A DNA stretch of 63,172 bases, the filler included, from Lenisia limosa (taxonomy: Eukaryota; Protista; Breviatea), in NCBI GenBank assembly GCA_001655205.1. It is 12 parts of 12 records of this genome, joined end to end, with 100 filler letters (N's around TTAATTAATTAA, not from the genome) between each part and the next. Parts side by side here need not be neighbours in the genome. Positions count along the whole stretch, not along the records: positions 56,862 to 58,842 come from LPNZ01009756.1; 11 more parts are not named here. The stretch is one strand, 5' to 3'. The notes under the pieces were generated by a model. The model saw only the letters and a program-made list of their open reading frames with translations. It had not been told where the DNA came from and did no database searches. Position 1 is the stretch's first letter, and every line of letters begins with the position of its first letter. Positions 1 to 63,172 of this stretch are shown piece by piece. The position numbers and the translations under genes were made by a program.

Positions 1-745
1 TGAAGAGCTTACACGATATTTAATCTCCCGAAGGACAATGTTCTTACGGATCATCTGCGAGACCATCTCAGCGGTGAAGTTTTGAGTGTGAGAGTCATAG
101 CAACCTCCTGAAGACCAAAAAAGACGGAACTCTCCTTCATTGGGCTAAGGAAGTGTTACTCACATATTTAATGTACATGTACTCATTCAATCTATACCAT
201 ATGATATGATATGAAGAAAATATATTATGTATAATATATATGTAGTATGTCATATAGGTGAAGGTACATAATTGTGTCCAGTCACATTATTGTATCCACT
301 TTTTCATTCTTTGAATTTTTTGCTTTAAAAATCATTCGTATGGATAATTGTAGATAAATATTCATGTATTGATGTAATAAATTAGGCTCAAGGTCTGGGC
401 CAAATTTAGGAGGTCTACCGCCACTAATCGACTGAGGAGATCCACCATTCTTGTACTTTTGCACGAAACCACGTTTCATCTACAAATGTTATTTGCTTTC
501 ATGTTCTGTTGCAAACTAAAAAATGATCAATGATCAATGAAATTACCAGCTTACATTCAGAAATTCGGCTGCAACTCTTAGAGTGATAGGTTTTTTGAGG
601 TTATGGGCGATGTTGAAGGTGCTAGAAACCTTTACACAATCTGTAAGTCTGTCCCATGTTGTCAAGTGTCGGAGCTCCACATTTGACTTTAATATTAACG
701 ATAAGAAAGACGAAAGGTGAGCTGAGAGGAGCAGGAAAAATTAAC
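1..745 (-). mobile_element. Fragments of a putative Tc1/pogo-like transposase gene (spliced, partial)
   Basis: Splicing gtaagc..ttgtag (~481-573) gives ..ITLRVAAEFLN|MKRGFVQKYKNGGSPQSISGGRPPKFGPDLEPNLL, an HTH-like segment followed by a GRPPK motif. A downstream exon near 30-110 reads GCYDSHTQNFTAEMVSQMIRKNIVL, loosely like a DDE_1 region. Motif resemblance only. Confidence 0.4.
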
Positions 746-968
746 NNNNNNNNNNNNNNNNNNNNNNNNNNNNNNNNNNNNNNNNNNNNNNNNNNNNNNN
801 NNNNNNNNNNNNNNNNNNNNNNNNNNNNNNNNNNNNNNNNNNNNNNNNNNNNNNNNNNNNNNNNNNNNNNNNNNNNNNNNNNNNNNNNNNNNNNNNNNNN
901 NNNNNNNNNNNNNNCATATCCTCCCCATATCTTGTTTTGGCTGGGAGTAAGCAATAATAATTAGAGGA

Positions 969-1656
969 CTACATTTCCAAAGATATTTCAAGCTGTTTTA
1001 ATTCTTCGTTTTCCTTTTCACGAATATTGTCTGGAATTGACGGGAAATCGATGACTTCTTCACCACTATCATTTAGAAGATTTAATTCAGCTTCCAAGTC
1101 ATCTTCATCAAATCCTTCACCAAGTGGTTGTGATATTGCCTCAGAAATTTCGTTGGCAACATCAAACTGCTCTCTCACATTGTCCATTACCTCATCAACA
1201 TCTTCAACTGTCCTAAAATGAGAATAAAAAATCAAACATTTTATCATTCACTTGACTTATGGCTTTAGATCCACTTGAAAGTGTCATTATTAAAGAGTAC
1301 ACAAAAACCTCAAAAATTTCCTTATTCACCTGGGCCTCTTCAAGAACCATTAACTGTGAATAAAGAAAAAAAACTTGCTGCTCAATTGAAAAACGGGCCC
1401 CATTTAATTTTATAAGTTGAGAATCGTATCCTTTTTTGCGTTTAATAGCCATTAGTGCTGCATTTCTATTTGTAGATGAATTTGATTTCGCAAAATTCAG
1501 CTCTCTTTCTATTTTTTTTTGCAAATGTCTGTAATATTGAAAAAAAAAAAAAAACANNNNNNNNNNNNNNNNNNNNNNNNNNNNNNNNNNNNNNNNNNNN
1601 NNNNNNNNNNNNNNNNNNNNNNNNNNNNNNNNNNNTGATTTTCCAAAAAGATTCAT
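969..1656 (-). CDS. SNF7: ESCRT-III subunit Snf7/Vps32 (CHMP4 family); internal N gap; very short introns
   Basis: MNLFGKS.., ALMAIKRKKGYDSQL..SIEQQ|LMVLEEAQVNKEIFE|TLSSGSKAISQVNDKM|TVEDVDEVMDNVREQFDVANEISEAISQPLGEGFDEDDLEAEL. This aligns without gaps to the CHMP4 pattern once introns of 21, 24 and 25 nt are removed. Confidence 0.92.
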
Positions 1657-1744
1657 AATGAAGTTGAGCTTTCCAAAGAGCTTCCCAAACCAGTTAAACC
1701 CAGAGTCTGCCCAGAGTTAAAACCAAAAGGGGGGGGGGCAACGG

Positions 1745-3776
1745 CAAGGGGCTGAAACTCCCTGAAATAGATGGGATCCAGGGATCTGGTTATTGGTCAG
1801 AGATCTGGGATCTGGTTAGGGATCTGGCGGTGTTCTCCCACTACTTTTGCTGCTTTTGCCAAAAATCACCTCCCCTTCCTCCTTTTGGCGAAAAAAGAAT
1901 TAATTAAAAAGGAAGAAAACAGGAAGAAAGCAGGAAAACCGCTGGAAAAGAGAAGATATTGATATCAGCTGATTTTTTTATTAGTTCAGTGTTATTATAG
2001 TAGAGACGGAGGTAGCATTCACAGATGCAGTATCAAAGGATATCATTCCTCATTTTATCGAATCCCACTCTCCAGCCTATCTCCTAAGGACTTTGAGACA
2101 TGAAGCCACACAACTATGTTGTCAATTTTTATTCGAAAGCCTCCTTTAACCTTCTTTCAGGCGATAACGTTGACCACAATGATGTTGGAAAGAAAGGAAC
2201 CTTTGATTTCTTTGATAACTATAGCGCAGTAGCGGAGATCAAGAATATGTTTTTTTAATGACAATTCATACTTTAGGGCTTCTATTTATCTTGACATTGT
2301 TGAGCTTTTGAAGGCCCATAGTCAGAGGGGCCAACTCTACCGCCGCACTTGATGAGGGTTTGTAAGATACAATGTGTGTATTATATGTACTAGCTATATA
2401 ATAAATATATGTATACATGTAAAAAGGATTGGGAAATACTATAATCCAATATCTCTTAATATTGTGATGATGTGGACGCCTTTGGCCAGGCACTATCTTT
2501 TTTATTTCTCATAAGGTATCGTATGCATATCTAAAGTGACCGTGGTCAACGCTTACCACAGTTGCTGTGTGTTTAAGAGTATTGTTACCATTTTTAGATG
2601 AACTTGAACTCGAACCCCCACAACAACCACATTCCCAATCTCCCATCTCTACCTCTTCCTCCTCTTACTCCGAATCTAAGCAATTATTTTCTTTTTCAAC
2701 GAAAGACGATTTCACTATTAGCGGATGGACTTACGGCTTTTTATATTAATGTCTGACTACATAGTCTTAGCTTTCATTGACACTACGAAGAGAAAATTCC
2801 AACCTCAAGATACAGCTCACATGGTTTGTGGGAGAGTTAATTTGTTACCATGAGTTACATAAACTTTTCATTTATTAGATTAGTACGTCAAACAAACAAA
2901 CGCCAACTTGCCTTTATAAACACTTAGTCTTTCCAAGAAAAGCCTCCCATTTGAGGAACGGTTTAGAGCCGAAGCAGAAAAGGGTACCAAAGAGGAGCTC
3001 TCCGAGGCTTCTCTGCATGCCTTCAAAACCATGGCAAGGAACCTTAATAAGCGGCCCAAGGGCCGTCGCTTTGATCATGTATGTCGGAGCCGTTATATGA
3101 TATCATACTATCTAATGATATAGCATATTGTAGTAAATGATACCATATATGATTTGTATGCATATATTATCTATTTGTATATTAGATCATATCGAATAAT
3201 TATGTGTATATCATATGATACACAATACATATAGTACATATATCCTCGTCCACAAAAACCGGTGCTTTTTGAATAAATCGNNNNNNNNNNNNNNNNNNNN
3301 NNNNNNNNNNNNNNNNNNNNNNNNNNNNNNNNNNNNNNNNNNNNNNNNNNNNNNNNNNNNTCCCCACAACCAAGTATGCAACATCGTAAGTATCGCATTA
3401 AAATATACCATAATATAGGACAATAATCACATAATTTTACCAATCTATCTCAATCATGATATAAATATGGGGTTTTTTTGGATTGGATTGTGTATGAAGT
3501 GTGGATATGAGGATGATATGAAAATGGACAAGATATGGCAAAGATATGGAGGTTTGTTGTTGTTGAGTTGTTTTGATAAAGGATGAAACTGATGAAACTT
3601 GGATAAAATAAAAGTCATCAAAACAGGAAAAAAAAAAGAGAAGAAAAAAAAAGGGAAAAAAAACAGGGGGTGAGGGATCTTGGGATCTCGTTGGGATCTG
3701 GCATTTCTCCAGTAAATTCTCTGTTTCTCTGGAGATTCTCTAGATCCCTTCTATTTCCGGGAGTTTCAGCCCCTTG
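1745..3776 (+). mobile_element. ~2.0 kb DNA transposon with terminal inverted repeats and a decayed/deleted transposase (P/THAP9-like fragment)
   Basis: Left end CAAGGGGCTGAAACTCCCTGAAATAGATGGGATC (from 1745) is the near-perfect reverse complement of the right end GATCCCTTCTATTTCCGGGAGTTTCAGCCCCTTG (to 3776). GGGATCTGG-type subterminal repeats occur at both ends. Internal exon 2928-3078 reads LSKKSLPFEERFRAE..FKTMARNLNKRPKGRRFDH. No TSD found. Confidence 0.7.
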
Positions 3777-5689
3777 GGGGGGGGTGTTAGGAGGTCAAAC
3801 AGACCTGTGCACCATTGGGTAGTAGAATAGTTATATCTGGGGATATCGACCTGTTGAGTATATTTGCAAGTTCCAGCACCAATCTCCCGCCCCTCGATTG
3901 ACAAATAAACTTGATTGCGCGGGTTAAAAGGAAGTCTTATTGAAGATGTGACCTGCACGGCATTTTGGATCTAATCGTTCACTAAATCTGTTGTGAATTG
4001 CTTGTGGCACGACGAATACCACCAGTGGTTTTGTTAAAGCGAGCAAAACTCCATCTTAAGCCCTGGGTTCCAACCTGGAAATAAACAGCAACACGGTCTG
4101 TCACAGCCACACTCGGTTCAATACCTTCTTTATGTTTTCCTTTGTATTTCATTTACTTCTATAGATCAGAGACAGACAGGCACGGCGTCCCCAAAGCAAC
4201 CGAAAGGCAAAGCGTTCCATTGCTATTGTGGGTCTATGGGACAAATAAACTTGTTTATATTTATAACCCTAGTGTGGGTGCATACTTTCTATTTCGAATT
4301 GTTGATTCCTCCTGCCTCCTAGTGGTGTGCTTTAATTTATTATTCCAGGAACAAAGTCCTTTAAAGCGACCCAACCACATGTCTCCCCTTACCACACCCT
4401 CGCTGCCTGATCTCTCACACAGCATCCCAGAGTCAGCTCATGGCAAAACTCTCTTAGCGAAAGGTATAAAGCACATTGTATTTAATGAGACTAGGAGTAA
4501 CTTGGGAGTATGACCAGCCTCTTCTTGGTCTCNNNNNNNNNNACCATGTCAAACCCGGTATTCTGGCCATGCGAGCTATCACCCTGCTGGCCTGCAGACC
4601 AAATAGGTTAGTAGAATACTGTTCTTGATTGAACTGATTGTATACTTTCTAGAACAAAGCCACTGCGCTTGTAAGTTGGCTGATTTAACAGTTTCTTATC
4701 AGTTTCTCTTTGACACTTGTAGCTTTCGACCTTAAACCATGTCATCACATTCCAATTGCTAAAGAGTTCATTGAAACGGTTTACCATGCCAAGCTTGAGT
4801 AAGCGAACGTATTTATCTCTTGAAGTATCAAAATTGTGCCAGGAATATGGCTTCTTCAACAGTTTTAAAATTGGTAGATAACATCTTAGTTTAAAAATCC
4901 ACCTGTCAACGGTACTGAGAGTCAGTTGTCTTTCACTTTCGGACAACCGGGATTCTGTGCGTCTATCTCTGATGTGTAGGATCTTTTGCTACTTTTTCTT
5001 CTTGAGCTTCGTAATATTTTCACCTCAAGTTTATTATTGTTGAAATTTTATCGCTTATGTCTTCAGTTTTTACTTTGTGTTGTACCGAAATTGAAGTAAT
5101 AAGATCAACTCTTGGTCTTTTCAAAAAAGAAAATCCGAATTATTTTTGTGTTATTTCTTTCTGATTGGGATATTGCGGATAGATTCTGCCGGGTTACCAA
5201 ATATTTTTACTCTTTTCTATTTTATCGTATTGAAAATGAAAAACTATTGTACCATATCCATTACTAATATAATCTTGACGAACTTGATGCAAAATGGTAT
5301 TTTAGGAATAACACTCCTGGATAATTATTGTACACTCATATAATTCAAAAAGTGATTAGTAGATATTATCAAGTATTTTCCTAGTAATAGGAAAACAACA
5401 TAGTATCATATGTATCAGATTGTATGGTATTAAACTGTAATAAGATCTGAGTTCAGATTAAGGTCTTTATCTATCTATCTACTTTTGCTTTTCTATGAGT
5501 GTTTTTCTAAATTTCCATTTTTGTCAGGTTATCATATCACTGCGTTTTAAATGAGAGTATATTACATGTAGTGTATGTTGAAAAGACGCAACAATAATGG
5601 AATTGGGATATAGTTTTTGCACGATTTTTCTCTTTGCGTAATACTCTAGTTCCAAAGGCTCCACAAGGTGCACTTACTTGGAGGTGTGA

Positions 5690-6381
5690 GAACCAAATTG
5701 GACTGAAGGCCATGGAGAGATGGGAACCAATGGAGATGTATGACGAAGGCGGAGGCGACGAGAGCGACGAAGATGAGCAGCCTGAGGGGTCTTATAAATC
5801 CCCTTGTCATTTCAGAACCGGTTTGTGATATGTTTGATGACTTATTCTCTGCCTTTTAACTCCCTCATGTTTCAGAAATGCCAATGGAAAAGTGGTCCAT
5901 TGATCCTACTGCGAGGATGAGGTCGCTGTTGCCCTCTGGGAGGAATGTTCTGATGACGGTTATTTTGTAGTATGGCCACGTACAAGAAGAATATGTTGAC
6001 GTGTTTGGGTTTTACATTGTGCGTCCAAAGGCAGTTGGGAGTTCGCTACTTTATTTCTCCTCCTGAAATAACCGCTTTAGTTTTGAATCAAGTGTGTTCC
6101 TGCTGCGGAATGTGGAATTATTTATCTGGCAAAAGCTTTGGTATCCTGAGGTCAGGCCTTCAAAAGCCTTTACCCGCCCCTTTGCAGAGGTCTGTCACGG
6201 CTCACTTCCTTTNNNNNNNNNNNNNNNNNNNNNNNNNNNNNNNNNNNNNNNNNNNNNNNNNNNNNNNNNNNNNNNNNNNNNNNTGCGCCCAGACCGAAGG
6301 CCTACAGCCCAAGACCTCCCCACCATCAACCCATCCACATTCGATGACAAGCCACTTCGTGCCATGTCTCTATTTACATAA
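5690..6381 (+). pseudogene. Degenerate multi-exon coding segment with a Cys-motif-like remnant
   Basis: Acidic exon MERWEPMEMYDEGGGDESDEDEQPE. A later frame reads VVH*SYCEDEVAVALWEECSDDGYF, containing a TGA, resembling a decayed CxxC/B-box motif. Confidence 0.3.
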
Positions 6382-7234
6382 AAAGAATATTGTATTGTAT
6401 CATCACGTATAATATAGATGTATAATAATATAGTACTACTACATATAATTTGATACATTGTACCTACAGTCTCCCGAATAAATAATGGGACAAAGTTTTG
6501 ATTTGTTTAGAGAGCCTATTACAAATATTTTTGATTTTAAAAGAGTCAAAGCTGATATACCTCGTTTTTTGATTTCACTATCAGTGAAAATGTTCAATTT
6601 TTATATTTTCCGTATTTATTTCGGGCACTAAAAACGCAGCAAAAATCCTATTTTCACTTAATTTTCTAACTGCACTTTTTTAAAATCAAAATAAATTGCA
6701 AATAATGTTCCAAAAAAGTATTTTAAAATCATAATTATCCATTTAGTCCTTTTTTTATATCATAATGGCTAAATCTTTGTAGTCAGGGGACGTGTTTTCC
6801 AATTCCGTGATTTTCCCAATGTTCACAGCTGTTTCCAACCGAAAATAAAATAGAAAATATCATTATAAACAAGGTGCATACATTAATATGATATATTTAC
6901 ATGCGATGTATGAAATAGACAAGCTGTGGTGGGGGGTGCAGATTCACCGTGGATTTAAAGCAGGGTCCTAAACCAGAATATTGTCAGGGATATCTGAACG
7001 AAAGTGTCAGTTCTTAAGAGACAAACTGAGAAATAAGGGGGCTGTTTTAATAAATTATGTGTCTTTTGTTGCTTTTGACCAAATGGCTCTTATGTCACAT
7101 TACTGGACTCAGTTCACCTTGCCTCATTTTTAAAGTGCATTGTAGCATTTCACTCTTTTGGTCTTAATATTGTTTATAACTGCGTTGATTTTTGGAATCC
7201 CCCATACACACTCAGTTTATGCCAAGTTGAATCA

Positions 7235-7334
7235 NNNNNNNNNNNNNNNNNNNNNNNNNNNNNNNNNNNNNNNNNNNNTTAATTAATTAANNNNNNNNNN
7301 NNNNNNNNNNNNNNNNNNNNNNNNNNNNNNNNNN
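7235..7334. other. Artificial contig-joining spacer (44 N + TTAATTAATTAA + 44 N). The same spacer is at 11740-11839, 19652-19751, 21386-21485, 31453-31552, 33081-33180, 42831-42930, 53925-54024, 56762-56861, 58843-58942 and 61715-61814
   Basis: Eleven identical 100-nt blocks; the central 12-mer gives stops in all six frames, and genes are truncated at several of these blocks. Confidence 0.97.
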
Positions 7335-10300
7335 AGGTTGCCCACGATGAACCCTTATTCAAGGCCTGTCACGCGGTCCTCACTAAATACGCTGGCGGTT
7401 TGTGGGTAAAGGTCTCATTGATTGTTATGGTGTAATAAATAGTGTTTTTTTGGTACCTTTTTTTAGTATTTTCCCAGATCCTCAAAATTGTTCAGAAATG
7501 GGGAAAACAGTTTTCCCACGAATAACAGAATTCTTAGACTTCCCCCCTGCTGACAGAATCAAGTTTATCATTAAGTCGCATGGTGTTCAAACTGATTTTG
7601 AGGTAATGATTGAGCCTTACGGTTTTTAGTTCATTGAAATATTAGCATTAACATAACACTTCAGGTTTCTGTAGAATCGCTCAAAGGTGAAACGGTATAT
7701 CTCCAGTTTTTGGAATCTGGTGGTGACTCATCCAACGACATTGAAACTAAGGCTTCCGAAGGCAACATGCCCTGTTTAATGCAGTGTATCTCTGATCAAG
7801 CACGGCTCCATCGTGTAAGTGTCTCAGTTTGATTGTTTTATTGTTAATCTCACACTCAAGGTCTTGTGTGACTGTTCCAATGATGAAGTGTTGCTGAAGA
7901 TTCTCAATACTGTGCCGATTGATTCTGAATTCGTGGGTTGCTTTCCTGATATTGTTCTCCTGACTCAAACAGGTCAAATTTGCGACAAACCCCCGTGTTC
8001 ACAAATTCATCATATTGACCCACCCGGAGTTCGCCAAAAATGAGCAAAAGGTAAATTAATTGTGATTGTAAAAATGGTTGGGGTTGTAATCAGTCAGCAT
8101 GAAGAATACAGAATGTACTTCTTTGTTGTTTCTGAGGTCTAGATGTAGTGTAATATTAGGTCCAAAAGATTTGTTGCTGATGAGTTTAGTTGCTCGAAAT
8201 GATGCGATATTTTGCAATGCAGAACCCCTTATCTGACAACTCCATGTTTCTCAAGGTCGCTAATCAAATCTCCGATTTCCAAGTGAGTTGTTCTGTTGAC
8301 TCAGTTTTTCATTTCTAAAGCCAGCTCTCATTTAGCTTTGCCTTTTATTCTTCAGCGAAACGAGACGATTGCAAATATCGCATTTGAAGCCATTAAGTTT
8401 GGTAATTACCATTTTGTTGCCGACCTTATGAACGCTGGTCTTCAAATGCATGACGAGAAATTGCAAGTTTGTTCAACAGCCATCGATATCATGTTTTAGC
8501 CGTTTCATATTTCCAAGCAGTTCTGGACTTTGGTTCAGGACAAGATTGTTGAGTTTTCAAAGCTTGAAAAACACTTCCTTTTGCAAGCGTATGGCTCAAG
8601 TAATGTAATGTTCGAATCAATGGTAGGACAAGGAGCTTTGTTGCTGATTACCAAACCATCATAATGCACCGGGTACAACTGCTTTTCTTTTTTCGGTTTC
8701 AACAACTAATACCCCACAAATGTCATAAGTATAGTATACACATTTAGGCTTCCCTACGTTCCCAAAAACTACCAAAATGCTCGATAAAACCTCGATAAAT
8801 AAAGATATTTCATCAGTCTTTTTCGGACCAGGGAATCACTAGTGATACATCCAAAATGATGGTGCATTCATCTGCAATATTAGTGATATGCTTATCACTA
8901 GTTGTTTACAATTTCAATATAAGATTTCCTATGAATTATCTGAAGTATTTGTTACTTTTCAAGTGGAAGCTGTACGGTGCAACCAAAGAGGAGGCGTACG
9001 CAGTACAAGTTGTCCAGACGTCTTCGAGCACCTTCAAGGTAGGCTTGAGGTCTCAACCCTCCCACATGCATATATATTCCTGACAATAATTTGACCTCTT
9101 ATTTGAGCTTACTAAGACAACTCCTTGCTATCATTATTATTGTGGATCTCGTATCGATAAATTTAGTGCTCCACCAAAAAATTTCAATCGCCTACATATT
9201 TTTAGCCTACCGAACTTCTGCTGCATCAAGCTGCCCGGAACAACCATTCCCATCTGGCTTCGAGAATCTTGTCCTTCCTCAAAATGGAACCCAATCAGGT
9301 TGATTCGGTTGGTTTGCGACATAACAGACAATGAAAAAAAAATTAAATTAAGTGCTTTGATCGCAGAAAGTAGTATATACATGTATATTACATATAATTT
9401 GAATGAATGATTGATTTGACACGCTGTTATACTTTTCAGCTTCCTCTAACAGTTTAGAATGGCGACACCCCCTTAATAATTGCTTGCTCTCAAGAGAACC
9501 AAGAACTTGCCAAGGTGTGCGTTGAACATGGTGCCGATGTCAATATCAAGGACAAGGTATGGTTTCACAATATTTTATAATGTGTGTGTTTTTGAATGTT
9601 CTGTTTTTGAAGATGTTTACCTTTTTGAGATTCCTTTAACAGTTTAGAATGGCGACACCCCTTTTATCATTGCTTGCAAGAAAGAAAACCAAGAACTTGC
9701 CAAGTTTTGCATTGACCATGGTGCCGATGTCAATATCAAGGACAAGGTGGGGATTTCAATAGTATAGTTTAATGCTTACCTCTCTACCCCCTGTAAAAAA
9801 TTGGTCAATTGAATAAAACTTGCATTTTCAAGAAGGAAGGCTCGAGAGAGCACAGAATAGCCAGAATTGGATGGATTTGGATACTTTCTTCTGTTGATGA
9901 GGCATATTCTTGATGTGTCAGTGTTCAGTATCTTTTTCTCTTTCCTCGTTTTCAAAATGTTTGTGTCTTTCAATAACAATCATTCTTGGATCAAGAAATT
10001 TTTTGAGATCACCCAAAAATAACAAAAGCGGGATAACTTTTTTTGTTTGTCTTTTCAAATTGTTTGATGCACATCTCACTTTAATGCGCATGCAGTAGAG
10101 CAAACACTTTTGAGATTCCTTTAACAGTTTAGAATGGCGACACCCCCATTATCATTGCTTGCTCTAAAGAGAACCAAGAACTTGCCAAGTTGTGCATTGA
10201 CCATGGTGCCGATGTCAGTATCATGGACAAGGTGGGGATTATACTACATTTGATATGTTTATCTTAAATCGACATATGCACCGTTATTATCTATTACCCT

Positions 10301-11092
10301 TTTAAGCTTCTTTTAACAGTTTAGAATGGTGACACTCCCCTAATTATTGCCATCAAGAAATCTTTCCGAGAACTTGCCAAGTTGTTCATTGAACATGGTG
10401 GCTATATCTATATCACAGACAAGGTTAGATATATGAGTGTAATTCACTATTGTCTTTGAAGAGTTGTGTACTTTCCACACTAAATTGCGTACTCCCACTA
10501 CCCCTCCTCCTAATAGTGAAACAAAATTGTGACACAAGTATTTCCTATTATTTTGATCAAACAATTTACAACTCCGTGTCATTATCATTCGGTGACGCTC
10601 CAGAATGGCGACTCACTCCTCCATTTTGCTGCTCAGAGTGGATCCCGTGAGACCGTACAGTATCTGGTCGAGCTTGGATTGGACATCAATATGAAGAATA
10701 AGGTGAGACTTCTGTTGGTCTTCTCGTTCTCCCTCTTTGTTTTGCATCCCCAGATACTGCCAAATTACAGTTTCCATTTTGACCAGATTGCCCTCTTCCT
10801 CCTGTGTTGTTTCTCATTTCCTCAGAGGGGCTGGACTGCCCTTCACAAGGCTGCTAAGAAGGGACATTCGACAGTTGTCCAAACTTTGATCCAAAGTGGC
10901 GCTGACTTAGAAGCACAAATTAAAGGATTTGTGGGTTATCAGCTGACTGCATCTGTCGAACTTACCGAGTGAACGGCCAATTTACCCTCTCAGGACAACA
11001 TGAAGCCCCTTCACTGGGCTGCCTTCAGCGGACGTACGGACTGTTGCCGGCTTTTGATTGAGGCTGGAGCTGACCGGAACGACAAAGATAGA
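7335..11092 (+). CDS. Ankyrin-repeat protein (5'-truncated) with an N-terminal region of unknown function
   Basis: Seven consecutive ankyrin exons, e.g. NGDTPLIIACSQENQELAKVCVEHGADVNIKDK, NGDSLLHFAAQSGSRETVQYLVELGLDINMKNK and DNMKPLHWAAFSGRTDCCRLLIEAGADRNDKDR. Upstream GT-AG exons splice in frame. Confidence 0.9.
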
Positions 11093-12099
11093 GTGGGACT
11101 TCATATGGGTAATAATGGGGACTGTTTTTGTTAAAAATTCGAACCGGTTTGTGCCCAGGTAAAAATACGGATANNNNNNNNNNNNNNNNNNNNNNNNNNN
11201 NNNNNNNNNNNNNNNNNNNNNNNNNNNNNNNNNNNNNNNNNNNNNNNNNNNNNNNNNNNNNNNNNNNNNNNNNNNNNNNNNNNNNNNNNNNNNNNNNNNN
11301 NNNNNNNNNNNNNNNNNNNNNNNNNNNNNNNNNNNNNNNNNNNNNNNNNNNNNNNNNNNNNNNNNNNNNNNNNNNNNNNNNNNNNNNNNNACAAGGTACA
11401 AAAATACTGTCAGATACGGACATTTTGTTTACCTAGTGTTTTGAGTTTTGAAACCACAAAAAAACATCGAAAAAAAAAACTGAATAGATAAAACCTCAAT
11501 AAATTGAAATCTGTCCCCGGAGGTATTGCAGGGTTCCCCACTTCAATCGACGCAATTCTTTTGCCAGATATGTAACGGAAGCCAAATTCAATAAAACACA
11601 AGAGTTACATCAAATCAAAACATGGTGACACCGAGCAAACAAGAAAGCGAAGAATCAAAAAAAGGGAAACAGGCGGGAATATAAATAGTTAAGTGGGGGA
11701 CTTCCAGCCAGAAAGCGGACCAGACACTATTGTCAGCGGNNNNNNNNNNNNNNNNNNNNNNNNNNNNNNNNNNNNNNNNNNNNTTAATTAATTAANNNNN
11801 NNNNNNNNNNNNNNNNNNNNNNNNNNNNNNNNNNNNNNNTAGCCCTCGCGTATCATAGGTTAGGGGGGGGCTTACCGCTGGTCTCTGGTGGTAAACAATT
11901 TGAAACGCAGTTAATCAAATGATCTGTAGTGCACGCTATATAGATCGTTTTTCTTGATTTTTTTTTGGCCATTATGATAGAAAGGGCGGCTCTACACAAT
12001 AAGGGGTTGTACCAGGAGTATAGTCGTGAAATCTGCGCATTTGAAAGGATAAAAATGTATTTATCGTAAAAACATTCAGTAAAACAAAGTTAAAAAAGA

Positions 12100-13222
12100 T
12101 ACTTGGAGAGCGGCGGCGGAGTGGACGGAGACGGACTGGAGGGAGGGTGATCTCTTCTGGAGCGGGGCGGTGGGCGCTCTGGGCAGTGGGTAAACAGACC
12201 TCAAAGTGGGCGTAATGGATCCACGACTGCGTGGTAAGATGGGGTCTCTTGATTGTTTTTATCAAGGCTAACAATTTGGTTCAAAAGGGTGATCTGGGCA
12301 CTTGGAGTGCAAACCGTTTTACGGGTTTCACCTCACATAATAATGTAATAGGGATGGTATTCAATTGTTGTAAATCGAATAGGTGGAGGTATGAGGGAAA
12401 GAAAAGGTAGAGTTGGTAGGGTGGTTATGGTTGAGGGAAGACAAAGGAGGTGGTGGTCAGGTACTCCCAGAACGACGGACATGTGGGCCATGGAAGGTCA
12501 TGATCGGGTGGGTGGTGAGGTTGGAGGTCTGGGTTTTTTGAAAGGACAAGGAATGTAGGTATTTCGGAAAAAACTTGCATCGGGAGTGAAATAGGGAGAT
12601 CAGCTTTCGGCTACGGTCATACTCTGGGGGTCATCGCGCATCCCGTCCGCTCTGCGAACGCAAGCCCCAGCAGGCCTTGGTAGTACTGACGTCGGAGACG
12701 AGTCGGGAAGGCAGGGTACTGTAGTTTTTTTTTTGTTGTTTTTTGTCTTCTTTTTTTTCTTTTTTTCTTCTCTTTTGTTTTTTTTGTCTTCTTTTTCTTT
12801 TCACCCCCTTACATTTCAGCCAACCCGGTGCTGCGCCATGCCTGACCTCCACGGTCTCACGAGGAAAGAAGAGCTGGCGATCCGACGTCAAGTTCAACAG
12901 GGATGTTGACGCCTCCTTCAGGTACGGATAGCCTTTGCTTCTTCTATGGACATATCTTTTGGGCTTCGCTGAACAGTTTGGTAAAAACTGGAAACATAAG
13001 TGCGTTAGAAAAATATGTTCGTACTCTGATGTAAGCTTATATACTCTGATGTATTCTCTACCCACCATCCTTTACCATGCCACGTTGTTCAATATCTCAC
13101 CACCCTGTTCAATATCTCACCACCCCCCTCGCAGGGTTGTGACAATCAACAACAGTGGTGCAGTTGGCCCAGTAGGCAGGCCCTCAGACATCACTCATGT
13201 CAAGCGCACGGTCAAAAAATAA
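12100..13222 (+). CDS. Unknown multi-exon gene (3' part)
   Basis: T-rich intron ending ttacatttcag. Exons ..QPGAAPCLTSTVSRGKKSWRSDVKFNRDVDASFR|VVTINNSGAVGPVGRPSDITHVKRTVKK* join in phase. 5' extent uncertain. Confidence 0.4.
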
Positions 13223-13558
13223 TCCTTTGACGTTGTATATAGACTTTCTTTGGGTGTTTTCTTAGTAGTATTAATATATTTTATTTGTGTTCTTTTATTA
13301 TTAGGACCCTCCCAGGCTTTTTTTTTTTGTGTGTGTGTGTGTTTTCAAGGAAGCGCTTTTCCAACATCTCCAGACATTTAATGGAATATATTCCAAAAAG
13401 AAAACAAAACATTTCTTGAAACATCAAATTAGTCAGACCCAATTATCTATCCACAAAACAGTACACTACCTGTTTTTTAAAGCTTAGGTTAACAGCTACA
13501 CAGAAACAGTTCTAAGGGTCGATGTGGTAGAGACTTAACACTCTTCTTGCAGCAATAA

Positions 13559-16500
13559 TCAGCTGGGACCCCTCCATTTCTTCCTGGGGGGCATATGACG
13601 CTTCAAGTCCATTTGGCGTAATCGTGAGAGAAGCTCCTGGCGGAAATAAGGCTTGAAAAAAAATACACTAAAATTACCCAGAGTAATGCAGTATATAACA
13701 CCCCCATACCCCCCAGAGTAATGCAGTCTGATGACGCTGCCACAGTTTCGTTGTGGGTCCATCTCGACAGTTCTCCGATGATGAGACGGAAGAGGGTGTC
13801 AACTATAAACTCGTTTGGCCTGGGAGGGGGGAGAGGGGATGAATTTGTGTTTTAAATGTACAAAAAAAATGGCAAGTTTGCTCGATTTCACCCTCCTACA
13901 TGATTTGTTCGTTGGACGCAGATTCAACCTGAGAAGTGAGAGAGAATTCATGAGATGAATAATTGTTACATTAATTGTCATTAACAAAACAATGCTTTGA
14001 ACGCCACGAACAGAGAGTTGAGGAAGAGACGGACTACTAGGGGTTGAAAGGGGTGGTCCGACTAGGGTGGTTTCAGCTAGAGAAGAAAGGGGTTGTGACG
14101 GCAGAATGATGGAGCCTGTTCGTTTGAGGTTCAGCCGCGTGGGAGAGTTGACACCCTGTTGGGGCTGAGGGATGAGTGGATGGGAGAACATGAGAATATT
14201 ACTGTGGAATACCGCCCTCCCCCACGCACCTCTTGTGGCACCTCTGGGATTTGGGGCGGAGGGACAGAAATGTATGAGACAGGCAGGCTAGACAAGACTG
14301 AAAAGGCACGTGACCAGCTGACAAAGATGGGGAAGTGTGAGATGTTCTTGGGGATCTCATGGTTGAGACGATCTGCGGCCTCAGCGTCACTGACAAGTTC
14401 GAGCTACGGGGTTAGAGAAAGGTGTGAATTGCTCGAAGGGACGGGTGAGGATTATTGTATTTCAATCATTTGTTCTGGGAAATAATGGAGAGCAATACAG
14501 AGTACCATGGACACCACCCACTCCGTTATTGGTCTCAAACAGCACTCCTTTGACAGCGTACTTCGCAGTTTTCCTGTTGTTTGGCGGCAGCTTCAGCGGA
14601 TCTGAGCGGTTAAAAAAGGCCATCAAAAGCATCTGAAAAAGCAATAATGAAAGAAGGAACAACTAAGTTGATGCGCTTCTGCCTTTACTCATACCTCGCG
14701 CCACGATTTGGTTCTTTAGAACTTGTGAAGATACCTATCACAATCAAAAGGGAGAATGAGTGCGTAGATGGTTTTAAAATTGAAATGGGCCAATTGAAGT
14801 ATGTATTTTCTATGCGAGTGTCATATTTGTAGTTACAGAAGAAAAGAGAAACAATCTTGTGATAGGTACTGTTTGCCCACCTTAATGTTGATTCTACTAG
14901 GAGGCTTGAAGGACACCTGCTTCCTATCGGGCGGGAACATGACCTGAGGCAGGGGGGTTAATAAATAACAGCAAAGGAAAACTTCGCTAATAGTGGTTCC
15001 AACCAACACAATTACTTTTAGTCCAATAATACCCAAAAGCCAAAACTAGATAAAAAAATAAAAATTATAAAAGGCTTTACTGAACCGTTTTGAAAACACC
15101 TGTCCGCCACACCCCACATTCAAAGAAGGAAACTCCATATTAATGACCGTTCGCAGTTGCTTCCTGAGGGGATAAGAATTTAAGTATAAGGTAATTTTTG
15201 AAATGTTAATATTACTGGTGTGCAAAATCAGAAAAGGAGCACACATTTTCTCCAAGTTTCCGTGAACCAAGAGGACCGACAGAGGCTTGACCTGTCGAAG
15301 CAGTTGCATAATTCCTGGAGTATTATGGGCGATTTGTTGAAGATCACAGACAAACACACACACACATATATATCATATATATATATATATATTATACATG
15401 TTTGTATGTGTGTTGTACAGTATCCTGGGAAGTAATATTCCATTTGAAAGTGAATACTATGACCAACCTTTGTGATCCACATGCGCTGAAAATGACATAT
15501 GCCGAACTTTCATCTTGACGTCATAGTTTTGTCCGTCGATAGCCACCTATAGGGAGGAGTGAGTTCAAGAAGTAATGAATATAACTAGACTCACACTACT
15601 TTGCGTATGAAGCCACATAATGAGCGGATAAAGGTATATACATTGTATACTACGGTACTCACCTTCTTTTCACCCTTGAGAATTTTGTTTCCAACAGTAC
15701 CTTCAACACAGTATCTGAAAGGAGTCAATTAGGGTTTGTTTACCCTTTCATACACACTCCAGAAAATAACAAAATGTCAGTAAGTTCAGAAGTCACCCCC
15801 AATTATTTGTATCTTGCACATACCCGGGGATGACAATCATGTTCTTCTCGTCCTGGCATAGCGCCTTGAAAACGTCCAAAGAGGTGCCTGTTCAATAAAA
15901 GGATAGCGCTGAGTCTGAGATATTGGGCTGTTTACTTCTGCATGATTTTCTCCGTTTCACTTGCCACAAACCAGCATGGAGCATTCCAGGGGTGCATAAT
16001 ATAACCATTGGCCCTGGGTTTCTCAACTGTCCGCGAGTAAACGCACCAATACAGTTGAATTCAAAAGGATTCCTGGGGGGTAAGCGAAGCTGCATTTGGG
16101 GGGTGTAAACTACATATGCTCGGGTGTATATACTACATTCTGCTTTTTTTTTTTGACAAACTTCCGAAAAGAAAAGTGGGCAAAAAAAAAAACTGAAGAA
16201 AACAGAGACAAAGACCCACGAGTGGTGCGCTGTGTTTCGGATTCGTGTGTTACACCAGTTGGTGTACTTTTTGTAGTACTCATTTGCCTTGTCGGTCAGT
16301 CCTGCAGAGTGAAATAGGTGCTACAGACAAGGTTTTGGCTCTTGTTCAAAGTAAACTTGTTAATAACACTTGCCGCGTCAAGGAGGGGGTTTTCTCCATG
16401 TTTTGACACACCGGATAAATCCGTATTCCTAAAAAATACCACACTATGGACTAAGTTAACCTGTTGATCATCAGAGGAGAGCAGATAGTATTGCCACATA

Positions 16501-18474
16501 ATAATGCTACCCCTTACAACCAGCAGAGGAGTCACCCCCCCTCCCCCACCAGTAGAGAAGTTTATCGGTACCGTAAGGCCCATTCGACGCCAATACGTCT
16601 CAAGAAGAACGCAAAGCTCCTGAGCCCTCCCTAAGGCAAANNNNNNNNNNNNNNNNNNNNNNNNNNNNNNNNNNNNNNNNNNNNNNNNNNNNNNNNNNNN
16701 AAGTCACGTTCGCGTACACGTTTACTGTCACGGATCGTGTTACCATATCTGTGATGTTATCCTGACTTGGACATATTGGAGTATTAGGTATTGACCATCG
16801 ATACTATGTTTTTATTTTCCTTGGTGTTCAAGCAAAATGGTACGTTAGGCCCCACGTGGTTTCAGTAATCAAAACGTCAGGTCGCACCCTGTCAATCCAG
16901 GCCCCTCCAAGATGCCGGTCCGCTGTCATGTTGTAATCTCCTACAAAGAAGTGGGTAGAAGAGGATATTGAACGAAAAGACCATGGTGGTATAGAGGGCT
17001 ATTCGTAACGAATATCGAAGTCAATAAACTGGTTTCACAATACACCCAACTTTCAACTTTCCAAATCATATCAGGTTGGAACTCGTGCAGTGAGTTATGG
17101 GGCCCATATCATCCGGGAAATCTGCTATTGAAATGACACCCGCTTCTGGCCTTCCCTTCAAACCGGTATAAAGGACAGAGTGGTTGTTGATTTTGATAAG
17201 AAACATTGCAGCTCCCAAGACCTAGAGGAGTTATTGGGAAATCTGGTCAGTCAATATCCAGAATCAAACAGAGACAATGCATGAAATTTGAATTTACTTT
17301 GTTACCCCCTACATGGCCTGCGTAATAGGGAATAATCGAAAAGCCTGGTTCAATAAAGATTTCCTCTTCAAGCTCCACTGTAGTCACTAAAAGGGTGGGT
17401 GAAATAGATAATAGCGAAGTGATTGTTATTGTATCCATTATCATTTGTAAAGTACCCTCTTGTACCTTTGTTCATACATGCAGCGATATCTGCAGCTGTG
17501 AAAAACTCCTCGTCCTCCTTCAGCCCCTTTGTCTGGAGTGTCATATCTCAAAACTTATTGTTTGGTTATTGTTAAGCCCTTTATTGGAAAGCAACTCCTG
17601 AGACAGATAATAAACGCACACAGAAATGAACATCCCAAACTCACGGCAATTTTTCGAAAATCCTCCAAGAGGAGGGGGCAAATGGCTTTGGTAGGGGGCT
17701 ACATAGTCATAAATGAGCCCATTATCTTTGGCAACATAGTAACGTTCAGGACAAATACATGCATGAAAATAAAACATATTTCCATCCGTAACCCCCCCCC
17801 CCTCGTAACCCACAGTCATGTAGAGTGGACCGGAGTACCCAACTTTCTCAGTGAAGAACGGCAAAGCACCACAATGGTCGAGATGGCTGGCACGTTAGCA
17901 CCAAGTGTGAACGGAGGGGGGTAGAGAGTAACGGAGAAAATTACGGGAGAGAGAGTTTAAGAACAGACATACAAGAAATGAATTGATCACCCCCCCCCCC
18001 CAACAAANNNNNNNNNNNNNNNNNNNNNNNNNNNNNNNNNNNNNNNNNNNNNNNNNNNNNNNNNNNNNNNNNNNNNCTGGAAACCTAGGGGGTGGGGGGA
18101 GTAAAACGAAGGAAATTTCGATGAAGAATATTGTCGTAAAGGTATAAATCACGAATCGAATAATCTGGAACCACAAACAAACAAACAAACAAAAAAAAAT
18201 GTTGAGGGAAATACTGCCAGTAGGAAAGGGTAAGGTATATTTCAATTCCAGTAATACTCCCTAAAAAAACCACCAGAAGTCTCAACATACCTTTCAGCGC
18301 CTTCCTTTCCCATATGCATCCCACAGTCCAGCATGATCTTCTTGCCGTGGAAGTTGATGATGATGCAACTTCGACCAACAGCCTGCCCGGCGCCTTTGTG
18401 ATGAATAGGCGAAATTGGGAGAAGGAGGTACAAAAAATTTTATTCAATGCTGATACCGGGGGAAGGAGCCTCAT
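13559..18474 (-). CDS. INTS11: Integrator complex subunit 11 (CPSF73-like metallo-beta-lactamase/beta-CASP endonuclease)
   Basis: [29 protein letters not shown]; [24 protein letters not shown]; [16 protein letters not shown]; [42 protein letters not shown]. The GIMQL motif fits INTS11 rather than CPSF73. The 3' end is less certain. Confidence 0.9.
18095..18172 (-). repeat. Intronic repeat family B (second copy at ~43280-43340)
   Basis: Plus-strand AAATTTCGATGAAGAATATT.(T)CGTAAAGGTA..CGAA.CGAATAAT.TG.AA is shared between an INTS11 intron and an intron in another contig. Confidence 0.7.
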
Positions 18475-19301
18475 ATAGCTAAGGAGCATCTAAAAACTCA
18501 AGATCATACCAAGGGTCACGACTTTGATGTCGATATTGTTGTCTAACAGCGACATCACTCACAAAATCGCCGTGCAAAGTTGAATGATCAAGATTTGCTC
18601 ATCCCAGCTTCGTGGGCTCTCTTCACGCTCTCTTGCGACTCTCTTGATTTTAAATAGCAGAAAATAGGGCTGTCAGGGCTGTTTACTAAAATCTAGGGCC
18701 TAAAGTCACGCCTTGGTGAATATACCCCCCAGATTATTGATGAATCCAATCTGGTTGCAACAGCAAGGCAACATTCCACTGACATTCCAAGACAATTCCC
18801 AGAAAACAATGAAATTGCACGACGTAAGGAAGGAAGACGTCCTCCTTTTTTTTTGGTTTTGCACTCAGTTCTTGATGTTCACCTTCTTGTGTTGCTCCCT
18901 CCCAAACNNNNNNNNNNATCAGGAACCGCAGTTAACTGAATGTTTATGAACTATGAGCACAGCACAGTTGTGACTGAATGATTTAGTGCAGAGATGGGCA
19001 ACTCCAAACAACGGGTGCGCCTATGGATTCTGTAAGCCCTCTCTATTGACTATTTTGGTTTATTTTTAGCAAATGTCCACTTTATCCCATTCAACACAAC
19101 AATCACAAACTCCAGCACGCGCCAAATTTTGCACCCAAGCCTTCGAACCAACAGTGCTGTTGCCTAGTTCAGCAGTGGGTGGGGCATGTTCATATGATTC
19201 GAGGCTCAGTTGAGCCCTTTGTTTCAGCGTATTCACCTACTGATGGAATCAAAACCCTTACAACGTAGATGGTCGCAATCTGGATGTGATGGAATGGGAT
19301 A

Positions 19302-19416
19302 AGATAAAGATGCCACATTGGGATAAAGATGCCACATTGTGAGGGAGATAAAGATGCCACATTGTGAGAGGGATAAAGATGCCACATTGTGAGAGGGATA
19401 AAGATGCCACATTGTG
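19302..19416 (+). repeat. Minisatellite, five copies of the core GATAAAGATGCCACATTG (unit 19-25 bp)
   Basis: Read directly from the sequence. Confidence 0.9.
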
Positions 19417-19917
19417 AAGATGTTCAGGAAGAAGATGTATGGGGAATGGGAATGGGAAGAAGGTCATGTGATAGTGGGTCCAATTTCCGCCCACCGCCTA
19501 TTCCATACCAGCCCTGTGCTGGGACCGGATATAACCGGGCAAGCAAGGCTCGTTCAGCAATGAATAGAGATGGGCTTTTCTGGTTGAGTTTTTTTGCTTG
19601 TCCACGTGACCTGCTACTGTTTGTTGAATGTATCTGTTCAGCTTTTGTTGANNNNNNNNNNNNNNNNNNNNNNNNNNNNNNNNNNNNNNNNNNNNTTAAT
19701 TAATTAANNNNNNNNNNNNNNNNNNNNNNNNNNNNNNNNNNNNNNNNNNNNATTGTACCAGGGTATATTTTATAATTATATACTATACATACAGCATATT
19801 TTTAAAATATGTATTGAATACAAGACAAGGGAAACAAATACACATCAGGACCAAAATTTTAATGTACTTGTGTATGAACTTCAATATAATTGCCCCCCCC
19901 CATCCCCATCCCCGTAC

Positions 19918-21310
19918 CAGTATTATATCATGCTCAATCAGCAGCTGGGTGATGCGGTTAGACGCCTGCATGTCCATGGCAATTTGGGCAAGATCGTCAT
20001 CGTTGCGGGACTNNNNNNNNNNNNNNNNNNNNNNNNNNNNNNNNNNNNNNNNNNNNNNNNNNNNNNNNNNNNNNNNNNNNNNNNNNNNNNNNNNNNNNNN
20101 NNNNNNNNNNNNNNNNNNNNNNNNNNNNNNNNNNNNNNNNNNNNNNNNNNNNNNNNNNNNNNNNNNNNNNNNNNNTGTTACTATAGTAGAGCATTAAAAC
20201 ATACCAGATTTATGAATATTGTTGGGTGGTGGGGTTGGGGAGTAAAATTGAAAAATTCATGAAACAAAAAAAGCCCAAAATATCAACTCTGTATGGGAAG
20301 GAGTACGATAAGGGTGGTATTATTGTATCGATTAAACCAGTGACATTTATGTTCAAGGCAATTTAGGTCAAGTCATTAGTTTCTCAATTATATCCCAAGG
20401 AAACCATCCTGCTTTTTCCTAGTTCATTCCCCCAAAAACCTTGAGTAGATTGGGGCCGAAGACCGTAGCCATGTTCTTTACTCCCATCATAGAACGCTTC
20501 TCATAGGTAATCATTTCTGGGGGGGGGGGNNNNNNNNNNNNNNNNNNNNNNNNNNNNNNNNNNNNNNNNNNNNNNNNNNNNNNNNNNNNNNNNNNNNNNN
20601 NNNNNNNNNNNNNNNNNNNNNNNNNNNNNNNNNNNNNNNNNNNNNGGAGAGGGGGGTTACTGTTTTCACAAAACTTTCAGAAAAAAAAGAAAGAAAAACA
20701 AAACAAAAACAAAAAAAGCACTTCATCATGGAGGGAAAAAAGAATAAACAAATAAAACAAAAGAAGAAGCCCAATAAACCCACGAGGGCCTCAACTTGGT
20801 TCGAAAAAGACAGGTAAAATATCGAGGTTTTATGTCATTGTTCGAACCCAAGTGAAGCCCTACTCCTGATTCCCCCATACCCCGAATAAACCTGGCCAAT
20901 TCGCGGACAAGAACACGGTTGCATAGGGGGAGGCAACGAAGGAGGAATTGCGCTCTTTCCAACAGGGCTGCATCATCGTCACATTCCTCTGCAGGGAGGG
21001 AGGGTAAATTGGAAAATTAATGAAACAAAAAAAAACCCAAAATCAACTCGTGACAACACACAAGGGTTGAGAATAACAAAATAAACACAATGGGGGATGT
21101 GGGATTGAATAATTGATTAAAATGATAAAAAATAATAATATACACCCATATTTCAAACCCCAAAAAGCCGACCAAATAGTTCTAACAAAACAAAACCCAG
21201 GAGGAAAAACCCCAAAAGCGTACCGACGGCCTCGCAGAATTTCGGGTGGAGATTGTAGGTAAACAACGGTTCCGGCAAATCTCTGAGGTACCTCTTGATG
21301 ATATCTGAAG
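19918..21310 (-). CDS. RhoGAP-domain protein (partial)
   Basis: IIKRYLRDLPEPLFTYNLHPKF; LLRCLPLCNRVLVRELARFIRE|MITYEKRSMMGVKNMATVFGPNLLK; LAQIAMDMQASNRITQLLIEH. Confidence 0.92.
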
Positions 21311-21730
21311 GGAGTGAAAATGGGATTCTACTAGAGCACTTTTTATTTTTCAAGTGTTGAAGCATTTTTTAATTAAAGAAAAGAGNNNNNNNNNNNNNNN
21401 NNNNNNNNNNNNNNNNNNNNNNNNNNNNNTTAATTAATTAANNNNNNNNNNNNNNNNNNNNNNNNNNNNNNNNNNNNNNNNNNNNAACACGCAACGAACA
21501 CGAACACCGGCCGGCCCAATCTGCCTCGAATCTGCCTACACGTTGACTGGAACTGGGGAACTGCTCCCCGACTGCCCTCTATCACCTGATATTAGGTTAA
21601 TGAAAATAACGCAGAGCAGTATCAACGCAGTATAATAATAGTATACACACCCAAGCAAAAATCGGAGCTTAGGTTGGTGTCTGTTACTTTTTATTTGTTC
21701 ACCTTTTTAGAGGCTGGACATTTGCCCAAA

Positions 21731-24700
21731 ATGAAGTTAATACTTTTTATTTTGGTGCTAATCACGTGGGGTCATGTTTACATCTTCAACTACTTCTCAC
21801 CAAATTTTATTGTGGTAGGAAGGGTGAGCTTGTTTTTCCCTTGTGTTTTGCTTTCTTTCTCTGTGGAGGTTGAAAGCATAGTTTCTTGTTTATTCGATTA
21901 AGGATGAAATGTTCCATGTACCACAAACACAAAAATATTGCCAAGGGTACTGGGAGGAGTGGGACCCTAAAATCACCTCACTGCCAGGAAGGTTTGTATG
22001 GCTAGTTGCTCTGGCAGTTTATGATATTGCTGTGCTTTGAAATTTCGAGTATATGCTGATTTAACATTGTTTTACTCGTATCCTATTCATTTTTTACACA
22101 AGTCCTATCAAAAAAAAAAAAAAAAAAAANNNNNNNNNNNNNNNNNNNNNNNNNNNNNNNNNNNNNNNNNNNNNNNNNNNNNNNNNNNTATAACTTTCTA
22201 ATTGTGTCCCAGTCTCAAAAAAAGGTCACTCAGTCTTAAAAGGTAAAAATAATTTACAAACCCTAACAATCTGTGATGCTTGATTGTGTGGAGAGTTGTT
22301 TTTATCTAGATTATGGCTTTTTGAAGAAAAAACACACACTCACACAAAAACAAATAACATAAACGTTGAATTAATTCAATAGAATCCTGAAATTTTGCTT
22401 TGAATATGGTCCATTTGTGAACAATACTTTTTGATAACTTCTTTTTCTGTCTTTCATTTTGGAATGCAAGAAATATATAATATATATCTCTTTTGATTAG
22501 AAATTCAGTTTTTTTTTATTATTTACCAATTTTTCCTCTGATTTTGATTTCTCTGAGGTGCATTACTTCAGATGATGAAGAAGCAATAGATTTAGATTTG
22601 CTAATAAGCGGTTGTCATCTTTTTTGATATATGGTTGTTCATGTTCTCATTACTTAATTGATTGGTGAGTGTATTTGGTGTTTCGCTTTCTAATGCTTTT
22701 AAATGTTTGAGGTTGCTGACTGGGTGATGGATATATTTAGTTGTTGATATTGCTTTATAGCATTCATATGCTCTTGATCAACTATGCTTTTAAATTGTTG
22801 TCAAACCTATTTTATATCATTTGTATTACTTTTTTTGACTGTTATCATCACATCACCAACATCCAACATTCATGACAGGAGTGGGACACTTGAAACTGTT
22901 ATCAACAAGGAAAGACAACAAAAAGAGTTTCTAACAGCTAACTAAAATGTTTTTTGAGACTGATTACCACTTTTTTGAGACAGAGTGACCTCCTTTTTAT
23001 TGAGACTGAAGGACCATTCTCCTGATTTTCAATCTTGACACGCTGAATTAGACTCATATATCAGTTACTTGCTCTTTGTTGGAGTGATTCGGTCCCTGTC
23101 AGCTCTCCCCTTTGGTCCTTCGATAGAGTTGCTCTGTACAACAGAGGTTTTAAGATTTGTAAATTCCTCCTTTCTTGTGATGTGCGTTATACCAGCAACT
23201 TCGATCGTGAAAAGAGTCAAAATGTTACGTATGTTGTGGGATTTTTTGAAATCTAAAATATTGGCATCTAATTTCAAATAGAAAACCACCCCAATGACAA
23301 GCTGAACTCTTTTGAATTTGCGTTGGCGCCAATAATAGCATTGTTTTCGCTGCTATTCCCGCCGCTGGTCTTTTCATCAGGTGATTTAGGGTGACTACAT
23401 TGATATTTCCATTTACGAAAAGCAATCATAAATAAGCATGATGTTGGGGAAGGCTTCGGTGATTCTAACTTTTTTTTTTTTTCATGAATATCCCTTCATC
23501 AAAATACCAATTTTTTCATAATCCCCTCTATACCCAGGGAGGTACATCAAAAATCTGAAAGTCTTTGTAATATTGAGATATCTCTTCTGCGTGATGGTGA
23601 CGATGTTGACGGCTTCGCCCAGAAAAAACCTTGTTGTTGTATTTCTCATTAATATTATTAACCTCACTTATTTCAAAGGACTTGTATACACTGACACATC
23701 CGGTGTTTTTACCACACTGATCGCATTGGACTTTGGACTCAAGAAACAACGCTTTGTGTCTGCTTTGGTGAGAGGTTTTATTTTGTTAAGGTGATATCAT
23801 ATGCGAACATATGCCTTAATTATTTTTATTTATTTTTTACAATTGACTTCTCAGGTATCGTTTTTTGCGGTGGTTTGTCGCCAGACAAACATTGTGTGGC
23901 CCCTTTTGATCGTGTTAATGTCAGAAGCAAGTGTATATAACGAGGGAAAATGGACACATCGGTCAGATAACATACTTGCTCGTATAAGGAAGGTTTTCCT
24001 GCACCTTTTCTTTGACTTGCCATATTTGGTAGTCCGCTGGTGGGCAATGGCATTTCTTGCCTTTGCTTTTATTGTTTTTCTTCGCGTCAATGGAGGAATT
24101 GTTGTCGGTAAGAGGGCTATGACCTTTCGATTCTTTGAATTAAACTTTTGTACACGTGATGATTTTTTAGGTGACAAAGGCGCGCATGTGGCTGGTTTTC
24201 ACTTTTCTCAGCCAGTTTACCTCTTGGTCGTTCTTTTCCCGTTTCTCTTTCTCCCGTCTACTTATTCATCATGGCCGACACCCAAACAGTTACCTGCAAT
24301 GCCAATGGATAATTCGTTAGATTCTCAGAAGAAGACTGATAAAAAGAAGAGGCGTCTTACAAAGGCACGCACAATGCGCACCCATCTTTCAGCGTTCCCA
24401 CATTCTAGAGATTTATCAGCGGAGTCACGCCATTTGGCTGTTCGTGGAAGTTTTTCTTCAGTTTTTCTTGCGCCTGTGGAGTTTGTTCGTGATTTTACAA
24501 GAGCTGTATGGTATGGGGTAGTGTCAGGTCGCCCTATGCTGTCTGCAGTTCAATTGACCTGTGTTGCCTTACTACTTGGAGTATTTGCTGCTTTTGGATC
24601 GTAAGTGGGTACAAATAATTGGAAAATGTATTTCTTTTTTTAGTAAACCATTATAAATGATACATACTATTTGTAACACTGCCCGCACGTTTTGAAAGTC

Positions 24701-25476
24701 GTCTCGTCATTTTCTATCCACTCGTGAGATTTATCAACAATCTCAATAATAGTCTGACATACTTGGGATGATGTTGTTTTCACTCAGGCAATTTTATGTG
24801 ATTGTGTGACTCATTATTAAATTTGTCTAAACAGTTTAGAGTAGCACATCCCTATTTGGTTAGTGACAATCGGCATATTGTCTTCTACTTCTGGAAAGAC
24901 TTGGCAAGCAAATGGGTACTGCGATCCTTGTTCGCGGTTCCCTCCTCAGTTTTCTTGGTTTTATTGTCTAAATCCCTTGGTACGCTCTTTTCAATTTTGT
25001 TTTGACTACATTATGGTTTCTCTACTTTCCTACAACAGACTAAATTTCCATCTCCATTCTCATTCGTGAAAAAAGCTCTTAATTGTTTAACCGCTATAGT
25101 TCGACAAATTGGAATTATGGCATCTGTTGGGTTTGCTCTCTGTGTGTTTGCGGTGACAGTACCTTCTCCACTCATTGAATTCAGGTACGTTTACCCATTG
25201 ATTAATCATCGTTACTTTTTGACCTCTTTCTTATGATTAGATACTATATTATTCCGGCCGTGTTGTTACGTCTAGTCTTGCCACCACCCCCCACGCGTGT
25301 GGTTCTTGTTATGGAGGTTCTACCTACTTTATCCGTTCTTTGCCTAATGCTTCTTGTTCACTCATTGAAAACAGTAAGTGGTACTTTTTTTAATCTTAGA
25401 TTGTTGCCATCACCGTCACGATCTCACACTTCAGGTGGAGTGGGAAGATGGTAATGTGTACCGAATAATCTGGTAG
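21731..25476 (+). CDS. ALG10: Dol-P-Glc alpha-1,2-glucosyltransferase (ALG10/DIE2)
   Basis: DEMFHVPQTQKYC..WDPKITSLPG; LVYTD; RQTNIVW; VNGGIVVG|DKGAH..FH..Q; HPYLVSDNRHIVFYFWK; VPSPLIEFRYYIIP; C-terminus ..RIIW*. Confidence 0.93.
22210..23008. mobile_element. ~800 bp AT-rich inverted-repeat insertion in ALG10 intron 2
   Basis: Left CAGTCTCAAAAAAAGGTCACTCAGTCTTAAAA pairs with the right-end array TTTTTTGAGACAGAGTGACCTCCTTTTTATTGAGACTG. Confidence 0.6.
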
Positions 25477-25622
25477 AGTGATGATGACTTCCTGTTTCTT
25501 TTTTTAACCGTTATTATTGTTTTTGGATATGATTTTTTTCCTCACTGAACAAATGGTTCTACTGAAGGTACCCAGTGGTGACAACATTTTTAATAGGATA
25601 ATACAAGAATACACTGGACATG

Positions 25623-28576
25623 TTATACAGCCTGTCGCTTGATGGGCTCAATGACTTCGACATTAAGACCGAAGTCCTCCGATTCTGCCATTTCAGCACT
25701 TCGCTTGAGATCCTCAACACTATTATGTGAATTTCATCATGTCATAAAGTTTCTTATTTTATTTTTTTGAAAAAACCAACCTTGAATAATCATGAAGGGG
25801 AACCAGGGGCTCAATGGGGACCTCTGAAGGAAGGGGTGGCTGAGAAATTAGTAAAAAGAAACATAAAGAACTGACTGAATTCATCACCAAATAAATCCGT
25901 AAGACCCCCTCCCCCTCGCCCCCTCCAACGAAGCTTTCAACAGGTTCAGTTTGATTCGAGGGAGGATTAATAGCAGCAATATCTAAAGGTCAAGGGTAGA
26001 GGAAGGTTTCAAGGTATCATAACAACATCCAAGATCCACAAGATAATATGTTAAGGTATGATACGTCACGAGAAGAGATAAGACAAGTGTCATTCGTTTA
26101 CCCACCATGAGGAGGAAGAACGTTGACAACTGGAGTACTGGTTGTTTGTTGGTAGTTTAGTGGCTGGTTGAGGAATGAAAACTCAACAGGAGGCAGGTTG
26201 GCAGGGTCAATGGTGGGGAACTAAGGATATGTGATAAACAATATTTTAACAGGTTTTTCAAATAGTAACCCCCAAAACTGGTTACTAACAAAAATCTCTT
26301 GCTACATTTTTACAAGAACTTGGACTACCATTTGTAAACTGAGACAATTGTGAGATAATAACCTTCGCTGCCCTCCAACCGCGGTGAAAGGCACAGGAAT
26401 CTCGGCCCCAGCAAGGATCTCAGGGTCAAGAACTGGGTCGATTCGTGGTGCTCGTGGACCAGTCTTTACCCGCTTCAATGTTAAGGAAACCGGCATTATT
26501 CTAAGAAAAGAACATAATAGTATGTAGCAAACAGAAAAAGGTAATATAAAGCTGAGTCACTCCTTCCCTAAAAATTTTCATGGTTAAGAATACCCTACTG
26601 TATACCTAAATCAAAGGCGCATGTTGAAGAATAATGGGATATTATACCCCCCAAAAAAAAACATTTAAAAAAGCAAATAAAAATAATGGTTTACTTCTGC
26701 AAACAGGGGGAAGGCCCTCCAGATCTCGGTGACGTATTTCATGGCTTCGGGCTGAAGATCTGTCGGCAAACGACTTTGGGCAACCTGGTACACTGCACTG
26801 AAAAGATAAGAAACAAGAACATAATATATACAAGAAATATTATTAGAGTATTTGTGAGACAAGGCTTATGCTATGAAAATTATAAATTGTTGAAAATAGA
26901 CTGTTCTTACAGTATATGGCTTCACACTGGAATGAATGTACAGATGGTCCTTCAGTTTGTCTTTTCGGGTGAATGATTTGAGGCAACTAAATCGTCAGTT
27001 TTTTTTTTCTCTTAAAAAACAAAAGAAAAATGTAAAACGCAATGCGAACTCATCCTTCACGCATTCCACGGTATAAGAATTACATTACTCCATTAAAATG
27101 GTGATAATATCAGAGAAGGAAATGATAGTCTCTTTTAAAAACTAATATGCTATTTTAAGTTACCAACCCTGGATACGGACAGTGGAAAGGCCTATCCCCT
27201 GAGTGGATCACCATATGTCTAAAGCATAAAAAAAAGGTAAATTCAAGGGGAGATTGGGTGTATAGTAATAATACATGAAAATATATTTTATTTTATATAT
27301 TATATACTATACTATACATTATATAGTAGCTATATATATAGTATATATAACATATATTATATATTAGTACTAATTATAAAAGATATATCATATACTCTAT
27401 CGAATTATTATTGGTGGTAAAATACACACTACTATATTGACTTGAAGACAATACTGCCTTTTACTTTTATTGATTTGATAAACAGTAACAGTGTCACACC
27501 TTTTGAGCGATTTCAATGTTGCAAAATGTTTGAAACATCCAGACACAGTACAGGGATATGATGATGGAGGGAACGGTGAAAAGTGACCCGCCAAATGTTC
27601 AGTCAATTCTTGCACAGACTGGATCGACTAGGAGTAATAGTCAGACAGGATTTATTTTTTTCTGATTATTAACAAGCAATAAACATTCCCAATAAAACAA
27701 AGAACAATTTTTCACCCATCCCACAGCAGTACAACCCGGGAAATTACATCTGAACGGGTCAACACCCTGATGGCAGAGAAGGTGCGTATTCATGATAGTG
27801 CTATCCGCCATTACCAAATTGCAACCGTTCACTGGACAAGTCCATCTACAATTGGTCAGAATTATGTCAACAACAAGGTGAAACCCAGTTTCCGAACCTT
27901 GTTGCTTGAACCTTAGGCTCAGTGATCACTGCTGCAGGGCAGTGGATAACCTAAGGGTGAAAAGTTAAAAACTATGCCAAGGGGGAGGGGCGGGGGNNNN
28001 NNNNNNNNNNNNNNNNNNNNNNNNNNNNNNNNNNNNNNNNNNNNNNNNNNNNNNNNNNNNNNNNNNNNNNNNNNNNNNNNNNNNNNNNNNTTTTTATCTA
28101 CTCAGGAGGAGGTGATAAAATAAGCTAAAAATAGTTAAATTTTTACTTTATCAATCGCCCATTTACTTATTTTATTAAAAAAAAAAAAAAAAATCAATCG
28201 CGCCCTCACCTTGTACAGTTCTGACGGAAGTGTTTGGTGCGGGACAGGCTCCGGCATCGGAACAGCCATCGCCATTGGTGCATGGTCTACCAGGTGAAAC
28301 ATAAGAGCTGGGCCAAATAGGAAATCCAATAATATCACAAACTATAACAAAAAAAACATTTACCAAATCTCCAATCATTAATAAATCGGAGAGAAGGTTT
28401 CTCGTGGCAGCGTCGCGCAAACAACCAATGCGCTTACCAAGCAGTCCATGTCCTGGAAGAGGTGGAAGGTCAAGCTGGTGGTAAGGAATACTGTCTTGAC
28501 TTTCAATATCATCAAGGGGTTCAACGATTGGTGTTACAGGGGCCTCGGGGTGCACATTATGCAGGGGTTCCATCAT
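25623..28576 (-). CDS. Multi-finger C2H2 zinc-finger transcription factor
   Basis: YPCTVSGCFKHFATLKSLKRHMVIHSGDRPFHCPYPGCLKSFTRKDKLKDHLYIHSSVKPYT|CSVPGCPKSFADRSSARSHEIRH, with acidic/Pro-rich flanks. Start codon uncertain. Confidence 0.88.
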
Positions 28577-28852
28577 AAAGCAGGGGATTCAACTGTTGTG
28601 TGATCTCCCTCTGATGAACTCCAGACAGATTACTGATGATATTATGATTTATTAGAATGATTAGATGATTGATAAGTGTGATCTGAGAACAGAAGGATCA
28701 ACAGATCTTCAGCTTTCAATTTCCTTTTCAAACCCCCCAATCAACTAATCAACTTAACACCACTAGAAGAGCCAAAGAGCGGAAAGGAAGCCGAAAGATT
28801 TGGAAAGATCGCGGAAGAAAAGATCCTGAGGTGTTTCACTTTGCCGCACAAC

Positions 28853-31249
28853 ATGGAAATATTCAGGCTTGTATTATCTGCGCTTCTCATTTCCTCGAGT
28901 TTCGCATTACTCACACAAAGTGCTGATAATGTTTCTGGGTTTTTTGAAGGAGGCAAGTTCAAGTCCTTCAACAGCCTTCAGCTCCCATCAGTCCTCAAGA
29001 ACACATCTCCAGCAAGTGGGCGGTGGAATTGAATTGACAGAACTAGAGACTTCACCCTTCGATGCTAAGTTACCTCCCATCGCAACTTGTTATTTACGTT
29101 TTTGTGATTGTCCCTATATTCTCTTCCCCTTTGAACAGTTGTCAATCATATACCAGGTCGTGTTTGGGTACATGAACCGGAAGCTTCCATCCAACTTGCT
29201 CATGAAAGGAGCCAGCCCTTCATAAAGTATCTTCCCAAGGCAGGAACCTGGTCAGAGAGGGTGTGAATCATTATTTGTTAGTGTGATGTATGACGTTGTA
29301 GGGCTGCTGGGCTTGTTGGCTCCGACATGAGCCTCCGTCTTAAACTATCGCGTGACAGCGGGACATCGTGGCAAGAGCAGCCCCTCGCCTCTCATGAAAG
29401 TATGTTAGAGAAGACCATAAATACATTTGTTTTATGTTCCGTTTGTTTATTGGTTAGATTGCACTCGAATATATGACCCTTCAATTGTTGAAACTGACAC
29501 TTCGATTTTGGTGTCCATGTAAGATGGGTTGAGCTTTTTTTGGTAACAGCATTGGAGTTAACTGTTTTAGGAGTTGCTATCTTGAGGACATCATTATCTT
29601 CTATCGTTCGGTGGATCATGCACAAACATGGACAAAGCAGATTATCATGGTATGGACAACCTGGTCTCTTCAAGTAAAGAAAAATCTTATTTTACCTAGT
29701 TGCCAACAAGATTCTTGGCAGATCAAGGCTTCACTTATGATGCTGACAATAAGGTCATCTACATCACTGGCTACTTTGCTCCTTTGTTTGCTGGCTAATT
29801 TAAAGGCCTTCATTGAAACAGCATTTATCGGGGGAACCTGGACGAAGCCGTCCACACCATCACGCTTATCAGAGATATTGGATTATACTATCATATTAAT
29901 TCACCCAATCATTTGCCTTACAACTCTGTGCAGCTTTATGCATGCCTGCAGCATAATAGTGTGTCAAAAAAACTGCTGGATCTACACCTTTCTCAAATTT
30001 TGAACATTAGAGATAGGGTTTTCCGGTGCTTTTCCTTAATAAATATTAGATTACCGGACCGTACAAGGTCCAAAGGAGGTTTACTGAGATCATTCGATGA
30101 CGGGTTGACGTGGAGTGAACCAGTCCTTTTCAACATGGGTCTTGAGGTAATGAGTTGTCTATTTTAGTCAAACAAACCTTTCCAACCTTACCACTACACA
30201 GGATGGTACTGGTTATGCTGGAAGTATAGCATTGGGTAACGGATTTATCCTGGTGGGCTGGGTGGTGCATCTGTTTAAGACGCAGTATGGCTGAAACTAT
30301 TGAATATCTTTCTTAATAACATTATTAGTTGAGTGTCTGTTGTTTATTCAACTAGGGTGCATCACACATGTATTCTGCTTCTCTCGACACAATTGGAGAT
30401 CTTCCTTTCGTTCTCTCTTTTGATTGTGAGATTTTGGGAAAACTGAAGTTGTCAACATGATCTTGTCAATTTTCTCTTCGAATACTACCATTTTGTTTTC
30501 CAACGTTGATAAACTAACGAGTGTAGGTGGAACAACATGGACAGAGCATGCATTGTTTCCAACAGTCCCTGGAATGTCGGGGGGGGGGGTAGCTAAAATA
30601 GTCTTTACCAATTTTCTTCTCACCATACAGGAAAGACACTGTGCCAAAGGTCTATATTTATGAAGGTAATTACATCGTCATCCACAACTCGCAGAATGGG
30701 ACGTACTCTTATTCAAATGAAGTAGGTGGTTGTGCATTTCTTGACCAACTAAACCCGTCCAGGTCCTGTTTTCGCATGATCTTGTTAACTTTGAGCGGCT
30801 GCAGTCATTCTTCAAGCCCCCGGCTGGCACTGTCAATGTAATGAATCGGTACACTTCAGATATTGACGCTTTTGGTGAGAGTCAAGAGCTGATCCTTCAT
30901 TTGGTCAAGGACAACAATTTGGAAGTGACAGCTCCTAATTTGTAACTGTTTAGGCAACCTGCTTGCAGTACGGGCCGATAGTACACCCGGAAGGACACCC
31001 TATGTATACAATGTGAACGTTAAAAATGGCTCAGTAGGACCGTCAATGCCCATCAACATTCCAAATGAACTCTCTTCTTACTTGGTTGGTATTTGATTTT
31101 GTCTACAAACATTCACATGCTAGTCCACCGAAAACAGCTACGACGAAATGAAAATTGCCACAGCAACAGACAACAATGGGCAGTGGATGGTGTCTTTCCG
31201 TATAGCAAATTCTACCCACTCTGAAATGGCAGTTTTTAAGACAACTTAA
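28853..31249 (+). CDS. Secreted BNR/Asp-box repeat protein (sialidase-like beta-propeller)
   Basis: Signal-peptide-like MEIFRLVLSALLISSSFA. Asp-box motifs SRDSGTSW, RSVDHAQTW and RSFDDGLTW lie in separate GT-AG exons. Confidence 0.75.
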
Positions 31250-31949
31250 CCTGTTAATATTTTATTATGTATTATCATTATTATCTTCGAATGTGCTCTC
31301 ACAGTGTTAAACATCATATTCATGTACAATACATTCAATAATAGATCAATTGTCAAAATTGAGCGTCCACGACTTATTCAAACATAAGCCGAGTGGAGAG
31401 GTATCAATAACCTATGCAGTTATAAAGTATGACACATGTGATAAGAAAGAGTNNNNNNNNNNNNNNNNNNNNNNNNNNNNNNNNNNNNNNNNNNNNTTAA
31501 TTAATTAANNNNNNNNNNNNNNNNNNNNNNNNNNNNNNNNNNNNNNNNNNNNACATATGGTTTCTTTGGAGAAGGGTGGGGTATGATTCCTTATTAACTT
31601 TGTAGAAAAAAAAGCGAAAGGAAAAGCTCAAGAAAAATCCTCAAGTGGTCAGAAAAAACACCAAAAAACGGTTTGTACTCGCATTATTTGGTAAAATATC
31701 ACTATTTTTAGGAAGTAGTTTTCGTGTTCTGTTCTTATTTTATGTGCACGAAAAATATAATGTAGTTTCTTCCCAGTGTTCAGCCAGAAGTGAACAAGTA
31801 GATTGATTTTGTGTTGATTTTTGTCAGAAATACCACATTTAAATCGAAAATCGAAAAAGCGTTCGCGTTCATGGGAGTGTTCGCGTTCATGTATAGTCAC
31901 CTATATATTAACATATGACATATGTATATAACTAGAATTCACGCTTTTC

Positions 31950-33060
31950 AGACTCGGTTCTGTCAAGCATCGTCGCATCTGCAGGCCTTCAAGCTGCCCG
32001 GCGACTGTCGGCCATTAACAAGTGGAGCGACGTTGGTGATATTGCGTTCAGTGCTGCCATCGTGGCTGTCAGGTTTGTGGAATTTGTAGAAGTGGGAAAT
32101 AACAAAAGGTTTGTGTAACCGCTCTCGCTTAAAAATATTTCAAAATCAGTAGCAATATCGTTGATTTTATTATTGACGCCTCACAAATCTGTGATTTAAT
32201 GAAATGCTGTTCCATTTTAATGGGATACGATGCTACAGAAGCGATTGGCCTAGGCTTTGTTTGTTGTTTTTTCAACCCTTGTGTGTTTCTAGCCACAATT
32301 GTTAATTTTGGGCCTTTTGTGTTTCATGAGTTACACCCCCCACCCCCATTTTATTTACCTTTTCAGGCGAAGAGACATGCCCCTTGTTCTTGAAGCACTG
32401 GAAAACGTGGAAACTGACAACAGAATGCCGCTTGTCAAGGAGGTAGGACTAGGGTTTTCCAAAAAGGTCTGAAAAAGAACAATACAATATCGATAGTTTT
32501 CGAGGATATATCTTTTTTCAAACCAATGTGAAACCCAAGGTATGACTAGGGCTTCCACACGGCTGAATTTCTTGATATATCTTTGATGAATATCGATATT
32601 TTGACGATCTTTTTCAGATGATGAACTTGCCAGTACCCATGGGAACTTGTTCATCATCTAATCAAGTTTTTTCTGATCCTTCGTACTTTGGTATTGATAT
32701 TTGTTTGCACGCATTACTGACCGCCAAGATAATTGAGCATATCAGCGAGAAGTCCTTGGGAGCGGACAATGGCATTGTACCCATCGCTGGAATGGAGCAG
32801 TCTTTCCTCAGCGGCATCACCACCGCCGGTAGGAGCAACAGTATTTGCATTTCGGTTTTAAGCTTTGTAAGGAGTGTAAAAGAATGCCAAAAAACAGCAG
32901 AATTTTTTATCACTTTTCCAATAGAGTAACCTGCGTATTCCCTTTTTAGCTTGATGATTATGATGTTGTCAGCCAACAGAGTTGATTTTGGGCTTTTCGT
33001 TTCATAAATTTTTCGATTTTTACTCCCCCACGTTTCAGATTATTTGGTTTGTGATGAGTA
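31950..33060 (+). CDS. Unknown multi-exon gene (partial)
   Basis: In-phase exons DSVLSSIVASAGLQAARRLSAINKWSDVGDIAFSAAIVAVR|RDMPLVLEALENVETDNRMPLVKE|MMNLPVPMGTCSSSNQ|IIEHISEKSLGADNGIVPIAGMEQSFLSGITTA. Confidence 0.6.
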
Positions 33061-33938
33061 GCTTGACGCCAATATTCTTCNNNNNNNNNNNNNNNNNNNN
33101 NNNNNNNNNNNNNNNNNNNNNNNNTTAATTAATTAANNNNNNNNNNNNNNNNNNNNNNNNNNNNNNNNNNNNNNNNNNNNCTAGAACATGGTCGTACTCC
33201 CAGGTTAACTAATATACATATTATATCATATAATATATACTATGTATACTATATGTTATCCTTGCTAGGAGGATATTATATGTTATGTTTTTATATATGA
33301 CTCCTTTTTTTTTGTGTATTTTTAAAACAATTTTTGTTCCCAGCAAGCTCTGGGTTAATCCGGCCTGTTTTACTTTTTGCCTACCTGAAGTAGCCCGGGC
33401 CATGGGAAAATTTTTTGGGAAATTTCGACATACTGTCCAGACTTTTTCAAAATTCTTCTGGGAAATGTGGCTTGAATTTGTGAATTTGCAATATAGGTGA
33501 CATGTATTAATCCAATTGTAGCCAATTAAAATTTGCTACCCACAAATTGATTTATGTGGTGTTATCATGATGGTTCAGTCAAATTAAGCCATTTCTTGGA
33601 TGAAAATATAAGAAGGGAAAAATTAAAAAAAAAAGAAAAAAAGAAAAGGAGAGATAAAAAGGGGGGACAGGCCGATTTTAGTGCCGGTGTGGTGTACTGC
33701 GGTGTAGGAGCGGATCCCCCTTGGAAATTAAAATCTTTATTGTTTGTTTTTTTGCAGTAAAGTCTCTTTTAAAACTAGGATCACAGAGAGACTTTACTGT
33801 TATCAAAAAGATCAGTTCGGGGGAAAATTTCAAGAAATCATTGACAATAAACAAAAGAGTTAATTTCCAGTAAAAATGACTAATTCAGCTCACTTTTTTG
33901 ATTATCATCGGGAATGAAATAATTGAACTACACTTTGT

Positions 33939-33996
33939 GGCTAGATGGCCGAGTGGTTAAGGCGACAGACTTGAAATCTGTTGGGCTCTGCCCGCG
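33939..33996 (+). tRNA. tRNA-Ser(UGA); 3' part hidden by N
   Basis: GGCTAGA TG GCCGAGTGGTTAAGGCG, anticodon arm ACAGA-CT-TGA-AA-TCTGT, long variable arm GGGCTCTGCCC (type II tRNA). Confidence 0.92.
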
Positions 33997-34095
33997 NNNN
34001 NNNNNNNNNNNNNNNNNNNNNNNNNNNNNNNNNNNNNNNNNNNNNNNNNNNNNNNNNNNNNNNNNNNNNNNNNNNNNNNNNNNNNNNNNNNNNNA

Positions 34096-36240
34096 TTACC
34101 AAGCTTATGAAGACTTTCATTGAAAGGGCCAGGCAGGTTTGTTTTACCCCTCCTCTCCTTTTTTATATTTTAGGGACAAGTTATTGGTATTGCTCCTATT
34201 CAAGGTGTCATTAGAAGTTATGTCAAGGGTAAGTTGAGGGTAAGTCTCGTTTTCTGAGCGGTGTTGGATGGATTAGTATATGCGGCCAGATGCAACGTTG
34301 TTTTACTTATCATCTCTATCTCTCCCTCTCTATATTATAGTGTCATATAAATAATACTACTTGATATAGAGAATATAACTATGTATAATCGGGGGCCTTA
34401 TTCATGGACTGCTTAAGGAAACCCTGACATTCCAGGCGAAAAGATTGAACGCATCCGTTGCGGCTCAGGCTCTTCTTCTTTCAACATCACAACCGGAGGC
34501 GAGGTATGCGGCTTGAATGGTTGGTGTTTTGTTGTGAAAAGATATCATTAGTATATTATATTTTATGATTGTGATCACCCGCCTCTCTAGATTACAGCCT
34601 GCCCCATTGCTCCAGAGTTCAAGTCACTTGGCAACCTCGATGAAAACTTCAAGGCTGAGAACTTCAAGGTTTGATTTGCTGTTCACTGGTTGTTAATTTT
34701 TGTGACATCGGGAAAAAACATAAATTTTTGGGTGATGTTGAGAGAGCCGACACCCGACACCCGATTGTGAATCGGGTGTTCCATTCTCATGCTCTCTTAC
34801 TCTCTTCTCCCTTTTCCTTCCGTTGGCGAAGTTCAGATCCACTTGATCCAACATGTTTGTTTATTGTTTCGGTATCGTGGTTCTGCCAACCTTGGAACTT
34901 TGCCTGGATTGACAGACACCAATTAAGTCCTTTTATCAAAATTAATTCCACCGATTGCTCCAATAGGAAATATAAACTTTGATTAGACAACAAAAACAAC
35001 CAAAGGAGAGCTTCCTCAACGAACATGTCGATGTATGGGGTAAAAGCTCTTCTCTTCTACACTACTACCACACTCACTTTCTTTTTTACTTATATATACA
35101 ACAACAGTGCAACAACAATTATTAACAACAACAAAAGTAGTTCGGCAATCTCATAAACCCAACGAACAAACCCGATTCTGTGTCGGGTGTCAGCTCCACT
35201 ATCCACCACACCATTTTTGTAAAAAACAAAAACAAAAAAAAAGAAGAAGTCGGTCGTCGGTGCAATTAAATTAATTCACAATTAATTTTTTTCAATTATT
35301 TTTTTTGGACCAATAATTTCTCGAAATGTCAATTAATATTTTCCAAGAAATATATCAGGAACCAATTTCTTTTGGATTGTTCCAGAACAAATAGTATAAT
35401 TTCCAGAAACTTCCAGAACATTGGGGTTTCCGAGTTGATTTTTTTTCGAACAAAAATGTAATTTTGCTTTTTTTTGACTAGATTTTTTCATTGCCTGTTC
35501 AAAATGAAAGAGGGGACAAAAGATGAAAGTTACTAATAACAACAATATTGTTGAAAATGAATTAATTATGAAATAAATTTCTGGAATTAATTGCACCGAC
35601 TTCTACTTTTAATTCTATTTATAATTAGCTGCATTTGACTGTTTAGGATTCAGTTCTTGTTGACGGGCTCTGTGAGAAGTGCGATGTTCTCGACGAATGC
35701 GGTGGAAGGTGAGGTGAATACAATCTGCAAAATACTATAATATTACATTGAAACAAGACCACAAAGTGTCTTGCAATAAGGGAAATTATAGAACTTTTGT
35801 TGTGTACACTTTTTAGGTATTCCTCATTTCTTAGATGCCTCTATGCCAATAAGACTTCCTGGTGGGGTGAAGACGGTTTCGATGAGGTGAGATTTTGTTC
35901 ACATTAATTCTTCATAAAGTAAGTCCCAACCCTTACCCTGCAGGTCTGTGTCACCATCAAACATCTTTTGAAGGAGTGCCGTGAAAACGCCGAAACCCTC
36001 AAGGTCCGTGGTACAATATGGAATATAATACACCGGCACATCGCGCAACGTGCTGGATTGCATTCAATACTTGCAACCTTGATTGTGCAGGATCTGATTG
36101 GAGCTGGCACCGTGAAAATGAGTGACGTTGATTATCCTCCTTTTAATAACTCAGTGGAGATTATGTGAGCAAAAACTTTTTTTTTTTTTTTCCACCTCAT
36201 CTTGCATTTGCTTTCCTTAATTGACTCTTTTAGCCCCTAA
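34096..36240 (+). CDS. Radical SAM/SPASM-domain Fe-S protein, C-terminal half, resembling the archaeal AF0577 (TIGR04084) family
   Basis: Nine in-phase exons: ..ERARQ|GQVIGIAPIQGVIRSYVK|G..RIRCGSGSSSFNITTGGE|ITACPIAPEF..|..LCEKCDVLDECGGR|CLYANKTSWWGEDGFDE|VCVTIKHLL..|..YPPFNNSVEII|P*. The Cys pattern is SPASM-like; the family match is from recall. Confidence 0.8.
34744..35196. mobile_element. ~450 bp MITE-like insertion in a radical SAM intron
   Basis: 17-bp TIRs GAGCCGACACCCGACAC / GTGTCGGGTGTCAGCTC (one mismatch). Confidence 0.55.
35243..35604. mobile_element. ~360 bp AT-rich MITE-like insertion in the same intron
   Basis: AGAAGTCGG..GTGCAATTAA at the left pairs with GAATTAATTGCACCGACTTCT at the right. 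Confidence 0.5.
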
Positions 36241-36291
36241 TCGAATGGTAAAATATCTATGTGTCTGTGGGTCTACGGTTAATCTCTAATT

Positions 36292-39200
36292 TCATCTTTC
36301 TTCTAGCTTTTTGTCCTTAGCATACATGATGTCAAAAGGAAACAATTAAATAATACTACCATGGCTTTCTCCTGTTTTTTAAGACATACCTCGAACGATC
36401 TGCAATCTAGAAATATCAGTCATTTACATGTACAAAAGAATTCCCACCGTTATGCTCAGGGAAGGGAAGAAGGAACGGGTGAAGAGGGCCATAGTGTTGC
36501 CATAGTGCAAGCCAAAAGCGGTACATGTCAACGCCAACACATTGAATGGCATGCCTGGGGGTCAATATCAAAGCTAAGTTCACAGGAATGTGAAATGTTA
36601 AAAAGTGTTGATTTGCTTCCGTTTATCATCAAAAAAAGTGGTGTGATGGTTGGCCTACTGAAATCAGGGAGAGGCAACTCAACAGTCAGGTTGGGCGTGA
36701 AGAAGAGGCTCCACTCTACTGTGTCATAGCTTGAAAATAGCTGCCTTTTAGTTCAATTGTACAACGAAAAAAATCTCTCAGAAAAATCAATGAGTCAAAG
36801 AAGTGCTCACGAACCATCAAATCCCAATATTGCTAGAGGACAATCAGAGTTTCAATAGCCATTGCAACAGTCCCCTTCAAACCAGATGAGGCTTTCGCTG
36901 AGTACCACACCATCGCTGGTCCTAGAAATAATAATTCAGAGGTGGAAAGGGGGAATTGCATCAATCAAGCCTTTCATTACATTAGCCTCATGAAACCAAA
37001 ACAGAAAAAGAGATACTAATGAACACACCTAAATCTCGTCCCCGAGATGCATCAGGTGGATGCCCTTCGATCCAAATATGCTGACTCACAATTGCTGCAA
37101 AATTATCAAATGCAAATTCAAATATTATTACTAACCACTTTTCTTCCTTTTAATCAGTCGCCCCATTAAAATTGTAAACTATAATTGCTAGAAGAAAACC
37201 CTTAATGTCAATGACAAGGGCACCTTGTAATTAATTGAATTTAATTGCCATAATTGGAAATTATTTCAAAGCAATTAATTGGCAAATAATTGAAAATAAA
37301 ATAAGTTGCCATCTTTTGTAGAAAATATCATTGAAATACAACATTATTTTGAAAGCAACAATTGAGTGGCTGAAAAAAAAGACAAATTTATTTGTCTCAA
37401 AAAAAATACTTAAGAATATACTTGCCCCCAGCCAAAAATGCAGAAGTTTATTTCTCTTTTTTCTGCAACTATAATTTTCAATTTCAATTAATTGCCAATT
37501 ATTTGCGATGTTTAGGTAATTAATGGAAAAAATAATAAATCTAATAATATTTTAGTAGCTTGGTCATACCTTACAATATAGTGGTAAGTGTTGATCAATA
37601 AATTAGATTTCCTTTCAGAAAAATCGACAAAGACTTCGTATTTGATGTAGAGAGAAGAAATAAAAACAACGAGTATCTGGCCAAATCAGTTCACACCAGT
37701 ACGCTTCTAGGAGATATTGGATTATATATAGCAATGAGAAATAAAATAAAGATGTATCTAGCCGAAAGCCGCTATTGTTATTACATATCATTTCATACAT
37801 ATCTATATACTATATATATATCATATATTATTATAGGTATCTTTGTATCACAGTACATAATAAAGTAAATAGGATATATCACATGAATATCAATGATCGT
37901 ATAATATATACTATGCATTTATATTATGTAGAGTATATCTCCAGACTCACGGATAGAAAATGTCAACAGCTGACTGGGTTCGAGCGTGACATTGAATCCA
38001 ATGAGCCAAGGGCTGCCTTGAAAAACTAGATTGTAAGTGAAACGCAAAGGAGAATCTGAACTGGATATTAGCGAAAATCCCCATACCTGACGGGGAGACT
38101 GAAACGCAAAATTCATCAGAATTATCTCCACACGTTGAAAAGAGTGATGTGGAAAAATATCCCTTAGTTTGGGAGGGAACTAAAGGCACTTCTTTGGCAT
38201 TTTCAACATCTCCTGTTCAAATAATTATCATAAAAAGTGCAACTCCATGCCTTCTACTGGGACACCCATTTCGACCCCATACCATTTGAAGATAGTCTGA
38301 GGCGCATTTTGCTTGCTCTCAAGGCAGCAAACCAAGGAAGCGCCATGAAGGTTTTCGTACGTAACGGTGCTGTATCGTGGTTTTGAACCTGTATCACAAA
38401 TGAACAGGCGTTTTTGCCATTGTTTTTACTTATCAGAATGCAGTTTTTATCAATAATGACACTCAGAATGTGGAGGGGACTCACTTTATAGAGCATCACA
38501 TGAGTTCCAGTCGAGTCAGTGACAAGTTGTCGATCAACTTCCAGCTGGACCTTTATTATAGTATAGTAATATTTTGTTTTAACGTAATGTACTACATGTA
38601 CTTTGTGCATTATTGACATTAAAGCTCTATGACAGACCTGTGGCAAAGCGGGAGTCATTGAAATATCCGATCGCGAGACTGAGAATGATGTTTTTCCAGT
38701 TAACGCAATTTGATGGCGTGTCTGGCGTGTTAACCAGAGTTCTATCACAATACTTCATGTCATACCTCTCCTCCAGCAAGTTCTGTTTTCTGTGATGTTT
38801 CTTGCAGAGTTTGGTTCGCGGCAAGAGAGAGAACAAGGATTGAACTGTCACACAACATGCATGGTGAGATCGACGAGACCCCAAGAAGACTATCTGTGTC
38901 AAAACCTCCAGCCTAAAGGATAAGTTCATCATTTACGTAGTAGTTTTCAGTAGTAGTGAGGAATTAAGACAAACAAGCTAATAACCCAGATATTCCATAC
39001 TATGGAGTAAAACGGAGTGGGATTGCTGAAAACGCTTTTTGTAAGTGAGGATTTCAATGCCCATTCTGGTGACCGTTGTACAGAAGATATACCAAGTCGA
39101 AGCGAAAGAGCATCACCATCCTAGTGTATGAAATGTCAATCATGCAACTGAAAAAGATCATACTAACTTCAGAATACTTGAAATGACAAAGAAAGTGAAA

Positions 39201-40359
39201 CGACCATACCATTTTGAGTGAGAACACCATTCCAGTAAAACGAGAATTAAAAAGATGGCGTCCAACTAACCACTTTCCTAAAGAATGAGCTATCGCCAGC
39301 TTTATTCTACTTGGGGAATTTTCCGTCTTTGTGGAGAAGGCCCATTTTTACCAACCGGGACCGGAAACGCTTCGACAAGGGAACAACTTCAGAAGAGGCG
39401 TCAGATTTTCCGAACAAACTGTTTCCCTTTGAAGACTTGCAACAAGAATCAGCCTTGACCCAGAGGAAATCGGCTCAGAGACGACTGAGAAAGACCCAAG
39501 TTCAATCTAGCAAGACATGAGAAACACGAGCGAATAGATGCCTAATTTTCCACAACGATGAACACGTTTCGAAACATACCCCAGAGAGTGAAGAGCATAT
39601 GAGACTACTTGCCTGGTTGAGGGCTAAAACTAAGTCTGCACTATGCGGCTGCCCCTATAATGTAAAGAATGAGACACAAAACCCCCGTTATCGCTTCATT
39701 TATACAGTTTCACACCTTTGGAACGGCTCTCACGAATCCTCCATGAGGAAAGGCGTCTGGCTGTGTTCCCCACGAATGCCCAAGCCAAACTCCTAGACGT
39801 GTCATGTCATAGTTGTAATTACGTATCAAAGACAGAACCATTAAATATTGTATTCCCAAAAAAGAAGAACCCAATTAATCATTGGAATAACACAAGAGAT
39901 TCAAGATGAAAATAGAAGTATATCAACAATATTAAAAAAAAGAACTGCTGTTAGAATTGTTCAATTTTCAAAGAACTTCTCATCCAGCTGATCAAACCAA
40001 ACCTTGAGCTAGGGAAATGGTCAGTTCAGTGAGGTTGCTATTTGTCAAAATGTCGAGGGCGGAAGCAGGGAATATGTCCACTGTTTTGCCTGATAGAATA
40101 TAAATCAAAATATCAAAATGAAAATGGACCAACTTTTGGTGGGAAAAGTCCAAACTTCAGTTTCAACATGGATCAAAACTAAAAGTATTTGGTGAGGAAT
40201 TCAACATAGAAATGAAACCAAACCGAATCCTACTATGGTCAAAGTGAACATACCTGAACCATCTCTGAGTTGTTTGATAAAAATATTCTCATTGGCGGTA
40301 TCAGCATGGGCAAAGACTGCCACAAAGAAGAGGGCAAAGCTTAAGAGCCACGACTCCAT
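36292..40359 (-). CDS. PIGT: GPI transamidase subunit PIG-T/Gpi16
   Basis: Signal peptide MESWLLSFALFFVAVFAHA; DIFPASALDILTNSNLTELTISLAQG; FMALPWF; HIWIEGHPPDASRG; VELPLPDFS|MPFNVLALTCTAFGLHYG (PIG-T pattern PDFSMPYNV). Confidence 0.87.
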
Positions 40360-40620
40360 AGTCGAGGAGCGAAGATTTCTCTCTCCAAACAATAGCTTTT
40401 ACTTTCCGTCACCTTTCCGCACCTTTGTGCAGCTCTTTTGCTGATAAGGAGGAGTGAAGGAACGGCGGAGAACGGCAGCGACCAAAAGAGTATATACGGT
40501 CGCGGGCTCTCCTTTTATGTTTTGGATTTTTCGAAATCTACCTCTCTTCAAAACAGGTCCAAAAGGGGCTAAAGAGCTAAAGAGTAGACGATTTCATCCG
40601 GCGAGAACTCCTCTTGCAAA
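40360..40620. promoter_or_regulatory. Probable bidirectional promoter region between PIG-T and TM9SF1
   Basis: The two start codons diverge 261 bp apart. Confidence 0.6.
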
Positions 40621-42830
40621 ATGAAACTTTCTTTACTGTTTTTCTTCTTGGTGAGCCTCTCCACGGTACTTGCCGATGCCAAATTCAAATATGAAGTCGG
40701 AGACAAAGTTGATGTCATGGTTTCCAAAGTTGGACCTTACGCCAACCCCTCTGAGACATATAGGTTAGACTCTTTCCCCTTTTCCCCCACTTACCCTGAA
40801 TAGATTCTACTCTTTGCCGTACTGTCGTCCTGACAGTATCCACCGTCAAGCAGAGACTTTGGGAGAGGTTTTAGAAGGGGACCGTATTGCCGGCTCTCTC
40901 TACGACATTCATTTCAGAAGTATGCTTTTATCTGGTCTCGTTTTTTCTTGAAAAACTAGACTCAAGCCACCTTCTGTTGTGAATTCTTAGATAATCTCAA
41001 ACTTTTAGAGAACGTTGAGTGGGAGACCCTCTGTAAGAAAACCCTCAAGAAGACTGATATTGAGAGGCTCTATTCTGCCGTTGAAGAGTACTACTACTTC
41101 GAAATGCTATTTGGTACTGAGGGTTGGGAGATGTGTAGACATAGGAATTACTGGCATATTCTTGAAATGAAATTAGACTAATTTACCTTGAATGCGACTG
41201 ATTTCTCAGATGATCTTCCAATGTGGAATTTTGTCGGTATTCAGGAGGTGTCATCGTTCCAGCTCCTTCCTTCTGCCTTCATCTTCACCCATCACCATTT
41301 TAATATTTCTTACAATGAAAACAGAGTAAGATGGTATTATATTCTCCCAATTTATAAATATACACTATTCCCTGATCTTCAAGGTTGTCGGGGTCAGTGT
41401 TATGACGTCTCCTTTCCATGTCATGGAGCTTGATATGACGAGTAAGCAATTGATATATACTATATAGATATATATATAATATATATATACGTATATCTAT
41501 ATAATGTATACTATATCATATAGAGGGGGTAAGGGGTAGGGGAGGTCCGAGAGCAATTGTATACTATATATACGGTAATAATTTCCGTATTTTTCGGTAT
41601 TACATTGAAAAGACTGAAGGAAGTTGTCAGTGAACCTCTGACTGTTGACGAAGCTTCGTTGAACATCTTTCAAGCAGATAACTTGTCTCTTCTAACGTCT
41701 GTATATGATTTATTTTGCTATTATTTTTTTGAAAATTTCACCACTGTTTTTCATAAAACGTATAAAAAAAGGGGGGGTGGGGTTGAGCCAAAAAAAGGTA
41801 TATTATATAATACTATATATAGTATATATATATCATATAATATAGTATATGATATACAAATATAAATATATATGACGATGACCCTAGGTTGCTTCACTTT
41901 TGCTTTTTCCTCTACTTTGTCTCACACAAGTGTAGAAGAATCACAGGAAGTTAGCTTCACCTATTCCGTGTCTTGGAACCCCTCCACGGTCTCCTTCTCC
42001 GATCGTCACAGTTCGTACACGCGTATCGCTTTCTTCCCAAGGTACGCCTAAATGTATATTATATAATACACACATGCAAACCATGTCGATATGATATTTT
42101 AGTACATATTACTACATAGTATTATACATATTATCAAATGATACTCAATATATGATATCATACTATTATAGATGAAGACCCTTTACATCAAGATGTTTTT
42201 TTTTACTTGTTTAGGGAGATTGAGATCCACTGGCTCTCGATTATGAACAGTTTCATTCTGATGTTGATGCTTGTGAGCTTTTTGGCATTTGCAATGGCGC
42301 GCTTCATTAAGAAGGACTTTTCACGCTACGCCACCACTTTGGATGATGATGAAGGTGCAAAAATAATCCTTGTCATCCGTTTTTCGTGGTGCACCTCTTA
42401 CATCTGTAGCTGATTTGGATGAATTTGGATGGAAGTTGCTTCATGGTGACGTTTTCCGTTTTCCTTGTTACCCCTCTCTCTTCTCGTCCTTAATCGGAGT
42501 AGGATGGGTCACAATCAGCTGTTCTAGTGACCTGTGCTAAATTTCATTAATGAACTGTAGCACCCTTACTATGTTTTGTTGGTTTCAAGACCTTATCTCT
42601 TTCCCTGTCTGTTTTGTTGCTTTTTTGTTTCATATATTTTCCAATTTTGCGAGCCTTTTTGGCTCAAGGATTCATCATATAATCTATGACTTAAACTTTT
42701 TCGTGTTTTGTTTGCTGGAACCAGTTGTTTGTCCTGAGTGTTAGTTTTGATGCCGCGTTTTCCACATCACTGGATTTTGTTCACCTCGCTACAAATGATA
42801 CTATGTGCGTTTTGAATAGTATTTCGCTCT
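40621..42830 (+). CDS. TM9SF1: Nonaspanin TM9SF1/EMP70 family protein (3'-truncated at contig end)
   Basis: Signal peptide; [13 protein letters not shown]; LPYCRPD; LGEVLEGDR; YYYFEML..DDLPMW; [11 protein letters not shown]; KKDFSRY; [16 protein letters not shown]. Confidence 0.92.
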
Positions 42831-42959
42831 NNNNNNNNNNNNNNNNNNNNNNNNNNNNNNNNNNNNNNNNNNNNTTAATTAATTAANNNNNNNNNNNNNN
42901 NNNNNNNNNNNNNNNNNNNNNNNNNNNNNNAAAAAAAAAAAAAAAAAAAAAAAAGCCAT

Positions 42960-45900
42960 GAACGCGTGATGAAATAACAGAAACATTGCATCAGCATGAA
43001 GGTCATACAAGAAGAACCGCAAAGGAGTACAAAACTGTAATGAATGCCCGAAACATGACTGTGGTGTACAAAACAACAAGAAAGCTCCAGACATTACTGT
43101 GGTAGTACAACAAAGACAATAACACCCTCACCCACACCTCAATGTTCTGAACAACTTGGCAATTTACGCAAGGATGTGAAAGAGGGGTAAAAAATTTAAC
43201 AATATCAGAGGTAGAAATGAGAAATAAAACCATGGCCTCGGTTGGAGCAATGGGTGGAAAGAGCAGAATGTGTTAATATCAAATTTCGATGAAGAATATT
43301 AGCGTAAAGGTACTGCGAACCGAATAATATGAAACTCCCAACAAAAACCACAACAANNNNNNNNNNNNNNNNNNNNNNNNNNNNNNNNNNNNNNNNNNNN
43401 NNNNNNNNNNNNNNNNNNNNNNNNNNNNNNNNNNNNNNNNNNNNNNNNNNNNNNNNNNNNNNNNNNNNNNNNNNNNNNNNNNNNNNNNNNNNNNNNNNNN
43501 NNNNNNNTTGCCACCCCCTTATCACAACTCTGCCCTAAGCTTCACTTCGGTTCAAAACAAAGTCTGAAAATTATCGATATTTTACAGGTATTTTTCGAAC
43601 CGAAGTGAAGCCCTACTCTGTCCCCCCCCCACCAGGCTTATACTCCTTGGCGGAAATTCGCGGCTGTAAGAGGGAGGTGAAGTCGCGGTTGTTGCCTGTT
43701 CGGTAATGCTGGGGTGGGGGGTAACATTGGAAAATTAATGAAACAAAATAAGCCCAAATCAACTCTGTTAGCTGATAACACACGAGGGTTGATAACAAAA
43801 CAAACAAAGCCNNNNNNNNNNNNNNNNNNNNNNNNNNNNNNNNNNNNNNNNNNNNNNNNNNNNNNNNNNNNNNNNNNNNNNNNNNNNNNNNNNNNNNNNN
43901 NNNNNNNNNNNCTCGAAAATTCCTCGAAAACTATCGATAATTTGCAGGCGAACTGAAATCCTAGGTGGAAGAGTGCTGAAAGAAATAGTGCTGGGGGGAG
44001 GGGTGGTGAAACAATTAAACTGTTACCCCTCAAAAATAATAAAAACAGTGTGATCTTCCAGAACACAGTCTCTCCACCCACATACACATCAGAGAAACAC
44101 AAAATATCATAAAAAAAAGGGAGAAGGTACACTCCAAGTGCATAAGTAAGAAGATGGGGTATCATCCCCCCCCCCCCCNNNNNNNNNNNNNNNNNNNNNN
44201 NNNNNNNNNNNNNNNNNNNNNNNNNNNNNNNNNNNNNNNNNNNNNNNNNNNNNNNNNNNNNNNNNNNNNNNNNNNNNNNNNNNNNNNNNNNNNNNNNNNN
44301 NNNNNNNNNNNNNNNNNNNNNNNNGGTACAAATTAAAACACCCACAGAAAACGACACTCTGACATAACTCCCTCCCCCCACTGAAAATAATATGATAAAC
44401 CACCCAACTCACACAGTCGTCCGACCCGAACACAAAGGACAGCCGAACAGCCTCCTCCTCCGACTCCATGCCCCTCGGCTGAGTTTCAATGTTTACCTAG
44501 CGGGAATGGTGTCAGCTCTTTGATAATGAATGTCCAACATGGAAATAAAAAAAAAAAGCGCCAAGGGTGGGCAAAAAATAAGGACAATATTGCTGTGGGG
44601 CGTTCAAAGAGAGAGAGAGAGAGAGAGAGAGAGTAAATAATTTATATTGTTGTTTTATCTAGTGTCCTGCATAGGAAGTAATAGGTGGGGCTTCAATGCG
44701 GTAGATTTTGGGAATTTATCGAATTATTGTTTTCTTATTTCAAACCGAAGTGGAGGATGGATGATATTGGAGATTTAACAAATTAATAACTAATCAAAAC
44801 AGACTTTCCGCTCCACAGCGTAATAAATATTCAGCAAAACAAAATAAAATGAGACACTGAAAAATTGAAGAGTTTTCGGCAGAAGCCGTCCACACATAAC
44901 GTTAAACAGTGACAACAGATTTGACTTTGAAATCTGTGAACACCGGAGAAATCTACTCCGATATATTAAGTGTCAAAACACCCCCCCCCCCACTCACTTC
45001 TCCAACTGTATTGACGAATCGCACGGGTTTCGATAAAACGCTGTTAGTCACGGGCTCTCTGGATGGTGTTAAATTTAGAGACTTTGAATACGGAAGGGAA
45101 GGGGAGATGTCTGAAAGTAAGAACGGCTGAATACTGAAGAATACTGAAGGGAAGGGGAAGGATTTTGATAGGTTTAAATATATTTGGAGGGGGCGGCGGA
45201 GGTTTAATGGGATACAAATGTATACAGTTGGGTTTTGAGAAATGTTGAAATTTTTTTTCGAGAGTGGGGGGGGGGTGAGAGTGTTAGTGAAGAACGGTTT
45301 ACTCATGATATTAAAGAATTTCAACGCGGTGAAGGAGGGACAAAAAGGAGAACTGCTTTTTGGTGGTTCGGGAATTCCCTTTTCTGATTTAGAGTACGTA
45401 GGGCTCCGTGCAATTAATTTTTTGAGGAAATTGATTGACTAAATTAGAAATTAAAGTGTCTATGTCACATGTAAAATCTTGGAATAAATTTTCCAATTAA
45501 TTGAACGGAGCCCTTATAATCTACGAATCACCATTTGATTGATTTCATCATACAGTGAAGTATTGTGATCTAGGGTCACACTAAACTAAGAACTACTTCT
45601 TTGAACTTTCATATAATATATCAGAGGTCTTGTTATAGATAATCGTTGAACTCCACAACCCACTGCTGTAGAGAGGCTTCAAAAACGTCTTTGAGGGAGG
45701 AGGGAATATTCAGTATCGCTGACGGGGTGAGGAAATGTCCGATTCAAGTCCACTCAAAAACCATTGGGAAGGAAGGAAGCCTTTGGAACCGTCGGTATGG
45801 TTATTTGTTTATGGTATCCCTATGTATTTAATTGTTTCATTGCAGGTATTATTCTTGCTAGGGCTTCCTTTGGTCTGTATACAACAATTTTCCTATGAAA

Positions 45901-48900
45901 TGGTATATAATTATAACTCAGCCTTTTTCATTTTAACTGGTAAATCACAGTCCAGTACCGGCAGTGTTATTGGACTTATGACTTGAAAAAACTGCTCGAT
46001 ACCATCCTGAAGGGCCTCCCTAGAAAAATGTTAATCAGGTCATGTTAAAGTCACTAAATATAATCTAGGAATAGCACTAACAACTCACCAGGGTAGTCTG
46101 AACATTATTAGAACGTTATATTACAATCAGACCGGAATTTTGGCACTTAAACGCCGTATTATTACGACTAAAGAAGCAAAACTCCCGGTTCCAGTTTTCG
46201 TTGCGATTTACCAGAACCGAAAACGAAAGTGAAGTTTTAACCACAACCAACCAAAAGAGCAGTTTTAACCACAACCAACCGGTGTAGTTGGCATGACCAG
46301 TCCGGTACCGTCCAAATCAGTGATAGCAAATGTTGGGTCAAGCGTTACCCCAGCTTCAAGGTTAAAAATAAGACAATCAAGATGGTGAGAGTGATGATGA
46401 CTTTTGAATGGGGGTGTATGACGTGGGGGGGGGGGGGGGNNNNNNNNNNNNNNNNNNNNNNNNNNNNNNNNNNNNNNNNNNNNNNNNNNNNNNNNNNNNN
46501 NNNNNNNNNNNNNNNNNNNNNNNNNNNNNNNNNNNNNNNNNNNCACTACCTAGCTAATTATATGTATAATTAGGGCTTCACTTCGGTTCGAAAAAAAGAA
46601 AATCCTCGAAAACTATCGATATTTCACCAGTCTTTTTCGAACCGAAGTGAAGCCCAAAGTATAATCTTATCCCGATTCAGTTCCGGTCATTATGGATTAA
46701 GTGAAGATTTGGTTGATCGAGTTTTTATAAAAAAAATTATCAACCAGAGCTTCCCAAGGATCAGTTTGGTTGGTGTATATGCCGATATTTAACGAGAGAG
46801 ATTATCCAGAATTTTCGAAGTTTTTTGTGGACTGAAAAAGACTGGTAAGTTCTCGATAGTTTTCGTGGATTTATCGAAAAATTCAGTCTTTTTGAACCGA
46901 AGTGAAGCCCTGGACTGAAGGGATGCCCTGGGCTTACCATCAGAATAGCTGCTACAGGGCTGCACACAGGCCACCACGACATCAGACTGAAATTGCGTCA
47001 TCAGAATCATGCCCGATGAGACTAAGGGGTAAGGCGAAGGGTTGAGTGATTGATTGTAGAGTAACACAGCTAATGGGAGGGGGAGGGGAGGGGGGGAAGG
47101 CGATTACAAAAACAGACCCCACTTTCGGAAGACGTAGCTGAGTGGAAAGCCCCTCGTTCCAGAGAAACTGAAAGCAAACACTTGATACACTCCTAGACGA
47201 GGTTAGACCTAGTCTTGACCGATTTGCAATGTGATTTCCCAAGAAAAACCGGTCAGGACTTATCCCGGTCACTGTATGTGAAATTGGTTCTTTATACACT
47301 CACACAAATCAGACGATGTTTGCGATTCTTAGAAGGGAATATGATTCAGATGAGTAATTACATATTGTTCTGGCAATAATGCTGACCTGGCAGTACTTGC
47401 GGGCGGAAATAAAGTTGACATTGACAGAAGCACCTCCTATGGAAGACCCAGTCTAAATAAGGGTCACAAAATAGCAGGTTATAAATAATAGAAACGCATA
47501 TCGCTCATATCTGTGTTTCTAAAATAAAACATAGGTTAAAAATAGAGGGTCTAGTCTCAACAAAATGCTAGATATAGTTGATGCACACAAAAAGGTGCAA
47601 ATGATTTTCTGTTTATTATGGCAAAATATACAATAATGAAGACAACTCAATAAACTTTGTACAAAAAAACAATGTAAAAAAAAAAAAAAAATTACAAGCT
47701 TCCACAGACTATCCGGTCTAATATAAGCAATATAAGCAACAGAGATATTAATAATAATAATATAATATCATATAACATTGTGAAAGCCTCTCCATATCCA
47801 CTATGATTATTCATTATTATATCTCACATTGCTAAAAGCCTCGAGGTTATAAGGGGGGCGGTCATGGGACAGGGCATAGCCGTGGAGAGCCGGGGTGGTC
47901 TGCAACTGAGCTACTTGGGCTGGGTGGTAAGGGTTGGTAAAAAAAGATGACAAAAGAACCGAAGTAACACCCTAGTAAGGGGGGGGGGGGATCTCAGCTG
48001 GTTTATCCAAAAACCAACAGTTTGAATTAAGCGCCAGCGTCGTAATTTCGCGTGACACCTCAACAACAAAAGAACTCCAGAGGCACGTCGTGGGTACCCC
48101 CAGAATGCGATATCCTATTTTGAACTGGAATGTGAGATTTCTATTTCAGAACTGGACTGTTGTATATCTAAATTTTGAGAGAAATATGGAGCCATTATGT
48201 GCGAAATATTGAACCATTATTAGGTATCAGCATCAACTGAACAACTAGATTTCTAATTTTGACTGAATTATGGTGGGAAAGTCTAATTTCGACTTAATGC
48301 AAGGCAGTAAGAGGATTCAATGAGGAAAACCATCTCTTCACTTTTGAAAGCATAAAAAGGAAGAAAAAAAAAACTTAACATACTGCACTATTTAGAATAG
48401 TAACATGATGTAGAATCCCTTAAAAGTAGAAACAAAACTTGCCTTATGAATACCCCCCCCCCCACTGTCCCAGGTCTTCCCGCGTCCACTCGTAAGTCCA
48501 CGAAAATGGCTTCGTTGTTGTCATTGACTTCTGCAATGTTCCCCTGAAGAACGTCTGAGGTATGGTAATTTGTAAATGTTGTTTCCCCAGATTTTTAACG
48601 TATAAACTATTTCTATTGTTCAAAAAAAAAAAACGCCTGGAATGAGTGTTGTTTCATCCAAGGTTAGTGAGTGTTTGTGTGCGTGAGTGAAAAATTGCTT
48701 GTGTGAGTGGGTGTATGTGCATAAATTGTGTGTGTATATCATATGTTTATATTACATGTACATAGACGTGTGTGAGAGGTTTCTGTAATAAAATTTGAGT
48801 CCAACACCATCCACATGGGTGTGGCGGGTGAGAGTCTGTACAGAAATAGGATTTCTCAACCCTGACAATAGGTCCCCTCGCCCCCCCCCCAAACTAGACA

Positions 48901-51900
48901 TTCCGGGAACAAACGCCTCGATTTGGATTCGACACTCCGTTGAGGGGCATTCAACTACGAAGTTAATAGGAAATGAAAGGATGTTGAATAGGCTGCTGTT
49001 GTTGGGTGGGAGGAAGCTATGTGTCTACTGTGGAGATTGATAACATGTTGACCCATATTCACTAGTGATGTGATCATTTTCCCTAGTTTCAAGTCGAAAT
49101 GGTGAAGACAACAAGATGGTTCATCGTATCAGTAAATACATTCAAAAACAAAAACAACCAAAATCATATCACGTTAAAGGAGATAGGCTTAAAAAATAAC
49201 AACAACAAAAAAAATATTGAGAGGATTGATTAAAAACTATATAAAAGAACAACAAAAAATATGAAAAACAATAAAAAAAACAAATAAAAACAAAAATAAT
49301 GAAAATAATAATAACCATCCTACAGTTGGGGAGGCCTGACACTAAGACCTGCGGTTGTTCAGCCAGACGAACGCCAGGGCTGCCATATCTAAGGGGTTAT
49401 GGTGGAGGTTTGAGGAGGTAGAGAGGAATTCAAGTCATGGGTAAATCAAAAAGAGCCTACAATAACTAAGGACTGTAAGGAGTTGGTAGGTGGTTGATTG
49501 TCATAACTAAGGGGAGACAAAGTCGACATTTTAACGAAAGAAAGGGGAGGGTGGTTTAAGAGGTAAACCCAAATTCGAGCGAAGGAAAGGGGGGACAAAA
49601 AAGAACAATGGTTGCTTGGACTGTCACGACTGCGGAGTTGGGAGTAAGTGGCGGAGGGAGGAGGAGCGGATTGGAGTAAATTGTATTGGTAAATTCGAAA
49701 NNNNNNNNNNNNNNNNNNNNNNNNNNNNNNNNNNNNNNNNNNNNNNNNNNNNNNNNNNNNNNNNNNNNNNNTAGAACGCCATATGATATCTGATTGAAGT
49801 GTAAGGGGGAATTCGAGTGAAGGAAGTTGGAATTTGAGAGGAATTTTGGGAAAGAAATAAGAGGATGGGGGTAAAATTGGAATTATTGTTTCAAAAAGCC
49901 CAAAATCAACTTTGTTGACAAGCAACACACCAGGGTTGAGAACAACAACAACAACAAAAAAGGGGCCCAGGCCAGTCGCTTCGGTAGCAGCATCTTTGAG
50001 TGATGGAAAGGGATAGGGATATAGTCATACCCTCCCACCTTGAAGCATGTTTGACCATAGTTAGCTGGAGGTTCGAGACGGGTGAGAAGGTGGTTTCCTG
50101 AAATGGATAAATATTAAAAATTCCTTTTTGGATAAAAATTACAAGAACGATTCGGACAATTAAATGATTTTATAGATTTATTATTGATTCAAGAGCCAAA
50201 AAAGGATGGCAAAATCTGGAATGACGGAGAAAATGTACTCGCATGACCCCCCTCCCCATAACTNNNNNNNNNNNNNNNNNNNNNNNNNNNNNNNNNNNNN
50301 NNNNNNNNNNNNNNNNNNNNNNNNNNNNNNNNNNNNNNNNNNNNNNNNNNNNNNNNNNNNNNNNNNNNNNNNNNNNNNNNNNNNNNNNNNNNNNNNNNNN
50401 NNNNNNNNNNATGGTCAAAAATTTCAAAAATGGTTAAAAACACTTCAATATGGCAACTTATTCAACAAAACATTCTAAGCAGAACTAAATAGAAAGGCAG
50501 TTGAAAAAAATTCAAAAATGTCAAACACATATTTCTCAAACAAATGAAAGATATGAGAAGTTGATAAAGCGCAGTAACAGGTTTAGTGTAAATATAACAT
50601 CTTGAAAGAAATAGAAAGGCAAGAGTTATAATTTTTCAAAATACTTTTATAAAGATAAAGCCCCCCCGACCCCCTTCAATTTCGAGATAAACAGCCCTTT
50701 GTTGGCTTGAAGAATGAATATGAAGGGTGATAGCATCATCAAGAAATTTTGAAAATCGTGAGAGTGGCTCAGTTTTCCCATTTCTCAATATGGACGATCA
50801 GTGATCCGTCATTCTTACATTAATTAGGCACCCACAACCTTGGTTGAAGTGTCAGCATAAAGGAGTCGCAGACTACCGGATGAGGTTGTTCCGTTTTCAT
50901 TTGAAATGAGGGTCGAGGGATAAACCTTACATGGTAGGTATCTNNNNNNNNNNNNNNNNNNNNNNNNNNNNNNNNNNNNNNNNNNNNNNNNNNNNNNNNN
51001 NNNNNNNNNNNNNNNNNNNNNNNNNNNNNNNNAATGACGAAACAAACCTGTCCATATAGCTCTCAACAGAGCGGCAGAAGACGGAAAGAGAGGCCTTGGG
51101 AATCCCGTTGGGCTAAATGGTGATACCGAAGTAATGGTGGTTTGGGGAACAGCCGGCAAGATAATTTCATAGTTTCACCGTTAGAGTAATTCTTGAAGAT
51201 CATGAATTGATTTCCCAAGTAAAAATATTGAAATACAACTAAGGGAATAAATATAATTGTAGAGGCATTGATAAAATGGTTAGAGATGAAAAATCAAACT
51301 GATACGCAGATTTGACTTCTCAAAAACAGACATGCCAGATCTTTATGATCCTAGTTTCAAAAGAGACTGTACTGCAAAATAATAATAATAATACTTTCCG
51401 CTTACATAATGGCCAGCTGAGATTTTGAACGAAGGTAAATGGATCGAATCGCCTACAGCAATTGTTGACTTTTCCTGAAAACAGTAAAAGTCAAGAATAC
51501 CTAACTGCACAATCCCACTCTATCTGTTCAGAAAAATACCACTTTTATCACTTTTCTTGTTTTACTACAGACGTTACCACCCCTTTTTAGATGAGCCCAT
51601 ACCTCCCAAGTGTGGCCGTCTGCGAGGGTCGCTCTATGTCCGGATTGCTCAACGTATATTGAAAATGGCGACCTGGGGGGGGGGGATGCAATGAGAAGTG
51701 TGGAGAACTTGTGGAGGGAAAAAGGGGACAAGTAATAAAATTGGGGGAAGAATGTTGAAAAAAAAAGGTTAACCCATATCCTCCAGTGATATGAACTCGC
51801 GGTTAATATCGGTAGTTTTCGAAGATTTAACGATACGAANNNNNNNNNNNNNNNNNNNNNNNNNNNNNNNNNNNNNNNNNNNNNNNNNNNNNNNNNNNNN

Positions 51901-53920
51901 NNNNNNNNNNNNNNNNNNNNNNNNNNNNNNNCCCCCCCCGCAAACGATTGTCTACCCCCTGCAAAAGCCACCGCATCAATTCGGCCGCTGAAGGTAGGGG
52001 AAAAGTGGACTGACATTTCCACCTCTGCCTCGGCTTCGGCGGGTATCTACCACGGATTAAATACGATAGTGAATCATATCATATGTTAATGTAGTTGTAT
52101 CATCGTATCATCTGTATTGTATTTCATATGATTGCTTCATGGCTCTTTAATAATTAGACGTACTATATACATGTACATATAAATAATATGATATGAGTAA
52201 ATCATTTGTATAATAAATGAGAAGGCTTTCCCATGGTCGGTCCCCCAAAATAAACCCTCGATAAATCCTTGATAAATTCCCGATAAATCCTTTATAAAAC
52301 CTCAATACATCCTCGATAAATCCTTGATAAATCATACGGAAATCGAGATGAGCATACCTTGAACACCACCGCCTGCAGTACTTGTGACGAGGGCCTGTGT
52401 GATGATGATGTGATGCACTTCGGTTCGAAAAATTCCGGCGAAATATCGATAGTTTGAGGATTTATCGACAAATTCAGTTTTTTTTCGAAACGAAGTGAAG
52501 CGCTATCATGATGAAGCCTTCCCTCCTATCCAGAAAATGACTCAATTACGCCAAACATCATCGATTATTTTCAACGTTTAGTTATAAGAAGTCCCATGGT
52601 TGGTGTTATTGTCAGTAAGCATATTTTCTCAGTAGTTTTCAGATATATACATATTATTTGAACCAGAGTGAAACTCTCCCTGCACCCCCACCCAGTTTGC
52701 TAACAAAATGAAGTGAACTGAACTGAACTGAACTGAACTGTGTTCAACTACCCCCCCTCCACCAGTTTGCTAGTTCGGAGTAGGCATCAAAGACCAAGAG
52801 CTGCCCCATTATTTCAATGGCTTCTTCTGAAACATTAAAACAACAAGAACAATAGCAACAAAAATAAAAAAAGTAATAATAACAAATAAAACCAAAACAA
52901 AATAGAAAGAAAAAACAATAATAACAAAAAAAAAAACACTTTCAAGCTACATAGAGTATAAAAAAACAATAAAACCAAAATAGTAATTTATAATACCAAA
53001 AACAACACTATAATATATAGCAATAGCTGTGTATTACTATACTATATGGTTCTCATCATGGATGACAGTTTTATTTATCACATTCCTATAAAAACATGAT
53101 ATATATGATTACATATTCTTGGAAGTAGGGTTTCACTTAGGTTTGAAAGAGACCGTAAATAGTTTTCGAGGACTTATCGAGATTCGGTCTTTTGTTGAAC
53201 AGAAGTAAAGCCCTATTTGGAAGGTAATACTGCCAACCGTTTTGCGTGGCCACCACGCGAACAGTGTGTTCAGTGCCTTCAGTATGGTATATCAGCCGCT
53301 CAGGTTCTAGCGAGGCAATCTGGGACACGACTTCAGCGGTGTGATAGTCTGGGGAGTGAGGGAAGCTTGACAATGTTTAAAGCACGGTGTGAACAGTATA
53401 TTTTACTGGTCTTTTTCCAACCTAAGTGAAGCCCAACCTGAAACTGAAGTGAAGCCCCAGCCCCCTCTTGGTTCACTCCATGCTTACAATAAGCCTCTTC
53501 TGGCCAGGCGTTATCCAAGGTCAGCATCATGTTGAGCTTAGGCGAATACTGGTAAATTCTAAAATAAATGACGAGAGATGGTCCCCCAAAAAGATAATAT
53601 ACAACTAGGATTTCACTTCGGTTCGAAAAAGACCAGTAAAATATCGATAGTAGTCGAGGATTTATCAAGACATTCAGTCTTTTTCGAACTGAAGTGAAGC
53701 TCTAATATACAACCAGTCATATTTGAAAATAAAATCTTTAGATTTGGTCCCCATACACTAAAACCCACCATATTTCCAAAAACGCATTTGGTTTGCCATC
53801 AAAGAACCCCAAATATAAAATATATCTGATCTTATAAAATCTAACCGCATGTAAAGCTGGACTGTTTCGCCATCAAAGACAACGGGAATGGTGGCGATGT
53901 CGTCTTCTGGCCTTCTCTGG
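42960..53920 (-). CDS. One or more large multi-exon genes of unknown function
   Basis: More than 20 short GT-AG exons on the minus strand, e.g. VNIETQPRGMESEEEAVRLSFVFGSDDC, AGVTLDPTFAITDLDGTGLVMPTTP and VYPSTLISNENGTTSSGSLRLLYADTSTK. No family recognised; gene boundaries unresolved. Confidence 0.55.
45400..45514. mobile_element. ~115 bp hairpin MITE
   Basis: AGGGCTCCGTGCAATTAATT ... AATTAATTGAACGGAGCCCT. Confidence 0.6.
52252..52332 (+). repeat. Degenerate tandem array of an 11-mer ATAAATCCT(C/T)G; a related inverted array lies at ~56885-56960
   Basis: Read directly; the unit matches the internal core (GAGGATTTATCG) of MITE family 1. Confidence 0.65.
53608..53702. mobile_element. Hairpin MITE family 1 (representative). 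Other copies: 20786-20860, 32452-32536, 32549-32617, 43538-43613, 46573-46655, 46826-46910, 52411-52503, 53128-53213, ~53395-53457 (partial), 55106-55198, 59531-59625, 59665-59753, 62854-62948
   Basis: TIR consensus GGGCTTCACTTCGGTTCGAAAAAGAC..GTCTTTTTCGAACCGAAGTGAAGCCC. TA flanks both sides in several copies (43538, 53128, 53608, 55106, 59665). Confidence 0.9.
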
Positions 53921-54024
53921 ACTANNNNNNNNNNNNNNNNNNNNNNNNNNNNNNNNNNNNNNNNNNNNTTAATTAATTAANNNNNNNNNNNNNNNNNNNN
54001 NNNNNNNNNNNNNNNNNNNNNNNN

Positions 54025-56761
54025 GTGTGTGTATATGCTGGTCTCAGCAGTATCAAGCTTCGTGGAGTCCTTAAGACAGGACCAGTTTGGAAAATATGTA
54101 ATCGCTTTGGTGAGGGGCTTGGAGATGGGAGTGGCCTAATGAAACCATCCTTTTAACACTGTAGATGGAGCGCCAAAGTTTGATCCCATCATCTGTTGAA
54201 GAGTAATCTGCAGATGCTTTTATGATTTGTTTTATTTTTTCGAGTTGTTCTTTTGTTCATTATTACTGTTGTCAATATTGTCTAGATTTGGTCCTACGGA
54301 GAGTAGGTTGTTTATTTATTGCCCCCAAATCACCGAACAACAGCAACATTTGCATGATGATGTATCATATCGATACATTTTTATTTAATAAATAATATGT
54401 CTACAAAACGAAAGCTCTATTGGAAGCCAGAGCGTATTCTGACGATGGACGGAAGGACTGCTCTATCGTTAACCCACGCTCCATCTGTGACAACCACGTA
54501 CTACATAGTGAGATAAAGCAGAGAAAACGAGCAGTCGAGAAAAATCTTGCAGCTGACAGTTGGAATGTTCCTGCTGTCAAGAAATATTGTGACTGAAGTA
54601 ACTTTTTCGTAGATTTATTTTAACAACAAGAAAGCGGTCTTCTTACCTCAATTGTGGTACCCTTCTCGAAGTAAAAAGGCAGAACAGAACCTAAAACAGG
54701 TCAGGGGTGAAAGCTTGAATGAAGAAGCTGGTCAAAGTGTTAAAGGTTGGCTCCCTACGAGTGTTTGATATGATTACCCGAATTGCGATGAACCATACCT
54801 GTATCCTCTCCGATTCCCCGTGTTTTCCGGGCTTCCAAAGTGTGGACCTTGGTGGACTTGTCAGGAAGTGACACGTGCATTGTCAAACTACTTGAGCTGC
54901 ATCGTGATGGAATAAGCAACAACAAAAATAAAAAATAAAAATAAAAAAAAATGCAATGCGCATTATGTAATATGGGAACACAAACACCAGCTTACCCAAT
55001 TCTTGGAGCGCTGGTGAAAGTTGAGAGAAGATATATGCCTAGAATGTGAGAAAAAGAAAAAGAGTAGAGACTAAATCCTATCATGTCATACAAGGTTGAA
55101 AATTAGAGCTTCACTTTCGGTTCTAATAAGACTGAATTCTCCATAAATCTTCGATAAATTCAACATTTTACTGGTGTTTCGGACCGAAAGTGAAGCCCTA
55201 TTGAAGATACCACCTCACCAGATTTCGAGATTGAAATTTTCCCATTTCTCGTGAAAAGATCCCTTTTTCCAGGGAAAAATCTGGAGAATGAATTGAAGAT
55301 TTACTATTTACCCCTGATGAGCTAGTATTGATACCCTAACAGTCACCCTTGTCCCCCCCCCCCCCNNNNNNNNNNNNNNNNNNNNNNNNNNNNNNNNNNN
55401 NNNNNNNNNNNNNNNNNNNNNNNNNNNNNAGCCGGCTCCAACATGGCCCCTCCATAGCCACCTACAATGGGTCACGAGAACAGAAAGAATAACAAATGGT
55501 TACGTTCTTGAAACCACTAAAAATGATCGCGCTGATGCTTACTAGACTGCATGATGTTAAAGTCTAGTCTTAAAAACGCGGCCTTTTGTGGTAGGTTTTG
55601 GTAACCTGTGCCTCCATAACGTTCAAAGTAAACAGTGTCGTTTGAATTGAGGTAGAGGAGCGCCGTTGTTGCTGGATGGGCGTGAGCAGAACTCACAATA
55701 CAAATGAAGGGGGGGTAATATCAAAAACAGTTTGTTTTTGATACTCTCTTTGCGGATTTGCTTTAAAGAAGTCTATTCTTAGTAACAAGATTGAAAGACA
55801 ATCCGCCTACTATCAAGATGATCAGTTGGAGTACCGTGATGGTCATTGAACTCCATTTTCTACACCAATGAATGACATTACAGAGTTTATTCAAATTCAT
55901 AGTCCAACGCAAACATACAGAAGAGTTTTCACACACTCGCAGAATTTAGTAAGCACTGTAGTTTATAATACCCTCACCACCTTGTCATTGATTTGAAGAC
56001 GGACTAAGTTTCGAGAAGCTCTAGACAATCAAATGATTAAAGATATCGTCGGCACCCCATTAATGAATTTTATTATTTATGAAAAGCTTTCATCATCCAT
56101 TTACAGAGTGATTGTTATGTAATAATAAATATGGAATTCATGTTTGGGTACAATTTATCTATTGTTACTTTGTGGTCACAAAACGGTTAAGTAATATACC
56201 TGGGGCCTCCGACTGACACGAGGTACACAGCAGTTTCAGGTACAACAAACACCATATCACTACCAATACCGAAGCTGCCGGAAATGGTGGTGCTGAAAAG
56301 TCAGAGTACTAGATCTTTTCAGATCTCAAATTGCTATCACAGAAAAGCCCATGTATTGAAAAGCTTGAATAGAGATCAGCTGTAATTCGGAGTACGTTGA
56401 TTTATATGACTGTAAAGGCTTAGAAAACAGCAGTGAACGAAGTTGCAAATTCCGCCACATCGACCAAAAACTTTTCTTGTTTATAAATTTACTACACTAC
56501 TTTCATCATTAGTTTTTACCCTTTACACAAAATTTGATCTTGGGTGAGAATTACTGTCTACAAACAAGCTTGTATAAAATGACAATAGTTTACTTAAGCG
56601 TGAACGGATTCGACCAGGTACATACATGTACATATCAATACTTCCATTATGTTTCATACACAAACACTGCCTCCCTGTATAAAGACCCACGTACCCGGGA
56701 TAGTTCTCAAAAGGTAGAGGCAACAGTCCGAGACCGTCAGCTTCAAACTGGATCTGACCGA
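54025..56761 (-). CDS. Unknown multi-exon gene (partial)
   Basis: Exons GQIQFEADGLGLLPLPFENYP, SGSFGIGSDMVFVVPETAVYLVSVGGP, SAHAHPATTALLYLNSNDTVYFERYGGT and SSSLTMHVSLPDKSTKVHTLEARKT have GT-AG borders. Confidence 0.5.
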
Positions 56762-57028
56762 NNNNNNNNNNNNNNNNNNNNNNNNNNNNNNNNNNNNNNN
56801 NNNNNTTAATTAATTAANNNNNNNNNNNNNNNNNNNNNNNNNNNNNNNNNNNNNNNNNNNNGCAGAAGGTGGGTGAATATCATGGATTAGTTGAGTATTT
56901 ATCGTGGATTAGCCGAGGGTTTATCAAGGATTAGTCAAAGATTTTTCAAGGATAAATCAAGTATACTCATTAAATAATGCATTACAGCACAACCGATTTA
57001 AATGGTCGCTTCCTGCTGATCACGTTTT

Positions 57029-58708
57029 AGTCAGCTGGATGGAGGCACCATCGCGAGAAGGTCAGCTGTGTTCGCTTCAGCCCGGATTCCGCGCACCTTG
57101 TGTTTGCGGGGTATTTGTGCTCTTTTGTTCTCCCCAATAAACAGTACATATTATATATAGTATAGTATTTATTATTATTATTATTATTATTTGTTGATTG
57201 GGTTAGTTGAGTTTCCTTCGTTTGGTTGCTTACGTGTACCCAGAGTGGATTTGGGCTTTTTTGTTTCACAAATTTTTCAATCTCCCCCGTCCCAAATAAT
57301 AGCCAGAGCTGATTTCGGCTTTATGTCTGTTGTATGATTGTTCCAATTTACCCCCCCCCCNNNNNNNNNNNNNNNNNNNNNNNNNNNNNNNNNNNNNNNN
57401 NNNNNNNNNNNNNNNNNNNNNNNNNNNNNNNNNNNNNNNNNNNNNNNNNNNNNNNNNNNNNNNNNNNNNNNNNNNNNNNNNNNNNNNNNNNNNNNNNNNN
57501 NNNNNNNNNNNNNNNNNNNNNNNNNNNNNNNNNNNNNNNNNNNNNNNNNNNNGTCAGGCTATCAGGGTATTATATGGGGGAATTATATGGGCTATATTGG
57601 TAAATTATTGAGGGAGTATTTGAATACAAGACAATGAGAGTGGTAAGGGGGGAGATGGCATGATGTTGGAGTGTGTGAAGCTTCTCAGTAATTGATGACT
57701 CTCCCTCTCCTAACACCAGGAATAATTTTGCCATGATAATCCCCCCTCCCCCTAGATCAACACTGGAGATTATGCCACAATGTACTACAACTTAAGCGGC
57801 GACCGCGTGGACCAACGCGAGGATATTGATGTGGGTGAAGGGGAGGGGGGAGGGGGGGATAGAGGATGTTGGAATGCAGAGTATTAGTTTTCCATTTTCA
57901 CGAGTGATGGGATATGATGCTGCAGAAGCGACTGGCCTTGGCTTTGTTTGTTTTGTTGTCATCAACCCTCGTGTGTTGTCAGCCAACAGAGTTTATTTGG
58001 GCTTTTTGACTTCATAAACCAATTTTATTTACCCCCCCCCCCAGGCTCTCCCTTTCAACACTGACACCTGCGTAATTGGCCGACAAGTGACTGGAATTTG
58101 GCCCCGCTACAGCGACCGCACAGACATCAACTCCCTGCACCACCCTGCTGACTTGCCTGTTATGGTAACCGCGGACGACTTTGGCAAAGTTAAGCTCTTC
58201 AGCTACCCGGCCCCGAAGAAGGTTTGACGGGTGATGTAGGTTTTTTTAGTATGTAAAATGGGGAAAGAAGGAAAATCTCGATGAATCCTTATAATTATCC
58301 AGTTTTACTGGTAGCCCCGATATTTTTGGTTATTGTTGTTTATAGTATCCGAATACCTTACAATATTCATAAAAATTACCATAATTTCTACCAGTATTAA
58401 AAAAGAAACAATAGTCAGTTACAGTATAAAAGGAACACGATGATTTGTGCCTAAAGGTTCAATTCTCTCTGCTTGTTTGTTTCTCAAATATTTCACCAAC
58501 AGATTTGCTTTTGGCCTTTTTTTTTTTTATTATTTTTTATTTTTTTTTTTACCTTTTTTTTCCCCTCCAGGGAGCCCGCTTCCATGAACTCGGCGGCCAC
58601 AGTAGTCACGTGACATGTGTGCGGTTCCTCAACGGCAACGAGCGCCTTGTCTCCACCGGAGGTGCTGACGGCTGCGCTTTTGTCTGGAAGTGGGGGAGGG
58701 GGGTGTAA
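57029..58708 (+). CDS. EML (echinoderm microtubule-associated protein-like) WD40 protein, C-terminal part
   Basis: GIWPRYSDRTDINSLH..VTADDFGKVKLFSYP..GGHSSHVTCVRF..RLVSTGGADGCAFVW*. Confidence 0.9.
57890..58044 (+). repeat. Intron-3'-end repeat family A (representative). Copies at ~20237-20292(-), 20998-21088(-), 32209-32335(+), 32962-33038(+), 43719-43811(-), 49866-50010(-), 57241-57360(+, two), 58494-58570(+), 58785-58842(+), 60385-60428(+), 60735-60801(+), 61090-61128(+)
   Basis: Shared GATGCTGCAGAAGCGACTGGCCT(G/T)GGCTTTGTTTGTTGTTATCAACCCTCGTGTGTTGTCAGCCAACAGAGTTGATTTTGGGCTTTTT..TTCATAAATTTT..TTTTACTCCCCC, often followed by the acceptor AG. Confidence 0.85.
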
Positions 58709-59359
58709 TAATCGGGATATTAAGGTGGGAGAATGACGGACTTTCCATTTAGGTTTTTCTTTATTTCATAACATTTTTCAAGATACGCTGGATTGATGTA
58801 AGCGACTGGCCTGGGCTCTGTTTGTTGTTATCAACCCTTGTGNNNNNNNNNNNNNNNNNNNNNNNNNNNNNNNNNNNNNNNNNNNNTTAATTAATTAANN
58901 NNNNNNNNNNNNNNNNNNNNNNNNNNNNNNNNNNNNNNNNNNTTGATAGAATTTTGGGCAAAATGGCAAAAAATACTCTTAATCGCATAAAAACTGTTTT
59001 GAGCTACAAAAACAAGCCAACTTTTACTCAAGAAGTTATTAATAAAGAATGGAAATTGGTTGAGATTAAAAAAATCAATCGCTATCCTCTTGTAACTCTT
59101 AAAGAAGTCCATGATGATATATTGATTATTGTTGGTATTTTTTATGGTCAAAAAGGTATACATGACTAGGTGNNNNNNNNNNNNNNNNNNNNNNNNNNNN
59201 NNNNNNNNNNNNNNNNNNNNNNNNNNNNNNNNNNNNNNNNNNNNNNNNNNNNNNNNNNNNNNNNNNNNNNNNNNNNNNNNNNNNNNNNNNNNNNNNNNNN
59301 NNTTTTTCTATATATATACATATATATGTATATATACTCGTTGACACGTTTTTATTAAG

Positions 59360-61530
59360 TAGGAAGCTCAACGATTGTTGAGGTCTACTCCGGGCTTGCG
59401 GTATCCTCCTTTATTGACCTTGGTATGCTCAGAGTTTTAAGGCAAATGATTGGGTACTGAATATCAACCTTGCTTTTTATATCTTGCTTTTTATTTCTCA
59501 TCTCGATACCATCCTTTATAGTGGTGTATATCGCTTCACATCGGTCTAAAAAGTGCCGAATAAATTCGAATAGTTGTCGAGGATTTATCGAGCAATCCAG
59601 ACTTTTTCGAAACGAAATGAAGAGAGTATCAACCTTTAATATTCAAAAATATGGGTCCGGGATAGGTCTTCACTTCGGTTCGAAAAAAGACTGCAATTCT
59701 CCATAAATCTTATCGATATTTTTCAGTTTTTTTTTTGAACCGAAGTGAAGCTCTACTCTGTCCAAGTTCTTTTGTCAGGCCAGTTGAATTGACGCTCTTC
59801 AGACCTACCAGTCCCCGTGAAGCTGCTGGAAGATGAGGCCGAAATAGCTGCCAAATCAGCGCTGAAACAGAGGCAGAAAAGAGAGGTCATGGAGTGTCTC
59901 GCTAAACCCGAAGTCGCTGTTTTGGTTCTAAAGGTGAGACTTCAGCTCACCCCCATGTTTATTATTTCAATTATTATTATTTCTTCATAACTTTCTCCCA
60001 TTCCTCTCCNNNNNNNNNNNNNNNNNNNNNNNNNNNNNNNNNNNNNNNNNNNNNNNNNNNNNNNNNNNNNNNNNNNNNNNNNNNNNNNNNNNNNNNNNNN
60101 NNNNNNNNNNNGCTTTTGCTTGTTTTGTTACATAAATTTTCCAATTTTATTCACCCAATGACCCTCTAGATTTGCCACGGACACTCCACGAAACTGTCCA
60201 TTCTCATTGAACGATCGAGAACTGCTATTCAGGAGGTTTGGTCACCAGAGTTTATTCTGGGTGTTTTGAATCATTATCCCCCCAACACATCATTCTTCAT
60301 TTTCGTCGCTGTACCCCCTTTGTATTATGCTGGTTTTTATTTGAGACTTTACTGCAAAATAGAAAGCAAATGCTATACTGGTATTTTTTTTTCATAAATT
60401 TACAATTTTACTCCCCCCCCCCCTCCAGGCCCTGAAGCTCCCAGACAAACCCTCAAAAGGAGGCGTTGAGACCGTTTGCCGCAGGTATCTACAACGGACA
60501 AAACTCGAGGACGGTACAATGCGATGGATTGCTAACGATGCTGTGATCAAGGAGGAGGTTCGCTGATTTTGAACGTGTAAACTCTCACCAATGTTCATAA
60601 ATGAAGTTGCCTTAATTTCAAAAGTTTTCATTTTTCATCCTCCAACTGTAACGGATTTGATTTTTGATTTATTTTGGTTCAAAAATGGTCTTTTTTATTT
60701 TTTATCCCAATCAGGAATAATCTTTACTTTTCTGTTCAGCAGATTTGATTTTGGGCTTATTTTGTTATAGTTTTTCAATTTTACTCTCCCCTCCCCCCCC
60801 CNNNNNNNNNNNNNNNNNNNNNNNNNNNNNNNNNNNNNNNNNNNNNNNNNNNNNNNNNNNNNNNNNNNNNNNNNNNNNNNNNNNNNNNNNNNNNNNNNNN
60901 NNNNNNNNNNNNNNNNNNNNNNNNNNNNNNNNNNNNNNNNNNNNNNNNNNNNNNNNNNNNNNNNNNNNNNNNNNNNNNNNNNNNNNNNNNNNNNNNNNNN
61001 NNNNNNNNNNNNNNNNNNTGACAACTCATTCAACTGTTCTGCGTATTGAAACTAGGTTCATTGAGTTATTAAGCCCATGGGGTCTCTCTTACATCATAAA
61101 TTTCGATTTTTACCCCCCTCCCCTCCAGTACCTGGGAGACACCCCCTACGCCACGCGAAGCCGCACAGTTACGCCGGCGGCAAATCTTGCGTCTGCGATT
61201 CAAACTGCGCACCACAGTGTTTTAAGACAGCAATATGCGTCAACCGGGTCCGTGCCGGCACCTTCTTCAGCCTCAATTTCCATGGCTATTGATAACACGT
61301 GGGGTTAATACAATTTATATGGAGGATAGAGGAATTGCTTCTATAAAGAAATTTCTTTTCTTCTTTCACTGTTTATTTTGTAAAAAAAATTGTAGAAAGG
61401 GGGCGATTATGGGGCTTTTCTTCTTTTTCTGAAGGAAAGATTGTGACAGTGTAGATTCGGTCCGAACCACCCGGTGGCAAAGCAGGCTCAGGCATCTCTC
61501 CAGCAAAACTGTGACGCTCAGCAGGTTCGT
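59360..61530 (+). CDS. Unknown multi-exon gene (partial)
   Basis: In-phase exons DLPVPVKLLEDEAEIAAKSALKQRQKREVMECLAKPEVAVLVLK|ICHGHSTKLSILIERSRTAIQE|ALKLPDKP..RYLQRTKLEDGTMRWIANDAVIKEE..YLGDTPYATRSR. Confidence 0.6.
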
Positions 61531-61829
61531 AGGGCTTTTACCAGGCTGTTTTGCGAGCGAAAAAATAAACATCAAACATCAGATAATTCTTTTTTTCGAG
61601 GGCAAGAAATATTAACTAAATCCAGGGAAACATAAGAATACATAGGGATACCCAAAACAAATTACCATAATTATCGCGGGACGCACCTTCCCATCAAGGA
61701 AGCAAAACAATACANNNNNNNNNNNNNNNNNNNNNNNNNNNNNNNNNNNNNNNNNNNNTTAATTAATTAANNNNNNNNNNNNNNNNNNNNNNNNNNNNNN
61801 NNNNNNNNNNNNNNCCCCCCCCCCCCCCA

Positions 61830-63080
61830 CCCATAAGGTAGACACATCCACCGTGGAAAGTACAGGCAACATCAGCTACACCACCTTGAAGAGCAGTGTT
61901 GGCCTGGAGTATGATAGCAGGATCGGGTTGGTGTAAGGCTATCATTGAATAGTCTATCCCACTTTCACACACACACACACACTAACTTATAAAATTTCAT
62001 ACGTTGTACACCCGGATACAATCTGATATGATACTACAATCTATTACTATTGTATCGCTACTACCAGTATCATAAATGGAAATTTCACCCAGATCAAACC
62101 GCAATTAGTGTGGACGAGGCCGCATTCAAGCAGGCACTATTAGACTCTGTGCTCCCGGAGGACCTTCCGTAAATCTTCCCACTTTCTAAAACAGGTAAAA
62201 CAGAATAATATCAGACCGAACCCATCCACTCTGCTTTTTTGTATAGTCAGCAATCGATATGATATGTATGAGCCCAGCCTTTAGACGCGACAAAATCCGG
62301 AAAAATATCGATATTTGTTGAGGAACTGCCAAGACAATCAGTCTGTTTGGGCAGAAGGGAAACTCAAAATTGTGTTGTGTGCTTTACTGAGCTTATGACT
62401 TATAAGCCAATGAAACACCCATCAAACCTGTTAGCACAACAAGAGCTTTGTTAATTGAAAACTTTCGGACAGTCTAAATGGTTTATGCAGTGTCCATATA
62501 AAATTTAACAATGAGGAAAGAAATCAAAAGCGACCGGGACAAGTCTTGACATATTTTCCTTGGGAAATCATATAGCAAATCAGTCAAGACTATCCCGGTC
62601 ATGTCTTTGATATCATATTGTGAACAATAATTATACCAAGATGGGTATTCATAAGGAAGCACTGCAGTTCCTGGTTACCTCTCCCGAAGGCGTCAAATTA
62701 ACAAAATCCGGACCAAATGCATTGACAGCTTCCGCCGAGAATGTATTGTAAATATTATAGCCTGCTCCATAGAACGTCCCGTCATCTGAAGGTCAGCAAA
62801 CGAAATATTTCATTTTTGCCAATTCAAATAAACCAGGTCCACACATGTATCTAGGGTTTCACTTCGGTTCGAAAATAGACTGAATTTCTCGATAAATTCT
62901 CGAACACTATCGATATTGTAGGTCTTTTCCGAACCTAAGTGAAGACCCACATGTTCCGCAAAAAACAAATACATCAAAATATTATTTATCAAAACACAAA
63001 GCAGCCCAGTTACCGAGCTTCACGGTAGCACCGAGGTAGTCAATGGTCATATCAGTTGCGATTCTGCCAACCGGGAGGTC
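61830..63080 (-). CDS. RCC1/BLIP-II-like repeat protein (partial)
   Basis: DGTFYGAGYNIYNT, ESGKIYGRSSG and GGVADVACTFHGGCVYLM resemble RCC1 blade motifs. Confidence 0.5.
62532..62600. mobile_element. ~70 bp palindromic repeat family D (second, inverted copy at 47206-47270)
   Basis: GACCGGGACAAGTCTTGAC..TTGGGAAATCA....GCAAATC.GTCAAGACTATCCCGGTC; both copies are intronic and lie in different contigs. Confidence 0.7.
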
Positions 63081-63129
63081 AGCCTGCGGGGTAAGATATA
63101 GTATTAATGAAATAATATATATATAGTCA

Positions 63130-63172
63130 AAATGCGGATCACTGGACAAAATGCGGATCAGTGGACAAAATG
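63130..63172 (+). repeat. Tandem 20-mer AAAATGCGGATCA(C/G)TGGACA running to the window end
   Basis: Two full copies plus a partial third. Confidence 0.6.

Follow-up and report, generated by a model that had tools for sequence, protein, structure and literature searches.

The origin of new introns and of their splice signals is a long-standing question, to which introners are the best current answer. Introners have been described as 1,093 families in 201 species, including Micromonas, Aureococcus, dinoflagellates and fungi (PMC12130899; PMC9860276; reviewed in PMC11282704), and are defined in practice by similarity that reaches both exon-intron boundaries (PMC12130899). Those of the marine protist Amoebophrya carry inverted repeats of 8-20 nt at both ends and direct repeats of 3-5 nt across the boundaries, and their splice sites are mostly non-canonical (PMC7789003). 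Hemistasiid diplonemids possess introns with G-rich and C-rich inverted ends and euglenids possess nonconventional introns, for which a transposon origin has been proposed (PMC12621601, PMC6221363, PMC11282704); Sulcionema specki has an alternative U1 snRNA with a C-stretch (PMC12621601).

The repeat family of Lenisia limosa described here is an intron-associated element that is related to introners but differs from them in pattern. Like introners, it is short, high-copy and apparently non-autonomous, lies in sense in the introns of many unrelated genes of an intron-rich genome, and seems to bring its own splice signals. Unlike introners, it shows similarity up to the 3′ boundary only, and the repeat includes neither the donor nor the 30-90 nt that open the intron; no target duplications or regular inverted ends were seen, and its copies are 5′-truncated and stacked. 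Repeated introns with pairable ends and no clear transposase partner are shared with Amoebophrya, from which the present introns differ in their GT-AG borders, in having one conserved end only and in that no direct repeats were found. A G-rich start and a C-rich end that are able to pair recall the introns of diplonemids and euglenids, and a C-rich 5′ end of U1 such as that of Sulcionema specki would suit donors made of GT and a G-run. The non-canonical borders with paired ends that define nonconventional introns were not found: in contrast to those introns, all 21 curated introns here fit canonical GT-AG, and a defined 148-nt family occupies the 3′ part.

Transposons offer two further parallels. 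Certain non-LTR retrotransposons and SINEs target simple repeats in a fixed orientation, as in the R4/Dong, Kibi and Koshi families. The present copies resemble these in their 5′ truncation, their common 3′ end beside a simple run, their fixed orientation and a 3′ tail common to different non-autonomous families, but neither a reverse transcriptase partner nor a Pol III head was detected here, and target duplications were not seen. In primates, the pyrimidine run of an antisense Alu copy can act with a nearby AG as an acceptor, giving rise sporadically to rare alternative exons. The pairing of a transposon pyrimidine run with a nearby AG is the same in our case, but here it is the sense copy that is concerned, systematically and as a seemingly constitutive acceptor. 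We are not aware of any description of a C homopolymer, as target or tail, that serves at the same time as a polypyrimidine tract.

The repeat unit and its copies in an EML gene

The full unit of about 148 nt consists of GTACGCTGGA, then GTGATGGG...CCAATTTTAC, followed by a C-run. In a fuller reading of its ends, GTACGCTGGA is followed by GTGATGGGATGCGG...GTTGTCAGCCAACAGAGTTGATTTGGGC(T)nGTTTCATAAATTTTCCAATTTTAC, always with a C-run of variable length behind it, and about 10 of the 24 long copies start with GTACGCTGGAG. The repeat core comprises 138 nt (model positions 1-138). The tail proposed in the initial annotation, TTCATAAATTT..TTTTAC with a C-run, is present in the consensus, to which 22 long copies are on average 90% identical.

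Using nhmmer, we found 59 copies within 96 kb of related contigs from the ENA assembly ERZ3820729, which we take to be from the same species as the window (the whole stretch of DNA analysed, 63,172 nt) on the basis of identical consensus letters. Besides the EML piece of the window, the survey covered nine contigs (L001-L006 and L008-L010), in which the pattern of this piece was reproduced; the loci were picked via ORFs running across a copy, so that copy density is biased upwards, and only a handful of host genes were named by homology. In run X1, 6,693 contig pieces fell on 57897-58025 of the window at a likeness of at least 80%, and the summed depth on this core reached 2-8 x 10^5 compared with 15-29 on the flanks, which places the repeat far beyond chance. 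A conserved 26-base core pattern had no match among the JGI metagenome contigs scanned, and a full-text literature search found no paper printing three pieces of the consensus.

The repeat initially annotated at 57890-58044 was recovered in a gene of the EML type. Its parts, together with the neighbouring copies, are as follows.

57241-57288, + strand: 5′-truncated right half (model 84-131; nhmmer and BLAST)
57304-57361, + strand: 5′-truncated right half (model 84-137), its C-run end at the edge of the N-gap (nhmmer and sequence reading)
57727-57755, + strand: intron end before exon A, with tail-like AATTTTGCCATGATAAT, then CCCCCCTCCCCC and TAG (read from the sequence)
57756-57830, + strand: EML exon A (INTGDYATMYYNLSGDRVDQREDID), its frame continuous with exon B
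57831-58044, + strand: intron B, 214 nt, GT-AG, phase 0 (reading frame and homology to the EML gene of L007)
57831-57903, + strand: donor GTGGGT, a 25-nt G-rich stretch and a degenerate partial unit ending in tail-like TTTTCCATTTTCAC, not high-copy
57904-58041, + strand: full-length core copy (model 1-138; nhmmer E = 1.7e-42), GTGATGGG...hairpin region...TTCATAAACCAATTTTATTTAC and the start of the C-run
58032-58044, + strand: C-run (58032-58042) and acceptor AG (58043-58044), after which exon B begins in frame at 58045
58045-58221, + strand: EML exon B (Pfam PF23414, Beta-prop_EML_2, E = 2.8e-17, profile 170-225)
58222-58570, + strand: intron C, after which exon C carries on the EML profile without a gap
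about 58495-58570, + strand: degenerate right half at the 3′ end of intron C (right-half model match, alignment z = 4.1), with acceptor end TTTTCCCCTCCAG
58571-58689, + strand: EML exon C (PF23414, E = 1.1e-12, profile 227-264; WD40), ending in phase 2 before the donor at 58690
58690, + strand: start of intron D, GTGGGGGAGGGGGG
58799-58842, + strand: second copy (model 22-70) in intron D, cut by the contig end (nhmmer E = 4.5e-9; direct repeats D1 and D3; pairwise alignment z = 11.6)

Every repeat copy in this piece of the window lies on the + strand, which is the sense strand of the EML gene. Exon B matches human EML1 (PDB 4ci8, E = 1.2e-11), and exon C matches both the same structure and, by tblastx, the EML gene of L007. 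Exon A aligns with an exon of the L007 gene (NTGDYATMY / NSGDYELLY) at E = 0.001 in a single BLASTP comparison. Only one distant relative of the EML exon was present in the protein collection.

Intron B is ordered from its G-rich 5′ end through the degenerate partial unit and the full unit to the C-run and AG, with the repeat copy filling the 3′ two thirds of the intron between two EML exons. Read from its letters, 58032-58044 would provide the polypyrimidine tract and 3′ splice site of intron B, and TTTAC at 58027-58031 is a candidate branch point. The first 73 nt of the intron (57831-57903) reach a depth of only 33-86 in run X1, compared with about 10^5 on the core, and BLAST found no match to them in the 96 kb of related contigs. 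In a predicted fold, the G-run of intron B pairs with its C-run, at a z-score of only -1.24. The preceding intron end at 57727-57755 pairs with the G-run at 57847-57860 (inverted repeat I2), and it may possibly be a very short remnant of the element tail.

Orientation of copies and their position at acceptors

The initial annotation described a dispersed family in introns of unrelated genes, with copies in sense orientation that mostly end at the acceptor. This description agrees well with the survey, in which all 34 copies located in five genes named by homology are in sense orientation.

EML, + strand: 4 of 4 copies in sense
Dynein heavy chain on L005, + strand: 14 of 14 copies in sense, with collinear DHC_N2 and AAA_6 exons
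Adenylate/guanylate cyclase on L001, - strand: 3 of 3 copies in sense
Adaptin/HEAT (adaptin-like) gene on L002, + strand: 4 of 4 copies in sense
CFAP65-like gene on L010, + strand: 9 of 9 copies in sense

The dynein exons were placed by Pfam on ORFs; a 217-aa ORF of L005 matched only itself in a protein search. When orientation was scored relative to the copy that oriented each locus, that copy being excluded, 42 copies agreed and 8 disagreed.

The 3′ ends of the copies lie close to acceptors. In 25 of 49 copies, no more than 4 nt separate the C-run from the first AG (control 0.255, p = 1e-4), behind which the sequence is exon-like; with a limit of 12 nt the count rises to 34 of 49. The reading frame stays open for 40 codons or more after the first AG in 38 of 49 copies (control 0.42, p = 4e-7), and the GC content after the AG amounts to 0.503, compared with 0.420 in controls (p = 7e-11) and 0.40 upstream of the 5′ end of the copies. 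Since the AG is so near to the C-run and the exon-like sequences behind it are mutually unrelated, similarity runs up to the 3′ exon-intron boundary without entering the exon. Three acceptors are confirmed by protein homology (58045 in the window, about 2497 in L002, and 2766 in L005). Exon-like sequence does not adjoin 15 of 49 copies, and copies in the middle of introns are devoid of the AG.

The tail ends in a yUnAy-type TTTTAC and a C-run, to which AG is added at acceptors. As sense copies run up to the acceptor AG with their 3′ end, the final 15-40 nt of the intron are occupied by the tail. The C-run of the element would thus be placed as a polypyrimidine tract, and TTTTAC, or a TTCAT further upstream, is a candidate branch point, so that the element together with AG probably forms a working 3′ splice module of many introns. 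At the level of sequence, this upholds the notion of an element that donates splice signals, namely the branch point, the polypyrimidine tract and the AG. The core occurs in 21 contigs of poly(A) RNA run X2, and nothing from this run falls on the EML exons; the use of the acceptors and of TTTTAC in splicing is read from homology and sequence.

Truncation, stacking and proposed spread to intron 3′ ends

Copies are frequently truncated at the 5′ side: in 32 of 56 the match begins beyond model position 10, compared with only 9 of 56 in which it stops before position 129. A shared 3′ end combined with variable 5′ truncation is the pattern by which SINEs and non-LTR retroposons are recognized. Selection on the acceptor could be part of the reason why 3′ ends are kept, although they are kept in mid-intron copies as well. 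Copies are also stacked head to tail with the downstream copy scoring higher (L004 8533/8660, L005 1482/1608 and L005 3251/3394), and the best score against the family model is usually found in the copy nearest the acceptor. The four reverse copies in L006 and L008 are all right halves, and in L006, where three of them lie, each follows a G-run, at distances of 0, 19 and about 150 nt from a donor. A C-run occurs within 16 nt upstream of 7 of the 32 truncated copies, compared with 4.8% of controls; such C-runs may simply be older neighbouring copies. An AG is present at the upstream flank in 5 of 32 copies, equal to the control. In addition, a second and unrelated family, module 2, has only the TTTTAC and C-run end in common with the repeat and supplies the acceptor at L005 8118.

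We postulate that an abundant, non-coding and non-autonomous mobile element inserts in an RNA-mediated manner at the C-runs of intron ends and rebuilds the acceptors there, mainly colonising intron 3′ ends, with intron creation not borne out; to this reading as a whole we assign a probability of about one half. The element would spread via an RNA intermediate, with reverse transcription primed at its 3′ end on C-runs, a step that is the least certain of the proposal. In this genome, C-runs mark the 3′ ends of introns and G-runs come after the donor GT. Spread of this kind would leave kept 3′ ends with 5′ cuts at any position, and head-to-tail stacks in which the copy nearest the acceptor usually scores best. 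It would likewise account for the few reverse copies, as truncated right halves behind G-runs near donors, for an unrelated second family with only the same TTTTAC and C-run end, and for the lack of regular inverted ends and of target duplications. Selection against antisense copies would have to add to the orientation bias, as the reversed tail reads GTAAAA, which is donor-like, and as reverse copies are about ten times rarer even though donors have G-runs as often as acceptors have C-runs.

Known classes of transposon were compared with these ends. The two ends of the unit (GTACGC... and ...TTTTAC with the C-run) are not inverted repeats of each other, and inspection by eye and counting revealed no clear target-site duplications at the curated introns or around a solo copy in L003; the terminal inverted repeats and fixed-length target duplications of MITEs were thus not found. 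Helitrons were rejected on the ends, the 5′ TC being absent and insertion not taking place between A and T. A tRNA-derived SINE was likewise rejected: ARAGORN detected no tRNA-type Pol III head in 96 kb, and Rfam gave no match. No reverse transcriptase ORF or partner LINE was seen in about 96-98 kb of contigs. The RNA-mediated spread postulated above thus has against it that neither a Pol III head nor a LINE partner nor clear target duplications were found in these contigs, and we know of no SINE with a poly-C tail.

The family would represent a mobile element with a complete acceptor module of its own, placed in thousands of copies at intron 3′ ends. If homing to existing intron C-runs is true, transposons can rewrite splice signals genome-wide without making introns, and such a family would escape current introner screens, in which similarity has to reach the boundary on either side.

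The donor side and other origins of the family

The core starts 30-90 nt or more inside the host intron, leaving the donor outside the repeat. Donors are G-rich throughout this genome, with 6.0 G at positions +3 to +14 compared with 2.67 at random GT sites (p = 1e-9) and at least 6 G in 10 of 21 donors, and G-richness is the only feature common to the 5′ parts of the introns. After C-runs, AG comes next in 22 cases and AC in 23, the latter being GT and a G-run on the other strand. All 21 curated introns fit a GT donor, and the acceptors set by homology are AG. Donors of GT and a G-run together with acceptors of a C-run and AG possibly amount to an unusual splice-site code with a variant U1.

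These ends are what a true introner would bring along, and this is the principal alternative, which we hold possible but clearly weaker than homing. A MITE-like DNA element, with GT and a G-run on the left and a C-run and AG on the right, would insert into exons; the core would be its right arm, and the left arm would decay or be deleted. Consistent with this are the G-rich donors, the alternation of AG and AC after C-runs, the predicted pairing of the G-run and C-run in intron B, and an inverted tail directly after GT or a G-run at 4 of 21 donors (L006 6626, L006 4238, L005 8243 and L005 8709). The G-/C-rich inverted intron ends of hemistasiid diplonemids, for which a MITE origin has been suggested, provide a precedent (PMC12621601). 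Introns are very dense, with one for roughly every 45 codons both in EML and in the dynein AAA1 region, and three of the four window EML introns are without a counterpart in the L007 EML gene, which comes from another organism, is 46% identical and is the sole, distant gene for comparison. The G-rich donors, the four donors with an inverted tail and this high density of introns also suit an element with inverted ends that creates introns.

The initial proposal that the family seeded these introns as a whole-intron introner is nevertheless not borne out by the copies themselves. Between the donor and the high-copy unit lie 30-90 nt, intron B opens with 73 nt of unique sequence, and no target duplication is seen at any curated intron. 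The 21 scored donors do not overall resemble the inverted tail (p = 0.48), and the idea that every intron is bounded by inverted tail copies was rejected on this score. Furthermore, 5′ truncations and head-to-tail stacks are unlike the leavings of cut-and-paste transposition, and mid-intron copies are without AG. An intron of L007 is found no more than one codon away from intron C, which has a degenerate copy and may be old. If intron creation is true, the family would constitute a new type of introner with G-run and C-run ends, linking canonical introns to the paired-end introns of Euglenozoa.

It appears unlikely that the family is an ordinary high-copy transposon lodged in pre-existing introns, with its bias due to purifying selection only and with no role in splicing. 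Orientation bias of transposons inside genes is common, the 15 of 49 copies that do not lie beside exon-like sequence would be expected, and nothing in the core points to selection on structure. In half of the copies, however, few further Cs separate the copy end from the AG, and exons confirmed by homology begin at the next base, which indicates that the element's own end is the sequence used as acceptor region. That it is the 3′ end and no other part which faces the exon is not accounted for by selection alone, and neither are the same end and position of the unrelated module 2.

More improbable still is a retroelement derived from an intron, in which a copy of an excised intron RNA, starting with GU and ending with the C-run and AG, would home to C-rich intron 3′ ends by reverse splicing or self-primed reverse transcription. 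The GTACGCTGGAG start of about 10 of the long copies fits such an origin, as does the solo copy at L003 8947-9100 (...AACAG/GTACGC...CCCCAG/AACC), together with the exclusive sense orientation within genes, the 5′-truncated copies and the lack of target duplications. However, no intron was found with the unit's own GTACGC as donor, host introns starting 30-90 nt upstream, and mid-intron copies have no AG. Full reverse splicing predicts complete introns at new sites, not truncated stacks at old acceptors. If this reading is true, the family would act as a mobile 'acceptor cassette', and nature would thereby offer evidence that spliceosomal intron sequence can transpose at the level of RNA.

The initial suggestion of an intron-encoded structured RNA, snoRNA-like or a regulatory hairpin kept for its fold, can hardly be upheld in spite of the two-stem consensus hairpin and the presence of the core in poly(A) RNA, as RNAalifold gave a consensus fold of -4.95 kcal/mol in which the hairpin is not predicted, Rfam had no match for the window piece or the 96 kb of contigs, no tRNA match was obtained, and copies in the thousands, diverged and truncated, are typical of a transposon. 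The covariation check agrees, with an RNAalifold term of +0.13 and, at the ten hairpin pairs in 22 copies, one-sided changes only, mostly pair-breaking, and no compensatory change; the core shows no sign of conserved RNA structure. The annotated hairpin itself (ATCAAC..GTTG/CAAC..GTTGAT) is present in the consensus as two stems, ATCAAC/GTTGAT and GTTG/CAAC, and the outer stem of the window copy has a single mismatch, caused by a T at 57994 in place of the G of most other copies.

Repeat copies in the EML gene and family size

We examined window positions 56862-58842, which include an N gap at 57362-57552. Three exons of a plus-strand EML-type WD40 gene lie in this piece, together with copies of the ~148-nt element and its right half (a 5'-truncated copy, from model position ~84 onward).

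Exons, introns and element copies in the EML piece
57241-57288, +, right half of the element
57304-57359, +, right half of the element
57756-57830, +, exon A, aligning with the NSGDYELLY exon of the EML gene on L007, a Logan contig from another organism
57831-58044, +, intron B, GT-AG
58045-58221, +, exon B, Pfam Beta-prop_EML_2, profile positions 170-225, E = 2.8e-17; human EML1, PDB 4ci8
58222-58570, +, intron C, GT-AG, with a degenerate right half of the element at its end (+)
58571-58689, +, exon C, Pfam Beta-prop_EML_2, profile positions 227-264
58690 onward, +, intron D, leaving the contig, which holds only its start
58799-58842, +, second copy of the element, ending at the contig end

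Upstream of the exons, 50 codons of GC-rich sequence stay open (56988-57137); they match no Pfam family and do not resemble the L007 gene. Introns are spaced ~45 codons apart in the visible part of the window gene, compared to an unbroken ORF of 534 amino acids in L007 (609-2213), spanning the HELP domain and first propeller.

The repeat described at this locus by the initial annotation is real and strong: a copy occupies 57904-58041, followed by eleven C and then AG. Among contigs of X1, the sequencing run holding the window, 6,693 pieces map to 57897-58025 at 80% likeness or more, and summed depth there reaches 2-8 x 10^5, compared to 15-29 in the flanks. High copy number does not extend to the first 73 nt of intron B in these contigs. 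The window copy differs from most X1 copies at 57939 (majority G), 57960 (T) and 57994 (G).

Further copies were found by translating the repeat and searching a protein collection, which returned 23 spurious gene-caller ORFs crossing other copies, all from ENA assembly ERZ3820729. A census of nine of the ORF-bearing contigs (L001-L006, L008-L010; 96 kb in total) with an iterated nhmmer model yielded 59 copies, or 6.5% of the sequence, and a 138-nt consensus; 22 long copies are on average 90% identical to their consensus. A C-run invariably comes after the 138-nt unit, and ~10 of 24 long copies have GTACGCTGGA in front of it. The letters of the consensus are the X1 majority letters, which suggests that both data sets derive from one species or very close ones. 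The gap at 57362-57552 starts directly after the C-run closing a copy, and X1 contigs too break within the repeat; the family thus probably accounts for much of this assembly's fragmentation. A full-text literature search found no paper printing the element's sequence.

Orientation and putative splice signals

Gene strands were assigned independently of the repeat, through Pfam matches on ORFs.

Sense-oriented copies in genes of assigned strand
L005, +, dynein heavy chain, collinear DHC_N2 and AAA_6 exons, 14/14
L001, -, adenylate/guanylate cyclase exon (Pfam on ORF), 3/3
L002, +, adaptin/HEAT exon (Pfam on ORF), 4/4
L010, +, CFAP65-like exon (Pfam on ORF), 9/9
Window, +, EML gene, 4/4

With each locus oriented by one index copy, 42 of the remaining copies follow the local majority and 8 run against it. 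Three of these eight sit in the L001 minus-strand gene, and four are reversed truncated right halves. Of these four, the three on L006 lie behind G-runs, 0, 19 and ~150 nt from a donor.

Position at the acceptor was assessed in 49 copies with an intact 3' end and sufficient flank. In 25 of them the first AG comes no more than 4 nt after the copy end, and in 34 no more than 12 nt. Beyond this AG, at least 40 codons stay open in 38 of the 49, compared to a fraction of 0.42 in controls (p = 4e-7), and GC content is 0.503 versus 0.420 (p = 7e-11); on the other side, ahead of the copies' 5' ends, GC content over 90 nt is an intron-like 0.40. Homology sets an exon start directly behind the element at window 58045, L002 ~2497 and L005 2766. 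Copies with no adjoining exon generally keep the C-run and lack the AG. The tail runs from (T)nGTTTCATAAATTTTCCAATTTTAC through the C-run to AG and contains two yUnAy motifs and an AG-free pyrimidine run, arranged as a branch point, polypyrimidine tract and acceptor would be. Together with the nearby AG and the exon-like sequence beyond, this layout supports the proposal that the element donates splice signals, its tail presumably being used in these three roles. The poly(A) RNA run X2 gave no coverage of the EML gene.

Origin of the host introns and spread of the element

The main rival is an element that creates introns and is bounded by a G-run and a C-run, in line with the initial suggestion that the repeat seeded its introns. 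A published introner screen demands similarity at both exon-intron boundaries, so as to exclude transposons that moved into introns already there (PMC12130899); the present family shows such similarity at the 3' boundary only. The element starts at least 30-90 nt inside the host intron, nothing else in the 96 kb matches the 5' parts of introns B and D, no host intron uses the element's own GTACGC as donor, and no target duplication was seen. Seeding is currently the less likely reading, kept alive by donor G-runs and inverted tails: donors are G-rich (6.0 G at +3 to +14 versus 2.67 at random GT, p = 1e-9), 4 of 21 carry an inverted tail copy, and AC, the other-strand form of GT plus G-run, follows C-runs as often as AG does. 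It is also kept alive by the density of about one intron per 45 codons and by three of four window introns having no counterpart in the L007 gene; intron C and an L007 intron are no more than one codon apart.

The hairpin noted initially is present in the consensus; RNAalifold (-4.95 kcal/mol) finds no covariation and does not predict it, its ten pairs show single-sided, mostly pair-breaking changes over 22 copies, and Rfam gives no match. This evidence speaks against a conserved fold, and the reading as an intron-encoded structured RNA was rejected.

G-runs follow donors (GTGGGG...) at all loci, for example at window 57831-57858 and 58690-58703, and C-runs of at least six number 144 in 75.7 kb. 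Together they suggest that the donor code is unusual. A variant U1 snRNA whose 5' end is rich in C may read it, resembling the alternative U1 with a C-stretch that is reported in Sulcionema specki (PMC12621601).

As to how the element spreads, 47 of 56 copies reach model position 129 and 32 of 56 begin past position 10. Copies form head-to-tail stacks with junctions such as TTTTAC/GTACGC, the acceptor-proximal copy scoring clearly higher in 3 of 4 stacked pairs, and a C-run lies just upstream of 7 of 32 truncated copies (4.8% by chance). Module 2 (GATTAGTGCCTTTACGCCAATATTCTTCATCGAAATTTCCTTCGTTTTAC plus C-run), a 50-nt repeat family unrelated to the element, shares with it only its position and the TTTTAC plus C-run end, and forms the acceptors of two homology-confirmed dynein exons.

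Module 2
L005 6410-6477 and 8055-8117; 18 hits in L001, L002, L004-L006, L009 and L010

Kept 3' ends, variable starts, stacks, upstream C-runs and module 2 point to RNA-mediated insertion, which would be primed at the 3' end beside C-runs. This is the weakest step, since the 96 kb showed neither a reverse transcriptase partner nor a Pol III head nor any clear duplication for the element. Copies that are 3'-kept, variably starting and stacked are not the footprint of cut-and-paste transposition. Because donor G-runs are as common as acceptor C-runs, target choice alone cannot produce the sense bias; reverse copies, in which the tail becomes GTAAAA, must also be selected against.

The closest kinds include introners (PMC9860276, PMC12130899, PMC11282704), which likewise donate splice signals. 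The element differs from them in four respects: just one boundary is conserved, its copies are truncated and stacked, the borders are canonical GT-AG, and its homopolymer end would also serve as polypyrimidine tract. Also close are the repeated introns with paired ends of Amoebophrya (PMC7789003) and, in hemistasiid diplonemids, inverted G-/C-rich intron ends with a suggested origin from MITEs (PMC12621601).

Other repeats and local rearrangements

Several unrelated contigs share a 22-bp minisatellite that is TATCRAGGATTWGTCAAGGATT-like (window 56878-56953, L004 159-250, L001 8319-8351); on L004 it adjoins the 5' side of an element copy. On L006, inverted arms (4084-4172, +; 4257-4345, -), ~95% identical, surround a 64-nt exon (4175-4238) that is in frame with its neighbors. 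Each arm consists of the element's right half plus 16 nt absent from the family consensus, and the pair could loop the exon out of the pre-mRNA. Within a dynein intron, L005 8519-8597 duplicates the acceptor and first ~50 nt of the exon just downstream, as if a local tandem duplication had given rise to a pseudo-exon. A third short repeat (ACTATAATCCAATATCTCTTAAGCGTGAT) occurs at L001 7517-7548, L006 7284-7314 and L010 2406-2450 and 619-650, on L010 near intron 5' ends.
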